DNA of 63,994 nt, filler included, from Diploschistes diacapsis (lineage: Eukaryota): NCBI GenBank assembly GCA_023645945.1. It is 5 parts of 5 records of this genome, joined end to end, with 100 filler letters (N's around TTAATTAATTAA, not from the genome) between each part and the next. Parts side by side here need not be neighbours in the genome. Positions count along the whole stretch, not along the records: positions 1 to 8,168 come from JALAIB010001187.1; 4 more parts are not named here. One strand, given 5' to 3'. The notes below the pieces were generated by a model. That model was not told the origin of the DNA and ran no database searches. It worked only from the letters and a program-made list of their open reading frames with translations. This document shows positions 1 to 63,994 of the stretch, piece by piece. Made by a program: the position numbers and the translations under genes. Each line of letters begins with the position of its first letter. The stretch's first letter is position 1.

Positions 1-367
1 CCCCCCGCCTGACGTTTCCCACTGTCATGCACCTCACAACCTACGGTGCACGCGGTTTGCTTTTGCCCCTAGACACGGGAGAAGGGCAGGGCTTCAAGCA
101 GACTCATTCAGTTGCTAACGTAAAGACGTCTCTAATTCTTCGGCCACATCAAGCGTGCACCCCTTTGCCCAGCTGCCAGTGCTCTACGAAGCTTCAGTCA
201 TAAATGAATGATTTGTCAAGCCGCTCCTTCAGTTAACGGCCCTTTTTCGATTCGAGATATACACTCCCGAAAGTGAAGCTCTGGGCTCTGATTACCAGCA
301 GTGTCAGGTACCTTGTTCAGCTGCCTCTCCTCTTCACGGTTTGGGAGGTTGAGTTGAGGTGGTGGGG

Positions 368-2524
368 ATGGCATCCCCTGTGAAGGAAGGAAAGAAGCGG
401 ATAAGGCAAGGGGACAAGCTGAAGGACCAGAAGGGCAAAGATACCATATCAACACCTGTTTTGGTCTTCACGGATGCCGAGACTCGCAATGATCTATATG
501 CGCCAGATCGAGCTCCCGGCTCTGGGGAAATTCCACCGCCGGATACGGCCAACGTCACTGGCGCACCGAGGCCTTTGCGCAAGAGAACCCATCTCGCTAA
601 CCTGATGCTGCAATCACCATCCATACCATCTCCGCCCAAGAGAGATGGCTACGATTCCTGGCCAAGTCCTAGCGAAAGCTTATCGTCGGCAGTGGGCATC
701 GGCCTAGCTGTGGGCAGTCCAGGCCAAAGTCCATGGGCTCACAACGAAGCGCTGGCGAGTTCGAGCACTGTGGACAGTCGAGGGCCATCTCCGTTGGGCA
801 CCTCAGCTCCAGTACCCCCGATTCAAGCGGACGATGGGTTCAAAGACCGAGGAAGGTGGAATTTTTTCGGTGCGCTCTTTAATAAGAAACCGGCATCGAA
901 TCCTACAACACCAGCACCATTCTACAAAGCCCAGGTTCCCAAATCCGCAAGCCAAATGCGATACCAGCCTACGGTCAGCCATGCAGCTTCCTCAAAACAT
1001 CGAAGGGTGTCGAGTCGCAGCTTAGACAACTTCCATAGCGGTGCAAATACCACCCCAATCTCCACTGCATGGAAGCCAAGGCAGCTTCCTCCTAGACCTC
1101 CGACGAGAAAAGCACCAACAGCGCCAGCCGCAAATTCTGTCCGGAGCCCTCCGCCGCCTCCCAAAGACTATGTCACCAAACCGCTTACGGTCTCAGAAAA
1201 CATAGCAGCAACGCAGCCCATCATCAAACCCAAGACTAGACTTCCAGTAGCAGGTGATATTGCGCATAACGCAAAGCTAAATCTGCTGGCAATCGATATA
1301 CCTGATGTATCCATGGAAAGATACAGTATCATGTTCGGCGATGTCCTAAAGCCACGTCAATCTTTGCTTGCACGGCGGCATGGTCAGCTGCCGCAGCTAA
1401 CGATGCCTGGCGCATCAAAGGTATGAGTGTCCATGCCCATGCCGACAATACGCTAATTCGTAAAGGAGGAAACCTGCAAAGCCTCAGAAACCCATCATAT
1501 TGTCCGTCGAGCTACCGTACCGTCCCCTACTTTCTCCCTTTTCCCACTCCCACCCTCTCGAAACGGACCAGGTGTGTCCCATCCACCCGTCCCGCGTCCG
1601 CTCCAACGCTCGGCTACCGCGCCGGCGGTGTCGCCACGCGCCGGCGGCTCCTCAAATGCCGGTCACCCGAAGAGGCAAGACTCTCGTGTCAGGCGCGCCC
1701 CTTGCAGTCCTTCTCAAAGCTCCGACACCCCAGTCAGCCTACATGACCAATGGCACTCAGACCACTCGCCCGTATCCACAGTGGCAAGTGAAGAAGAGGA
1801 TTTAGACGACAGTCAACTTCAGACAATTAATCCTACTATGCCAGAACTCAACTCTATGTCAATAGAAGATTATCCGCAATCAGCGTCTGCCAGCACAGAT
1901 GGAGTGGAGTTACAAGCACCCATCCAACTACTTGTGCCGTTGAAAGCGTCCCTGCCGGCTCGCTCAGAGAACAAGCCTCGAACGGACCCGTCGAACCCCA
2001 CCCCTCATGAACGAAAAGTTCCCAACAAGCAGCTACCCTCCCCCCCAATACCACGGGAGCCGAGCTCGCCAAGCCAACGGATTGTCCACACGGCAGAAGA
2101 TTTCAGACAGATCATGCAACTCAACCCCTTAAAGTCAGCCCCTGCTTCTGCAGCTGAAATCTCTATAGCCCGAAAGCTGTCACTGTCTCGCAGGCAACAG
2201 AAGTCGGCAACCACAGAGTCAGCCCCTGCTTCCACGGCCGAAACCTCCCTATCCCGGAAGATATCACTGCCTCGCAGGCAACAGAAGCCGGTAACCACAG
2301 AGTCAGCCCCTACTTCTGGGACAGAAATCTCCCTAGCCCGAAAGATATCCCTGTCTCGCAGACAGCAGATGCTGGTCCCTGTGGTTCCTAAGGCGGTGCA
2401 GCAACGTCAGCTACCCAAGCTCGTTAACCCTGATGATTTGCCAGAACCGCCGTCCCAGGGACGAAAGATATCTGTCAGTCGAGCACGGGAGAGAAGCCAA
2501 TACATTGTGTTAGAAACTGTTTGA
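368..2524 (+). CDS. Uncharacterised Ser/Pro-rich fungal protein, 2 exons (368-1420, 1466-2524)
   Basis: ORFs 359-1426 and 1574-2524 join in frame across a 45-nt intron 1421-1465 (GTATGA..GCTAAT..AAG). The motif LLAIDIPDVSMERYSIMFG..SLLARR resembles a conserved Pezizomycotina hypothetical family. The 5' start is uncertain. Confidence 0.75.
2133..2368 (+). repeat. 84-bp coding tandem repeat, about 2.8 copies
   Basis: Units start with AGTCAGCCCC at 2133, 2217 and 2301 and encode 28-aa repeats of the form SAP.S..E.S..RK.SL.RRQQ. Confidence 0.9.
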
Positions 2525-3319
2525 TGACGAACATGAATAGAGGGACATGTTGAAGCGGAACACGGACGGACGGCGAGCCACGTTACACGCGTTGAAGGTC
2601 TGGAGGACCCTTGCATATGTTTGACGATTTTCTAATTCGAACGCCTATGTTTGTGTGCCGTCTTCGACGCAATCGAGCCAATTCGATTCTGTATATATTT
2701 TCAAGCCGCGGCGCTAGAAGCTGCAGGCTAAGCTTTACTATGGATACAATGTGGACGATCTGATCTGTTGCGGCCATTTACTCAAATGTGCCCATTTTTC
2801 GCCCTGTCAGCTTCTGTATAAAGTCCTAAGCTACGTTCAAAGGCTAATCATGCTTCTCCTCCATTCGGAACTTAGATGACCGACAGCCTCAATCTGGTAA
2901 TGTACAATGTATAGGGGCATCAAGGGGTTAGAATTGGGCCACCCTGTAGGGCAGTGGACTGAAAGCGGCTTAGCCCCGGTCACGTGGTGGTTTTGTTCTC
3001 GTTTAAATTGCACATCCGCTAATCTCATCTGACAGACTTTTTTTTAGCCCATCTTTACAGAATAACCATCCATGACCGCCATGCCATCAAAGCCCGTTTC
3101 TTCTATGCGCTCGCTTCCCTCGTTGATCTGGTTTATGGAAAGTGTACGGATGTTTTAAAGCTTGATTACGCCTAATCATTTCAGTGACGGGGCTTTGGGA
3201 GACTGAGCAGCTCATACTTTACACGCCTTCTCCCTCCTAACGCAAGTCTTGATTACATTATTAGCACCCCATTGCATGCATATAAATCCAACTTCTTGCA
3301 TCAGGATTAGATTCAAGTA

Positions 3320-5218
3320 ATGGAGAACTCTACTAATGGCAATGAAGCTGTCACCGCTTCACCGGAGAATGAGGAGGTGGTCCCTGGCGACCCCTCTAGC
3401 CCATCTGCTGCAGATCAGTCCCAGGATGATACATCTACTGTTTGGCCGCAACCTAAACGAGGCATACGTGAGCTACGCAATCCGGTCCCATTTGTGGAGC
3501 ATATGCGGCAGGCATTGTTTCACTTGAAGGAACCAATCGAGCTAAAGGAAGAAGAATTCGAGAGATACTGGCCCTACATTGACAATGTTTGGGTTAGACA
3601 GCACAAAGCCGGCATCGAAAAGTCTGGGAGATCTAACATAGACTACTATGCGTGCCGGTTACAGCGTCCAACGTATACTCCGAGACGCACAAGCCAGCCA
3701 CGTCCGGATGGAGAGCCTCGAAGAAAGAAGAAAACTAGGGAAGGGGGCACTTGCCAAGTCCGTGCCAAGGTCTTAAGGCACCAGGGAGAGGTTAAACAGC
3801 TCACTATTTGTAGGATAGGTGAACAGGAGCATACGCATGACTTGGACCATCTCGACAAGATTAAAAGGAACTCGGCCGTGATGGACATTGCTCGCTCCGA
3901 AGTGATGAAGGGCTATATGCCTGCCTCGGTCTTTACAGTCATGCAAGAGGAACCGGAGAAGCTGGCTGCCATCGGTGGAAAATACATCAATCGAAATGAT
4001 GTTCGAAATACTTCGCAGCAGTGGCGCCAATCTTTCAAGGGAGATCTGGCTGTGCATCCAGGATATAAATACGATCTGGGTAACGGCATTCTCAATATCA
4101 ATCGCCTCACCGACGACGCAGTGGAAGCTCCTCAACCGTTACTCCCAGCTCCGCAACTTCCCCCACTCCCAGCCGACACTCTTTACTTTGCGCCTCCTAT
4201 GTCAGGATTCCTAGTCTCGTACCTTCCGTCCCAACAACCTGTACCGCCTCGGGGTTTTCCTCATGTCACTCTGACCTATGCAACTTCGATGGACTCATTC
4301 TTGGCGCTTTCTCCCACTACGCCAACGCCGATCTCAGGCGCTGGAACAAAGGCAATGACCCATTATCTTCGCTCATGCCACGATGCAATTCTGGTTGGAG
4401 TAGGTACAGCAATAGCAGATAACCCAACTCTCAATTGCCGTCTAGCTGGCGCAGGCGGTTACGGTGGCATAGGCTGGATGCACCACCCGCGGCCAATCGT
4501 CATAGATCCAAGTGCGCGCTGGCAGATAAACGATGAGTCGAATGTACTTCGCGCAGTGAAGCAAGGCCGAGGTCGTGCGCCATGGATCATTGTTGCCCCT
4601 GGCTCCCCTGTCGACCAGCAAAAGATTGAGACTCTGAAAGCGCACGGTGGCAAGTACCTCGGTCTTACGGATTATGATGCGCGCTACCGCCTCAGTTGGG
4701 CAAGTATCTTTCGCGCTTTAGCCGATGCCGGCATTCGGAGTGTGATGGTTGAGGGCGGAGGCATCGTTATCAATGAGCTTTTGCGGCCAGAAAATGTTGG
4801 GCTGGTCAATAATGTCATTGTCACCATCGCGCCGACATATCTGGGCACTGGTGGTGTAGTGGTTTGTCCTAACCGGAGGATTGATCATCTTGGTACGCCA
4901 ATTCCTGCACTGAGATTCCGCGACGTGAGGTGGCAGCCTTTGGGAGAAGATGTTGTAATGTGTGGACGCCTGAATGCCTCTTCTGAAGCATCTGGCCAGG
5001 TTGGACCGGGTATGCTTGGTCCGGCTTCGATTCGGGATCCCAGCCAGTTGCCGATAAATCCTGGTCAGAGCATCTTTCCTATGAGAGGCAGCACAAGTTC
5101 CACTGCACTGGTACCGGCAGCCAGCGCAGCAGATGATGAGAGGGCAAATTCGGTGTTCGTTCAGCTTGAACAAGCTGCTAAATTTGGCCCAACGGAGCAA
5201 GAGACCTTGAGTCAATGA
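3320..5218 (+). CDS. RIB7: Rib7-like 2,5-diamino-6-ribosylamino-4(3H)-pyrimidinone 5'-phosphate reductase (RibD C-terminal domain) with an N-terminal WRKY/FAR1/MULE-like zinc-binding domain
   Basis: Single 632-aa ORF. The C-terminal half has Rib7 motifs PHVTLTYATSMDS, TKAMTHYLRSCHDAILVGVGTAIADNPTLNCRL, PRPIVID and SVMVEGGGIVINELL. The N-terminal half has C112-x32-C145-x25-H171-x-H173. Confidence 0.85.
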   Translation: MENSTNGNEAVTASPENEEVVPGDPSSPSAADQSQDDTSTVWPQPKRGIRELRNPVPFVEHMRQALFHLKEPIELKEEEFERYWPYIDNVWVRQHKAGIEKSGRSNIDYYACRLQRPTYTPRRTSQPRPDGEPRRKKKTREGGTCQVRAKVLRHQGEVKQLTICRIGEQEHTHDLDHLDKIKRNSAVMDIARSEVMKGYMPASVFTVMQEEPEKLAAIGGKYINRNDVRNTSQQWRQSFKGDLAVHPGYKYDLGNGILNINRLTDDAVEAPQPLLPAPQLPPLPADTLYFAPPMSGFLVSYLPSQQPVPPRGFPHVTLTYATSMDSFLALSPTTPTPISGAGTKAMTHYLRSCHDAILVGVGTAIADNPTLNCRLAGAGGYGGIGWMHHPRPIVIDPSARWQINDESNVLRAVKQGRGRAPWIIVAPGSPVDQQKIETLKAHGGKYLGLTDYDARYRLSWASIFRALADAGIRSVMVEGGGIVINELLRPENVGLVNNVIVTIAPTYLGTGGVVVCPNRRIDHLGTPIPALRFRDVRWQPLGEDVVMCGRLNASSEASGQVGPGMLGPASIRDPSQLPINPGQSIFPMRGSTSSTALVPAASAADDERANSVFVQLEQAAKFGPTEQETLSQ

Positions 5219-8168
5219 TTCTCACGCAAAACGTATGAGCGCTGTTCTACGCACCAGTAGCCGTGTGTTTCTTCTTTATGGCCACAGATTCTCGTATGAA
5301 TGTACGTTATGTGAAACAAAATAAAGACGCTTTACTGAATGATTGACTATTGGTGGATTGAACACCGAACAGATGGTCGCTTGCCCGGATATCGATCATA
5401 AGGAGGCGCACCGTTGACTCCGTTGTCAAGTTTCAATCCTTTGCTCGCATCTACGGAGAACTGTCTGCGGCATGGATGGGAAGGCCCGGAAACATAACAG
5501 GAACATTCTCAAATATTTCCTGAACCCAAAGGAACCCTTGGCACAGCGTGTCCTGCCCGTCTCTACCGGTAACAAGATCCAGTCGCTTAACCAAGACTCT
5601 CAACTTCTTTCGCCACGGAAAGCACCAATGACTATTTTACACTTCAGGGAAGGTCTGCGATCGAGAAGCTTAGATCTGAAGATAAGGAACTTTGCGCTGT
5701 TGTGGGATCGCGGCCATGAATGTGATTGCATTACTTCTAGGGACATAGTAATGGTCAATTAATTAACTAGCGGCTTATTTGGTGTGATGGCACGTGGCTG
5801 GTAATCCCATCTATATTCTGGCAGATTCCAGGCAACAAACGACACAGTCGTCAACTGTGAATCTGACGAGGCCGCAATCTTAGAGGCGGCTATCCAGCTT
5901 CTCGTAAGCCAGCCGGTAGGTCTTCATGGTCCCTCTTGGTTAATAGCAGCAGGCTGATGCTTTATAGTCTTCTACTAACGAATAGAGTAACCACATCAAG
6001 CATTCCTTGGCTTGGAAGAAGTCGTTTGCCTTAGCCACATCTATGAATACTTGTAATGTGTGAAACGAATCAGAAATGGTTACTCGAAAAGGTGAAATTT
6101 CAAATTGAGAACTTTCTTGAGCCTACAAGCGGAGACTGTCAATTGCTTTCCCTGCGTTATTCGGGCGTACTTTTGTGGGAGATTTTGCGTAAATCGACGC
6201 GTTCCATGATCTGATTGATATCACCAGTGCTTCAGGCGGTTTATTGCATCTTTAACAAATACTATCAACGCATCTATCGAGGAGGAGAGACGCTCGTTCT
6301 AGCAGTAGGCGAGATTTTGCCCTATCAGACAGGATCTAGTGAGAAAAGCCCGGTTATTCTTGAATGTGGTGGCAGTCAGCTGGCTCGGTGCGGTTTGGAT
6401 TAGTTCCAGACTCTGAGCCCCCATCCGACAGCTGGCAACGACTGCATTGGGAAGACTAGCACCTTTCTCTATTCCGGCGGAGGTCTACGAAATCCAAGAA
6501 TAGAGGGCTAGCTTGTCAGAGCTGCACAGTCAAAAGAGATTTAAACCTCCATGTCGCTTTGATCGACCTGCAACCACTCTGATGGTGACGATGAATGGCC
6601 TTGGGTAGTGTGATACCGAATCGAAAAGGTGGCTTGTCGATATATCCAGGCATCAGGCCGCCCAGACCTTTGAAGTGTCCACAATATCTCATGTTCAGCA
6701 CCTTTTGAGGAACATGAGAGGCTGTCTGAGCCCGCGGCCTGATATCAAGAGCAATGCTTCGCAGAGAGCAAAAAACAGTATTGGAATGATAGAGAGTCCC
6801 TGTTACAGGCGCTACCTTTTGTTCAGGAAAGCGTTCGGAATCTATTCTGGCAGGTTTTGCTACAGCGGATGCCTCCAATGTTAGGATAAGTGAAGAGCTT
6901 GACCTTTACCTTGCACCACAGCTCTTTCCTCTTACAACGCAAGTAGTTACCCAATTTCTGTGTATGTAGTATTTCCACATCGCTTCGTTCCATCTGCGAT
7001 TTCGACCAAGCGGAGTTCGGTACTTACGAACGCAGTCTCTAGATACATATAGGCATCAGTTGCGCAGGCTCTCTGAATCCAACTCTCCCAACCAGCTCAT
7101 TCACCGCAGGAACAACGACCTTCTCCGCTGCCAAAGGCCCTCTCCTACGCTTTCCTTCCAGCGCCAACAGTCACGACGAAATCGCAGGAAACCAAGATCA
7201 AAGGCAGAAAGAAAAGCTCGTTCAAGTACGGAACAGGATGTGAAACCCCTTGCCAACTAAACTACCAGCACCATCTCTCAACCGCCTGGGTAGAGCAGCC
7301 GGACCTTCCAGATCCCTTAGCACTTGCCCGCTCACTCTCCTCCGGATCTACGGGACGATATGTATTGTTTCCCTTCAACTCATCCAACGTCCACCACTTT
7401 CCACTCTTCCACCTTCCACCCTCTCACGAACACCATTTATAACCGGAAGATGGACTCGCAGTCCAACGCACAGCCCAGTGAATCGGGAACGTGAAAGGAA
7501 AAGAAGACTCAAATTATATAGATTCAAAGAACCCAAAAAGAGTTCTCGGCTGGTTTACTGGTACTCGGCTATGGCTGCTCACGTTATTGATAACAACGTT
7601 CGTCAGCACTGTTTTCTGGCTCATCCTCCTGCCGCTTAGAAGCCTCCAAGTTCTACTGATGCGATGACGGGAGGCTATGGGCAACAGCGGCGCCTAAATC
7701 AGCGACCGCTCGACCATCGAGGAACAAGATGAGGAGCAGTACTTGGCCAACACCAAACCGACTTCCGCGGCAAGCTCAGAAGTTAGGTAGAACCAGAAAC
7801 CTCTTGCTCGGTGGTACTTGATTGTGCATTTATCCCAAGGCACGCGCCGTTGACGTTTAAAGTAAGGGTTTTGTTCTCCTCCTAAAGCGAACTGTGGGTT
7901 TTCTTAGACAAGTGATGTCGTCTTCTAAGTTCTTTAAAACTAATAGAAAAAGTCAAAAGAGTGTTATGTAACTATATTTTTTAAATAGAGTGTTGACCGT
8001 GGGTAGTAGTACGTCATAAGATTATATCAAATTAACTTAGATTTCTTCGATTTGCTAAATGAATTAACAAATTAATTTTACATCATTTTTAAATAATTTT
8101 AAAACTTTTTTTTGGATATTCTTGTCGCCAAAGAGCATTGAAGTTATGTATAACGTGTTTCACGGGGA

Positions 8169-8268
8169 NNNNNNNNNNNNNNNNNNNNNNNNNNNNNNNN
8201 NNNNNNNNNNNNTTAATTAATTAANNNNNNNNNNNNNNNNNNNNNNNNNNNNNNNNNNNNNNNNNNNN
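8169..8268. other. Artificial contig-joining linker
   Basis: 44 N + TTAATTAATTAA (stops in all six frames) + 44 N. Confidence 0.97.
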
Positions 8269-10076
8269 GTAAGTTGGAGGATTATGGGAAGGAGTGAGTG
8301 GAGTGGCCATTTCTTGTTCCCCTGCTGTTGTGGTTCAGCACTTTGCTGTTGGGGGGGGTTGTGGATGTGGTTGAGCGGTGCTGGTTGGGTGGTTGCTGAC
8401 GGGCTGCGAGCAGGCATCATCATGGCGGACATGATTCGGGTGGGCACCATTGCAGCGAGCATCACATGATGAGCGACAAGGAGAGGCGCAAGATGGCGAA
8501 AGAGGAGCGGAAGCATGAGAGGAAGGTGAGGAAGGAGGAGAGGAAGCATGGGCTTTTGGGGCATGGGCGAGGGCATCATGGACGTGGGCGGTCGTTGAGT
8601 TGCGGTGGCTCGAGCTCGAGTAGCAGCAGTGATAGTGATTAGTGGTTCGTGGTGCAGGCTGAAGGTGGCCGTGCGAGAAGGTTGACAACCAGCGCCTCGC
8701 GAGCATGCAGTGGAGCAGGTTCCATGCACTGTTTCTGTTGTCAAATTCAACTTGCCTCTGTGAAGCATGAACAGAAGCGATATATAATAATAGACGATGA
8801 TCTTTCAAGGTCCACTCACTGGCGGCGCGTAGAAGTATGGTCGACCGGAAGAAACCAAAGACCTGCTGGCCTTGACCTATTGCATTGCTGATACTTCACA
8901 CAAACATTTCTCAGCCTTTGCGAACCTGCGAAACATAAGAATCCACAAGTGATGAAGGCAGTAACCAAAGCGGCATGGAGGCATGCTAAAGCCAAAGCCA
9001 TTTCTATCTGCGACTCCCGATCCTCCTTCTCGAAAGCAACACAGTAACTCATGACAAGGAGCCTCATGCGCCCCGCAGAAGCAATAAGAAAGAAAGAAAT
9101 CTCCCCTAGGAGGTAGACCTGCTTGGTTGTAGTTGCCATCATCTCACTATACACTCCTATACCGGCATGTAGGCTTAGCCAATTACAAGGAAGTAGGATT
9201 CGAAAAGAATGATGTTACTGCTTCCATTCCGGCTTCGGCTCGTAGAGACTTGTTCATTTCGTCTACTGGAGGATTAACCAGATGGCCTGCTTACTTGTGC
9301 TTATGGCAACTTACCTCTGCTTGAATGTGCCTTTCGACGTTAGTCTGAGGCTTCGGGAGACTTTTCGGGGCAAGGCTCGGATGTTTGTCCATGAGGGCTG
9401 CATATGTTAGAGTCGTATCATCGAAAAACTGAGTAAGATCTCGGATGAATTGTGCACAGAGAGAAAGAGGGCGTCCAAGCGTCAGACAAAATCCGAATGT
9501 ACAGGTAGCTACTCGATCGAAGTTTCGGTTGCATATAAGGGGACTTCAAAAAGTTCACATAAGAATCCACCCTATCTTGCTCAATCGTTTTGTCTTCCTC
9601 CAATTCTCCAACACCGCCGTGCTTCACATCCGCATACTAGCCATTTGTACTTATCTTTTCTTCCCTACTGCTTAACCAGAGTAAATTTTACCTTTCCTTC
9701 ACTCTCGCGTGATGACGCCTTGAAAGCCCATGCCATTTGTTATCGAATCCATTGGGTCTAACACATGAAACATGCTGAAGAGCTTCAGGCCCATCATTCT
9801 TCTCAATCTTTTTGATTCAAGTCATATACGCGCGTAAATACTGACAAGCGTTTGGAAGGAGAGGTGGAAAACAGGGAAATAGTGCATACGCAACAAGCAA
9901 TACATTAGAGGTAGTAATAGAATTGTAAATATATTTACGCTCCATTGTCTTTGGGAGACCGAGAGCCGAGCATAGGCCTGAGCACGATCAATGGCACGAC
10001 ATGGTAGATGTACATGTTTTTGCCGTTATCATGTTATATATTGTAAGTTGAAAGTTAATTTACAATCAACATACTT

Positions 10077-10161
10077 GGGCTTGTGGTCTAATGGCTATGA
10101 TTCTTCCTTAGCATTCCTGAATGTTTGGAAGGGGTTCCGCGTTCGATTCGCGGCAAGTCCA
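10077..10161 (+). tRNA. tRNA-Ala (anticodon AGC) with a 12-nt intron (10114-10125)
   Basis: Acceptor stem GGGCTTG/CAAGTCC includes the G3:U70 alanine identity pair. Anticodon stem CTTCC/GGAAG, AGC at 10110-10112, T-arm CCGCG-TTCGATT-CGCGG, discriminator A, and a downstream T-run (Pol III terminator). Confidence 0.95.
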
Positions 10162-10454
10162 ACTTTTGCTTCATATTTTCTTTTTACATAAGAACCAACT
10201 GATAATGTTACAGGACAAGTCAATGGACCATTTTTGCAACCTATACACACATCGTGAGTATACCTGGCATCCTGTTCAGTCGATAGGCTTTGGCCACAGC
10301 AAAGCCGATTATTGCCGGTAACTCCTGCGGTAACCGAATAATTGAGGCAGCAATTTGTGCCTTCTCCTATCTATCCTCCCTTCTTGTCTTCAAACTATGG
10401 AATCTTAAAGACGAAAACACTTTCTGGCCCTTCGCTTACAGGTTCAACGCTGCC

Positions 10455-12219
10455 ATGAGGCAGGTCAAAGTCTTTTCAGGTAGCTCGCATCCCGCGCTCG
10501 CGCGATCAATATGCGAACGCTTGGGCACAGAACCATCAGCTTGCGAGCTCACGAAATTCAGCAATGGAGAGACATGTGTCAATATCGGCACGTCCATACG
10601 CAATCAGGACATCTATATTGTGCAAAGTGGCAGTAGGCAGATCAATGATAGCATCATGGAGCTGCTAATCATGATATCTGCCTGCAAAGGCGGATCCGCA
10701 AGAACAATCACTGGTCAGTTCGTTGGCACAGGTAAGGAATCTGGCTAACTAATGTAGCTGTTATACCGTGAGTTGATCGTCCAGAAGTATGTCTGCCTCA
10801 ACTGAGTATTTGAAGCTATTTTCCATATTGCCGGCAGTCGAAGAAGAAATCACATCGAGGTGCAATTACTGCGCGGATGCTAGCAAATCTACTATCAGTA
10901 GCCGGGGTGGACCACATCATCACAATCGACCTTCATGTATGACTTTGACTTGGATGTTGCTACATTCGTTAACCCTATAGGCCCCTCCTATGCAAGGCTT
11001 TTTCGGCAAGCCAGTCGACGATCTCCACGCCGAACCGTTGATAGCTCGATGGATACGGCACAATGTTGAGAACTGGCAAGATGCAGTTGTTGTGAGTAAG
11101 AACCCGGGTGGATCGAAAAGAGTCACCTCCCTAGCGGACGCTTTGAAGTTGAGTTTCGGAATCATTACAACAGATCGACGTCGTCAAGCGTTACCAGGAA
11201 GTGCGCTGCTAGAGTCAGGCTCGTTTATCAGTACTTTGATGGGCATTGATGGCGCTCCAGAAGAGCGCAATGGCTCGTCACACAGTCGAAGAATAGGTGG
11301 TGACATAACGGCAGATCTCAATGGGGCGATGCCCACAATTACTCCAGCAAGATCGAATGTCACTTCACAAGGTTCCAGGCTCTCATATCCCAATTCTCCT
11401 AATCCACGTCAGGATAGAGATGTGCCAAGATCGAATCCGTTGCAACAATCTGAAAGGGCAGGTAGAGAATCGCCGGACCCAAGAATGAGGGTCCAGCGCA
11501 GTCAGACAACCCCCAGTCCACTACGAGCACTGCAGCCTGTTGATAGTAATCGAGATGCTGACGAAGAGTTCACTGATGAGAGAGCTCGTGAGGTAATTAC
11601 GGGGAGGTTGATTCGGGGTCATATTGTTGACGATGATTTCCCTTCTCCCATGTTATCCACCATGTCCGGTTCAATTGCCAACTTAGCGGAAGACCAACTT
11701 GGACCGTCACACTTTGATTATCAGCAAAGGGACCCAATGACGGCCTCGATATTGTCTACAGTGTCGTCGCAACCGGACAATGCCATATCTGGCACTTACG
11801 ATCATGCTACGCTGTCGGACGAGGAAGAAGAAGACAAGCTCAAAGACCCCGAGGTCGAACATACCATCACTTTGGTTGGCGACGTGAATCAGAAGACTGT
11901 GCTGATCATAGATGATATAATGGACAGGTCCGAGTCCTGGATTGCAGCCGCCGAGACAGTCGTCAAACGCGGTGACGCTATGAAGGTGTACTGCATAGCC
12001 ACCCATGGCGTCTTTGGAGAAAACGCGCTTGCTGAGCTCGAGCAGTGTGACTGTATCGACTCGATAGTTGTCTCCGATACGTTTCCAATCGACCCTCGTG
12101 AAGCAAATTCCGCCAAGAAGCTCGTTATTCTGAGCATGGCAGGCATGCTAGCTGAAGCCATAAGACGCAACCATTATGGTGAGAGTATCACACAAATATA
12201 CCAATATTATCGAGACTAA
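10455..12219 (+). CDS. PRS1: Ribose-phosphate pyrophosphokinase, Prs1-type with a large non-homologous insertion; exons 10455-10713, 10758-10767, 10816-10936, 10981-12219
   Basis: [93 protein letters not shown]. All three introns are GT-AG with branch sites and the spliced frame is continuous. Confidence 0.92.
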
Positions 12220-13223
12220 AGCCACGGCCTCACCCAACATCATTACGCGCCTCAGCTCATCCTAGTTTCCTTTATTCCTCTCTTCTTTACTTGCACTCCT
12301 GGAATAGAGGTCTTGATGATACCCCACGTGCTATGCCCGCTTCCGACTGACGGGCAACTGGCGCATCGGTCCTGATTTATGCGCATCCCCATTTTCCTTT
12401 ACTACAGAAATCTTGTCTCCCAGCGAAGCAAGTCACATATGGCTTGCAAGGGCTCCTTTCTGGGCTTAGCCTACTTGAAGTTGCCCTGGACAAAGCGTTG
12501 GAAGATTAATTTGGAGATTCGTGTGGCCTTGCGGTCGTATGGGTCCCTCTACAGGAACTGAAGGCGCTACTTCTCGCTGCATACAGTGGCTACGACCTTC
12601 GGGCTTGGTGGAAGCAGCGCAAGAGAACGTCCTGAACATAGACAAGATAGCAGATGTCATGCCTCACCTTTCAAAGCAAGTTCATCATCTTTTAGTTAGA
12701 TTGACATAAATTAGCCAAATAATGCATACACGCTAAGTTAGATTCCATACAAATTCCCTCATGTTCCTCTCGAGTAATTTGGCAGCGCACAGTAAGTGGC
12801 TTTAAGTCTTTTGATTTCAACTTCCACCACAGCATGTCTGCACAGAGATTTGGCCTCCTGTATAGTTGGACTTATCTTTGGAGAGCTCCAGTGATGCAGT
12901 CAACGTCACTGTGCAGGTGGGCGTGTTTACCTTGAATTGCTGCTGCCCCTCAATATGGGACTTTCAGACACGAACACTTTTTGCGCCAGATCACATACAG
13001 CCAAGCAGCGGCCAAGAAGAAGCTAGGGATTGGCAGTTACACCTTTCACCCGAGTCCAAGATGGTAGGAGGTATTTGACTTTCGTCAATTGTATCATCAG
13101 ATGGGAACGGGCACGCTACTGCGGGGTACAGTGAAACCCGAACCTGTATCGAGAGTGTTACGATTGTAAAACGTAGCAACAACATCTTGAAGTTCATAAC
13201 GATCCACACGAGCCGAAACCAAC

Positions 13224-16182
13224 ATGTCCGACGATGACAGCTTGAAGAGTGGAGGCCATGAGCACCACTTAATGCGCGACAAACTTAAGCACCCCTTTTC
13301 CGGGCTGCGTGAGAAACTCAAAGGTGTGTCTCAACCATTCTGAAAGCGAAGAAGCTGCAAAGACAAGAGGAGCGGCGGAACGGGGACGACCTTCCAAGAA
13401 AAGATCCTCAACCCGTGTCCTGACCATTCCTCTCAGCCAGCGCTAACCCACCCTTCCCCAGACACCCACCTCTACGACGTCAAAGTCAAAGCCAGCCACC
13501 TAAAGCACAAGCTCGGCAAGCTCGAGAACCTCGTGAACCCGAACCACCGACACGATGAGGAGCACGAGAAGGCAACGGACGAGAAACGCAGCCGTATAGC
13601 CTCCTCGCATCGCTTCCACTCTTTTGCGCCCGAGCGCTCGGGGAACCGGGTGAAATGGTACGTCGACGGCCAGGACTACTTCCACGCCGTATCCGTTGCG
13701 CTCGAGCGTGCCAAAGAGGTCATTTATATTGCCGACTGGTGGATCTCCCCCGAGCTGTTCCTCCGGCGCCCGCCGTACTACAATCAGGAGTGGCGTCTGG
13801 ACCAGGTGCTCAAGCGGCGGGCGGAGGCCGGGGTCAAGATCTACGTGGTTATCTACCGAGAGGTTGAGGCGGCGATTACGTGCAACAGCGCGCACACGAA
13901 GCATGCGCTGCAGGGCCTATGTCCGAAGGGGAGCAAAGGGTATGGGAATATCAAGGTGATGCGGCACCCGGACCATAACGTGTTTGAAAATTTGGGAGAC
14001 ATGACGTTCTACTGGGCGCACCATGAAAAGTTCATGGTCATTGATTACGAGCTGGCGTTTATTGGCGGGTTGGATATGTGCTTTGGGAGGTGGGACAATA
14101 GGCAGCATGCGCTGGCTGATGTGCATCCGAGTGGAGTACAAAATGAGATTTGGCCGGGGCAGGATTTCAACAATAACAGGTGCGCGATACAGACGGGTGT
14201 GAACTCGGAGTAAAGAATTTGTGTAAGGGGGTGCCTGGGCTGACATGTTTTGGAACAGGATAATGGATTTCCAAAGTGTACAGGATTGGAAATCAAACGA
14301 ACTCTCCAAAGCCGACTACGGCCGAATGCCGTGGCACGACGTCGCAATGGGCGTCATCGGCGAGTGTGTGTACGACATCGCCGAGCACTTCGTCCTGCGC
14401 TGGAACTTCGTCAAACGAGACAAATACAAGCGAGACGAGCGCTTCGACTGGCTCATGCTCGAAGGTCGGGACGAAGACATCATCTCCATCCAACGCCCCA
14501 AGTTCCCAGTCGGCGACTACATCAAGCACCCCTTCACGCCCCTCTCTACCCGAGCCTGGACAAAGGAAGCGCAAGGTACGGTCCATGCGCAAATCATCCG
14601 CAGCAGCGCGGACTGGAGCAGCGGCATCTTGCCAGAATACTCGATCCAGAATGCCTACAAGGAAATCATATCCAGGGCGCAGCACTTTGTCTACATCGAG
14701 AACCAGTTCTTCATCACCGCCACTGGCGAAGAACAAAAGCCCATACAGAACACCATCGGCCAGGCCATCGTCGAAGCCTGCGTCCGAGCAGGCAGAGAGG
14801 GGCGCAAGTTCCGCGTCATCATCGTCATCCCTGCCATACCCGGATTCGCGGGCGACCTGCGGGCCGACGCCGCGATCGGAACCCGCGCGATAATGGACTA
14901 CCAGTACAAGTCCATTCACCGCGGGGAGCACTCCATCTGCGGGCAGATTGAAAAAGCGGGTTTGGATCCCAAGCAGTACGTCTTCGTCTTCAACCTGCGA
15001 ATTTACGACCGTCTGAACAAGACGCCCGCTCTCGTGCGCCAGGAAGAGAATTCGGGCATAAAGTACCAGGACATGCAGCGCGCCGCGGCCGAGGAGATAA
15101 TGGGCTCCGCCATGCACGGCTCGTTGGACCAAGATGAGAGCGACGACGACAGGGATAACGCAGGAGACGAGGCGCGAGAGCATGCGATAGACCAAAAGCG
15201 CAAGTTCGAGGCGTCAGCGGACGATGCGGGGCATCACGAAGACAAGCCCGGGCACACCGCCGATTCGGTTGCGCGGACGGCGATGCTCCCCGGGGGCAAG
15301 GTATCGGACCAACCGTTCGATGGGACCATGGACGAGGAGAAAGGGAATTTCGTGCAGGAAGAGCTGTATATACACGCGAAGCTGTGTATTGTGGACGACA
15401 GGATTGTGATTTGTGGGTCGAGCAACTTGAACGACAGGGTAAATGGCGTCCTCCAACGTGCCTTGCTTACCATACGTATTCGAACGCTAACGGCATGCAC
15501 AGTCGCAACTCGGCTTTCACGACTCTGAGCTCTCGATAGTAATGGAAGACAGAGAGCTCGTCGACAGCACCATGGACGGCCAACCTTTCAAAGCCGGCCA
15601 TCACGCTACGACGCTACGGCGCTTCCTCTGGCGCGAACATCTCGGCCTGCTACCGGCGCAAGACCTTGACGCGGAGCACGACCCCAACGCGCAGCCGCCA
15701 AGCGACTGCCTGAACGATAGCAGGGAAGACGAGCAATTCCGGTTCGTCGAGGATCCGATGAGCGACAGGGTGTGGGACATGTGGACGGGGAACGCAACCG
15801 TGAACACGGATATCTACCGGCAGCTGTTCAGGGCTGATCCGGACGATCACAGTAAGTTGCTTTTTTTTCTCGTTCATCACATCGTCACCATGCTGCATCC
15901 TCCTACCTCCATGCATCTTTGGTCAATATGGCACGCGCAAAGCTCGTTGCTGATGGGCTCGCAGTCACAACGTTCGAAGAATACGAAAAATTCCTACCAA
16001 AAGAGTCCGGCATCAAGCAGGGACATATTCACGACCCGTACATGCCACCCCAGGAAGTCCAGGCGAAACTGTCGCAGATCAAGGGCCACCTTGTCTGGAT
16101 GCCGCTGCATTTCCTCGAGAATGCGCCGATGGCGGAAAGGGGATTACAGGTTAATGAGTACACGGAGAGCGTGTATACGTGA
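13224..16182 (+). CDS. Phospholipase D (no PX/PH domains); introns 13324-13461, 14180-14258, 15439-15502, 15852-15964
   Basis: Two HKD motifs (HHEKFMVID, YIHAKLCIVDD..GSSNLNDR), plus IYIADWWISPE, RMPWHD and YIENQFF. Splice junctions keep the frame. Confidence 0.92.
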
Positions 16183-16421
16183 TCTGCCTTGGGGACGGTA
16201 TGGAAGGAAAAACGGAGAAAAACGGAGGCTACCAAGGCAGTAGGAACGGGGGATTTGATACCACAGAGAGTACGGTTAAAGGGAGGTTTTTTTTTGTGGG
16301 GTGTTCTTCGAGACGTCATGCAGGATGCAGATATCCGCTAAGAAGGTTCAGGTTCGAATGCGAAGCTAGAAAGCCTTGTCCGTTCTCCATCGCGAGAATC
16401 GGTTTTGGGTGGGAGGAGGGG

Positions 16422-16521
16422 NNNNNNNNNNNNNNNNNNNNNNNNNNNNNNNNNNNNNNNNNNNNTTAATTAATTAANNNNNNNNNNNNNNNNNNNNNNN
16501 NNNNNNNNNNNNNNNNNNNNN
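16422..16521. other. Artificial contig-joining linker
   Basis: N44-TTAATTAATTAA-N44. Confidence 0.97.
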
Positions 16522-17085
16522 GTAAATACAGGGGGAGGGAGGGAAGGTGGTCGTTGTTTGGGGTAGCGCTGTGATCAGAGATAGAGATTAGGGCGGGAAG
16601 TTTGGAGGAGGAACTGGATCGGTGTATATCTGGTTGCATGAGGAGGCGATGAGAAGCTGTAGATAAGACAAAAATGCTCCGATAACTTAGCAATAGTCGG
16701 AGAAGTACACAGCAATAATATGCTTGTAGTTGTAATCAGTCTGCATCCCGATGACGATGGTTAATTGTCCCGCGAAGCTTTCATCATCCTTGAGCATTCC
16801 AATCCTGTTTGATATTCACATTGCTGAATATAGAAATAAAATTATACTTCTAAATGCAGCGAGGTAGATAAGCAAAAATGAGACGGGCAGCTTTACGTAG
16901 CCGCTGCGAGTTTCCCCACCCCCAGCTATTGAGAGCTTTCAAATCCTTCGTGGTAGGGAACTGTTCCATTTCCCCTTCAAAATTGTCTTTTTGAATTGTG
17001 TATCACTTTATGTGTGCGTTATTTGTTGGACATATTTTCTCAGAGCGAAGCGTTCTGCTTCGCTTCAACGCCCGGTTTAAGGCCC

Positions 17086-19538
17086 ATGGCGAAAATGGGA
17101 TCGCTGCCTGCACGAAGCCAAAATGTTAGACAGCACTGGTTTGGCACTGCTGCGGGGATGCTTTTGATAGTCGTCATGTTCTACATGCTCTCTTCTTTCT
17201 TTCCTAGGGTCGAATGCAACTTGTGCGCGTATAAGGATCGCATTTCGTACACAGCATCAAAGGCGTCGTTAACTTCAGTATCCAAGCTGAATCCAGCTAT
17301 CATGGAAGCAGCAGATATCACTTCCATAGCGAAGAAGTTTACACCAGAGTACGCAGTGTTCCTAATGAGAATGGTGAATGTCTATTTATTGACGAATTTT
17401 GCAGTGTGCTGTTGAGCGCTCCGAGACGGTCTGCTGCGGAACCCAACCATGCTGGCACTCATGCTTTGTACACTGTATCTACGTACTCTTTCGAGTCACA
17501 CAGAAAAACTACAGAGATACGGCTGCTCGATATGAAAACAAAGAAATCAACGCTAATCACGAACGAAGAAGGTGTTAGCGAAGCGCATTGGCTGGAGGAC
17601 GAGATCCTTTATCTCAAATCGGGACCTAGGAAGGAGACGGCATTGATCGTCTCCAGTATCTCTGACGTAACCAAGAACTATACTGCAGCTGTCGTTCCAG
17701 GTCCTATTTCGGAAGTGAAGCTTAAAACTCTGGAGAAGGGCAGAGTAGCTTTGGTGGCTTCTGGAAAAGCAGCGAAGAATGGATCTCTGTTCAATCCGGA
17801 GCTTGAGCAACCAAAGCATCATACTGGACTCCTCTACGACACCTTAATGGTACGTCACTGGGACAAGTATGTCAAGTCCGAGAAGAACGCGCTATTCTAT
17901 GGGCTCTTCCAGCTTTCTGCACCACATATCACAGAGACTAAGGGTACATATTCGCTTTCGCCGTTGCAGAATGCCCTAATGGGAACTCATCTGGAGTCGC
18001 CAATTGAGCCATGGGGAGGTGGGGATCATTTCGATATCTCCGCCTATGGCCTGATTTTTGTCTCTACAGACCCCGAATTAGATCCAGCAATCAACACGAA
18101 GTGCAATGCCTATTTTCTGCCAGTTGACGATTACAGGAAACCGGCGAATCCTTCGGGTCCTATCAAAATCCAGCTGGGGGGGTTTGAAGGTGCAGCTACT
18201 TCCCCAGTTTTCTCCCCTGATGGAAAATCAGCTGCTTTCCTTCAGATGCGTGAAAATGGGTATGAATCGGACAAGTACCAGTTGATCATCGTGTCGAACA
18301 TGAACATTGCGTTCGAAGCGGAAGTGGCTATGTCATCGGACGATGGGAAGGGTCTTTGGGACAAGAGGCCAGGCCAAATTCTCTTCAGCAATGATGGCAA
18401 AATCATTTACCTCGTCGCGCCTGACGAGGGCACTGAATCTCTTTTCAGCATCGAATTTAAGACGCAACCTTCTGAGATGAAGGCATTGCCCAAAAAACTA
18501 ACATCGAGTGGCGCTGTCTCAACGATGCATCGGTTCGGCACATCAGACAAGGGAGTGTTGTTCACTCATACTTCCCTTATCGACAACAGTGTGTGGTCAC
18601 TCTATGACCCTGACTCATCCCCTGAATTTGAGAAGATATCTTCCAATACGCAAGATGGCAAAGCTCTTGGCCTGTCCACTTCCCAAACTTCCTCATTCTG
18701 GTTTGTAGGTGCTAGAAATCGAAAAGTGCATGCATTGGTCATGAAGCCCAGTGATTTTGATTCGGAAAAGAAGTATCCCCTTGCGTTCCTGATACATGGA
18801 GGCCCTCAGGGTGCCTGGGATGATGCTTGGTCCACCCGATGGAATCCGGCTGTATATGCTGAGCAAGGCTATGTCGTGGTCACACCTAACCCTACAGGAT
18901 CCACAGGCTACGGCCAGGAGTTTACTGATGCAATTCAAAATAACTGGGGAAGCCTACCATACGAGGACCTTGTCGCTAGCTTTGAGCACATCAAGAATAG
19001 CCCTGACTTGAGCTTCATCGACACCAGCCGTGCAGTGGCTCTAGGCGCTTCTTACGGTGGATATATGATGAACTGGATAAACGGTCATTCTCTGGGGCGC
19101 GAGTTTAAAGCCCTCGTCTGCCATGATGGTGTATTCAGCATGCAGAACCAAATATCGTCCGACGAACAGTACTTTCCCACTCACGAGATGAAGGGCTTCT
19201 TCTGGTCTTCGCCGGAGACCATGGCCAACTGGGATAGATGGGACCCAGCACGGTACGCTGGTAATTGGAGTACGCCGACGCTCATTATACATAACGGCAA
19301 GGATTATCGCTTGCCGATTAGCGAGGGCCTGGCTGCTTTCAATGCCCTTCAGCTGCAGGGTGTGGATAGCCAGTTCCTAACTTTCCCGGACGAGAATCAC
19401 TGGGTACTTGATGAGGAGAACAGTCTTGTTTGGCATACTGTTGTCCTCAATTGGATCAACAAGTATGTTGGCTTGCCGGAATATCGGAAGGGCGAAGGGC
19501 CTGAGCCAGAACGTGTCGCAAGCTGGAAGAGAGATTGA
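17086..19538 (+). CDS. dpp5: Dipeptidyl peptidase V (S9 prolyl oligopeptidase family); intron 17349-17404; start at 17086 or 17302
   Basis: Splicing gives KFTPDVLLSAPRRS. Also VRHWD, IHGGPQ, STRWN, catalytic GASYGG, KDYRLP and FPDENHWV. Confidence 0.9.
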
Positions 19539-19824
19539 AGATGGGTTGAAGCTACAGTGGTCGTCTGTACCAATGATGTGTATATATGAAGTCATCGAAG
19601 GCATTTCTTGTATAGAAGCGGCTCTCTCCGCACAGAGATAACCTGTCGTTGTTTTGAGACGCCGATTAGTCACGATCACTTGCATATCACGTGCATGGTT
19701 TGATCGCGTCAGCTTCGCGTTTTGGCAAACGTGTTCATCCTTGTACATTGAAACCTATTACAGATACAGTCCGCTATACACCCCTTGCTATTTGTAAGTA
19801 TTGCTGTGAACCCTGCTATTTGCA

Positions 19825-22429
19825 ATGGTGCTTGCCGCACAGAGTCTTTCAACGCATAACAGGGTTGTGGGCCGGCGTATCCCTCATCCAGCTTCCACCA
19901 ACTTCACCAGTGACATAGCTTCGCCGCTTGCGAAGAGGCTCAAGAAGAATGACAGTTTAGAAACCACCCTTTCAAGAAGTTCTTCGATTGATGAAAAAGA
20001 CGCGACGAGGTCCTACTCGCCATCGAAGTCAATGGCTCGGGAAGTTAAAGACTCTCAAGAAGAGGGCGACAGTGAACAAGATGCCTTACCACCGGGCTCG
20101 CAAACAGACCTTGAGAGTGCCTTGCCGCCCGTCAATACCGACAAGCAAGCCATAGAGGAATACGAGACCATGGGCCCACAGAATAGATTGAAGTTCCGAA
20201 AATGGACAAAAGGTAAAACATCTATTTACGTAGATGCCTTCAATTTGGCGCTAGACACGGTTCTCGAGGAAGAAGGTGATCTCTTCGATGAGGCAGAATT
20301 AGCTGTTTTCGATAATTGGCGAAATTCAAGTTACGAAGCGCAGTATTTGTATGGCAGCTTGAAGGTCTACCGCAAAGCTTGCTTATTGGGTTATTAGATA
20401 CGTGCGACTATTTTTGAGGAAGACTTCTGCCTGGTTCCGAGTGAACCGTCTTAAATATCATTCCGATATAGGCGACATGCAGGTTGCCGTCAATGAGCTT
20501 CTCGAGCTCCGGCTTCTGCCCAAACCACCAAGTGAAAGGGTACGTCACCCGGGAGAGATAGACACTCGAGATGATGTTCCAATTTTGGACAATCCATTCG
20601 CGTTCGCAGAGGAGTCAGACGCGTTCGTCAAGTCCATTGACGATGCTGCGTCATTGCTGCTCCTGGACGAGCTGAAATTAGTTGCCAAAGAAGCAAGAGC
20701 TCAAGGTAAAACTAAGAGGGAACTCATCGAGTCCTTGAAACGCGCGAGTCAAAATCAAAGTGGCTTGGCATGGCGAGGGCTAAAACGCTCCAATACCGAA
20801 GATTCGATAAAGTCTGAAGGCTCTCTCATAGCCGCCGAAGGCGAAGAAGATTACAGTAAGACTAACAGGGACTCGTATTTCATGGATAAGATACTTGAGA
20901 TTACTGGGCCTTGCATTCGGCTATCTCCAGCGGTTTTCAAATTGTTCGAGAGAGTGCATCTCGTCTTCTATCGGTCTACAGAATGGAGCGAGAAATCGTT
21001 GACTACCATCATCCTCGCCCAGATATCCCGGCGAAACTTTCCGGAATATATTGTCTGTAGGTCTGCAAACATCTTCTCGGGGAGACTCCACCTTTTAGAG
21101 TTCGATTCTGCGTTGAGGACTCAGGCCATTGTGGATGAACTCACAGAAGGTAAAGGACCAATAATACCTAGACTGGAAAAAGTCAGAACTATATACGAAG
21201 ATGTATACCCCTCCTGGAAGAGTATAGTAGCTGAAGAGCAGGAGAAAGAGATGAGGATCTACGAGTCCGGAGAGGGTGCCTATCTTCGCAGATTCTCTCC
21301 AGCTTGGGTGTATACGAGAATAATCCATAAGGGTTTAGATTCATTGGCACGTTTTAGGGAGCGGAAACGAGAGCATGAACTCCTGACGGAGTTGCTGGAT
21401 CAGCGCTTGTTTCACGCCGCGAGGCGCGGGTCGTGGTATCAGCGAAAAGCTTTGCTAGAAGAACACTATATGTGGGATATCGAGCCTAATGAAGGTCGAA
21501 ATGAAGAAGCACAGAAGAGACATTGGAAGAAGATCGCTTTACGAACGTGCGAGGAGGGCTTACAAGACAGGGAATGCCATGTTATCTTTCACTATGATCT
21601 TCAAAAAAGGATTATGAAGCTCGAAAAGTCCCTCAAGATTGCCAAAAGGGAGCAACATGACTTTGCATATAACCTGCTCATAAAGCCATTGGAGCGCGCC
21701 GTTGAGGGTACACGCATTGAAAGGACCCTGGGGCCCACTTCTGGCGGGAGGCGTGGTAGTGAGCCGCAAACATCTCGAAGAGGGACTAAAACTATCTGGC
21801 TCGATCCTAGAGAGGAAGACGGTGAATGTGGCGTCGAAGCCATGTGCTTGAGCTGGTATCGAGATCAAGGATGGAAAGGATATCACTCTGAAGGAGGGAT
21901 TGTTCGGACCCTATTCGGCTTTCTATTCTACGACATCATCTTCACTTATATCCCAAACGTGTTTCAGACCGCTTTTCAGACCTGCCCGTTGGATCTGCAT
22001 ACGGATGCTTTCTATCCCTCTCGCATATCGGAAATCAATCGACGACTAGCTGAGATCTCCAACGGCGACGCTCTGATGATCTTCAAAGAGGTTTACAAAC
22101 GTGAGCATGAGAAGCAAACATGTGTTATTGGCATCGATTGGAGCTATGATGTCGAAGATCTTGAGGAGATAATAATGTGCTTCAAAGGCGAAGCGTTAGC
22201 TGTGGTGTGCAAGGTCATGGCGCAGGAATATCAACAGCGAGGTGGAGGGATTCCGGATCTTTTCCTGTGGCATCCCCAGCGCAAGGAGGTTATGTTCTCA
22301 GAGGTAAAGTCCGAGAATGACAGACTAAGCGATACTCAGAGGCTTTGGATACACGTGCTTTCTGGTGCTGGCATCAAGGTTGAACTGTGCAATGCTGTTG
22401 CAAAGGAGGTCAGGCAGGTTGAAGGTTAA
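19825..22429 (+). CDS. FAN1: Fanconi-associated nuclease 1 (VRR-NUC); intron about 20349-20398
   Basis: SIYVDAFNLALDTVL, YVRLFLRK, GYHSEGG, FQTCPLDL, and the VRR-NUC core GGIPDLFLW..EVKSENDRLSDTQRLW. Confidence 0.9.
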
Positions 22430-23036
22430 TCGCCGGCTTCTATCTCAACCTTTATATCCTTTGCTCTAGGGCACAAATAACACACATGCTTTGGATCCCA
22501 GCAAAGTTTCTGCGTGGATCGAACCCAGATGTTGTCAACCGAGATAACAGAATCTCATCCGTTGAACGTCCCGCACAACGTATGGAGCCTCTCGCTGGCA
22601 CTTGGCGCTGGTGAGTCGTAAACTTTGCTCTAGAGCATGACAATGGACCTAAAGGTATTTGAATTTTTTTTCATGATCAAGATCTCGTAGCTAACGGTAT
22701 TGAAGGCTCCAGAAAAGGGGCCGATTGCAATTGACTAGTGTATGTCTTTTGAATCGATCGAATGTGGGGAGAATACGGCGTGTGGACGTCACTTTCGAAG
22801 TCGATGTAAATTTGCGGTGATAGGTCGGATTTCTAGAATCTCTACGTCGTGCTAACTAACTCATTGCATCGAATACGGTTGTATGTATAAATATGTCTTC
22901 CTGCATCTTGGGTTGTACTTGACAACCCACAGCTCTGCTTAGCTTCTCGAATACTTGTACGTAGCTCAAAGGAACCCCCTTATTAGCTTACCAAAGACTT
23001 CTTCTATATCAGTCTTCCTTCTACTCTGACTTCAAT

Positions 23037-24670
23037 ATGCTTTTTTTGCTTTGCCTCCTTTTCGCTGCTTCATTCACTCAAACCCCTACCTTGGCCCAAC
23101 CTCCAGCTGACACTGTTGTGCCTTCACTCGACGGCTATGATGGTCTGTATAGACCGCAGATTCATTTCTCCCCGCCGCAAGGGTTTATGAATGGTGAAAC
23201 ATTATCCTCGAACCAAGCAGATAATGCTCTGACAATCTAAGACCCTAACGGCCTGTTCGTCGATCCGACGGGGACATACCATCTATATTACCAGCGCAAG
23301 TCTTCTGAAGGGGTTTGGTGGGATGCTAAGTTTATGATAATATAGTAAATCCTACGGCGCTCGTGGCTGGAAACCAGCATTGGTATGTCTTCGCTTGAAA
23401 GACGGTGTCTTTGAACGCTGTAGAGAGTGAGCGAGACTAATTCCGTCCTGTTCAGGGGCCACGCAACCTCTACTGACCTCTATAACTGGAAAAACCAACC
23501 GATCGCCATCTCTCCAAGCACCGCCGATCCCCAAGGCCTCATCTTCTCCGGGTCCGCCGTTCTCGATCCAAACAACACATCTGGCTTCTTCCCTGCCGGT
23601 TCCCTCAACTTCTCCTCCACCACCGTCGGCACCATTGCCGCCTATACCCTCGACCACCCAACTGCTCAAGTCCAAAACATCGCGTACTCCACCGACAACG
23701 GCTACACTTTCACCAACTACAGCGGCAACCCCGTCCTCAACGTCCAGAACAACCCCAACTTCCGCGACCCCCACATTACCTTCCATGGCCCCACAAACCG
23801 CTGGGTCATGGCCGTGTCCTGGGCCGAACTCTTCACAATCGGCTTCTTCACCAGCCCCGACATGAAAACCTGGACGCCCGCCAACAACTTCTCCGCATTC
23901 GGCCTTCTCGGGCTCCAATGGGAGTGTCCCAACCTCGTCGAAGTACCCCTCCTTATCGACGCCTACGCTCCACCTTCCGAGAAATTCTCCCCAACAAACA
24001 TCAACGGCACCGCCTGGCTCCTGCAAATCAGCATTAACCCCGGCGCCCCGCAAGGAGGCTCCATCAGCCAATACTTCCCCGGTTCCTTCAACGGAACCCA
24101 TTTCGAGCCGGCAGACGGTGCGGCGAGGCTGACGGACTGGGCCAAGGACAATTACGCAGGCCAGTTCTACTCCGGCATCGACCCTCGCAAGCCGCAGGTG
24201 CTCATGACGTGGGCGAGCAACTGGCAGTATACTAACGCGTTGCCCACTGCGGACGAAGGGTGGCGGTCGGCGATGGGCGTGCCAAGGTACGTGGGACTCG
24301 CGAGGAACGTGCCGCGGGCGCCGTGGACGCTGGTCCAGGCTCCCGTGCCGTTTCCCGAGAGCCTGTACGCTGCCGATTCCTCTTCTTCCTCATCATCCTC
24401 TTCTTCACCAAGTTCCTTCTCCCCATTCTCCCCATCCTTCTCCTCCTTCAACGCCCCCAACTCAACATCCCCCTACTCGACACCCAACCTTCCCCTTACA
24501 AACACCTCCCGGACCATCTCCCTCCCCCGCGCCTCCGTCCTCCGAAGCGGCGCCTTCCTCCTCACCCTCACGGCCTACAACCTCTCGACCGCAGCCCCGC
24601 AGACCGGCTCCATCAACTTCACCCTCTCCTCTTCCTCCCCATCCCAAAGCCCCTCCTCCTCCTCCTCCTC
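23037..24670 (+). CDS. Secreted GH32 beta-fructofuranosidase/exo-inulinase, 3' end truncated by the contig end; introns 23194-23241, 23296-23345 (GC-AG), 23383-23455
   Basis: Signal peptide MLFLLCLLFAASFTQ. RPQIHFSP, spliced FMNDPNG, HWGHATS, FSGS, FRDP and WECP catalytic motifs. Confidence 0.9.
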
Positions 24671-24770
24671 NNNNNNNNNNNNNNNNNNNNNNNNNNNNNN
24701 NNNNNNNNNNNNNNTTAATTAATTAANNNNNNNNNNNNNNNNNNNNNNNNNNNNNNNNNNNNNNNNNNNN
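24671..24770. other. Artificial contig-joining linker
   Basis: N44-TTAATTAATTAA-N44. Confidence 0.97.
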
Positions 24771-26522
24771 GGACAGGACAGGGGAGGAAAGACGTGACAG
24801 GGGTGTCTTACATTTGAGGAGATGATGGCGGAGGCCTGCACGCACATGTTGTACAGAGCTGTGCCGACGGTGCGGGTGCGGACGGAGCCGGCGTTGCGGC
24901 TGACGAGGGCGACTGGATGCTGTTACTATGTGTTCAAACGCACAGGACAGATGGGGTGACGTTGCTTTCTGCATGAATGCTGCTAATTGCAGGGTAAAGG
25001 GGGAGGCACTCACCCAAGATCGCATGAACATAGGGATAGCCCACCAGCAGCAAGTTGAGCACATAGCGCGCCCACGTATGCGCGGGACCACCTGGCAACA
25101 CCTCCAGCGCGATCAGGACCGGCAGCATCCATAGCTGGCAGATTAGCACAATGACAAATCTGTTGTTGATCCTCTCCGAGAGCCAGGTCCAGAAGATCAA
25201 CTGCACGATAAAGAGCGCATATGCTGGGACGGTGAGCAAGTTGGTCTGAAAAGTGTCGAATCCGAGGGACTCGATAAGGAGGGTGATGTAACTTTGTGCT
25301 GGGGTATTTGGGATGGTCCACGTCAGACCCAGGAGATAGATTGGCCACATATCGTAGTCTTTGAGGGCCTCCCAAAGGAGGGAGAGTGAGATCGCTTGCC
25401 GGTTATGCATGTCGCCTTTACTGGGGTCGTCGCGGATGATGCGATTGACCATTACTTTTGAGGGAGTCAGTAAGTAGCGGCTTAACATGAAGAAAAAAAA
25501 GCGGACAACTCACTGGTTTCTTCGTAGGGCGAGAACCAGCCGTTTTTGCCTCGAAACCTGCTGGCTGTTTGCGTTGGAGAGGGTGGAAGGTAGAACCTTG
25601 CAATATCAGCGTACAGTTATTAGCTGAGAGAACTTCATGCTTACCAGGATATTAAACCGATCAGAGCAGTCAACGAGCCTTCCAAAGCGAACAGCCATTG
25701 CCAACCAGCCCATCCGTTATGGCCACGCAGATGCAAGATACCATACGCCAAGAAAGCCGAAACTATAAACGTGCAAGCGTAGGCTGTCCAGAAAAAGCTG
25801 CACCGAATGGGCAGCTCTTTGCTAGTATAAAAGTAACTGAGGTAGAGAACGACATCCGGTATGAAGCCGCCCTCGACAACCCCCATCAGCCCACGGGCAA
25901 GGTAGAAAGCGCCTTTGCTGTCGATACGGCTTTGGCAAGACGCAATAATACTCCAGCAAATCATTTGAATAGGTATCCAATTATCTGGCCCTAGCTTCTT
26001 ACTGATAAGCTGTGACGGTAGCTCTGCAACCAGGAAACACACGTAGAAAATCGTTTGACCGGTGTTATAATCGTTCGTCGTCAGGCCGAGATCGCCCAGC
26101 ATGTTATCCGACAGGGCTTGAGTGATGTTGCTCCTATCGAGCTGTAGAGCGAAAAACATCAGGCAGCACCAGCCGCATATTCTCCAATCCAGCTGTCGCA
26201 CGAGAGTTCTTTCTTCCTCCTCCGTCCATTTGGCCTTGGGATCGTACCGATGCCGTCCTTCGTAAGAGTCAATAGGAACATAGTACTTTTCGAGGCTGGT
26301 ATTGTCAGTAGAGTCAGTGGTTCCCTTGAAATTAACATCTCCGGCAAACGTCTCGCTGCTGGTCTCAGATCTGGCAAGGTCGGTGGCAAATGCTGTTTCT
26401 TTCGCATCGGGTTGGCCCCTTAGCCTCCGGACAAACCTCGCAGCACCTGAAGCTGCAGATTGAGGCGCTAGCGATACGGCATTGTCGCGGCTTTCTCGGT
26501 TTACTGAACTGTTATTTGCCAT
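24771..26522 (-). CDS. MFS transporter, anion:cation symporter/Dal5 family, Soa1(YIL166C)-like sulfonate transporter; 3' end truncated by the contig boundary
   Basis: YEGRHRYDP..WTEEEE, LMFFALQLDRSN, AELPSQLISKKLGPD.WIP.Q, GWQWLFALEG, IIRDDPSKGDMHNRQA, SRNAGSVRTRTV..LYNMCVQ. ATG at 26522; several introns. Confidence 0.85.
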
Positions 26523-27213
26523 CCCGAGTTCCTCGTCGTCGAGACAAGATTGCACCAGAGCCCTTTCGACAATGCTCGCTGGAAGTACAGGTCTGGCGCA
26601 GACCCAATGAATATATAGAAACGTTTCTCGCCTCCGACTACGTCGGACAACGGACACAGGCCCAAAATGGCGCAGCACGCAATTGGAGCGAACTTTGTGC
26701 CTTATCGGAGCAATGGAGGATGCGGTCCTCATGCAACATGCGCAGAGAGTTTGACGCTATCAACAACACAGCAACCCGGACCGCAGGACTCCACGAACGG
26801 TCACTGGCTGTGTTCATGGCCGTTGGATTCAATTCCCAGCGAGGTGCGGCATGGAGGTGGCCGTGATGCAAATCTAGAGAAATCTGGAGAGAGACTCGCT
26901 TAGACGGCGAATGGTATCAGATGTGCTTATATAGCGTAATGTTCCACAAACCCTGTTCATGCATAACAACCCCTCATCAATCAGTAATCGAGGCCTCAAA
27001 TCTCAGATAGGTGTGCACACCAGAAGACCCCTTATCAACGATAACCAGACGAGAACGCACGTTTTGTAAGAGGTGGAGAAAATAATGCCATGCGCCTCCT
27101 GGACCCTAGTGGAAGGAGGAGATGTGATGCATATATAGGAGCGCGATGTCTCAGAGTCTGGAGTCAAGGAGTACCTAAAAGCAATTATCGAAGTACGAAA
27201 TCATCCAGATATC
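26523..27213. promoter_or_regulatory. Divergent promoter with candidate Cys-3/MetR bZIP sites
   Basis: Near matches to ATGRYRYCAT at 26751 (8/10), 26911 (9/10), 26931 (8/10) and 27082 (9/10), lying between two head-to-head sulfur-scavenging genes. Confidence 0.45.
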
Positions 27214-28493
27214 ATGGCGCCTATAGCGATCAGCCCCCACGAGCAACAGAACGTCGAGGTCCTTATCAAAAGGAACATCTCGCAGTACAAAGAGCAAAGC
27301 GCTGGCCCGCTTACATACAACAAGCAATCGGAAGAGGAAGGCTCTGACAAGGCTAAAGTGAGCTGGTTTCGTGAATTTGGGGAATTACGCCACTCAAGTT
27401 TGACGTAGTACCAAAACTACCTTCCCACGTGGGAACAGACACAGAAGTACCCGCCGCTTGAACCTTTTGACCATGTCGAACACGGGGTCAATGCCGATGC
27501 CACTTTTCCGGAACTTCTGCATGCTGGCGTGGTGCGTGACGATATCACACCGACCATCGGAACAAGCTTATCGGGCGTTCAACTGAGCAAGCTCTCGGAT
27601 GCCGGAAAGGACCAACTGGCTCTCCTAACAGCTCAGCGTAAGGTGTTGGTCTTTAGAGATCAAGACTTTGCTGATCTGCCTATTCCCGAGGCCTTGGAGA
27701 TCGGTCGGTATTTCGGTAGGCTGCATATTCACCCCACAAGCGGCTGTCCCTCCGGCCACCCGGAGGTCCACGTGGTGCATCGCGGCATTGACGACAAGAG
27801 CGGCGCAACGCTCCTCGAGACGCGGACGTCCACCGTGGCATGGCATAGCGATGTCACGTACGAGCAGCAGCCACCAGGAATGAGCTTCCTTTACATTCTT
27901 GACCGCCCCACCACTGGCGGCGACACCTTGTTTTGTAACATGGTCGAAGCCTACAACAGGCTCAGTCCCGCTTTCCGCGAGAGGTTACATGGACTGCAAG
28001 CTGTTCACAGCGGAATCGAGCAGGCCGATGGATCGAAGACCCGAGGGTCCATTACTCGCAGAGATCCGGTAGCCACCGCTCATCCCATAGTACGCACTCA
28101 TCCAGCAACTGGAGAGAAGGCTCTTTTCGTGAATCCACAATGTTTGTAGACGGTGACTTCATTTCTTGCAGAGAGCTAACATGGCTAGTCACACGCTATA
28201 TCGTTGGATACAAAAAGGAGGAAAGCGATGCTTTGCTCAAATTTCTCTACGACCACATTGCCTATGGCGCGGACTTCCAGGTGAGAGTCAGATGGTCAGA
28301 GAAGGCCGTCGTGGTTTGGGATGTGAGTAATAAGATCCTAGCTAATTATTTTCCCCACTCACAAACTCTGCAGAACCGTGTGGTTGCTCATTCAGCCATC
28401 CTCGACTGGGTAAATGGACAGCGTAGGCATCTTGCACGGATCACTCCTCAAGCCGAGGCTCCAAGAGAAACGCCGTACGAGGGAGCGAATTGA
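27214..28493 (+). CDS. JLP1: Alpha-ketoglutarate-dependent sulfonate/taurine dioxygenase (TauD/Jlp1); introns about 27358-27408, 28142-28188, 28323-28373
   Basis: LLTAQRKVLVFRDQDF, GRLHIHPTSG, HxD motif WHSDVTYE, GGDTLF, HPIVRTHPATGEKALFVNPQ, WDNRVVAHSA, RHLARITPQAE. Confidence 0.88.
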
Positions 28494-29492
28494 TGGAGAA
28501 TATGTAATAAAGGTACAAGATCTGTAATCAAATTCCGATGCATGTAAACAGAATATCAGTCGACTGGGAGAAAAGTTGGGGACAATCGAGTGTTCCTGTA
28601 AAGTCTGATAGGCGCGCCATAACGCCTCGAGTGGTAGTCAATCGCTCCTCTGGCTTCACGAAGAGCCGAGCATTTTGGAATTTGCAGTGTGATGGTTAGC
28701 AGGGTTGTTCTAAGATCAGTAGAGTGCTCTCAGTCTGCACTTTCCATTGCAATGTCATCCAGAGAGTCCACAACCCTCCCTCGCGTGACCTCATGAAGGC
28801 ATTAGTAGAGATCGAACGCATGGTTCTTCGGTTCGAGAAGGAAAGCGCAGAGCATTGTCAGTATTCCTTTAAAGGAAGAAGGCCGCTCGTTTCAAGGCAT
28901 GCTATGGAAACGTGTCCAGATATAGAACATGCTGATGTCTCGAGAGAGAGATCTTTATGAAAAATTTCATTCAAGGCGGCAACATATCCCGCTCGGCCAA
29001 TCACGAATCACGTGCTCACATCTTCTCCCACTCCGCCAGCGGAACTTCTACAGTCTTTTTCCCGTGTGACATTGCGATGTCTGATATAGAAACCGAGCCT
29101 TATATGGGGCTTGTTTCTTTACATTCTCACTCTATTTCTGTAAATATGCTGAAATCCATGTTTGGAAAGGATCACCACCCAGTAATCGGTAATCGATCAC
29201 CTGGGTCCTGGATACCTAGGTAGATACTGCCCTCAGTAATCGGCTGAAGTGCGTGCTTTTTGGCAGCTGAACTACTAGAGTCTCAATATTGAGCCCGTCG
29301 CCGTCATCAGATAGTCAATGAAGATCCTAACAGTGCTTCAGCATCCCCAGAATACAACTGAATACATATAAACGGTGAGGAGCGCTCTCTGTTGAAGGTC
29401 GTCACATCACCCCCACATTGAGCGTCACGCTGTTTGCTCAATCTAATACATGTCCCATATTCGCTCCCAAATTGTACCTCCTCGAAATCATC

Positions 29493-30696
29493 ATATCCCC
29501 AATTACCAAGCCCATCATCATCTCTGATAGCGGCCCCAGCGGCCTTCTCTTGGCGCAAGGCCTCAAGAAAGCCGGCATCCCCTTCCGCATGTTCGAACGA
29601 GATGCGGTTCTCAACATTCGAGTCCAAGGTTATCGCTTCAGGCTCACAGAACCGCAATAGAGACACTCATGTCAATACTCTCACCGCAGCACTTTGATCT
29701 CCTTCAGAACTCGTGCGGCGAGTCAGCGTCGCTGAACAAAGATTCCCTAAACGCTGCCACAGATGAAGCTGTTGCGAGAGGAGGCCCGCTGCCCCACGGC
29801 CAGGACATGACACCCATGAGCCCACGACTGCCGACTGGAAAGTCTTCCGAAGCGTTCTATTCCGCGGACTGAAACAAGACGTGGCCTTCGATAAAGACAT
29901 CCCCGGCTACGAGATCGAAGTCTATGGAGTCCTAGTCAATGTCACCGACCGCGAGACCATCGAGGGCTTCTTGCTCGTCGGCGCAGACGGCTCGTGGTCC
30001 AAAGTCCGGCGCCAGCTTCTTCCCAACGTCTCTTCACTCGACAGCGAAGGACGACTGATCTATGGCAAAACCATCATGACGCCCGATTTCCTCGAGAGAT
30101 TTAATACCGCTGCAATGAACGGCATGACGCTTATCCGGGACGATAGCAAAAGCTCCCCGTCGTCTTGCCGCTGAACCAATGGACTTCCTAAACCGCGACA
30201 AAGGCGACGGCCTGAAGCTGCCTCGAGACTACGTATATTAGGTCCTGGTCGCCCGCACAGACCGGTTCGACTTCTTGCGCTTCTCCAGACATCTCATTTC
30301 GGCGGAATGCGTCCGGATCCTCGACGAAATAACCGCAGACTGGGCTCCATCTTTCACAGCCTTCTTTAATTTCCAAGATAAGCCTCAGACCGCTTCTGCA
30401 AATCGGCACGATGTCGCTACCTCTTCCGAGCTGGAACCCTTCCGGCCGCGTAACCTTGAGAGGCGACGCAATGCACGTCATGCTACCCACCAGTGGTATT
30501 GGCGCTACTACTGCGTTGCGCGGTGTTGGTAGCCTACTGAAAGCAGTGACGGAGGAGGGAATTACTGCTGAGAGTTTGGCGAAGTTTGAGAAGCAGATGC
30601 GCGTGTATGCCAAGGAAGCTATAAGTATGAGTCATGGGAGGGAAGAAGTTCTTTCACTTGCGGCCTATAGATGAATTGAAGCCGTTTGGGCAGTAG
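29493..30696 (+). pseudogene. FAD-dependent monooxygenase pseudogene
   Basis: Degenerate Rossmann motif IIISDSGPSGLLLAQGLKKAGIPFRMFERD..QGYRFR, LLVGADGSWSKVRRQL..IYGKT and WNPSGRVTLRGDAMHVMLPTSGIGATTALR lie in different frames with stops between them. No intact start codon (ATA at 29493). Confidence 0.8.
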
Positions 30697-31080
30697 CTCG
30701 GTTGTTGGTTCTATTTCCGCTAGGCAACTTGGTGGTGTTTCATTCCTCTCAGCGTTTCCTTCTGATCACAGTGTCTTTCCACTGCACATTGTCGAAGCTG
30801 ACTTGGTATCCTAATTCACTTCCTGCCGTTTGTTCCTCTGACTCTTAGGACGTTGCAATGGAGCAGATCAAGTGTCTAAATGAATTGTTACAATGACAGT
30901 GAATGCAACTCAGCCTGCAGTCTGCGCAAACACCAAACATCATCCTTTGCCTATAAGGAGAAGCACTTTGCTCGTGTTACTCTCTTCATCTCTTCCATCG
31001 TCCCAGCGCACCAAGGGTCCCTTGGTTTATATATGATGGCTAAAGCACCAGCTTTTGATAGAAGGAATCACTTAGCAAAT

Positions 31081-31165
31081 AGGAACTCGATCAATGATTC
31101 GAAACATCAGATATGAAAGATATAGACATAGGAACTTGACAAGTGATTCGAAACAACCGACACGA
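31081..31165 (+). repeat. Two diverged 36-nt direct repeats, 49-nt period
   Basis: AGGAACTCGATCAATGATTCGAAACATCAGATATGA at 31081 versus AGGAACTTGACAAGTGATTCGAAACAACCGACACGA at 31130. Confidence 0.65.
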
Positions 31166-33589
31166 GGCTACGAGAGAAAAAGGAACAGGAAGTCTGGCTT
31201 CCAAGTTTCTATCAGCCAGTTGAGAGGCTCTCCAAACTAGATGACCATTCTCTGAGCTCACGCAGGGCAGAAAGCTCGCTTCCTGCTGTTGTCCACATGA
31301 AATCAGATTGCATCATCCCTCCCATTGTGAACGTGACGACGCCTGGATGATAGGCGTGCTAGGCTAAAACCCGGATCACTATATAATCCGGTTCGCCTAC
31401 TCTTACACGACATCGAGAAAGGAACGCGAAGAGCAAAAAAATCCGCCAGGACGCTGTTGCTCCTCACTGTTTTATGTTCCGTTGAAGATCTTAGATGGGC
31501 TCTGGTTCGCTGTTTTTCTGTTCGAGTAGCTTAGGAAAGGAGCTGGCCGCCATTCGGAACTCGATTGTCATCCCTTGTCGTCTAGGCAGATTCAGTTGAC
31601 CCCAGGATGTATCAAAGGCTCAGATTGTCAAGAAAACCCGGAGGGAAGCTGGGGATCCTTGTCCAACAATTTGTAATGGTATAGCTCTGAAGGTTATTCG
31701 CGGAGGCACCGGGAGAGCTTGAAGAATAGCTCAAGAGCATTCACAAGATGAGCAAAGGACGATACTCACAGCCCTATCGCGCCAACTATATAAGTTTTGG
31801 GAAACTTTTGTGGTTTTTGGGATCGATTGATATCTCCACGACGGTAAAAATATAGGACCATTGTTGCGCTGTTTGGATAATTTCCGTTAACTCGAGGACT
31901 GTTTTCTGATGTTCCAAGCCTTCTTCGAATCGTACCTTTCGAAGCCCAAAAAGCGAGCGAGTAGTAGGAATTAGATTGCTCGGTCAGCATTCTAGGATAG
32001 ACTGCCCGGGATGGCCACGATTATATCCTCAAAGTCAAAGAGGATCATCAACCAGAAGTTGTGACTTCAGGGATTGCGTGGTATTACCAACATTTGTCAT
32101 GGGTTTAGGAATCTTGTGTTCCTTTAAAATTCAGAGCACACATGTAAGAATATTCTGGAATTACTGGCCGGGCCAAGTCTTCAAAGGCATCGGGCTACAT
32201 GTTCTATAAAGTATCTATGATACACTGGGGGAGCGGTGGTACATTAGGCTTAATCAGAAGCATATAATATAGAACACTCTGGTGGTTGCTTGAAGCGGAC
32301 AAAACAGCAATGAACAACCCGTGGAAATAAACCAAAGGGTTTAAGGGAACATGTTCAGAAACCAAATGAAACAGAGCCCAGCGAGGAGACAAATCCAGAG
32401 AGCTATGTTAGGATCAGGACACCCTAGTGATTAAAATCCACATCAGAGTCTACTCAATATATTACAGGAAGCATTACTGGAAAAACAAAACCTGACCGAT
32501 GTCAGGACTCAACCTTCTGTATGAGCTCTGTAGGTCTACTGTCTTCTCGTTTGTCTCTATGCTAGGGAAGCTCGCATTCGATGCTGAAGATCAACCTGCG
32601 AGGAAAAAGAATGCAAGGACGCCCGAGGGAAATAGGCAAAATCTTAATAAAAAGATATTAAAAACCACCTCGTGATGACATCTATCAAACACGATCCCAT
32701 GCTAGGTCCTTCGATTGACCGAAGCATTGATATATTCACGGGGCAAATTTCGGGTAGAGCATGGTTGCTTAAATGTTTCGGTCACCACTTTCAGGTAACG
32801 CTTTGAAATTCTAGGAAATGCCTTATGGTGGACCCGGATCGGACTACAAAACGCAGTTAGCATGGCGCAGGAGTATCAGAAACCCCACCAACAGGCTAGC
32901 TACGGCGAAGCGCTCGGGAATATCTATGGTAGCACATGGAGACCGAGTAAGAGAAAACGGGTCAGGCCACTAGAAAACTACAAAACGAATGCGAGACTAG
33001 AAAGAAAAGCTGGAGCGTTGGAACAATACCAGGAAAAGAAGACCTGGTGATATGATTTTAAGCAGCAAAAGAGGAAAGCTAGACCTCGCCGACGCAGAGT
33101 ACGGCCGTTGTTGAGAATGATAAGAGCAGGCGTCAGTGCTTGGACAAAAATCGGTAGGAGGGAAAGTGACCAAACGCTGTCACATGCATGATTGAAGGTT
33201 TATTATCCCAGAGAAACGGACGGTGTATTTACGACGAAACCAAAGAAAAGCAACGAGGAATAAGGTAGAAAGTCTCCGAGCATCCCTGGTGTCGCCGACC
33301 TTGCCTTGTCCGCTACCAGAATCAAGAGACCTACAAAAGTCACTCAGGCGCCAAGGAAAACTTCGACTCAAGTTATGGATAGATTTATCATAAGAGGTAA
33401 ATGAAAGAACTAGGGACTCGTGGCTTGACCTGGACGATAATATATGATGAAATTATACACTAGGTCGCCCACCATCAAATCCCTTACAACGCCTAACAGC
33501 CGGTAAGAACCCCGAGATTCACTTCAAAAGCCATTGATACGCTACGATAGCAGTTAGGTTGAGTTGGAATGCAGAAAATCGCAGGTACT

Positions 33590-36210
33590 GGTTGAGATCG
33601 GGCAATACTTTGAGTACGATTGATAAGAACTTCCTCAACAAGCATTGGCGGGACGAGCAGATTCATAACATGCCGATAACCACGGAAGATAGCATATAAG
33701 TTCGAGTAAGTTTAGAGCTATGAGCAGAAGCATCGAACGTTGGTCATGGAAAAAAGATACAGGTATGAAACAGCTTGTTAACAATCATTGAAGTTTGGCG
33801 CAGGCAGTGCGCAAATGTCGAGCTGAACGCCCGAGGACATGGGGGCTTCCTGAAGACTGGACATGGAAAGTGTGACGATAGCGGAAAGAACAAAAATGGG
33901 GACCGAGAAGGTCTCTTTTCTGGAAAATCCAGTGAAGCTCGGGAGGCCTATTGACTATCCAGAAGAACTCTAACAGGAGTCTTAACACACCAAGTGTCAG
34001 CGCCTAGGTTGAGTAGGATACTGGTTCTTAAACGGGCTTGTAATGAGCATGAGCGTCATACCAGCATAACTAGAGGCATTTGAGTGAAAGTGGAGATGGC
34101 GAACATTGGTAGAGATAGGAACAGCACCCGTTTCCTTCAGATGAGATACGGCAGGAAACTGAACTTTGTCGCCTGCTATGCCAAAAAAAGTCAGAGTATA
34201 GGTTCCGGCCAGAGATATCATCCCTTGAATCAGGTTTGTATAACCTCGCAACCAAGACATATTCCAAGTGCCGGTTATGGATACACCAAAACTCCAGCAT
34301 ACGTCTAGCGAGAAATGAACACGCTCGCGGAGGAATCGCGAAGCTTCTGTGGAGCATTCCAGGACAAAATCCGAATCATCCAGATATGCTGGACGAGTAT
34401 CTTAGTCATCTTCGCAAAAGTTTTTCTCCCCTTGGTTATATCAACATAAGGCTGGCGCTTCAGAAGAGCTTTCTTGGCTTTCCTTCCGTACAGCTTCTCG
34501 GACAGACCGTTGACGGACTAAGGCTTGATCACCAAGCCAAGCCATTGGGCACGAAGGACCCGCAAAGTGAGACATAAAGTGAACATCAACTTGGCCAAGA
34601 CAAAATGTTCTTAAGAAAGGTATAAGTATCCTAAAAGCAGAGTTCGGTATCGATAAAAAAAGGCTGATACCTCTTTGGGACGGATTGAAGATCGGTAACG
34701 CGTTGCTCCACGCGAGAAAAGCTATATTGGAGGTCGTTTGGCAACGAGCCGTAAATAAAAAGGAACAGGATGATTTTGGTATCGACATAGGAATAAAGAT
34801 GCCTCATGTGTACATACAAGCGCACAGTCCGACAAATTCTTGTGAGGAGAATCATAACCGCCAAATAAACTGGAGGGCGTGAACTGGGCAGGAAGATAAA
34901 TGGATGCGAATAATTGTTTTTCAGGAAAAAGATAGTATGCCGAGAAAGCTTGGGCAACGGATTTATAGATATCACAGCCCCCAGTAGAAATCCTAAGTTT
35001 GATCCACTCAGGTACAATGAGTTCAAAGCATCCTACGATAGCTTGATAGCACGAAGGGGAACCTCGACGATTCGGCCAACGAAAGGTATGTACCCGGTGA
35101 AGGCGTTAAAGGAGACATGGTTGTTACTCTCAACCAGGGAACCTGCGTCTCAAAATGGCTAGATTGAAGGCCGCTAATCTCGAAGCCTGGATACACTATA
35201 TTCAGCCCCAACATCAAAATCCCCCAAGAGATGCTCGCTGTGGTCAACAAGGAGGTTTCATCATCTTTTAGAAAAAGGAAAGTATTATCAGGGCAGGCGA
35301 GAGCCAAAAACTGGCAAATAAACATCCAGGTTAGTATCATTAAAGTTCTTGCACAAAACCTAGAGTGCGTGTAAGGAGCCCTTCCTGTATCTTGCAGGAC
35401 CCAAAGTGGATGATGCCGACCATCACCCAAGGACCTACTGTTTCATTTGGAGTTCTGGAGCTCTTCCGGTAGTATATTAGGACAATCTCACTCTCACCCC
35501 TCTCTGCGCTGCTTCAGCCGGTATAGCTGCACAGGGTATCGTTAAGTTAAAGCCATGGGGACACGAGAATGAATCCTCTTGTCGGGTGAAATTAAACAAT
35601 AGAGGCAAAAAGAGAGGGCGTTCGGAGGAATCCGTCCGGGGAACATAAGTAACGTCAGGAAAATAAGTTTGCCGTTAATGTCTGCATGATCACCACCGGA
35701 AAAGGGGTGTTTTTGGAAATTAACGCCGAGACCAGGATTGTGGGAGAAGGGAGCTACTTTCAGAAGCCTGTTATGCTATAGTAAATTGCTCCAGAGTCCA
35801 CCTGGTCGATCTGTAGGTACTAGCTGAAATCCTGGAACCAAACTCATACAAGATCAAGCCATATAACTACTATTCTAATGGATTCAGATCGGCGAGAAGT
35901 CCGAGCGCAGCTTACATCTCAACTCGGGTCTTGAAAAGGCTCACCTCACCCTCAGTGGCGTGTATGCTTGAGAAAAGTTAGTAGTATGCTAGCTGAAAAG
36001 GCCAGATTATGCCCTTTAAGCCAAAAGAGAAAGCAGCGAACACCTCCGACTACTATGAGATTTAACAAGGAGACGTGTTTCCTGACGAAAATTGCTGAGG
36101 AATTTGAGCCTACAACGGGTGTCCAGGGCGGTATTTGAAGGGGTTAGGAGACCATGTGGAGGCCCAGAATTAAAAAGAAGTACAAGAGGGCAATGAGGGG
36201 GGGAGGAAGT
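33590..36210 (+). mobile_element. Highly degenerate Ty3/gypsy LTR-retrotransposon pol relic; may extend upstream to about 31300
   Basis: In gypsy order: protease-like SGNTLSTIDKNFL (~33600), RT-like GYTKTPAYV*R (~34280) and NIRLALQKSFLGFPSVQLLGQTVDGL (34443-34520), an RNase H-like remnant (~34770), and a polypurine tract at 36195-36209. Many stops and frameshifts; no LTR pair recognisable. Confidence 0.65.
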
Positions 36211-37095
36211 ATTCTAGAGAAGATATGGTGCATACGACCGGTAGGATTGAATCGAAAAAGCTTCCATATATCTTAGTGGGATATGCTCTACGTACCTTTC
36301 AATGACTACTCTCTACTAAATATTTGATCGACGACCTCACGTCATTTCTTGCATCTTGAAGTATGCAACGAACAATGTAAGAGGCCCCCAACGCAATTCC
36401 TACGATATTCACCATATTTCAATGACTCTCAACGAGCCTCCGTTGCTCTGAAGCCGTTGAGGCGAGCCTCTGAGCTTACCAGGCCAAGGTCCACGACAAT
36501 GAAGAAGGCACAAAGACCTTTCTACTGCCACCTCAAGATCCCCAACTCGCTGCTAACAGGGATTCACTTGCATTTTCGTACAAATGGGCTGCATGTAGCT
36601 GACGGAAGACATGGATGAATCTTAAATTCTGCGCCCATCACGAAAGAAAGGTTCGCGATCGATATAAGCTGCTTTGTCGTATCTGTTCCTTGAGTGCCAG
36701 GGTAGAAGATGGATAACATAGCTCTAGACAGTAGAAATACTAGAGTCGCTTCGATTTTCAACACAGAGGCGTAAGTTCTGTACAAGTAAAGTCGGTCTGA
36801 GTATATCAATGGTGACTCTCCGTGAAAGAAAAACCGACATCGTCTCGAAATTCCAAACGCCCTGACTGCTAATACTTGATTTGATTCTGTCCACTCACGT
36901 CACTTCACCCCGGCTCCGTTAGCAGTTATGAGACCCTCAGTATTGCTTCTCGTCTTAAAAAGGGATTGGTTATTCAATAATTAGTGATGTAGAATCAAAT
37001 CTAACACCGTGCATGTGGTGGAGGTCCAAGTTTCTGAAGCATTGCTTGGCCGGTGCAAGGACACTTGGACCGAGTATATCGAGCAGAACGTTAAT

Positions 37096-39800
37096 TTAGC
37101 TAGCCAACTCGACTCTTTTCCCCAGCAGAGTTCTGGCATCACTCTCCGTCAAGCTATCGAGACCCAGCTGCTCAAGGACCTCTCTTGCGCTCTCGTTACT
37201 CTTATATACCTTCCTCTCAATTTCCCATATGCTTAGGCTCCTATCCTTGCTCGCACTGTCTAGCTCTTCGCTGCCGTCTTTGCTGTCGCTTGCCTTGATC
37301 GGCGCCCCGATCAGGTCCAAAGCATTCGATAGCTTACGCATACCTAATCGGCCTTGACCATCGCCTGTGAATCGATCGAAGACGGCCCATAGGGTCTCCA
37401 TATCTCGGCGCAGTTGCGTGATTCCCGTGGTCGAGAAATTATGCGGAGCGATTGAGTGATCCCAGATAAATGTTTGTATGGAAAGCGCAAGCTGTCGCGA
37501 GATGCGTCGAAGGGAAGCATGTCCCAATACTTTCTTGAGGAATGCAAGGTAAGATGTAAGCTTTTGAAGAGGATTGTCCAGCTCTGTAGAGATCGAAAAA
37601 GAAGCGGAGGCTAGCATATCTGTATGAATTGAAGCCCAAGAGCTGATACGTCCATACAGACGCAATGATTCTTTGATGTCGTTTAGGTGCTCTTGAATGA
37701 TCTCTTCGGTCCGCACTCGCAGACGACGATAGGCCCCAGCTGTTTCATCGAAGAGTGCTCCGGATTCTTCAGCAGACCCTACGTTACTTGAAGTACGCTC
37801 CGCCACATCCGCAACGCTCAAGTCTCTCGCAATATTGCCGCCGCCGTAACCCTTGTTGCGAGCTCGGTATTGCAACTCATCCCAGAGTTCGAGGAAGAAA
37901 AGGTCATCGCTCCAGTCCCGCATTTTTTTCTCCAGATACTCAGCGCTACCGTAGACACGGCATAACCTCTCTAGACCGTTCAAGCCTTGGACTTTGGCTT
38001 GCTCTTCTTTAGAGATCCCCTGTACCGTACGGGCGATACTCGATGTCATAGTGATATAGGCGTCAAGAGACGAGTGCAGTGCTTCATGAAATTTATCGAA
38101 TATTGTTATCTGGATTTCGATAAGGAAGCGAAGTTTTTGCGAGAAGGAAATTAGATGGCGATATCGATCTAGCATCAGTTAATCAGCTCCTGGCCAGTAT
38201 CGCAGAGCATTGATTGAACCTGTTATGCTCTCAAGAAGATCGTTCACTCGAATTGCAGCTTTCGTTGGCTTCGTGACCCCAGGATCAACGCTGTCGTAGT
38301 CGATCTCCCGGCTTTCCGGCGGATCAACGATGCTTTGATACCGTGTCATGGCAACTGAGAAGAAGAACTATTAGTGTCCAAAAAGACAGCTCGATGGTAC
38401 TAACAGTCTTTCTCGACCTGCAACCATTTTCCAAACCAGTCAAGCTTCACAAGAACCTCCCATGTCAGGCCTTTCCAGCCATCCACCCCGCAACCTCCCT
38501 CGTAACCCCAGTCGTCTCTCATGCTGTTATCGAAGCTCATGAGTTCATGCATAAAGTGGCTTATCAACTGTGGCAGCCGAGCTATTTGAGGCAGATAGCT
38601 CTGCACCTTTTGTCGAAGCATAGGCAACAAAGCTGTAATCATAGCAGATGTCGAGTCAATATAGCTGGGGTTAAGTGCTAAATTTGATCCCTTGAAGCGC
38701 GTAGAAAGAACGGGCTGAAGATATTGCGCAAAAAAATCGTCATAGGAATTGAGAATGCCGACAACATGAGAGAGAAAGTATTCCGGCTACAGATTTTAGT
38801 AACTTTGATTTCGTCGGATTTGCTTGGACGAACCTTGTCTAGGCGATTGGTAGGCTTATCGCCTTCAAAATGGTACTTGAACCTTAATTCAAGTGGTTTG
38901 GCCATCACCTCGAGAGGAAGAAGGACAAGCGGACCGTGTACATGCTTTTGCAGGATAGCGCTCTTTTCCCTTGAGTTCAGCTCTGGCTCCTGCAAATCCA
39001 GGAGTCGTTCTACGCCCTCCGCCCATTCTTGGGCTAGCGGACCTTCCAGAGCGATATCTTTACTGGGCCAATGTATCTTATGCAGGGTTACCTCGAACTT
39101 TGACGCAAAGGTGTCCTTCATCTGCTTCCACAGCGAATTTGCAGTATGCTCGATATGGTCTACCAGATGCGGCGCTGCATCTTCAGCGGCTGGTTGAGCT
39201 TGCTTGAGAGCAAAAGCAAGCTCTTGTAGCTGAATGTAAGGCCTCAAAGCCTCCTGCGGAGACTTGTTGAAGTTCAAGCGAGTCTCAGCGCTGAACCGTA
39301 CTGGGTAAGAAGATAGAATTTTCTAAGAAGAGCTACTCTTACCTCAGTCTCTCTATATCTGTAAGCAAGTCTACGTAAGCCTGAGCCACGTCGAGTCGTT
39401 GAAGCTTGGATATGCTTGAATCGAACTTTTGAACGGCTTCATCGCTCGTGTCAGAACGAGTGATAACCATCAGCCTACGGTCGATACCCTGTTGCTTGGC
39501 GTTGAATTCTTTGATTTGATTTTCGATAGCAGAAGAATGGGCTTGAGAAGCTTCGCTTGTCTCTCGCAAGCTTGTCTCTGCCTCAGCCAGCTATTAGAGA
39601 TTGTTAGCAAGTAAGCATTCAAGAGGCCGTAAATTCGGTACCTGCTGTCGCAGCAGAAGTTGCTGTTGGAGGACACCGTGTAGCAGCACATCGATACTTT
39701 CCAAGTCTGCAAAGGTTTGCAGCTTGTCATTCAGATAGTCTTCGACACGGCTTTCGCCATCCAAGCTCCTCGGACTATACAGAGCCATGCTCGTGGTCAT
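37096..39800 (-). CDS. TIP20: RINT-1/Tip20 family ER-Golgi tethering (Dsl1 complex) subunit, about 5 introns
   Basis: RVEDYLNDKLQT, LLPLEVMAKPLELRFKYHFEGDKPTNRLDK, SHFMHELMSFD, SFSQKLRFLIEIQI, DWSDDLFFLELW. Confidence 0.88.
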
Positions 39801-40146
39801 AACTGCTCCTAAACCGTTCTTATTATGAAACTACAGATCAAACCTCGAAAACATCTGAGAATTATGCTTTTGTTCAGAAAGTGAGTTTCGCAGTTGTCAC
39901 AATCTCAATCTCAACGGCCATCATGCGTATGAAGTTAGTCTAATGCCAAGCTTTACTCCGGCTCAAACAAGGAGCTTGGACCGCCAAACTCTATCTCCAT
40001 TCCTGAGTCCGTCAATGACGTCCAATGAGACGTTTTAACGTATTGAAGCTTCCTATGATGGAGCCTGCCATTGGAGAATGCATATGCCCTTGTACTCGAT
40101 ATTCCATATTCAGCCTCTCTCCGGGGCTATATTAGTTTTGACTGTC

Positions 40147-42781
40147 ATGGCCAGTCCATCGAAACGGCGCCGGAAGAATGACTTTCAGCCATCATCACAG
40201 CCCGTGAAAAGCCTCGACTTTTTCTTCAGCAAGCAAAAGACGGCACAGGCGGCTCGCGAAGTGCTTAACAAGCCGAAAGGTTCGGAGACCGAAGTACTCG
40301 AAGATGTCGTCACTAGCTCTACTCCCCTCACAGATCAAGAGCTTGCGCGCCAGCTGCAAGAAGAATGGAACCAGGAGGATTACAAATCAGTTGACAATGG
40401 AGTGCCATCGCAAATAGGAACATCGGCTCAGGATCACACCTCTGTTGGCCAAGCACCTGAAGCACGAGGTGTCGATGCCGACTCCAGCGGGCCGCAAGTT
40501 GTGAATGAGAAAGCTATCTTGTCATTACAGTCTGTGGCTTCTTCCGAAGACGACATTACTACATGCATGCCATTCGATGACCATCCTTTAACCTTCGATC
40601 CACAAGAATATATTCCCAGGTTGAAAAAGTGCTGGGAAGCAACTGGCAATGATGCCTCCTATGGCATACTAAGTCACGCCTTCGTGCTCATTAACAGCAC
40701 CAAAAGTCGTATTAAGATCGTGGACACTTTAACCAATTTTCTCAGAACTCTCATTGAAGGGAACCCAGGAAGTCTCTTGTCAGCAGTTTGTTATTATTAT
40801 CCGAAGCTTCTGGCTTATGCTAATAGCTCGTTAGGTCTGGCTCACAACAAACGCTATATCCCCACCATACATAAATCTCGAGCTAGGATTAGGAGGCTCT
40901 TCCATATCGAAAGCTCTTCAAAAGGTTTGTGGTCTCAAACCCGCAGGCCTGAAGGCCTTATACGACAAGCATGGAGACGCTGGGGATGTTGCGTTTGAAG
41001 CGAAGAAAAAGCAGAGTTTCACGTTGCGGAAGCCTAAGCCACTATCCATCAACGGTGTCTATCAAAGCTTGGTAAAAATTGCGAATAGTAAGGGTCAGGG
41101 TAGCCAAGACTTCAAGCAGCGCATCGTCGAGCGACTGCTCCAAGACACCCAATCGGCAGAGCAGAGTCGTTATCTTGTGCGAACTCTGTGCCAGCACCTG
41201 CGCATTGGCGCTGTAAAGACAACCATGCTGATCGCCCTTTCTCGTGCATTTTTGCTTTCCAAACCTCCGAATGCGGATTTTCCGATTCACCAAATGTCGG
41301 AGCTTGCTGAACTTAAGAAAGAAGCGCTGACTGAGCTGTATGCTAAGAGCGAGGAGCTTGTGAAAGCAAGCTTTGCTAGACGCCCGAATTACAACGATCT
41401 TGTCCCTTGTCTTCTCGAGACTGGCAGCTCAGAAGAGCTACTCATTCGTTGCGGCTTGGGTCTCCACATTCCTCTAAGGCCTATGCTCGGTAGCATCACA
41501 AGAGATTTGGGGGAGATGCTGACTAAATTACAAGGTCGCGACTTTAGCTGCGAGTACAAATATGATGGTCAGCGTGCACAAGTTCATTGCGATGCGCTGG
41601 GAAAGGTCTCCATCTTCTCACGCCACCTTGAAGTCATGACGGAAAAGTATCCCGATCTTGTGGCCCTTGTTCCGAAGATAAGAGGAGAGGGAGTTAACAG
41701 CTTTATGCTCGAGGGCGAGGTAGTTGCCATCGATCAAAAGACAGGCAACCTGAAACCTTTCCAAACTCTGACGAACCGTGCTAAGAAGGACGTCGATATT
41801 GGCGCTGTGACCATCGACGTCTGTCTCTTTGCCTTTGACTTAATGTACTTGAACAATGAGCCACTGTTAGACAGATCCTTTCGCGAACGCAGGAACCTTC
41901 TGCAAAGTCTATTCCAGGAGATACCGCATCGATTTACCTGGGTCAATAGCCTAGATGCAACATCCGCTGACTCGGAGGTCGTATTGGATTTCTTTAAGTC
42001 TGCTATTGATGTCAAATGTGAAGGAATTATGGTCAAGATACTGGACAATGTGGAAAACCCGTACCTTGAGACAATTGAACCTGAAGAAGAGCCAGCGGAA
42101 CCCAACGTCAATGCATATGCAACACCTTCGAAAAGGAAAAAAAAAGTCAATCTTATTGACAAACCAGGAGAGAGGACGAAGGGGTCACGACGGAAGGCCC
42201 TACTTGCCACATATGAGCCCGACAAGCGGCTAGATTCATGGCTGAAGGTGAAGAAAGACTACAACACTTCCGCAGACACGCTGGACCTCATTCCAATAGC
42301 AGGCTGGCATGGTCAAGGCCGTAAGGCGAAGTGGTGGTCCCCTATCCTTTTAGCCGTTCGAAACCCGGAAACGGGCAGCCTAGAAGCTGTCACTAAATGT
42401 ATCAGTGGCTTCACAGACAAATTCTACCAAGCCAACAAGGATAAGTATGCCGAAGGCAGTGACAATATCATCGCCAAGCCCAGCTATGTCGAATATGCAG
42501 GCCATCCTGACGTCTGGTTCGAACCTCAGGAGGTATGGGAGATGGCATTTGCAGATATCACTTTAAGCCCTACATACCTTGCTGCTATCGGCCTCGTTTC
42601 CGAAGATCGTGGCCTAAGCACCCGCTTCCCGCGATTCCTAAGAGTCCGCGAAGACAAGAGCATCGACGAAGCTTCATCTTCGGAATTTCTTGCAAGCCTG
42701 TTTCGGAAGCAAGAGGCGACGGCCACAGTAAACCCTGCAGCCCGCGTGAATGGTGATGATTTTGAAGAAGGGGATGAATAA
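40147..42781 (+). CDS. ATP-dependent DNA ligase, ligase I family paralogue (fungal 'ligase 3'/adl1-like rather than Cdc9); intron 40786-40834
   Basis: Motif I EYKYDGQRAQVH, EGEVV, FAFDLMYLN, EGIMVK, WLKVKKDY and RFPRF. Splicing gives LLSAVWLTTNAISPPY. Confidence 0.88.
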
Positions 42782-43580
42782 TGGACTCGGATGCGACACG
42801 CTTGTACCTAGATCAAGATGCATGATATCTAACAGGGAACGACAAAGGAGGGCGCCAAAGAGTGCCCCATCAATAAAGAGTACAATGGCGAACCCGTGGT
42901 AAGGTTGGTGGCATTAGGGTCGCCAGACAGCTACCTACTTGATCCATAAACTTGGTAGCTCATACACACTAAACACCGAAATCGCTGTACTTGTCAGGAC
43001 TGTAGACAATCTGAATACTATTGAAAAAACTTACGATGTAGGCGGATTAGCTATCGCCAACATCATCGTGCAGCGACCGAGTGCCAAGACTCTTCGGAAT
43101 CCAACTTCAAATAGAAGAGCCTCACCACAGAGCCTCACCACACTGTCAGAAGCAGGATTGTTCGTGGACAACCAGCAGAGGAGCATACCAGCAGAGAAGC
43201 ATATAATTCTCGCGCTGCTACAGTCTACTACACGGCCATTCTCAGTCCCTTCCGTCCTCCGCCATTTATCCATCCTTTGGAAGGCACGATTCTACCCCAA
43301 TACTGTACGAGGTTCTTCGATATCGCCTATGCCTCTCGCTCTGCCCTTCCTCGACCTGGTTTATAAGGAATCCAGCTACACTCAATGATTGCATATTGTC
43401 TTGAAACTCCAGGACTGGTCGTGGAAAGGTTCTGCGACTTGTCCTAACGTCACCCGACTCCGGTTCGGACAGATGTATCTTAGCGGTTCCCGGAAATAAT
43501 GCGCCCATTTCTAAGACGCGTAAGAGGAGCCGATACTTGGCTTCGACTGTGAAAGCTATAAACAGACAGCGGTGGCAGAC

Positions 43581-46500
43581 ATGGATTCTCAGATGACAGG
43601 GCAAGGAGGCTTCTCCAACGGTCGACAATACTCTGCAGATGATCTGCGAAGGTTATCGCGGAACAACCCGCAAGCGATGATGAACGCTATGATGCCCGAT
43701 GCCAACATGGCGGACACGAATATGCTAGACTCGCAAAGCTTGGACAATATGATAAACCAAAGCATGGCTGGACCGCAAAGGAGAAGTACCTTCCACCAAC
43801 AAATGGGCGGCTCCGGGAATAGGCCGCCAAGTGTCAGCCGAAGGGCTTCAATGCTAGAATTTGGTTCCTTGCACAACAACGACCTTGACGGGTTTCAATT
43901 CTCGCCTTCTCCGTTGCCTCACAGTCCCACCACGCTTCCGAATGGTGGCGGAATCGCTAGAAGAAGACTGGAGGCTCGGCAGGCCATGCACCGGCAACAA
44001 TCTGGCGAAAATCTGTCGCTCGATCCTCAATATCAGAGCATGACTCCAAACATGACAGATATGGCGCAGTCGCCCTTATTCCAGCAGCCCATGTCTTCGG
44101 AACAGTTGAATTTGGATTCCGGCAACGATTACGTGGGAGACATGGATTTGGCGATGGACATGGGGAATGGGATGAACTCCGCAATGTTCGACGGTATGTC
44201 AAATATGGGAATGTACTCATCTACGGACTTCGGTATGCCGGTCAATTCCATGTCTCAAGGTCCATCCCGAATGCTGGACATATCGTCGGATGCTCCACAA
44301 TCAATGGGAACCATGGCAGAGCAGACTATGATGCACAAAATGCCCCAGATGAAAATGACGGACCCTAGCGGGAAGAACGATTATACGCAGTCTCTTAGTT
44401 TTCCTACCGATCCCAGCGCACAATCTGCTCCAACACAGAACCAAAATTTCAATGGCGACAATGGGCAAGCTACGAATTTCTCATCGAAGTCTCAGCAACA
44501 GGGAGCGAACAGTATGCAGCAAAGGAACACTTCTAATTCACAGAATACCTTCTCGACTGGAGCTCCTGTGGCGAACCTCAAAGACCAGGGTAACGTGCCC
44601 CAATATCTTAATGCTTACTCGTCGACTGGCTTCGATATGCTTGGAGTTCTGATGCGGGTGGCTACACGGCCACAGCCTCAGATCAACATTGGAGCGGTAG
44701 ACATGTCGTGCGCCTTTGTAGTCTGCGATGTGACGCAGCACGATGTCCCTATACTGTATTGCTCGGAGATGTTCGAACGCCTTACGGGCTACAGCAGGCA
44801 CGAGATCCTCGGGCGAAATTGTCGCTTCCTGCAGGCCCCGGACGGCAAGGTGCAGACCGGCGTAAAGCGGAATTATGTTGATGATTCGGCCGTGTTTCAC
44901 CTGAAAACTATGATCAACTCGCAATCAGAGGCACAAATCAGCTTAATAAATTACCGAAAGGGGGGGCAGCCCTTCATGAACCTTTTGACAATGATTCCCA
45001 TTGCTTGGGATACAGCCGACATAAAGTACTATGTTGGTTTCCAGGTCGATCTTGTTGAGCAGCCCACATCAATTACAAATAAAAATCCCGGTAGGTCCTT
45101 TAGGCTTGTAACTTGCAATCAGCTAACCGGTCCAGACGGTTCATATTCGATAAACTATCAGAGAGGTTTTCTGCCTACATTCGTATTTAACAGTACTCCA
45201 GAGACGAACAGAGGAAGAGAAGCAGATGCCAACCCACCTCTGGAAAGGGACGAGGTTTCAATGGTACTTAGTACGCTCGGGACGAACGAATCGGAGCTCT
45301 ACAAGCGGATCTGGGATAAAGTCTTACTTGAGGGCACAGATGATGTTCTTCACGTGCTCTCATTAAAGGGCTTGTTCCTGTATCTCTCACAGGCTTCGAA
45401 GAAAGTGCTTGAATATGAGCCACACGAGCTCGTCGGAACAGCCTTGTCTTCTGTTTGCCATCCTAGTGACATTGTTCCAGTGACACGCGAGCTTAAAGAT
45501 ACCGCGCCTGGAGCCACGGTCAACGTTGTTTTTAGAATTCGGCGAAAGTATTCCGGCTACACTTGGTTCGAGAGTAACGGCTCTCTTCACACCGAGCAGG
45601 GGAAGGGAAAAAAGTGCATTATACTGGTTGGCCGAGAGAGACCAGTTTACGCCCTACGGCGCAACGATCTAGTGAACGCCCAAGCTATTGGTGAGAACGA
45701 GTTGTGGACAAAGATGTCTACCTCAGGAATGTTCCTCTTCGTCTCGTCACATGCTAGAAGTCTGCTAGACCGGCAGCCAGATGAGTTGAGGGGCACGAGT
45801 GTGCAGTCGCTCATGAGGCCCGAGTCAAAGGCCGAATTCAACAAAATGCTTGAGTTGGCAAGGATAGGTATCAGAAGTACCTTCAGACATGACATACAAA
45901 ACCGGCGAGGCCAAACATTACACGCTCAGACGACGCTCTACCCGGGAGACGCATTGGAGGGGCAGAAACCATCTTTCTTAGTAGCGCAAACTAAGCTTCT
46001 TAAGATGTCGCGTGGCGTAGCTACGTTGAGCAAGCAGAATTCAGGAGGCTCTGGAGGGACGGATCAGTCGGGCAATGTGCCGCCGGCATCGCAAAGCGGA
46101 ACCCCGGTGCAGTCTGGCCATGGTGTTTCTGGAGGCTCCATCCCATTAGCCAACCAATCGCACCCGTTGGCTGAGGGTATCGTTACAGCTGCAGGGGCGA
46201 ATGCGGTCCCCATTGGAAATCAACAGCCGATTATGGCATCAGAGGATAACGTGTTCGACGAGCTAAAGACTACAAGAAGTACCAGCTGGCAATTTGAGCT
46301 ACGGCAGATGGAGAAACGAAACAGGGTCCTAGCTGAGGAGATGCAGAGCTTGATGAGCAACAAAAAGAAGCGAAAGCGTAGGAAAGGTCTTGGCCAGCTC
46401 CAGAAGGACTGCGTCAACTGCCACACCAGATCGACGCCAGAATGGAGAAGAGGGCCGAGTGGTAATCGAGATTTGTGCAACAGCTGTGGCCTACGATGGG

Positions 46501-46799
46501 CGAAGCAGGTAAGCTACAACATGTAACTTCTCTCGTCAGTTACCCGCACATAGCTAACGATACTATAGAACGGTCGTGTATCGCCACGTACTACATCATC
46601 ACACCCTAGTGAGATGGCATCCGCATCACCCGCCCACTCCGAATCCGTCAACTTCACTAAATCTCCGACGTACACGAGAAGATCGCCTGAACAGCAGCAC
46701 TCGGACAGCAAGATCAAAAAGGAACCTTCTTCTACCATGACGGGTTACGGAGGCACCCGGCCCGAGAAAATTGACGAAGAGGCCGAGCCGCCAGACTGA
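43581..46799 (+). CDS. wc-1: White collar-1 blue-light photoreceptor/GATA transcription factor; introns 45091-45135 and 46509-46568
   Basis: [15 protein letters not shown] motif GRNCRFLQ, two further PAS domains, a KKKRKRRK basic region and a GATA finger [22 protein letters not shown]. Confidence 0.96.
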
Positions 46800-48599
46800 A
46801 CAGCTGGTTTTTTCCCCTAGCACTCGGTTCGTCTCATCTTGCACATATGACACGATATTATCCGCCATTTAGGCCAGCGTTGCGGGCCATTTCTTTCATT
46901 CTTGTCGAGCAATCTTTTCTTACCTATACCCCGGTGTGCATGACGATTTTTTGGCGCCAAAACGGGAGCAGGTTGGGATGGCACCGGCGCCGAGCGTTAG
47001 CGACATACTTTACGGTGTCACGAACCTTGGCGATTCTTTCTATTGTCCAGAGTTGCAAGCTGGATGCCCTCCCGCCCTTGTGTTGAATTAAAGTTGACGT
47101 ATATGACGTTTACGAACATTTGGGCTATTCTAAGTTGTTAGTGGACTCTTTTATTATACAGCGGGGGGAGGTTATAGGATTGTGGGAGTAGGCCGGCAGG
47201 CAGGCGGGTGGAAGGCCGCCGAAGAGGCTTTGGATAGCACTGCTGGCTCATATCATCGATGTTGTGGCAAGTTGATGATGACGGATGTAGATGTGTAGCA
47301 AGAGTATTGAGCCTTTCAGAGATCTTGCCGGGCCTTGTGATCTGGGATGGGAGACAGGAATCGCAGGCTTCTTACACTTGCATTGATTGATGTTGTAGCT
47401 TTCTTGATCCACGTACAGTTCATCAAGCTTATCTTCAAGTTGACCAGCGGAACGCAGAATAGAAATGCCGTGTGCTATCACGCCACTCACTGTACATACA
47501 TATAGCCAAGGCAGCCCTCAAGATGCCCATAATTCGTTGCATTACATCTACCTTTCCCCTGTAAGTCAGCAGTGCTTTCGGGATGTATCATTGAATTCTA
47601 GCCTCAGTCTCTGGCGCGGACTTGTTACCAAGCAGCCTCTTGCGTCCGTTCCAAAAGGTTGTGTACTAGGTATCATCAGTTCTGGCATACTCCCCAGGCA
47701 CCCACACCGGTCGACCTGTATGCGGTTGAATCGGTTCCATAACGTCGTTAATATCTCCACTAGCTTTGCCATACTTCGAAGGTAGCATTCGGGCCTCGGG
47801 TGGTTCCATGACCTGAATGCGCCCATTGAACGGCAGGCAAGCAAACTTTGTTCTTGCAATTGCTGCGCTATGGGTGAACATCTATTTCATCATCGCCGAT
47901 CATGCACGGGAGACAATAAACAAAGAGGGGGCAAAAGATTAGCAAGCATAGAGCGCTCTTCCTATTAGAGTTTATATCAGAGGTTTACACAATAGCCGCG
48001 CTCCAGAAACGCGCTTGCCGTTGACCATCCGAGTTGTCCTTGGTACCGGATGTCTTGGGTTCTCCTCTGGCAATACGGACAGTCTATCCATGCTCCCATC
48101 CTGCCTGAATGCTGCAAGCGTGCAGCCATAACCGGATCGGCAGCTGGCGTAATTGTTGCGAATCCTTCATTCCGGTGGTTATTCCTGACCTTGCTCAGAG
48201 TGTGGATTATTCCTAAGCCTTGTTAGCGTCAAACATGCATCAATGTTATGAATCTTGAGAAATAAGGGTCTCCGGTTCAGTATTGTTGTGCACATTGCTC
48301 TCATTAATTTGGTGCGTGGTAGGCTGAATATCATCATCCCCCCATCTCATGCGTTTCCTCTCTTTGCACTTCTCCTTCTGCGGTAGAAACGGTCGCTATT
48401 CAACCCCAGGTTTGCCAGAAAGCTACAACAACAAGAACAGTATATCAAATGCAAGAGACACCATGACCTGACTTTGGCATATAAAAGTACCGTTGGTGTT
48501 CTAACAGAAAACGTCTTGCACAGCATCCAGGCGGCTCTCTAAGCACCTTTCTCGAATGAGACTCCCTGAAGAGGCTGGCGGATATTCTGTTACGCCACC

Positions 48600-50138
48600 A
48601 TGCGTCTTTTAAGTACTTCAGACCTTATCGTTGTCGATTTGGACCCAATGATATCCTCAAATACGCTATTCTTTCTCATACCAGGGCAAAGGACAAAGTC
48701 TCGTTCGAGCTTATCTAGGATGGGACTATGGAAAAGGGCTTACCTATTCCAAATTTAAGCATGCTTGCAGTATGGCACTCCATGACGGATTTGACTATAT
48801 CTGGATCGATACTTGTTGCATCGACAAGAGAAACAGCGAGCTATCGGAGTCAATCAATTCTATGCACAGATGGTACCAAAAGGCAGATATCTGTTATGTA
48901 TATCTTACGGACACCTCCAAAGACGTTGCTATGCTAGATGATAGCAGGGCGTTTAACATGTCCAGATGGTTTACACGAGGGTGGACTCTCCAAGAGCTCC
49001 TAGCACTAACAAATCTAGTTTTCTTTTCGGACGACCAGACAAATTTGGTAAGAAGCAATTACTAACAAGCAATATTGTCTTATAGAACCGGAATTCATGA
49101 AGATATACTAGCCAGCTTAGAACCGCTCGGTTCAGCTAGCATAGCCCAAAGAATGTCCCGGGCAGCTTCAAGGGAAATGACACGCTGAGAAGATACGGCT
49201 TATTGTCTGATGGGAATTTTCTCCGTGGCCATGCCCTTGTTGTATGGTGAAGGTGGGGAAAAGGCATTCTTACGACTCCAAGGAAATCATGAAAGAGTCA
49301 GGCAATCATTGTCTCTTTGCCTGGTTAGACTGTCTTAGACCTCAAGCCTCTTCAGAGTCATATTTTGGCTTATTTGCGTCATCCCTGGCCCCTTTTCTCA
49401 TTCCAAAGACTGCATCTCATATGAAGACTTTCATCCTCACGTCCCTCACTCAATGACCAATTGCGGCCTTCAGGTGAGGGCATTCATCTTACACCAGAGA
49501 ATGGCGACACTTATGTTGCCGCGTTCTATTGTCCTATTCTTCCGGATTATGATCACTTCAAGTTCCTGGGTATTTACCTGACGAAACTCTCCGCAGAGGG
49601 GACCAGTATGCGCGGATTCAGGTTGGCCAGCTTGCAGAGGTCAGTGAGCGTGGAAGCCTGCAGAGGATATATGTTCGTCAGTCATTTCCCGAGGCCTTGC
49701 TTCGTGGTGTTACCGCAGCATATATTCCAGCTCCGGAATGGGCCTCCAACAGTGTATAGCGTGATGAACATTATGGTACCCGAAGGTGTCAGCAAAGCCT
49801 TTGAACTCCATAGCATCAGCGACAAAGCAGCTCGTAAATGGATACCCTTACGATATCCAGTAGCTTTCAAAATCCCCAGAAGAGACGTTGAATTATCTGC
49901 AGTCCTTGTCGTGCAACGCGAAGACGGGGAATGGCTCGCAATACTATTGGGATCAGCGACCAGTTTTTCGGTAGGTTTCGACATAATCTCGCTACAACGA
50001 GGAAGGCTCGAAGATGAAGGGCGACTAGAGACCATCCAGGCATCTCTCAAACCAGTGGAGCCTGGTATCGTTACATCCCTCGAATACCATCCGCGTGAAC
50101 ATTCAGTTCGCATGTTCCGGTTTTGGCTTGACCAGTAA
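48600..50138 (+). pseudogene. HET-domain (heterokaryon incompatibility) pseudogene
   Basis: MRLL, YAILSH, YIWIDTCCIDK..ELSESINSM.RWY, SRWFTRGWTLQELLA, SIAQRMS.A..R.*EDTAYCLMGIF..MPLLYGEG.KAFLRLQ, spread over several frames with stops. Confidence 0.85.
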
Positions 50139-52970
50139 GTGTTACATAGTGGGTCTTCACATGGATCCTCTACCCACCGGATAGCAGGAAGCCTTCCACA
50201 ACTTACTCGGTCAAGCGGCGGCAGCTCAGAAGGAGAGCGAGAAACAAATGGAAAAAAGCCTCAAAAAGAAGGCTCAAAGTTTTCGGCCCGGAATTCAAGC
50301 ACGCAGTTGAAGGAAAGTGAAATTAGAAACTTGATTAATACATGCAGAGTACGCTCAGAGGCGTTTAACGATTGATATCATCCTTTGCGAGTCGCGATTC
50401 AATCCTGGAATGTCTGGTTAGTAGATGATGGCTAACCAAATGCACGCGCAAGTTACCAAAACAACGGGACCCAAAACTTCTGCCACCAAACGCGACTAGG
50501 TGTTGGAAATAAACAAGCAAGGAAAGAGGAAACTTGGAGTCATACCGATGCCGCGCCAGATTCAGAGCCCTCTGAATGGGAACCATGACTCGTTCCTGCT
50601 CGCGCATAGGTGAAGCATCTTTTAGCGAACAACTCTACGGGGATATTACGCGCAGTAGTCAGCCTGTTGCCGACAAACGCTGTTGACTAGACCTACACGG
50701 CATATTGTTGCAAAAAAGGCGGCATACTCCGGCAAGAAGAGAAACCTTTGCGCCAAACCTGAAAAGAAGGCTCCTTTGCGTCCTCAAGACTCGAAGATAG
50801 AGGTATATGGTGGTGGTTCCAGATACGAGCCGCTTTTTCAAACTATGCCCTTCCAACGACCTTCTCTCGTACAGAGTTGGGATATGCCGACAAGCTTGCG
50901 CGGTTTTCCTCCACCAGCAAGCATTAGGCCTTCGGCGTCAGCGATAAAATATCTCTACTTTATATTCAAGGGCGTTACTTCGGCCCCCCCCTAGTCCTTA
51001 TATCAGTCAAGCTGCTGTGTTCCAGAGTCAAACTCGGATATTATATTAGGAGCCGAGCCCGGCAGATACTACGCAGTGACAGCAGGGTTCCTTATTGGAG
51101 TTTCTATATGAGCTTCCAAGAGCTGCAGAGACGAGCTTCAATGGTTCGTATTTTTGGGCTTGTGGGGGAAGGGACAGGTCGCCGAGCGAAATCTTCCCTG
51201 GGCCTGTCCTACTTTTTAGGAGGAGATAGGCTCAGATTGGGCAACAGTTTCTTTCAGGAGGAAGTTTATGAAAGACACAAAAATTCCCCTCGAGTCGCAA
51301 TATTGGTCCAGTGAATCTGACAATCGATATTAGTTGTGTCCGGTTCTTCTTTCCTTCATCGGTCCTTACTTCTATCATCGTTGCATAGTCGAGTACTTCC
51401 CTAACATTCCTGAAATTGGAACATACTCGTATCCTCTACACTACTCAATCCGAGAAAGCTCAGAAGGGTCTCTGCTACTTCGTCGACTCCGATATTGCTG
51501 AGTGCCGGTACACCCCATACACCAGCCTGAAAGGTTCAGACTACAGCGGAGGCTGAACCTCGCTTCACCAAAGAGGAGTTGAGGTATATCGGACTCGGCG
51601 GGGCCGCGATTGAGCTACCATATTGTCGCAGCTCAATAGAAAACCTATACACGAGTCCGTTTCTTACAACTATCCCTGCCTGGGATTTACGACGTAAAAG
51701 CCAGAAGAGCCCCTGTGGAGCCAAGTACGGCACGCGTAACGTGAGCTTCATGGTATAGGTACCCTCGTGCAGATGACGTCCTGGGGCAGCGGAATGTGGA
51801 GGTAGGCTACATTGCCTAGATGGACGGTCCTGAGCTTGATGAACGGGCTGCTATACTTGGTGCGCCATACCAGCTTCCAACCATCTTTGCTCCATAAGTG
51901 AATAAAACACTTACGGGAGTTGGCCATCAAGCGGTAGGTGAACAACTTCACGTCTTGTGCCGCAGTAAATCAGAGTAGAGAGTCCTAGCCCCTGCCAAAA
52001 GAGTATGTAAGACGACGAGCTGATGACGAGGTGGGGAGTAAAAGGCAAACAGGTTACGCTAGATAACTGTCTTCAACACGACGCGTGTTGTGATGGGGAT
52101 AGGTAATGTATTGATGTGATTGTGCATCTACGTACGTATATATATATTCGATGGCAAATATGGAGCAGGCCTGCTACAAAGCGATAACAAATATCCCAGT
52201 AAACCAAATAAGTCTCGTTAAGAAATCACTGTGGCGCGGATGTATCTGCGGCGCTGGCATCTGACCGCACAACGCTGATCTTGATGAGGTGCAGGCGAGA
52301 ATCCATTACGTGTGGGGCCGAATAAGAGAAGACAAATGGTAGAGCGAGCTGCTGTTACGTCTATATTTATGTATCAGGCCCCTGTCGGATTGTGAAAAGG
52401 GGGGAGGGCGGGATTGCCTCTGTAGTCTTTTACTTTCAGGTCCTCTTATGGCCTTCTGTATAGAAACATTTATGTCTGTTGGAGCAGCTTCTTTTTTGAG
52501 CTTCCGTGCAAAGTAAGGAGTATCGGCAGAAATATGCAGTCTGCACTCTTCAGGGGCTGTCATGAGCCAAGACAGGTTAGCATTAACGTCTAAGACCGTT
52601 GTGCATATATCCATAGCGATTGACGGTGCTACTTACGGGTAGTCTATCAAGGCTACAACAATCCTACGCCAGCATGCCACAGTGGAAGCATATTGTAAGC
52701 GAAAAGTGCCAGAAAGGCGAGCAGTCCGGGTGCGGCCCTGGCCAACTCTGTGAATGGGAGGCCTTCGGGTAGGATGAACTGCTGTAGTGTTTTGAGCACT
52801 GGTGCGAAAGAGGTATATTGCACGACGTAGCAATTAAGCCCAAGCCCAAGCTCTGCCGCGGTACAGCGCACAAAGCGGAGAAGTGTTGTCGCGGATATAA
52901 ACGCTCCACAGGCATGGCTGCTAGTCCCACGAATTGCGCAAGCAGATATATGCCAGCTTCCAGCCAGCAC

Positions 52971-54869
52971 TCAAAGATGCGGCAGAGCCTGTACCCAGGG
53001 TACCGTTGCATAGATTCCCAACGGCACCCTTCTCAAGTTCAAAAAGGCCTCGAAAACGATGTACAGACGAAAAAAGACATAAAACAGCGCAGTCACGAGG
53101 AAAAAAAGTTCGTAAGAGTACAGATACCCAAGGGCGCCACAGCAAAAGACTGACGAGAAGCTGAAGCTAAGGAGGGTTATCTGGAGAGGCATACTTCCCA
53201 TGATGCCAATGCCGGAAACCCTCCAAAGTAAACTTTTCAGTGGTTGACGGGAAAATGGAGTTCCAAGCCGAGAGGTGTACCGCGCCGTAGATTAATGCCA
53301 AGATGAGAAAGCCGACTAGGCCGTTCAAGTCCTCCCTGATGGCATCCGGCATGCCCCACATGATGGTCAGATAATCCCAATCGAAGTTGTCGCTGCGCTG
53401 CCACGCAGGCTTGAGTCTGATGTTCGGAGCACCGAGACCAAGTCCATTGTAATACCCTTCGAATGCTTGCCTTTCATTATCTGGCCATACCCAGCTACCT
53501 GAATCAGATTGGTAATAACATGGGTGTTTCTTCAAAGCTTGGCTGCAAGCTCCCATCGCCGTACATCTTTAGAGCTGAGGGCTATCTCATGATAGGTCTC
53601 AACTTCTCTTAGCGGGCCCAAGCCCACACTGTAACGACTGCCCGGTATGGAGTGAAACGACGGCGTTTAGCTTCGCCTGCTTCAGGGGTTTTGCAGGTGT
53701 CGATAATCCAGTTGGTAATGTTCTGTTATTTCAAGCGCTTTTGTGATGGATTTTGTCCTCTGAGTTTGATCTCCATATCCTGCCTAACTTTAGAATGTGT
53801 TGAAAATGGCTCGCAGTTGGTATTTGTTTTAGATATAACATACTACTTACTCTGCGTTTTTGATCGCCTGGCAGGTTGTACATCTACAGGCGACTCATTT
53901 CACATTTCTTTCCGGCAGGCAAAGATGCCATGAGCATCAGAGCTATGGTATCCATAAAAGCATCTGCATCGGCTATTGTCGGCTATTTAACATCTAGAGG
54001 TTTCTTTAAAGTTCAGCCACACTCAGATCACGGCTGCCATTTTCGACTCGGTAACTTACTTTCCACCATATGGCATAGATACATAGTGCGTAGAAAACAT
54101 GCACCATGGTGTGGATTTCAAGGAGCGCCAGGGGTAACCGGCCGCTTTCCGAGCAATACATTGTATTAGCATCCAGATCACCTGCGCACATACAAGCGCC
54201 TTCGCGAGAATGTTCGCCTTGCTTCGGTCCGAAATTTGCTCCTTGGGCATCTCCAGAAAGTGGCCATCCTAGGCCAGAAGTTCTACTCCTGCGGAGTTAA
54301 GGGTAACATGGGACTGTCCGTCAAGTATACTGCTGGTATCAAAGATAAACTCGCCCATTACAACCCAAAATCTTCCTTTGGAGAGTCTTTTGGGTCTAAC
54401 TGTGAGCCGAGTCAGAGAAAGCTACCATATTGGGAAGTATAGTTAGACGAACCGGGGCTTGTTCGATAACACCCATATCCTGTTTATATTTCGACTTTGT
54501 ACCTTTCATACTGCTCAGGCTCTTGCAAAATTTTCGCGCAGCACGGTACTGCGTGTGTGCCGTATAGAGAACCAACTCCGGCGCAAACAGGGCAGTGACT
54601 GCCAATTTTATCTTGGTACCCAAGGACCTCCACTTCGACTTTTGCGATGCCGGTATGTTTAGGTGTATGGCTGTATATATGCATGCAATGATGGTTACAA
54701 CACATCTCCATAGGATGTCGGCCGTACACGAAACGAAGGGCTATCGGCCCAGGCAGGGGGCAATCTCGGCGTTGAGGATCCTAGAGTTCCCAGCCACATC
54801 ATTTAACTGAGATTCGACTGTCGTTGTTATGGCTGGCATAATACCGAAGAGCAGCCCATAACACGACAT
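52971..54869 (-). pseudogene. Pseudogene of a widespread uncharacterised fungal multi-pass membrane protein family
   Basis: TADILWRCVVTIIACIYTAIHLNIP, ALFAPELVLYTA, EQISDRSKANILAKALVCAQVIW, LPLALLEIHT, YGAVHLSAWNSIFPS, RLYIVFEAFLNLR..YATVPW..LPHL, with frameshifts between blocks. Confidence 0.8.
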
Positions 54870-55813
54870 GTAGATGCCGTCTGTAGAGGCGTTAGGCCAC
54901 GAAAACTTTTGTGATCAAGAACTTCGAAGCTAGGAGGCAAGATTGGACGACACTAAGGTCACGGAGGTGTAGTTAGTAGCGAACTGGTAGTGCAAACAAA
55001 TGCTGACGCAGAACGTAGGATCCGCCGTGTAGGATCACCATCATCCCGGTCGATAAGCCTAGAAAGGTAGTGGATGACACGAGAAAGGAAGAGAGCACTG
55101 AGAACCTTAATGCACATGACCTTTTTTTTTTGATCTCCTCTTGGTCACAAATACAACGACCCTCGCTCTTCATCCAAATAAATCGGCCTATCACGGGTAA
55201 AAAGTTGGAAGCAGCTCTAAAAGAGCTTCTTATTAATTCTACAGATAATAATTCAGCGTTGAAGCACCGTAAGAAACTCCCATTTTAACTTTCTTCTGGA
55301 TAATCAATCATCTTTAAGATGTAAATACTGGTCCTAAGCAAAAACAATTAAGTGATTCCGACTATGGTTTGTACGAAGAGCCGGCCGTCCTGAAGAAGAG
55401 AAATGTGTTGGAGCAGGGTAATCTGATCACGTGACGTATCATACCATGCGATGTGATATAAAGTGCCAGTTTTAGTATCACTAAGCCACATAGTCAAAAG
55501 ACCAACAATATTGAACTAAACAACTTGGTATATATAAGCAAGACCACACTGATGCATATGGTGCTGGGGAATATCCTAGCCACCTTTACTATATTGTACA
55601 CAAGTCATGAAGGTTTCCCAGAACCTTCATCCAAAACCCAAGACACTTTACGCCCTACTACTGCCTATTGTACCAGCATGGCTCCCCAATACTATTGTCC
55701 TACTTACCTACAGTTCATCAGGAAGCAGGAAAGGAAATAATTGCTCGTGTATACAACAAGTAACAAGAATAGATGAACGTGAACCCATGTAACGGATGCG
55801 GATGTGAGATCCA

Positions 55814-55850
55814 CATTCCTATTCCTATTCCTATTCCTATCCCTATCCCT
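55814..55850 (+). repeat. (ATTCCT/ATCCCT)n hexanucleotide microsatellite
   Basis: About 6 tandem units, directly visible. Confidence 0.8.
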
Positions 55851-55964
55851 GTACTTATCCCGATCTCTTGTCTCCCATACCATACATAAACCCACCTCCC
55901 CACTGTTTTCGGAATTTGGAATCCGAGACCAATCAAGCTTTCTTCTTCCCCCCCTTCCCCACTC

Positions 55965-56064
55965 NNNNNNNNNNNNNNNNNNNNNNNNNNNNNNNNNNNN
56001 NNNNNNNNTTAATTAATTAANNNNNNNNNNNNNNNNNNNNNNNNNNNNNNNNNNNNNNNNNNNN
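55965..56064. other. Artificial contig-joining linker
   Basis: N44-TTAATTAATTAA-N44. Confidence 0.97.
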
Positions 56065-56364
56065 TATTAGAAGTAATCGTATTATATTTTTTAAAAATCG
56101 AAATTCGTATAAAAAAGGCTGATATATCTAAAAATAAAAATCGTACGAAGGAAATCGAATTACGCGTACGACGTTATAATAAATATAATTAATTCGAATA
56201 TAATACGCGAATATACGTAATAGAATTTATAGCTTTTAAAAAAGATATTAATAATTAATATAATAAATTATCGTACGAATTGATTGCGTAAATATAATTA
56301 CAACTTATACGAATCGAGAAGGGTATCCGTTCGCTATAAGTGTCCGCTCGCTATGCATATACGT
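56065..56364 (+). mobile_element. 3' end of a RIP-mutated Fot1/pogo (Tc1-mariner) DNA transposon with its right TIR
   Basis: 56163-56216 reads RVRRYNKYN*FEYNTRIY, which reverts by C>T/G>A changes alone to the RRCxKCxQxGHNARTC zinc knuckle of Fot1-type transposases. The TIR-like end 56321-56364 has two direct repeats at 17-nt spacing and ends in ACGT. Confidence 0.75.
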
Positions 56365-56827
56365 CAAATCTTTTACATTAATTATAAACGAGTTTTTAAT
56401 TTATTCTCGTTCTATCGTCATGAAAAACTCCATGTTACTACTATATTTGGGATGGGTTGGCCGTTAAATACCTCCGTAATTTCATGTCCAGGATTACAAC
56501 ATCAACTATTAAATCATTTACATCGTTAGTTATCCCAGTTCATGTCAACCATCTTTGATTACCAGTTACACGCAACAGCAAGTCATTTACGGCTGACCCA
56601 ACTCATGTTGATGACAAGCCAGGATGAATTTGATCATGGATGAAGTTCACGTAGCTAGTTCTTATGTTCAAGGGAAATAAATTCCGGCTTGGTAATCGGG
56701 GTGGATTTGGATGGGTCCTGCAGAGTGGTTCTCACGACACTGGGGCGAGAGTTAACGACGTGTGAACTCGGGCTACTCCTAGGCCTCTCCACTCAGATCC
56801 TCCAGCGTCTTATTCTATTCGAGCAGC

Positions 56828-58100
56828 ATGGAGTCCTCCTCGCTGACACTGTTGCCTTGCGAGGAAGGTACTTGCGCAGTGTCTTTTGCAATATCTGAGG
56901 ACTATACTGCGGTTACTCTGGATGATCGCTCGGTCCACGTCCTCTCTTCTGTGGACGGAAATCATAGATATTCAATAACCGATCCTCGTGGTATTGTGTG
57001 GGGCGTTGCTTTAGCAGCGGATATCGTAGTGACTGGATCGGTTGACGGGTCCTTGAGCGCACACGATATTTCCAAGCAGTAAGCGACAGTGCTTAGTTTG
57101 TTCCTCTCCCTTGAAGACTCTGTTGCGCTCCACATTGCCAGAGCTTTTCTATTGCCGGCAACCTTCAAAGCAACAGCCCAATGATGAGCGTACGCTAATG
57201 CCATACTTAGATCAATTATAGCAACTGCTCCCGGTCCAGCAAACCCCCGCAATGAGTCGATCATCACACTCGTTATCATTCCAGACTCGAGTGATCCGTT
57301 AAAAGCTGTTTCCGCTTCGCTCGGGGGAGAGCTCCGCTACTGGGACGTCGGCCAGCAGCGCTGCAGTGCTGTTTTTGAAGGCGGGCACAATAGTGATGTC
57401 TTCAGGGCTTGCAAATTGGAGGACAAGCTCTTTTCTGCAAGCTACGAAGGCTCTCTGTGCTGTTGGCACCTAGACACCGGTGATTTAGTATGGCGAAATC
57501 AATTCTCTAAGCAGGCATATGCCTTCGTGGCTGGCGATATTGACACTGTAGCTGTGGGCTTCCGGGATGGTGAGATCAAGATTCTGAATCCTGAAAAGGG
57601 GTAGGTCGTTTCGTTGACCAGTTACATTCGGCTTTCTCCTCTTTGAAGAAGTAACTTGCTAATGCTCAAACAGGGAGGTATTGGCATCCTTTGCTGCACA
57701 CGAAAAAGTTGTCAACGGCCTGCGTTTGTACAAGGACACGCTGGTCAGCACCGGAACCGACGGCTGGGTTAAAGTGTGGTCTGCAAATGACCATAAGCTT
57801 CTCCGCCAGGTGAAAATGTTTGACAAGGCCATCGTCAGCAGGAGTATGCATGGCCCTTTGATTGTAGCTGGCGGAAAGAATGGTGGAGCAGAAGAGAATG
57901 CCTGTGGACTGGACGCTTGCGTACGGGCATGGTCGGTGGACAGGAATGGTTCGGAGAAGGCTTTTGATATGGGTGGATCCACTGTCGTGGTATGGAATGT
58001 AGGTAGCATCGACGGAAGAGTCGTTGCTTCGCTTCAGAGGAGAGGTAAGCCGGCTGTGGAGATCTGGCGCCTGTCTGTAGAAAGTACTGTTTCGTCCTAG
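56828..58100 (+). CDS. WD40-repeat protein, about 355 aa; exons 56828-57078, 57211-57600, 57674-58100
   Basis: VVTGSVDGSLSAHD, SASLGGELRYWD, FSASYEGSLCCWH, LVSTGTDGWVKVWS. Both GT-AG introns have branch sites and keep the frame. Confidence 0.75.
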
Positions 58101-59188
58101 GCAAGGATCATTGGGGTCATGAGAATAATGCATTCAAGGAATGAACACGTGTTTTACAAGTGTTGAAGGCGTCATAAACAGCCTTAATTCTCCTATAACC
58201 TCCTGCCCTTTGCTGCCGCTGTTGCCCTATCCGTCCGAGGCCTCTTTACTCTGAAATAAGCAAAAAGTAGGTCACCAGAAGCGCCTGTTCAAACTTTTAG
58301 GAATCCAAATTTCCACATCTATGAACCAGCTACAGTCTCATTTATTTGATCCTCTCGAACGACCGCTCCCAAACAATCTCATCTCATATTGATTCCATAC
58401 ATCCGCCCGAAAGATCGGCCCAATCTCATATGGGCGTATAGCTGAATTAGCGTACAACTACTCGACCTTCTGACAAGAAACAAAAAGAGTTCTAAGCGAG
58501 ATAGGAAGCTGCTATGAATGATATGCTGTCATTGGCGTCCCTGATCGGGGCAGTGGGTGGGCATCGCGAAACCTCGGCACCGCCTCTTTTCCGTTCGTTG
58601 GGCTCTGTAAGTGAGTGCCGGAAATCATGGCAATACACTTACTTCTTTGGGATGCAGTTTAGCGCGCGAAACAGGAAGCTCAACTCCTCAATATGGGAGT
58701 ATCACCTACTTTCGGATCAAGTCTAGCAAGAGTGGGAACTAGAATATTTGAGCAAAATCATAACGCTGCATGCCATTTTCAAATAACGCTACTGTGGGAG
58801 TGGAGGAATTCACCAGTCGTTGTCGTACAAGTCCAACCATCGGCTCTAGTCATACAACTCATGACCTTCTGATCGTAGGAGGATTGCCCAACCCCGCATC
58901 CCCTTCTCGTTACATCCAATTAAAAACGGCCATGCGATAATCGCAACTTTCTTGACTGGGCGACAAGATATAGCCTTGAGGTTCGCCTGACTCTCTTTTC
59001 CTATGCTTAGTCCAACAAGAACTTTCAATGCCAAGGAGAGGTACAGGGAGGAGCGGTGCGGACGCCGAACAACACGACCGAAGTTCTAAGGCAGTTGTGG
59101 TAGGAAATCGGAACCTTCAGTATTATATCCAGCTAACGAGATCCTTTAGAGGTCGTCTTCCCCTCGAGCATATCCGCGCACTAGAACT

Positions 59189-60851
59189 ATGATCAGAAAA
59201 CAGAAAAAAAAAGAAGACGAATCGATTCATTAATAAACGAATAATGTTCTATAGGTCCATCAGCGCTTAAAATCGCCGAAAAGACGACGTGAAAGATTTC
59301 TAAAGGAACAGAAGGCTAGGACAGCCCAATCGGAAGAGTAAGCGACGCAAGTTTCAGCTTCAGGCAGGGGTGCGCGAAGACCCAAGAACTCTTCTTTACC
59401 GCAGAAGCCAGGTCCCGCAGTACCGAGAGCATCAGGGTTTGGCGTCAATGTGCTTGCAGAACCTGGTCAATCCGGAAACAGAGGTCGTGGTTCAGCAGCA
59501 AAAGGTCGCGGTACATCGGCTAGAGGCCGTGGAATACAATTAAGAGGCGATAAAGCTACTGGAGAACCCGTTGAATCATCGAGAACAGCTCTAGGAGCAC
59601 TAAGAAGAGGAAGAACGTCAGGTCGAGGCTCTAGAGCATCTCGAAAAGGGCGTACATCAGGTTTGAAAGGAACAGTGAGCAACAATGAAGATACAGTTAG
59701 ACCAGACAGCGCGCAAATTATTATAAGAGTGGAACCTGCTATTCAAAACCAACCGAGCGGATCAGAACTATACAGTTCATAGGAGCCAGAGGCGAGCTTA
59801 AGAAGAGTATCAAAGCACCCGGCACAAGATACTGTCAGTGAAAGGTTCTTTTCTACAAATAACTTTGCCTGACGTACATAGTTTACAGTTCACACGCGAA
59901 TCTAATTGTATGACATCGACGCAGCGTCTCTAGATCGCATGCTTAAAAATCGTGTTTTAAATCTTTTAAGTAATCCTGATAGCGTCCCCGAAGACCAGTT
60001 CGATATAAGAAATGATCGGCGTGCGAGTTCAACGTCCAGAAATATCCTAGATAATAGATCTACGGCAGTATTTATAGCTAAAAACAAAGATACTAGAAAC
60101 AGTAAATTAATAAATAATAAATTAAAATTTCGTCGAATTATTCTTAAAGAAGATCCGAGAAAAGACGAAGAAACTAAACGTTTCAAAGATATTATAAAAA
60201 CGGAATTATTTTAACGTCATTTATCCGAAGTTCCGGAACTTAAAACTACTTTAGATAAATATTTTAAATAAATTAAATAGAATCCGACGTCGAGTTATTA
60301 TCTATTTATTAACGACCTGTATCTTATGTTTAACGAAAACAAAAAAGATAATAAATACCCGATTATTTATCCCGAGTACTTTAATAGTTTTTTATAAAAA
60401 TACCGGACGTAGAATGAAACTATGCTTTAAAGATTAATTATAATTAATATCTTTTATCTTTATTAACTTTACGACATTTTTGATTATAATACTAAATGGC
60501 AATGGACCCTGGCGAAAGATGTCTGCTTACCTTTTATTTAGGAAGGTAAGATTAAGATACTTAAGTCAGATTTAGCGATGAGCTTTAAGCTGAGCTTATT
60601 TATTATGGATGAGGATAATGCGGACCCGATTCCTTCGGAACTTTTATTTTGTGCGTAGCTCGACGGTGGGTTTCGGTGCTTTTCCGTTCTTGTTTATGGA
60701 GGTTAAAAAGGCCGGTGTTGATTTGGCCGATGTTGAACGTGACAATTTATATAGCGCTAGTTAGGCATTGTATAATATTTATCGTTGGATGCTGCGAGCG
60801 TCTAAAAAAAGCGAATGTTTCGAACGGGTTCGCGTATTTTCCTTCGTTTTT
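59189..60851 (+). pseudogene. RIP-inactivated gene for a PD-(D/E)xK/restriction-endonuclease-fold protein with an RG-rich N-terminus
   Basis: One frame runs from ATG 59189 to 60682, containing ORFs 59450 and 59906. After a 1-nt T insertion it continues RCF-PFLFMEVKKA..NLYSAS*ALYNIY..RVRVFSFVFN. ILKSDLAMSF at 60557 reverts to MPKPDLAMSF by transitions only. About 18 stops in total. Confidence 0.7.
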
Positions 60852-62549
60852 AACGTAAGGGAAAAGGCCCTCTCGACATTATTATAAAGAGAGCTCGGAC
60901 CTCGAGAACTGGTAGTGAACACATAGGGCAGTCTTTCTAAATGTCCTAACTAAACGCTTCCAGTTAATGATTGACGAATGAACAATGTACAACAGCAGAG
61001 CTTTGTAAGAAAGAGTTCAGGTCGGCTTTTCGGGAACAAGTCCAGATTATGAACTCTTGGGGTAAAGGGATATCGATGTTATGGCATCCTTTTTCGCATT
61101 GGGAAATGGTCAAGAGGGCTTGATGGGCTATGGCGTTCACCGTATTATGTATGACCACCTTGACTGAAAGGCCATGATTAATACTCCATGTAGCCTTTGC
61201 GTAGGCAAGTATCAGGTACTTAAAGAATCGAGAAGCAGAGCATTTATTATTTACGCATTAGTAATGATCACGCACGAAATGAATATAAAAAAAGTAAGCC
61301 AAGCATGAAGCTCCGCTCTATACCATATACGAGCTCCTTGTTTTTAGAGTCGAAAGCTCTTGTCTCATTATAATTGGCCGACTACTCATAGGAGCCTTCA
61401 TTAACATACCTGCTGCTTGTAACAGATCAGATTTCATAGGAAGTGTGGATGGTTTTCCTCGGCTCCAGTATATAACAACGACGAAGGCCACGACGATGGA
61501 GAACTTCATACAACCTCAAAACTACGGGACCGCCTATAGGCAAACCCCGTTGATACTTTCGCCATGAACCAAGAGTCCACTGAAGCCATCACCGACGAGT
61601 CTGCATGCCTGCTCGACCCTGGAGAGCTGCTCCTAGATATTTCTTACGACCCAGTCAAAGCAAACATGCCGGCCGAACCGACACTAATGATAGTATAGAA
61701 CAGAATACCTCGCTGCCCATCGCCACTTTTCCCGTGGTGCTGCTGGTGGCCGTAGTCATGGCAACGACAGCCGCAACCACAACTGTACGCCTACCCCAAG
61801 CTCCTCTCCGAGGGCCTGACTCGCTGCAAGGGCTCTGAAAAGAACGGGTCCGCTGGAGCAGTGGCTGCAGCATCGCTGATCGCGAACGCATGCGGGATAC
61901 TGGTTTTGGATCCGTTGGAGCAGTGGTTCAGGGATAATCGCTTGTTGGACTTGCTGTTATGGCCGGTGTACCCCGTCTGATGAGCGCCGTGGTGCTTGCG
62001 CTCGGAGGTGAGAGCTCCCCAAAACTACGACGAAAAGCGGTCCATCACTGACCGATGACTATGTGAAGTTTGCGTAGGAAGCATCGGTGTTGCGCTCTCT
62101 GGTCGCGTGTTCCAGGGCCCGGCGTCAGATCATCTTTCGCGTCTTCGCTTGAATTTAGTCTACGTGCAGGCTCCTCTGAGGGATACCGTTTCGTTTCTAT
62201 GCTGATCGCTTTTGCTCGCTTGCGCTGTAAGATCAAAGCTAGCGGTAAACTTTCGGACCCTAGACGCTAGTGCTTCGGGAGGCCTCTTTCTCCGCGTCAC
62301 GAATAAACTGTACTTCACCAGATTCAAGAGGCTGGATATGGCATCGAACACACAGCGTCGTTATGGAAGGCTCAAGTATAAAGACAAAGATATTCCCGTG
62401 CTTCCTCTTCCCCACCCACACCTCCTGTCGCTGAGCTTCCAAAGTTGCACGTGAGACGCCTATTCCTTTCATTCTCTCTCTCATCGACAACAAGATAACC
62501 CTTCCGCAACAAAACACCTAGCCCAACAACCGTTGCGAACCTCGCAACC

Positions 62550-63994
62550 ATGTCCTCCCCCAAATCCAACGATGCCTCCGTCATCGTCGTTGGCGGCAGC
62601 CTCGTCGGTCCCGCAGCGGCCATGTTCCTCTCCGTGCACGGCGTCTCCGAGATCGTCATCGAGCGCCACGCCGGCAGCTCCCCGCACCTAAGGGCGATTG
62701 GCTACACTGCCCGCACCATCGGGCTCCTCCGTAGCATCGGCGTCGAGTCTTCTATCCCGCTAGCACCGCCTGGCTCGAAACCACGCCGCATCAAGGCCGA
62801 ATCGATTGCTGGCAAATGGTACGACGAGACGGTCTGGACCGGTGGACCCAAACAAAGTAGTGTTCTGCCCGGTCAAGGGCAAGGGCAAGGCGGTCCAGGC
62901 GGTCCAGGTAGCCCCTGCCAATGAGCAGCGCCAAGCCCAAGGCAAACTTCCATCCGACCCTCCGCCCTCGGCTCCCGCCTTCTCTTCCTGCGGCAACGCC
63001 GCTGTCCCCCAAGACAAGATGGAGCCCATCTTCCGCACCAAAGCCCTTTTCCGCCGGCGCCGACCTACGCCTTGGCTGCCAAATGAACTCCTTCACGCAG
63101 TCCCCACAGGCGTGACCGTCGCCGCCACCGACCTCGCGGGAACGCCTTTCAGCGTAAGCGGCCAATACCTCATCGTTGCCGACGGCGCCCCAAGCCCCAT
63201 CCGTGAATCCCTCGGCATCTCCCCGGCACGGCACTCGGCTACCTGTGCCACCCTGTGCGCTCCATCCTCTCCTCCGCGCCCTCGCTGGCCCACTGTTTCG
63301 AGCGGGGCTTCGTGCAGTTCTCCCATCCAGCAGCGTGACTTCGAGGCCTTCCTCGTAGCCTACATGCACGGCCGCTGGGCGCTAATGTCCAACGCCGACA
63401 AGGCCACCAACGAACCCGACAGCGCCCCGCGGGCTCAGCGACGCCGAACACCTCGCGCGCGCATCGAAAAAGGGCCGTGGGCCACCCCGTGCCGGACCTG
63501 CAGCTGATCAGCAGGGGGGCAACTGGGAACCTCGCCGCGCTGATCCCCGATCGCTTCTCGTCTCCTTCCCCTTCTCCTTAACCCCCCCGGCCTTGGGGGC
63601 CGCGTCTTCCTCGCGGGCGACGCGCACGATCTGGCCTGGCAGCTGGCCGCTGTGCTTTCGGGGGCAGTCGGGCGCGGGGCGCTGCTGGACACGTACGATG
63701 CGGAGCGCAGGCCCGTGGCGGACGGGCGGCACGACCAGCTTTTTGTGTCAGGGAGGAGGACTATGGCACGTGTATGTGGGGGATAACCCGGAGGTTGCGG
63801 GAAGATTGGAGGGGCGTGTGGGTTGTGGAGGATCCGGCGATGGAGCTGGGCGAGGTTTTATCGGAGCAAGGCGGTTGCCGCGGCTGCGCTGGATAGGAGC
63901 GGCGTGGTGGCGAGGAGGCCGCACGAGTGGCTCGGGCAGCCTGAGACGAGGGCGCCGCATGTGCGGATGGGTTAGAGGTGGCGGAGGGGGGAGG
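62550..63994 (+). pseudogene. FAD-dependent aromatic monooxygenase (FAD_binding_3, PheA/TfdB-like), frameshifted
   Basis: VIVVGGSLVG..IERHAGSSPHLRAIG, YLIVADGAPSPIRESLGI and GRVFLAGDAHDLAWQL..LLDTYDAERRPVA lie in different frames with stops. Confidence 0.75.

Follow-up and report, generated by a model that had tools for sequence, protein, structure and literature searches.

The analyzed stretch of Diploschistes diacapsis DNA (hereafter the window; 63,994 nucleotides) is composed of five contigs separated by N spacers. The Rib7-fusion gene lies on the first contig, which spans 1-8168. Translation bore out the claim of a first-pass annotation that a single uninterrupted ORF of 632 codons spans positions 3320-5218. 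No intron was needed to read both of its domains, and the first ATG was found only three codons downstream of the point at which the frame opens. The motifs lay at the positions reported earlier (C112 in YYACR, RRKKKTRE at 134-141, C145 in GGTC, and H171 and H173 in EHTH), and the described order of a helical block, a Pro-rich linker, and a complete Rib7 domain was recovered, with the Pfam domain RibD_C at residues 314-546 and the yeast Rib7 structure aligned to residues 294-551. The features of the ORF are listed in Table 1. Within the window, neither a second RIB7 nor MULE copies, including a further N module, were found. The flanking ORFs of the contig contained no Pfam family and had no counterpart in the flanks of 80 related loci, among which no conserved neighbours, RIB-gene linkage, or synteny was seen.

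Table 1. Features of the Rib7-fusion ORF, with positions counted along the window.
Feature	Residues	Positions	Strand	Remarks
Whole ORF		3320-5218	+	632 codons plus stop; same two-domain frame uninterrupted in 41/41 related loci
N-terminal tail	1-44	3320-3451	+	No conservation; predicted disordered, pLDDT 38-55
N-terminal helical extension of zinc-finger module	45-86	3452-3577	+	F67, W84, P85 conserved
WRKY-GCM1-like zinc-finger core, four-stranded	87-174	3578-3841	+	Invariant ligands; predicted strands pLDDT 86-97; weak fold matches
Basic insert between cysteines (32 residues)	113-144	3656-3751	+	Conserved basic residues
Five-helix block	175-240	3842-4039	+	Ends in conserved D227-V-R229-N230
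Beta-hairpin	241-265	4040-4114	+	Conserved H246, G248, Y249, Y251, G254, G256
Pro-rich linker	266-285	4115-4174	+	pLDDT 62-70
Rib7 (DARPP reductase) domain	286-552	4175-4975	+	T319, G360-x-G362-T363, D367, E478-G479-G480
C-terminal tail	553-632	4976-5215	+	No conservation; predicted disordered

The enzyme half matched RibD_C (PF01872) with an E-value of 1.5e-34 and a score of 120 bits against a cut-off of 24.1, covering positions 1-196 of the 197 in the profile, and the alignment to yeast Rib7 (PDB 4ha7) had an E-value of 3.5e-36. Roles in NADPH binding, catalysis, and substrate specificity have been assigned to residues of the S. cerevisiae enzyme (PMC3631187), of which G76, G78, T79, D83, E180, G181, and G182 correspond to G360, G362, T363, D367, E478, G479, and G480 here. 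Among 85 fused proteins, the equivalents of T79, D83, E180, G181, and G182 were identical throughout, those of G76 and G78 were retained in 85 and 78, and at the position of T319 (ScRib7 T35), 74 had T, 10 had S, and one had A. The presence of Thr rather than Lys at this position fits the fungal and archaeal substrate preference. The substrate and NADPH motifs had been called intact, and this held among the fused proteins, where the seven NADPH-binding and catalytic residues were conserved in 78 to 85 of the 85. Because all residues known to be required for NADPH binding and catalysis are retained, the fused protein most likely still catalyses step two of riboflavin synthesis in fungi.

Stand-alone Rib7 enzymes of Pezizomycotina (265-285 aa) shared 51-57% identity with the Diploschistes protein. 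The domain, the catalytic and NADPH-binding residues, and the specificity-determining T are common to it and S. cerevisiae Rib7 (4ha7/4ha9; PMC3631187). In contrast to the enzymes of S. cerevisiae, Aspergillus, Penicillium, and other Pezizomycotina, it carries approximately 285 additional N-terminal residues, which include a transposase-derived module and the linker, as well as a predicted disordered C-terminal tail of about 80 residues that is missing from the stand-alone enzymes. The fused gene is probably the only Rib7 of the fungi carrying it: among the 120 short Rib7 matches listed, of 1378, Bachmanniomyces was the only named fused-gene species to occur, and one set of related metagenome records contained 27 fused loci and one stand-alone.

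The motif pattern of the N module exceeds what chance would produce. Its putative zinc ligands are C112 (3653-3655), C145 (3752-3754), H171 (3830-3832), and H173 (3836-3838), and these four residues, together with W84, P85, and R113, were identical in all 120 orthologues. Across 90 aligned family members, which share only 22-61% identity with the window protein, the ligands also reached at least 90% conservation. The basic insert follows the pattern P-x-R135-K-K137-x-x-R140-E, in which R135, K137, and R140 were retained in 85, 83, and 80 of 85 proteins, and it may provide an extra DNA contact, a nuclear localisation signal, or both. The six hairpin residues in Table 1 were each at least 90% conserved in the 85 fused proteins.

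When modelled separately by AF2, residues 45-265 folded with a pLDDT of 86 and a pTM of 0.75 into a structure with a four-stranded sheet (predicted strands 91-99, 105-112, 148-155, and 159-166; predicted helices 59-67 and 77-86), with the ligands following strands 2 and 4 and preceding strand 3. In the available text of Babu et al. (2006; PMC1702500), the insert-containing family of the WRKY-GCM1 superfamily is described as having a basic insert of 20-70 residues between the cysteines and an N-terminal helical extension. In their position and spacing, the Cys/Cys/HxH ligands of the window protein fit that definition, as do its basic insert and, by prediction, its N-terminal helices and four strands. 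No Pfam family matched the window's N module at E<=1; among the 90 relatives, FAR1 (PF03101) and AFT (PF08731) were matched by four each, with best E-values of 0.013 and 0.043. Since these Pfam models did not match the module, it was placed in the WRKY-GCM1 superfamily and not in the FAR1 or AFT families. Comparison of the family profile with PDB sequences returned only spurious bromodomain rows (E>=0.36). The ESM Atlas yielded leads that were all below 0.9, namely unnamed fungal clusters, GCM (12% of one cluster), ALS2CR8, and ZSWIM3_N/FAR1.

A HMMER scan of 1.84 billion representatives identified 397 matches to the N module at E<=1e-3, of which 132 reached E<=1e-10. Sixty matches, of at least 330 aa, were scanned against Pfam: 13 carried MULE and/or ZSWIM1-3 RNaseH-like domains, eight of them above the Pfam cut-off, and 12 carried RibD_C. 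In nine proteins that were checked, the RNaseH-like domain began about 45-70 residues past the module match. By direct homology, these matches identify the module as the N-terminal domain of fungal MULE transposases, and the five-helix block belongs to this transposase-derived part. At the level of domain order, Rib7 was shown to occupy the place that the RNaseH-like/DDE catalytic domain holds in the transposases. The earlier proposal of a MULE DNA-binding module without its DDE domain was thereby upheld, given the homology to transposase N-termini and the invariant CCHH ligands. The accompanying claim that no TIRs or DDE remnant are visible also stood: the fusion protein contained neither PF10551 nor PF21056 (MULE/DDE) by Pfam, and no inverted repeats flanked the gene within 1-9000, where the search returned only the artificial spacer and three short pairs of 74-83%.

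The same architecture, which the first-pass annotation had proposed to look for in other fungi, was found in Lecanoromycetes and Chaetothyriales; in Eurotiales and other classes, Rib7 was a stand-alone enzyme. All 120 matches listed, of 206, for the window N module carried RibD_C, and the named ones were lichen fungi. Xylographa and Thelotrema are among the genera with assemblies containing the fused gene. With the Lithohypha N module as query, all 60 matches carried RibD_C, and the named ones included Exophiala, Fonsecaea, Cladophialophora, Capronia, Knufia, and Cyphellophora. In the N-module tree, all 18 Rib7-linked copies fell in one clade of 20 rows (SH-aLRT 99), and the MULE-linked modules were scattered, their 13 rows requiring 12 changes. 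A branch of the Rib7 tree with an SH-aLRT of 93 had 26 stand-alone enzymes, from other classes, as one side and all 29 fused rows on the opposite side. The two halves were similarly conserved: across 119 orthologues, identity to the window protein averaged 63.6% in the N module and 62.4% in Rib7, and the frame was open across both in all 41 related loci. The N module had dN/dS values of 0.044-0.063, and Rib7 of 0.071-0.095, based on three usable pairs of 561, as 558 were left out as saturated or nearly identical. A dN/dS comparison of the N-terminal half had been suggested, and its outcome of 0.04-0.06, which is as low as the value for the enzyme, indicated strong purifying selection. As judged from the trees and the substitution ratios, the fusion in Lecanoromycetes and Chaetothyriales was shown to be old, to have arisen once, and to be under strong purifying selection. 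Domestication of the transposase module, as claimed earlier, is well supported, because the Rib7-linked copies form one clade, the frame is open in 41/41 loci, and the N module has a dN/dS of about 0.05.

The reading favoured here, to which a probability of roughly 60% is assigned, is that a MULE-derived DNA-binding module and an intact Rib7 work as one polypeptide, as an enzyme-regulator. We infer this role from the retention of the fusion by strong selection in both lichen fungi and black yeasts, which suggests that the enzyme may also regulate genes. By analogy with its relatives Aft1/Aft2, Rbf1, FAR1, and WRKY, the N module would bind DNA. Yeast Rib7 is a homodimer (PMC3631187), and because this homodimer is stable, a Rib7 dimer in the fused protein would pair two DNA-binding modules. 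Binding of NADPH or DARPP by the Rib7 domain may further be coupled to DNA binding, so that the protein would act as a one-component enzyme-regulator with a logic like that of archaeal RbkR. The earlier suggestion of a metabolite-sensing transcription factor-enzyme or a chromatin-tethered reductase likewise remains an inference. A more specific and less probable form is put forward tentatively, a one-component vitamin sensor-regulator in a eukaryote, in which NADPH or DARPP occupancy of the active site would gate DNA binding by the two modules paired through the Rib7 dimer and pathway flux would thereby directly set transcription. Its targets would be RIB genes or others, for example iron- or light-stress-linked ones. 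If true, it would represent a fungal counterpart of RbkR made from a domesticated transposon, in lichen fungi and black yeasts.

It is also conceivable, though rather doubtful, that the domesticated module serves only to place or anchor the reductase (at the nucleus, chromatin, or a partner protein) or tunes its activity in cis, and is not a transcriptional regulator. The conserved run of basic residues looks like a nuclear localisation signal, neither target genes nor conserved neighbours have come to light, and the behaviour of the hairpin hints at docking on the enzyme: residues 246-259 were confident only in the full-length AF2 model (pTM 0.77), where the hairpin had a pLDDT of 92-96, against 51-63 when the module was modelled alone. 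A complex prediction of 40-270 against 286-555 gave a score of 0.00 with the alignments unused by the predictor, and it bears neither way on docking. However, approximately 220 residues, among them W91, R93, H95, and K/R96 of the putative DNA-contact strands, are conserved as strongly as the enzyme, which exceeds the needs of a localisation tag. The characterised relatives of this fold covered in the available text of Babu et al. (2006; PMC1702500) bind DNA sequence-specifically.

The existence of two products appears unlikely. In that case, a promoter or start site inside the gene, close to the linker, would yield a stand-alone Rib7 for metabolism, and the long form would be mainly a regulator using the Rib7 fold as a sensor. 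The window ATG at 4199 (M294) lies near the yeast Rib7 start in the alignment, and four lichen-clade records contain predicted Rib7 proteins of 308-335 aa that begin in the linker. These four short proteins sit within the lichen clade of the Rib7 tree, so the N module may be dispensable in some lineages, or the models may be truncated. Nonetheless, M294 was conserved in only seven of 120 orthologues, and the catalytic residues are invariant in all fused proteins. An enzyme-only product from ATG 4199 is similarly weakened, because M294 is this rare and the N half is strongly selected.

The comparison of predicted folds bears on whether the likeness to WRKY-GCM1 might be superficial and the N module a domain that binds zinc but has a different fold or role, such as protein or RNA binding. 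In a scan of 48,161 PDB chains, WRKY1, WRKY33, and Aft2 ranked first with a weak Z of 4.1, and WRKY4, FLYWCH (Z 3.1), and GCM (Z 2.8) were also among the top 31 chains; all matches were below Z 5, and such values can reflect merely a common arrangement. The best Foldseek match was a WRKY domain, with a probability of 1.0 and a weak E-value of 0.012. For the helical block 175-240, weak matches (Z about 3) were found to the HTH DNA-binding domains of Mos1, SETMAR, and a small terminase. Of the folds expected earlier from AlphaFold and Foldseek, WRKY and Aft2 ranked best, but the matches were weak, and the Pfam FAR1 and AFT models did not match the window's module. The low Z-values and the lack of significant Pfam or PDB sequence matches to WRKY, GCM, FAR1, or AFT leave room for another fold. 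This explanation is nevertheless highly improbable, as the C..C..HxH spacing, basic insert, helices, and four strands fit the published definition, the module sits at the DNA-binding position of MULE transposases, and WRKY, Aft2, FLYWCH, and GCM came near the top of an unbiased scan. Finally, the fusion could be an artefact, such as a chimera of assembly or gene modelling, or could have arisen neutrally, such as through a transposon insertion too recent to have decayed. This explanation, which the short contig of 8168 bases and the concatenated window might suggest, is already refuted by the uninterrupted frame here and in 41/41 independent loci, the occurrence of the fusion in two fungal lineages, the dN/dS of about 0.05, and the absence of both TIRs and a DDE remnant.

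The enzyme-regulator reading can be placed beside several known systems. Like the Rib7 fusion, plant FAR1/FHY3 derive from the domesticated N-terminal zinc-finger DNA-binding domain of a MULE. FAR1/FHY3 retain an (inactive) transposase core and the SWIM domain, whereas the whole core is replaced by an enzyme in the Rib7 fusion, which has no match to Pfam FAR1. Regulators of riboflavin synthesis include riboswitches in bacteria, RbkR in archaea, and Sef1 in flavinogenic yeasts. No regulator of riboflavin synthesis in filamentous ascomycetes was found described in the literature searched. RbkR is an archaeal bifunctional riboflavin kinase and transcriptional regulator, with regulation demonstrated experimentally according to the available text (PMC5397151). 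It shares with the Rib7 fusion the logic of a flavin-pathway enzyme and a DNA-binding domain in one polypeptide, but it is composed of unrelated domains and acts at another pathway step, making the likeness one of analogy and not homology.

The family described in the available text of Babu et al. (2006; PMC1702500) includes an isochorismatase fusion that was proposed as a sensor, and P0145, which is directly homologous to the module in the window, is a fusion of this kind. As far as that text extends, the C-x(n)-C-x(25)-HxH ligands, the long basic insert, and the N-terminal helical extension are common to both; transposase relatives have the module directly upstream of the MULE catalytic domain, the transposase domain was lost on domestication in both, and some members are fused to a small-molecule enzyme. 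The partner differs here, being Rib7, an essential primary-pathway enzyme that is probably present as a sole copy. The words riboflavin, reductase, RibD, and pyrimidine are absent from the available text of PMC1702500. No report of Rib7 fused to a zinc finger was found in the literature searched, and the supplement of Babu et al. (2006) may list further architectures. The novelty hinted at earlier therefore applies to the Rib7 fusion, but not to the domain family and its fusion to an enzyme, which have been known since Babu et al. (2006), by its available text.

If the module binds DNA, the fusion would provide a clean eukaryotic case of an enzyme doubling as the regulator of its pathway, and also a dated example of transposase domestication in which the catalytic core was replaced. 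The available text of PMC3631187 considers Rib7 as a target for antifungals, for which reason a lineage-specific extra domain on it is also of practical interest. The question can be put to a direct test, since several species with the fused gene grow in culture and are amenable to genetics. The fusion has persisted across two large fungal lineages, namely most lichen-forming fungi and the black yeasts, including the clinically relevant Exophiala, Fonsecaea, and Cladophialophora, and it was present, unremarked, in many public genomes.

The N module-Rib7 fusion was confirmed as a gene of 632 codons in a single uninterrupted frame, as the first-pass annotation had claimed, and the first ATG lies only three codons after the frame opens. 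The motifs named in that annotation were all recovered (YYACR with C112, the basic RRKKKTRE stretch, GGTC with C145, and EHTH with H171 and H173), and its domain order also held: after the motifs come a helical block, a Pro-rich linker, and then the whole of the Rib7 domain. The window consists of five contigs rather than one molecule, and nothing beyond the first contig is linked to the Rib7 gene.

Coordinates of the fusion gene, its domains, and other features of the window
Feature	Window position	Strand	Residues
First contig, carrying the fusion gene	1-8168		
Ser/Pro-rich ORF	1457-2524	+	
Fusion gene	3320-5218	+	
N module			45-265
Gly/Tyr-rich beta-hairpin	4040-4114		241-265
Rib7 domain			286-552
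RibD_C match			314-546
Alignment to yeast Rib7			294-551
Possible enzyme-only start (ATG)	4199		294
Artificial spacers (each 44 N, TTAATTAATTAA, 44 N)	8169-8268; 16422-16521; 24671-24770; 55965-56064		

RibD_C was the sole Pfam family in the protein (E 1.5e-34), and the closest solved structure to the enzyme half was S. cerevisiae Rib7 (4ha7; E 3.5e-36). According to the available text of PMC3631187, the yeast enzyme is a stable homodimer that requires T79, D83, E180, and G182 for activity, binds the NADPH pyrophosphate through G76-x-G78...G181-G182, and owes its substrate preference to T35. The equivalents of the four activity residues (T363, D367, E478, and G480), as well as those of G76 and G181 (G360 and G479), were each present in 85 of 85 fused proteins. 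The equivalent of G78 (G362) was kept in 78, and the position of T35 (T319) held Thr in 74, Ser in 10, and Ala in one. Because the catalytic, NADPH-binding, and T35-equivalent residues are conserved in this way, the enzyme half looks fully functional.

An exhaustive HMMER scan of residues 40-265 against 1.84 billion representatives returned 397 matches at E<=1e-3, with 132 at E<=1e-10 and 15 at E<=1e-30. Among the 60 matches of at least 330 amino acids, which were scanned with Pfam, 12 carried RibD_C and 13 carried a MULE transposase and/or ZSWIM1-3 RNaseH-like domain (8 above the Pfam cut-off, one with SWIM). One transposase-type homologue belongs to the glomeromycete Diversispora epigaea. 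The proposed origin of the N-terminal half from a MULE transposase was thereby borne out, as direct homologues have the MULE/RNaseH-like domain downstream. In nine transposase homologues checked, the N-module match stopped about 45-70 residues ahead of this domain; Rib7 therefore takes the place of the transposase core.

The module was also observed ahead of other small-molecule enzymes, namely GFA (two of the 60), isochorismatase, HD, GNAT, and FAD-dependent oxidoreductase (one each), and C-terminal to Zn2Cys6 clusters (three of the 60). Some of these combinations, found in the homologues P0138, P0230, P0145, P0233, P0234, P0262, P0252, P0254, and P0260, could be merged gene models. The isochorismatase-fused homologue is from Pseudogymnoascus and matched the window module at E 1.7e-21 (HMMER).

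When the window module was aligned with 89 members of its family (22-61% identity), only F67, W84, P85, C112, R113, C145, H171, and H173 were conserved at 90% or more. The AlphaFold2 model built on this alignment (pLDDT 86, pTM 0.75) comprised two N-terminal helices, a four-stranded sheet whose strand ends carry the putative Cys and His ligands, a 32-residue inter-cysteine loop, and a five-helix block. Of the WRKY, GCM1, FAR1, or AFT matches that had been anticipated, WRKY and Aft2 did rank first, but the matches were weak and the Pfam FAR1 and AFT families did not match the window's own module. A Foldseek search of the PDB returned nothing at E<=1e-3; its best match was the WRKY domain 5w3x_D (probability 1.0, E 0.012), several more WRKY domains came next, and Aft2 (4lmg) stood at rank 37. 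When 48,161 representative chains were scanned with a second, independent aligner, WRKY1, WRKY33, and Aft2 (over 98 residues) came top at Z 4.1 each, with WRKY4 5th, FLYWCH 11th, and GCM 31st, every Z being below 5 and hence weak by the aligner's own scale. In the same scan, the helical block weakly resembled HTH DNA-binding domains (Z ~3), namely those of Mos1, SETMAR, and a small terminase. FAR1 and AFT were the commonest Pfam families among the 90 alignment members, yet each was found in only four (best E 0.013 and 0.043), and a profile search of PDB sequences with the family gave no real match.

The insert-containing family of the WRKY-GCM1 superfamily, as described in the available text of Babu et al. 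2006 (PMC1702500), has a positively charged insert of 20-70 residues between its two cysteines and an N-terminal helical extension. It includes Rcs1/Aft2, Rbf1, FAR1-like factors, and many MULE transposases, and the transposase association is held to be ancestral. Each sequence and structure feature of this definition was found in the window module, the structure being a predicted one. The Pseudogymnoascus isochorismatase fusion, a direct homologue of the window module, is of a kind described in that paper, likewise joining a module of this family to an enzyme. Isochorismatase is the only enzyme partner seen here that figures in the text available, in which the catalytic domain of such fusions was suggested to sense small molecules; the terms riboflavin, reductase, RibD, and pyrimidine are absent from that text. 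RIB7 appears solely as an enzyme in the accessible part of a review on riboflavin regulation from 2025 (PMC12542839), and no report of Rib7 joined to a DNA-binding domain was found in the literature searched. Domesticated MULE WRKY-GCM1 modules, some of them joined to an enzyme, have been on record since 2006. In the literature searched, the fusion with Rib7 appears to be undescribed, as do its spread across the phylogeny and the degree of constraint on it.

The same two-domain architecture was sought in other fungi and found in lichen fungi and Chaetothyriales. A word-indexed search with residues 40-285 matched 206 proteins of 347-1106 amino acids; among the matches listed, RibD_C was present in 120 of 120 and the named organisms were lichen fungi without exception, led by Thelotrema lepadinum (Lecanoromycetes, 71% identity). 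The module of Lithohypha guttulata (Chaetothyriales) retrieved 60 proteins, all with RibD_C, including those of Exophiala, Capronia, Rhinocladiella, Cladophialophora, Fonsecaea, Cyphellophora, Phialophora, Knufia, and Neophaeococcomyces. The distribution is wide but bounded, being common to Lecanoromycetes and Chaetothyriales, and the Rib7 of Eurotiales is the stand-alone form (265-285 amino acids).

Of 148 N modules placed in a tree, the 18 linked to Rib7 all fell in one clade of 20 rows (SH-aLRT 99), whose other two members were a fragment of 176 aa and a 364-aa protein in which no Rib7 part could be detected. The MULE-linked modules were scattered, with 12 changes needed for 13 rows. A Rib7-domain tree was constructed from 59 rows hand-picked from the match lists (29 from 140 fused proteins and 30 from 120 short ones), where 26 stand-alone enzymes from Aspergillus, Penicillium, Monascus, Dothideomycetes, Leotiomycetes, Sordariomycetes, and Xylona were separated from 29 of 29 fused rows by a branch with SH-aLRT 93. 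A lichen sub-clade and another centred on Lithohypha recurred in both trees. The module was therefore captured a single time. The sharing of the fusion by Lecanoromycetes and Chaetothyriales may reflect either an ancestral fusion that some lineages later lost or its transfer from one lineage to another.

Four short Rib7 proteins of 308-335 amino acids (P0278, P0279, P0280, and P0284 of Bachmanniomyces) nested in the lichen fused clade; they start in the linker without the N module, perhaps through secondary loss or because the gene predictions were cut short. No second Rib7 copy was found within the window, and indirect counts suggest that the fused gene is probably the sole Rib7 of the fungi that carry it. 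Of 1378 short Rib7 matches, the 120 listed included none of the named fused-gene species but Bachmanniomyces, and one series of related metagenome records included 27 fused loci versus one stand-alone.

Strong purifying selection was evident on both halves. Mean identity to the window protein across 119 orthologues was 63.6% for the N module (45-262) and 62.4% for the Rib7 domain, with the former the more conserved in 87 of the 119; W84, P85, C112, R113, C145, H171, and H173 were identical in 120 of 120. Nei-Gojobori dN/dS, computable for only three of 561 pairs since the others were saturated or almost identical, was 0.044-0.063 for the N module and 0.071-0.095 for Rib7. Metagenome contigs yielded 132 related loci, of which 80 were retained. 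The N module was present in 42 of the 80, one open frame ran through both halves in 41 of 41 loci with a near-complete match, and the remaining 38 were stand-alone Rib7 genes without the module in the available upstream flank. In several of the more distant fused loci (L022, L024, L031, L034, L038-L040, and L046; proteins of ~700 amino acids), the open frame has a further 70-215 codons ahead of the conserved module, and thus the length of the N-terminal tail is highly variable.

The analysis shows the fused architecture, the homology of both halves, and the intact active site, along with a single origin, a bounded distribution, and the selection acting on each half. Homology, the single clade, selection, and the active site together support the earlier interpretation of a domesticated MULE module on an intact Rib7. 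By analogy with its characterised relatives, the N module would bind zinc and DNA. Two modules would be paired by the dimeric Rib7 domain, and DNA binding may be gated by the enzyme's ligand state. Such an enzyme-regulator would be analogous to archaeal RbkR, as portrayed in the available text of PMC5397151. Alternatively, the module may merely localise or tether the enzyme. Another alternative is that the gene yields two products, although M294, the enzyme-only start considered in the first-pass annotation, is kept in only seven of 120 orthologues. The module may instead be a zinc domain without DNA binding. An artefact or a neutral insertion was excluded.

The full-length AlphaFold2 model (pLDDT 81.7, pTM 0.77, despite ~100 disordered residues) hints that the N module packs on the enzyme half, as the conserved hairpin at residues 246-259 rose from pLDDT 51-63 in the module alone to 92-96. 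This hairpin lies C-terminal to the helical block, and the match of most non-Rib7 homologues ends before it; it could have evolved as an interface once the two halves were joined. Upstream of the gene, the Ser/Pro-rich ORF had no Pfam family, and at none of the 80 related loci did a counterpart lie beside the fused gene; within this ORF, a unit of ~24 residues that ends in (I/L)SL(S/P)RRQQK occurs as three tandem copies.
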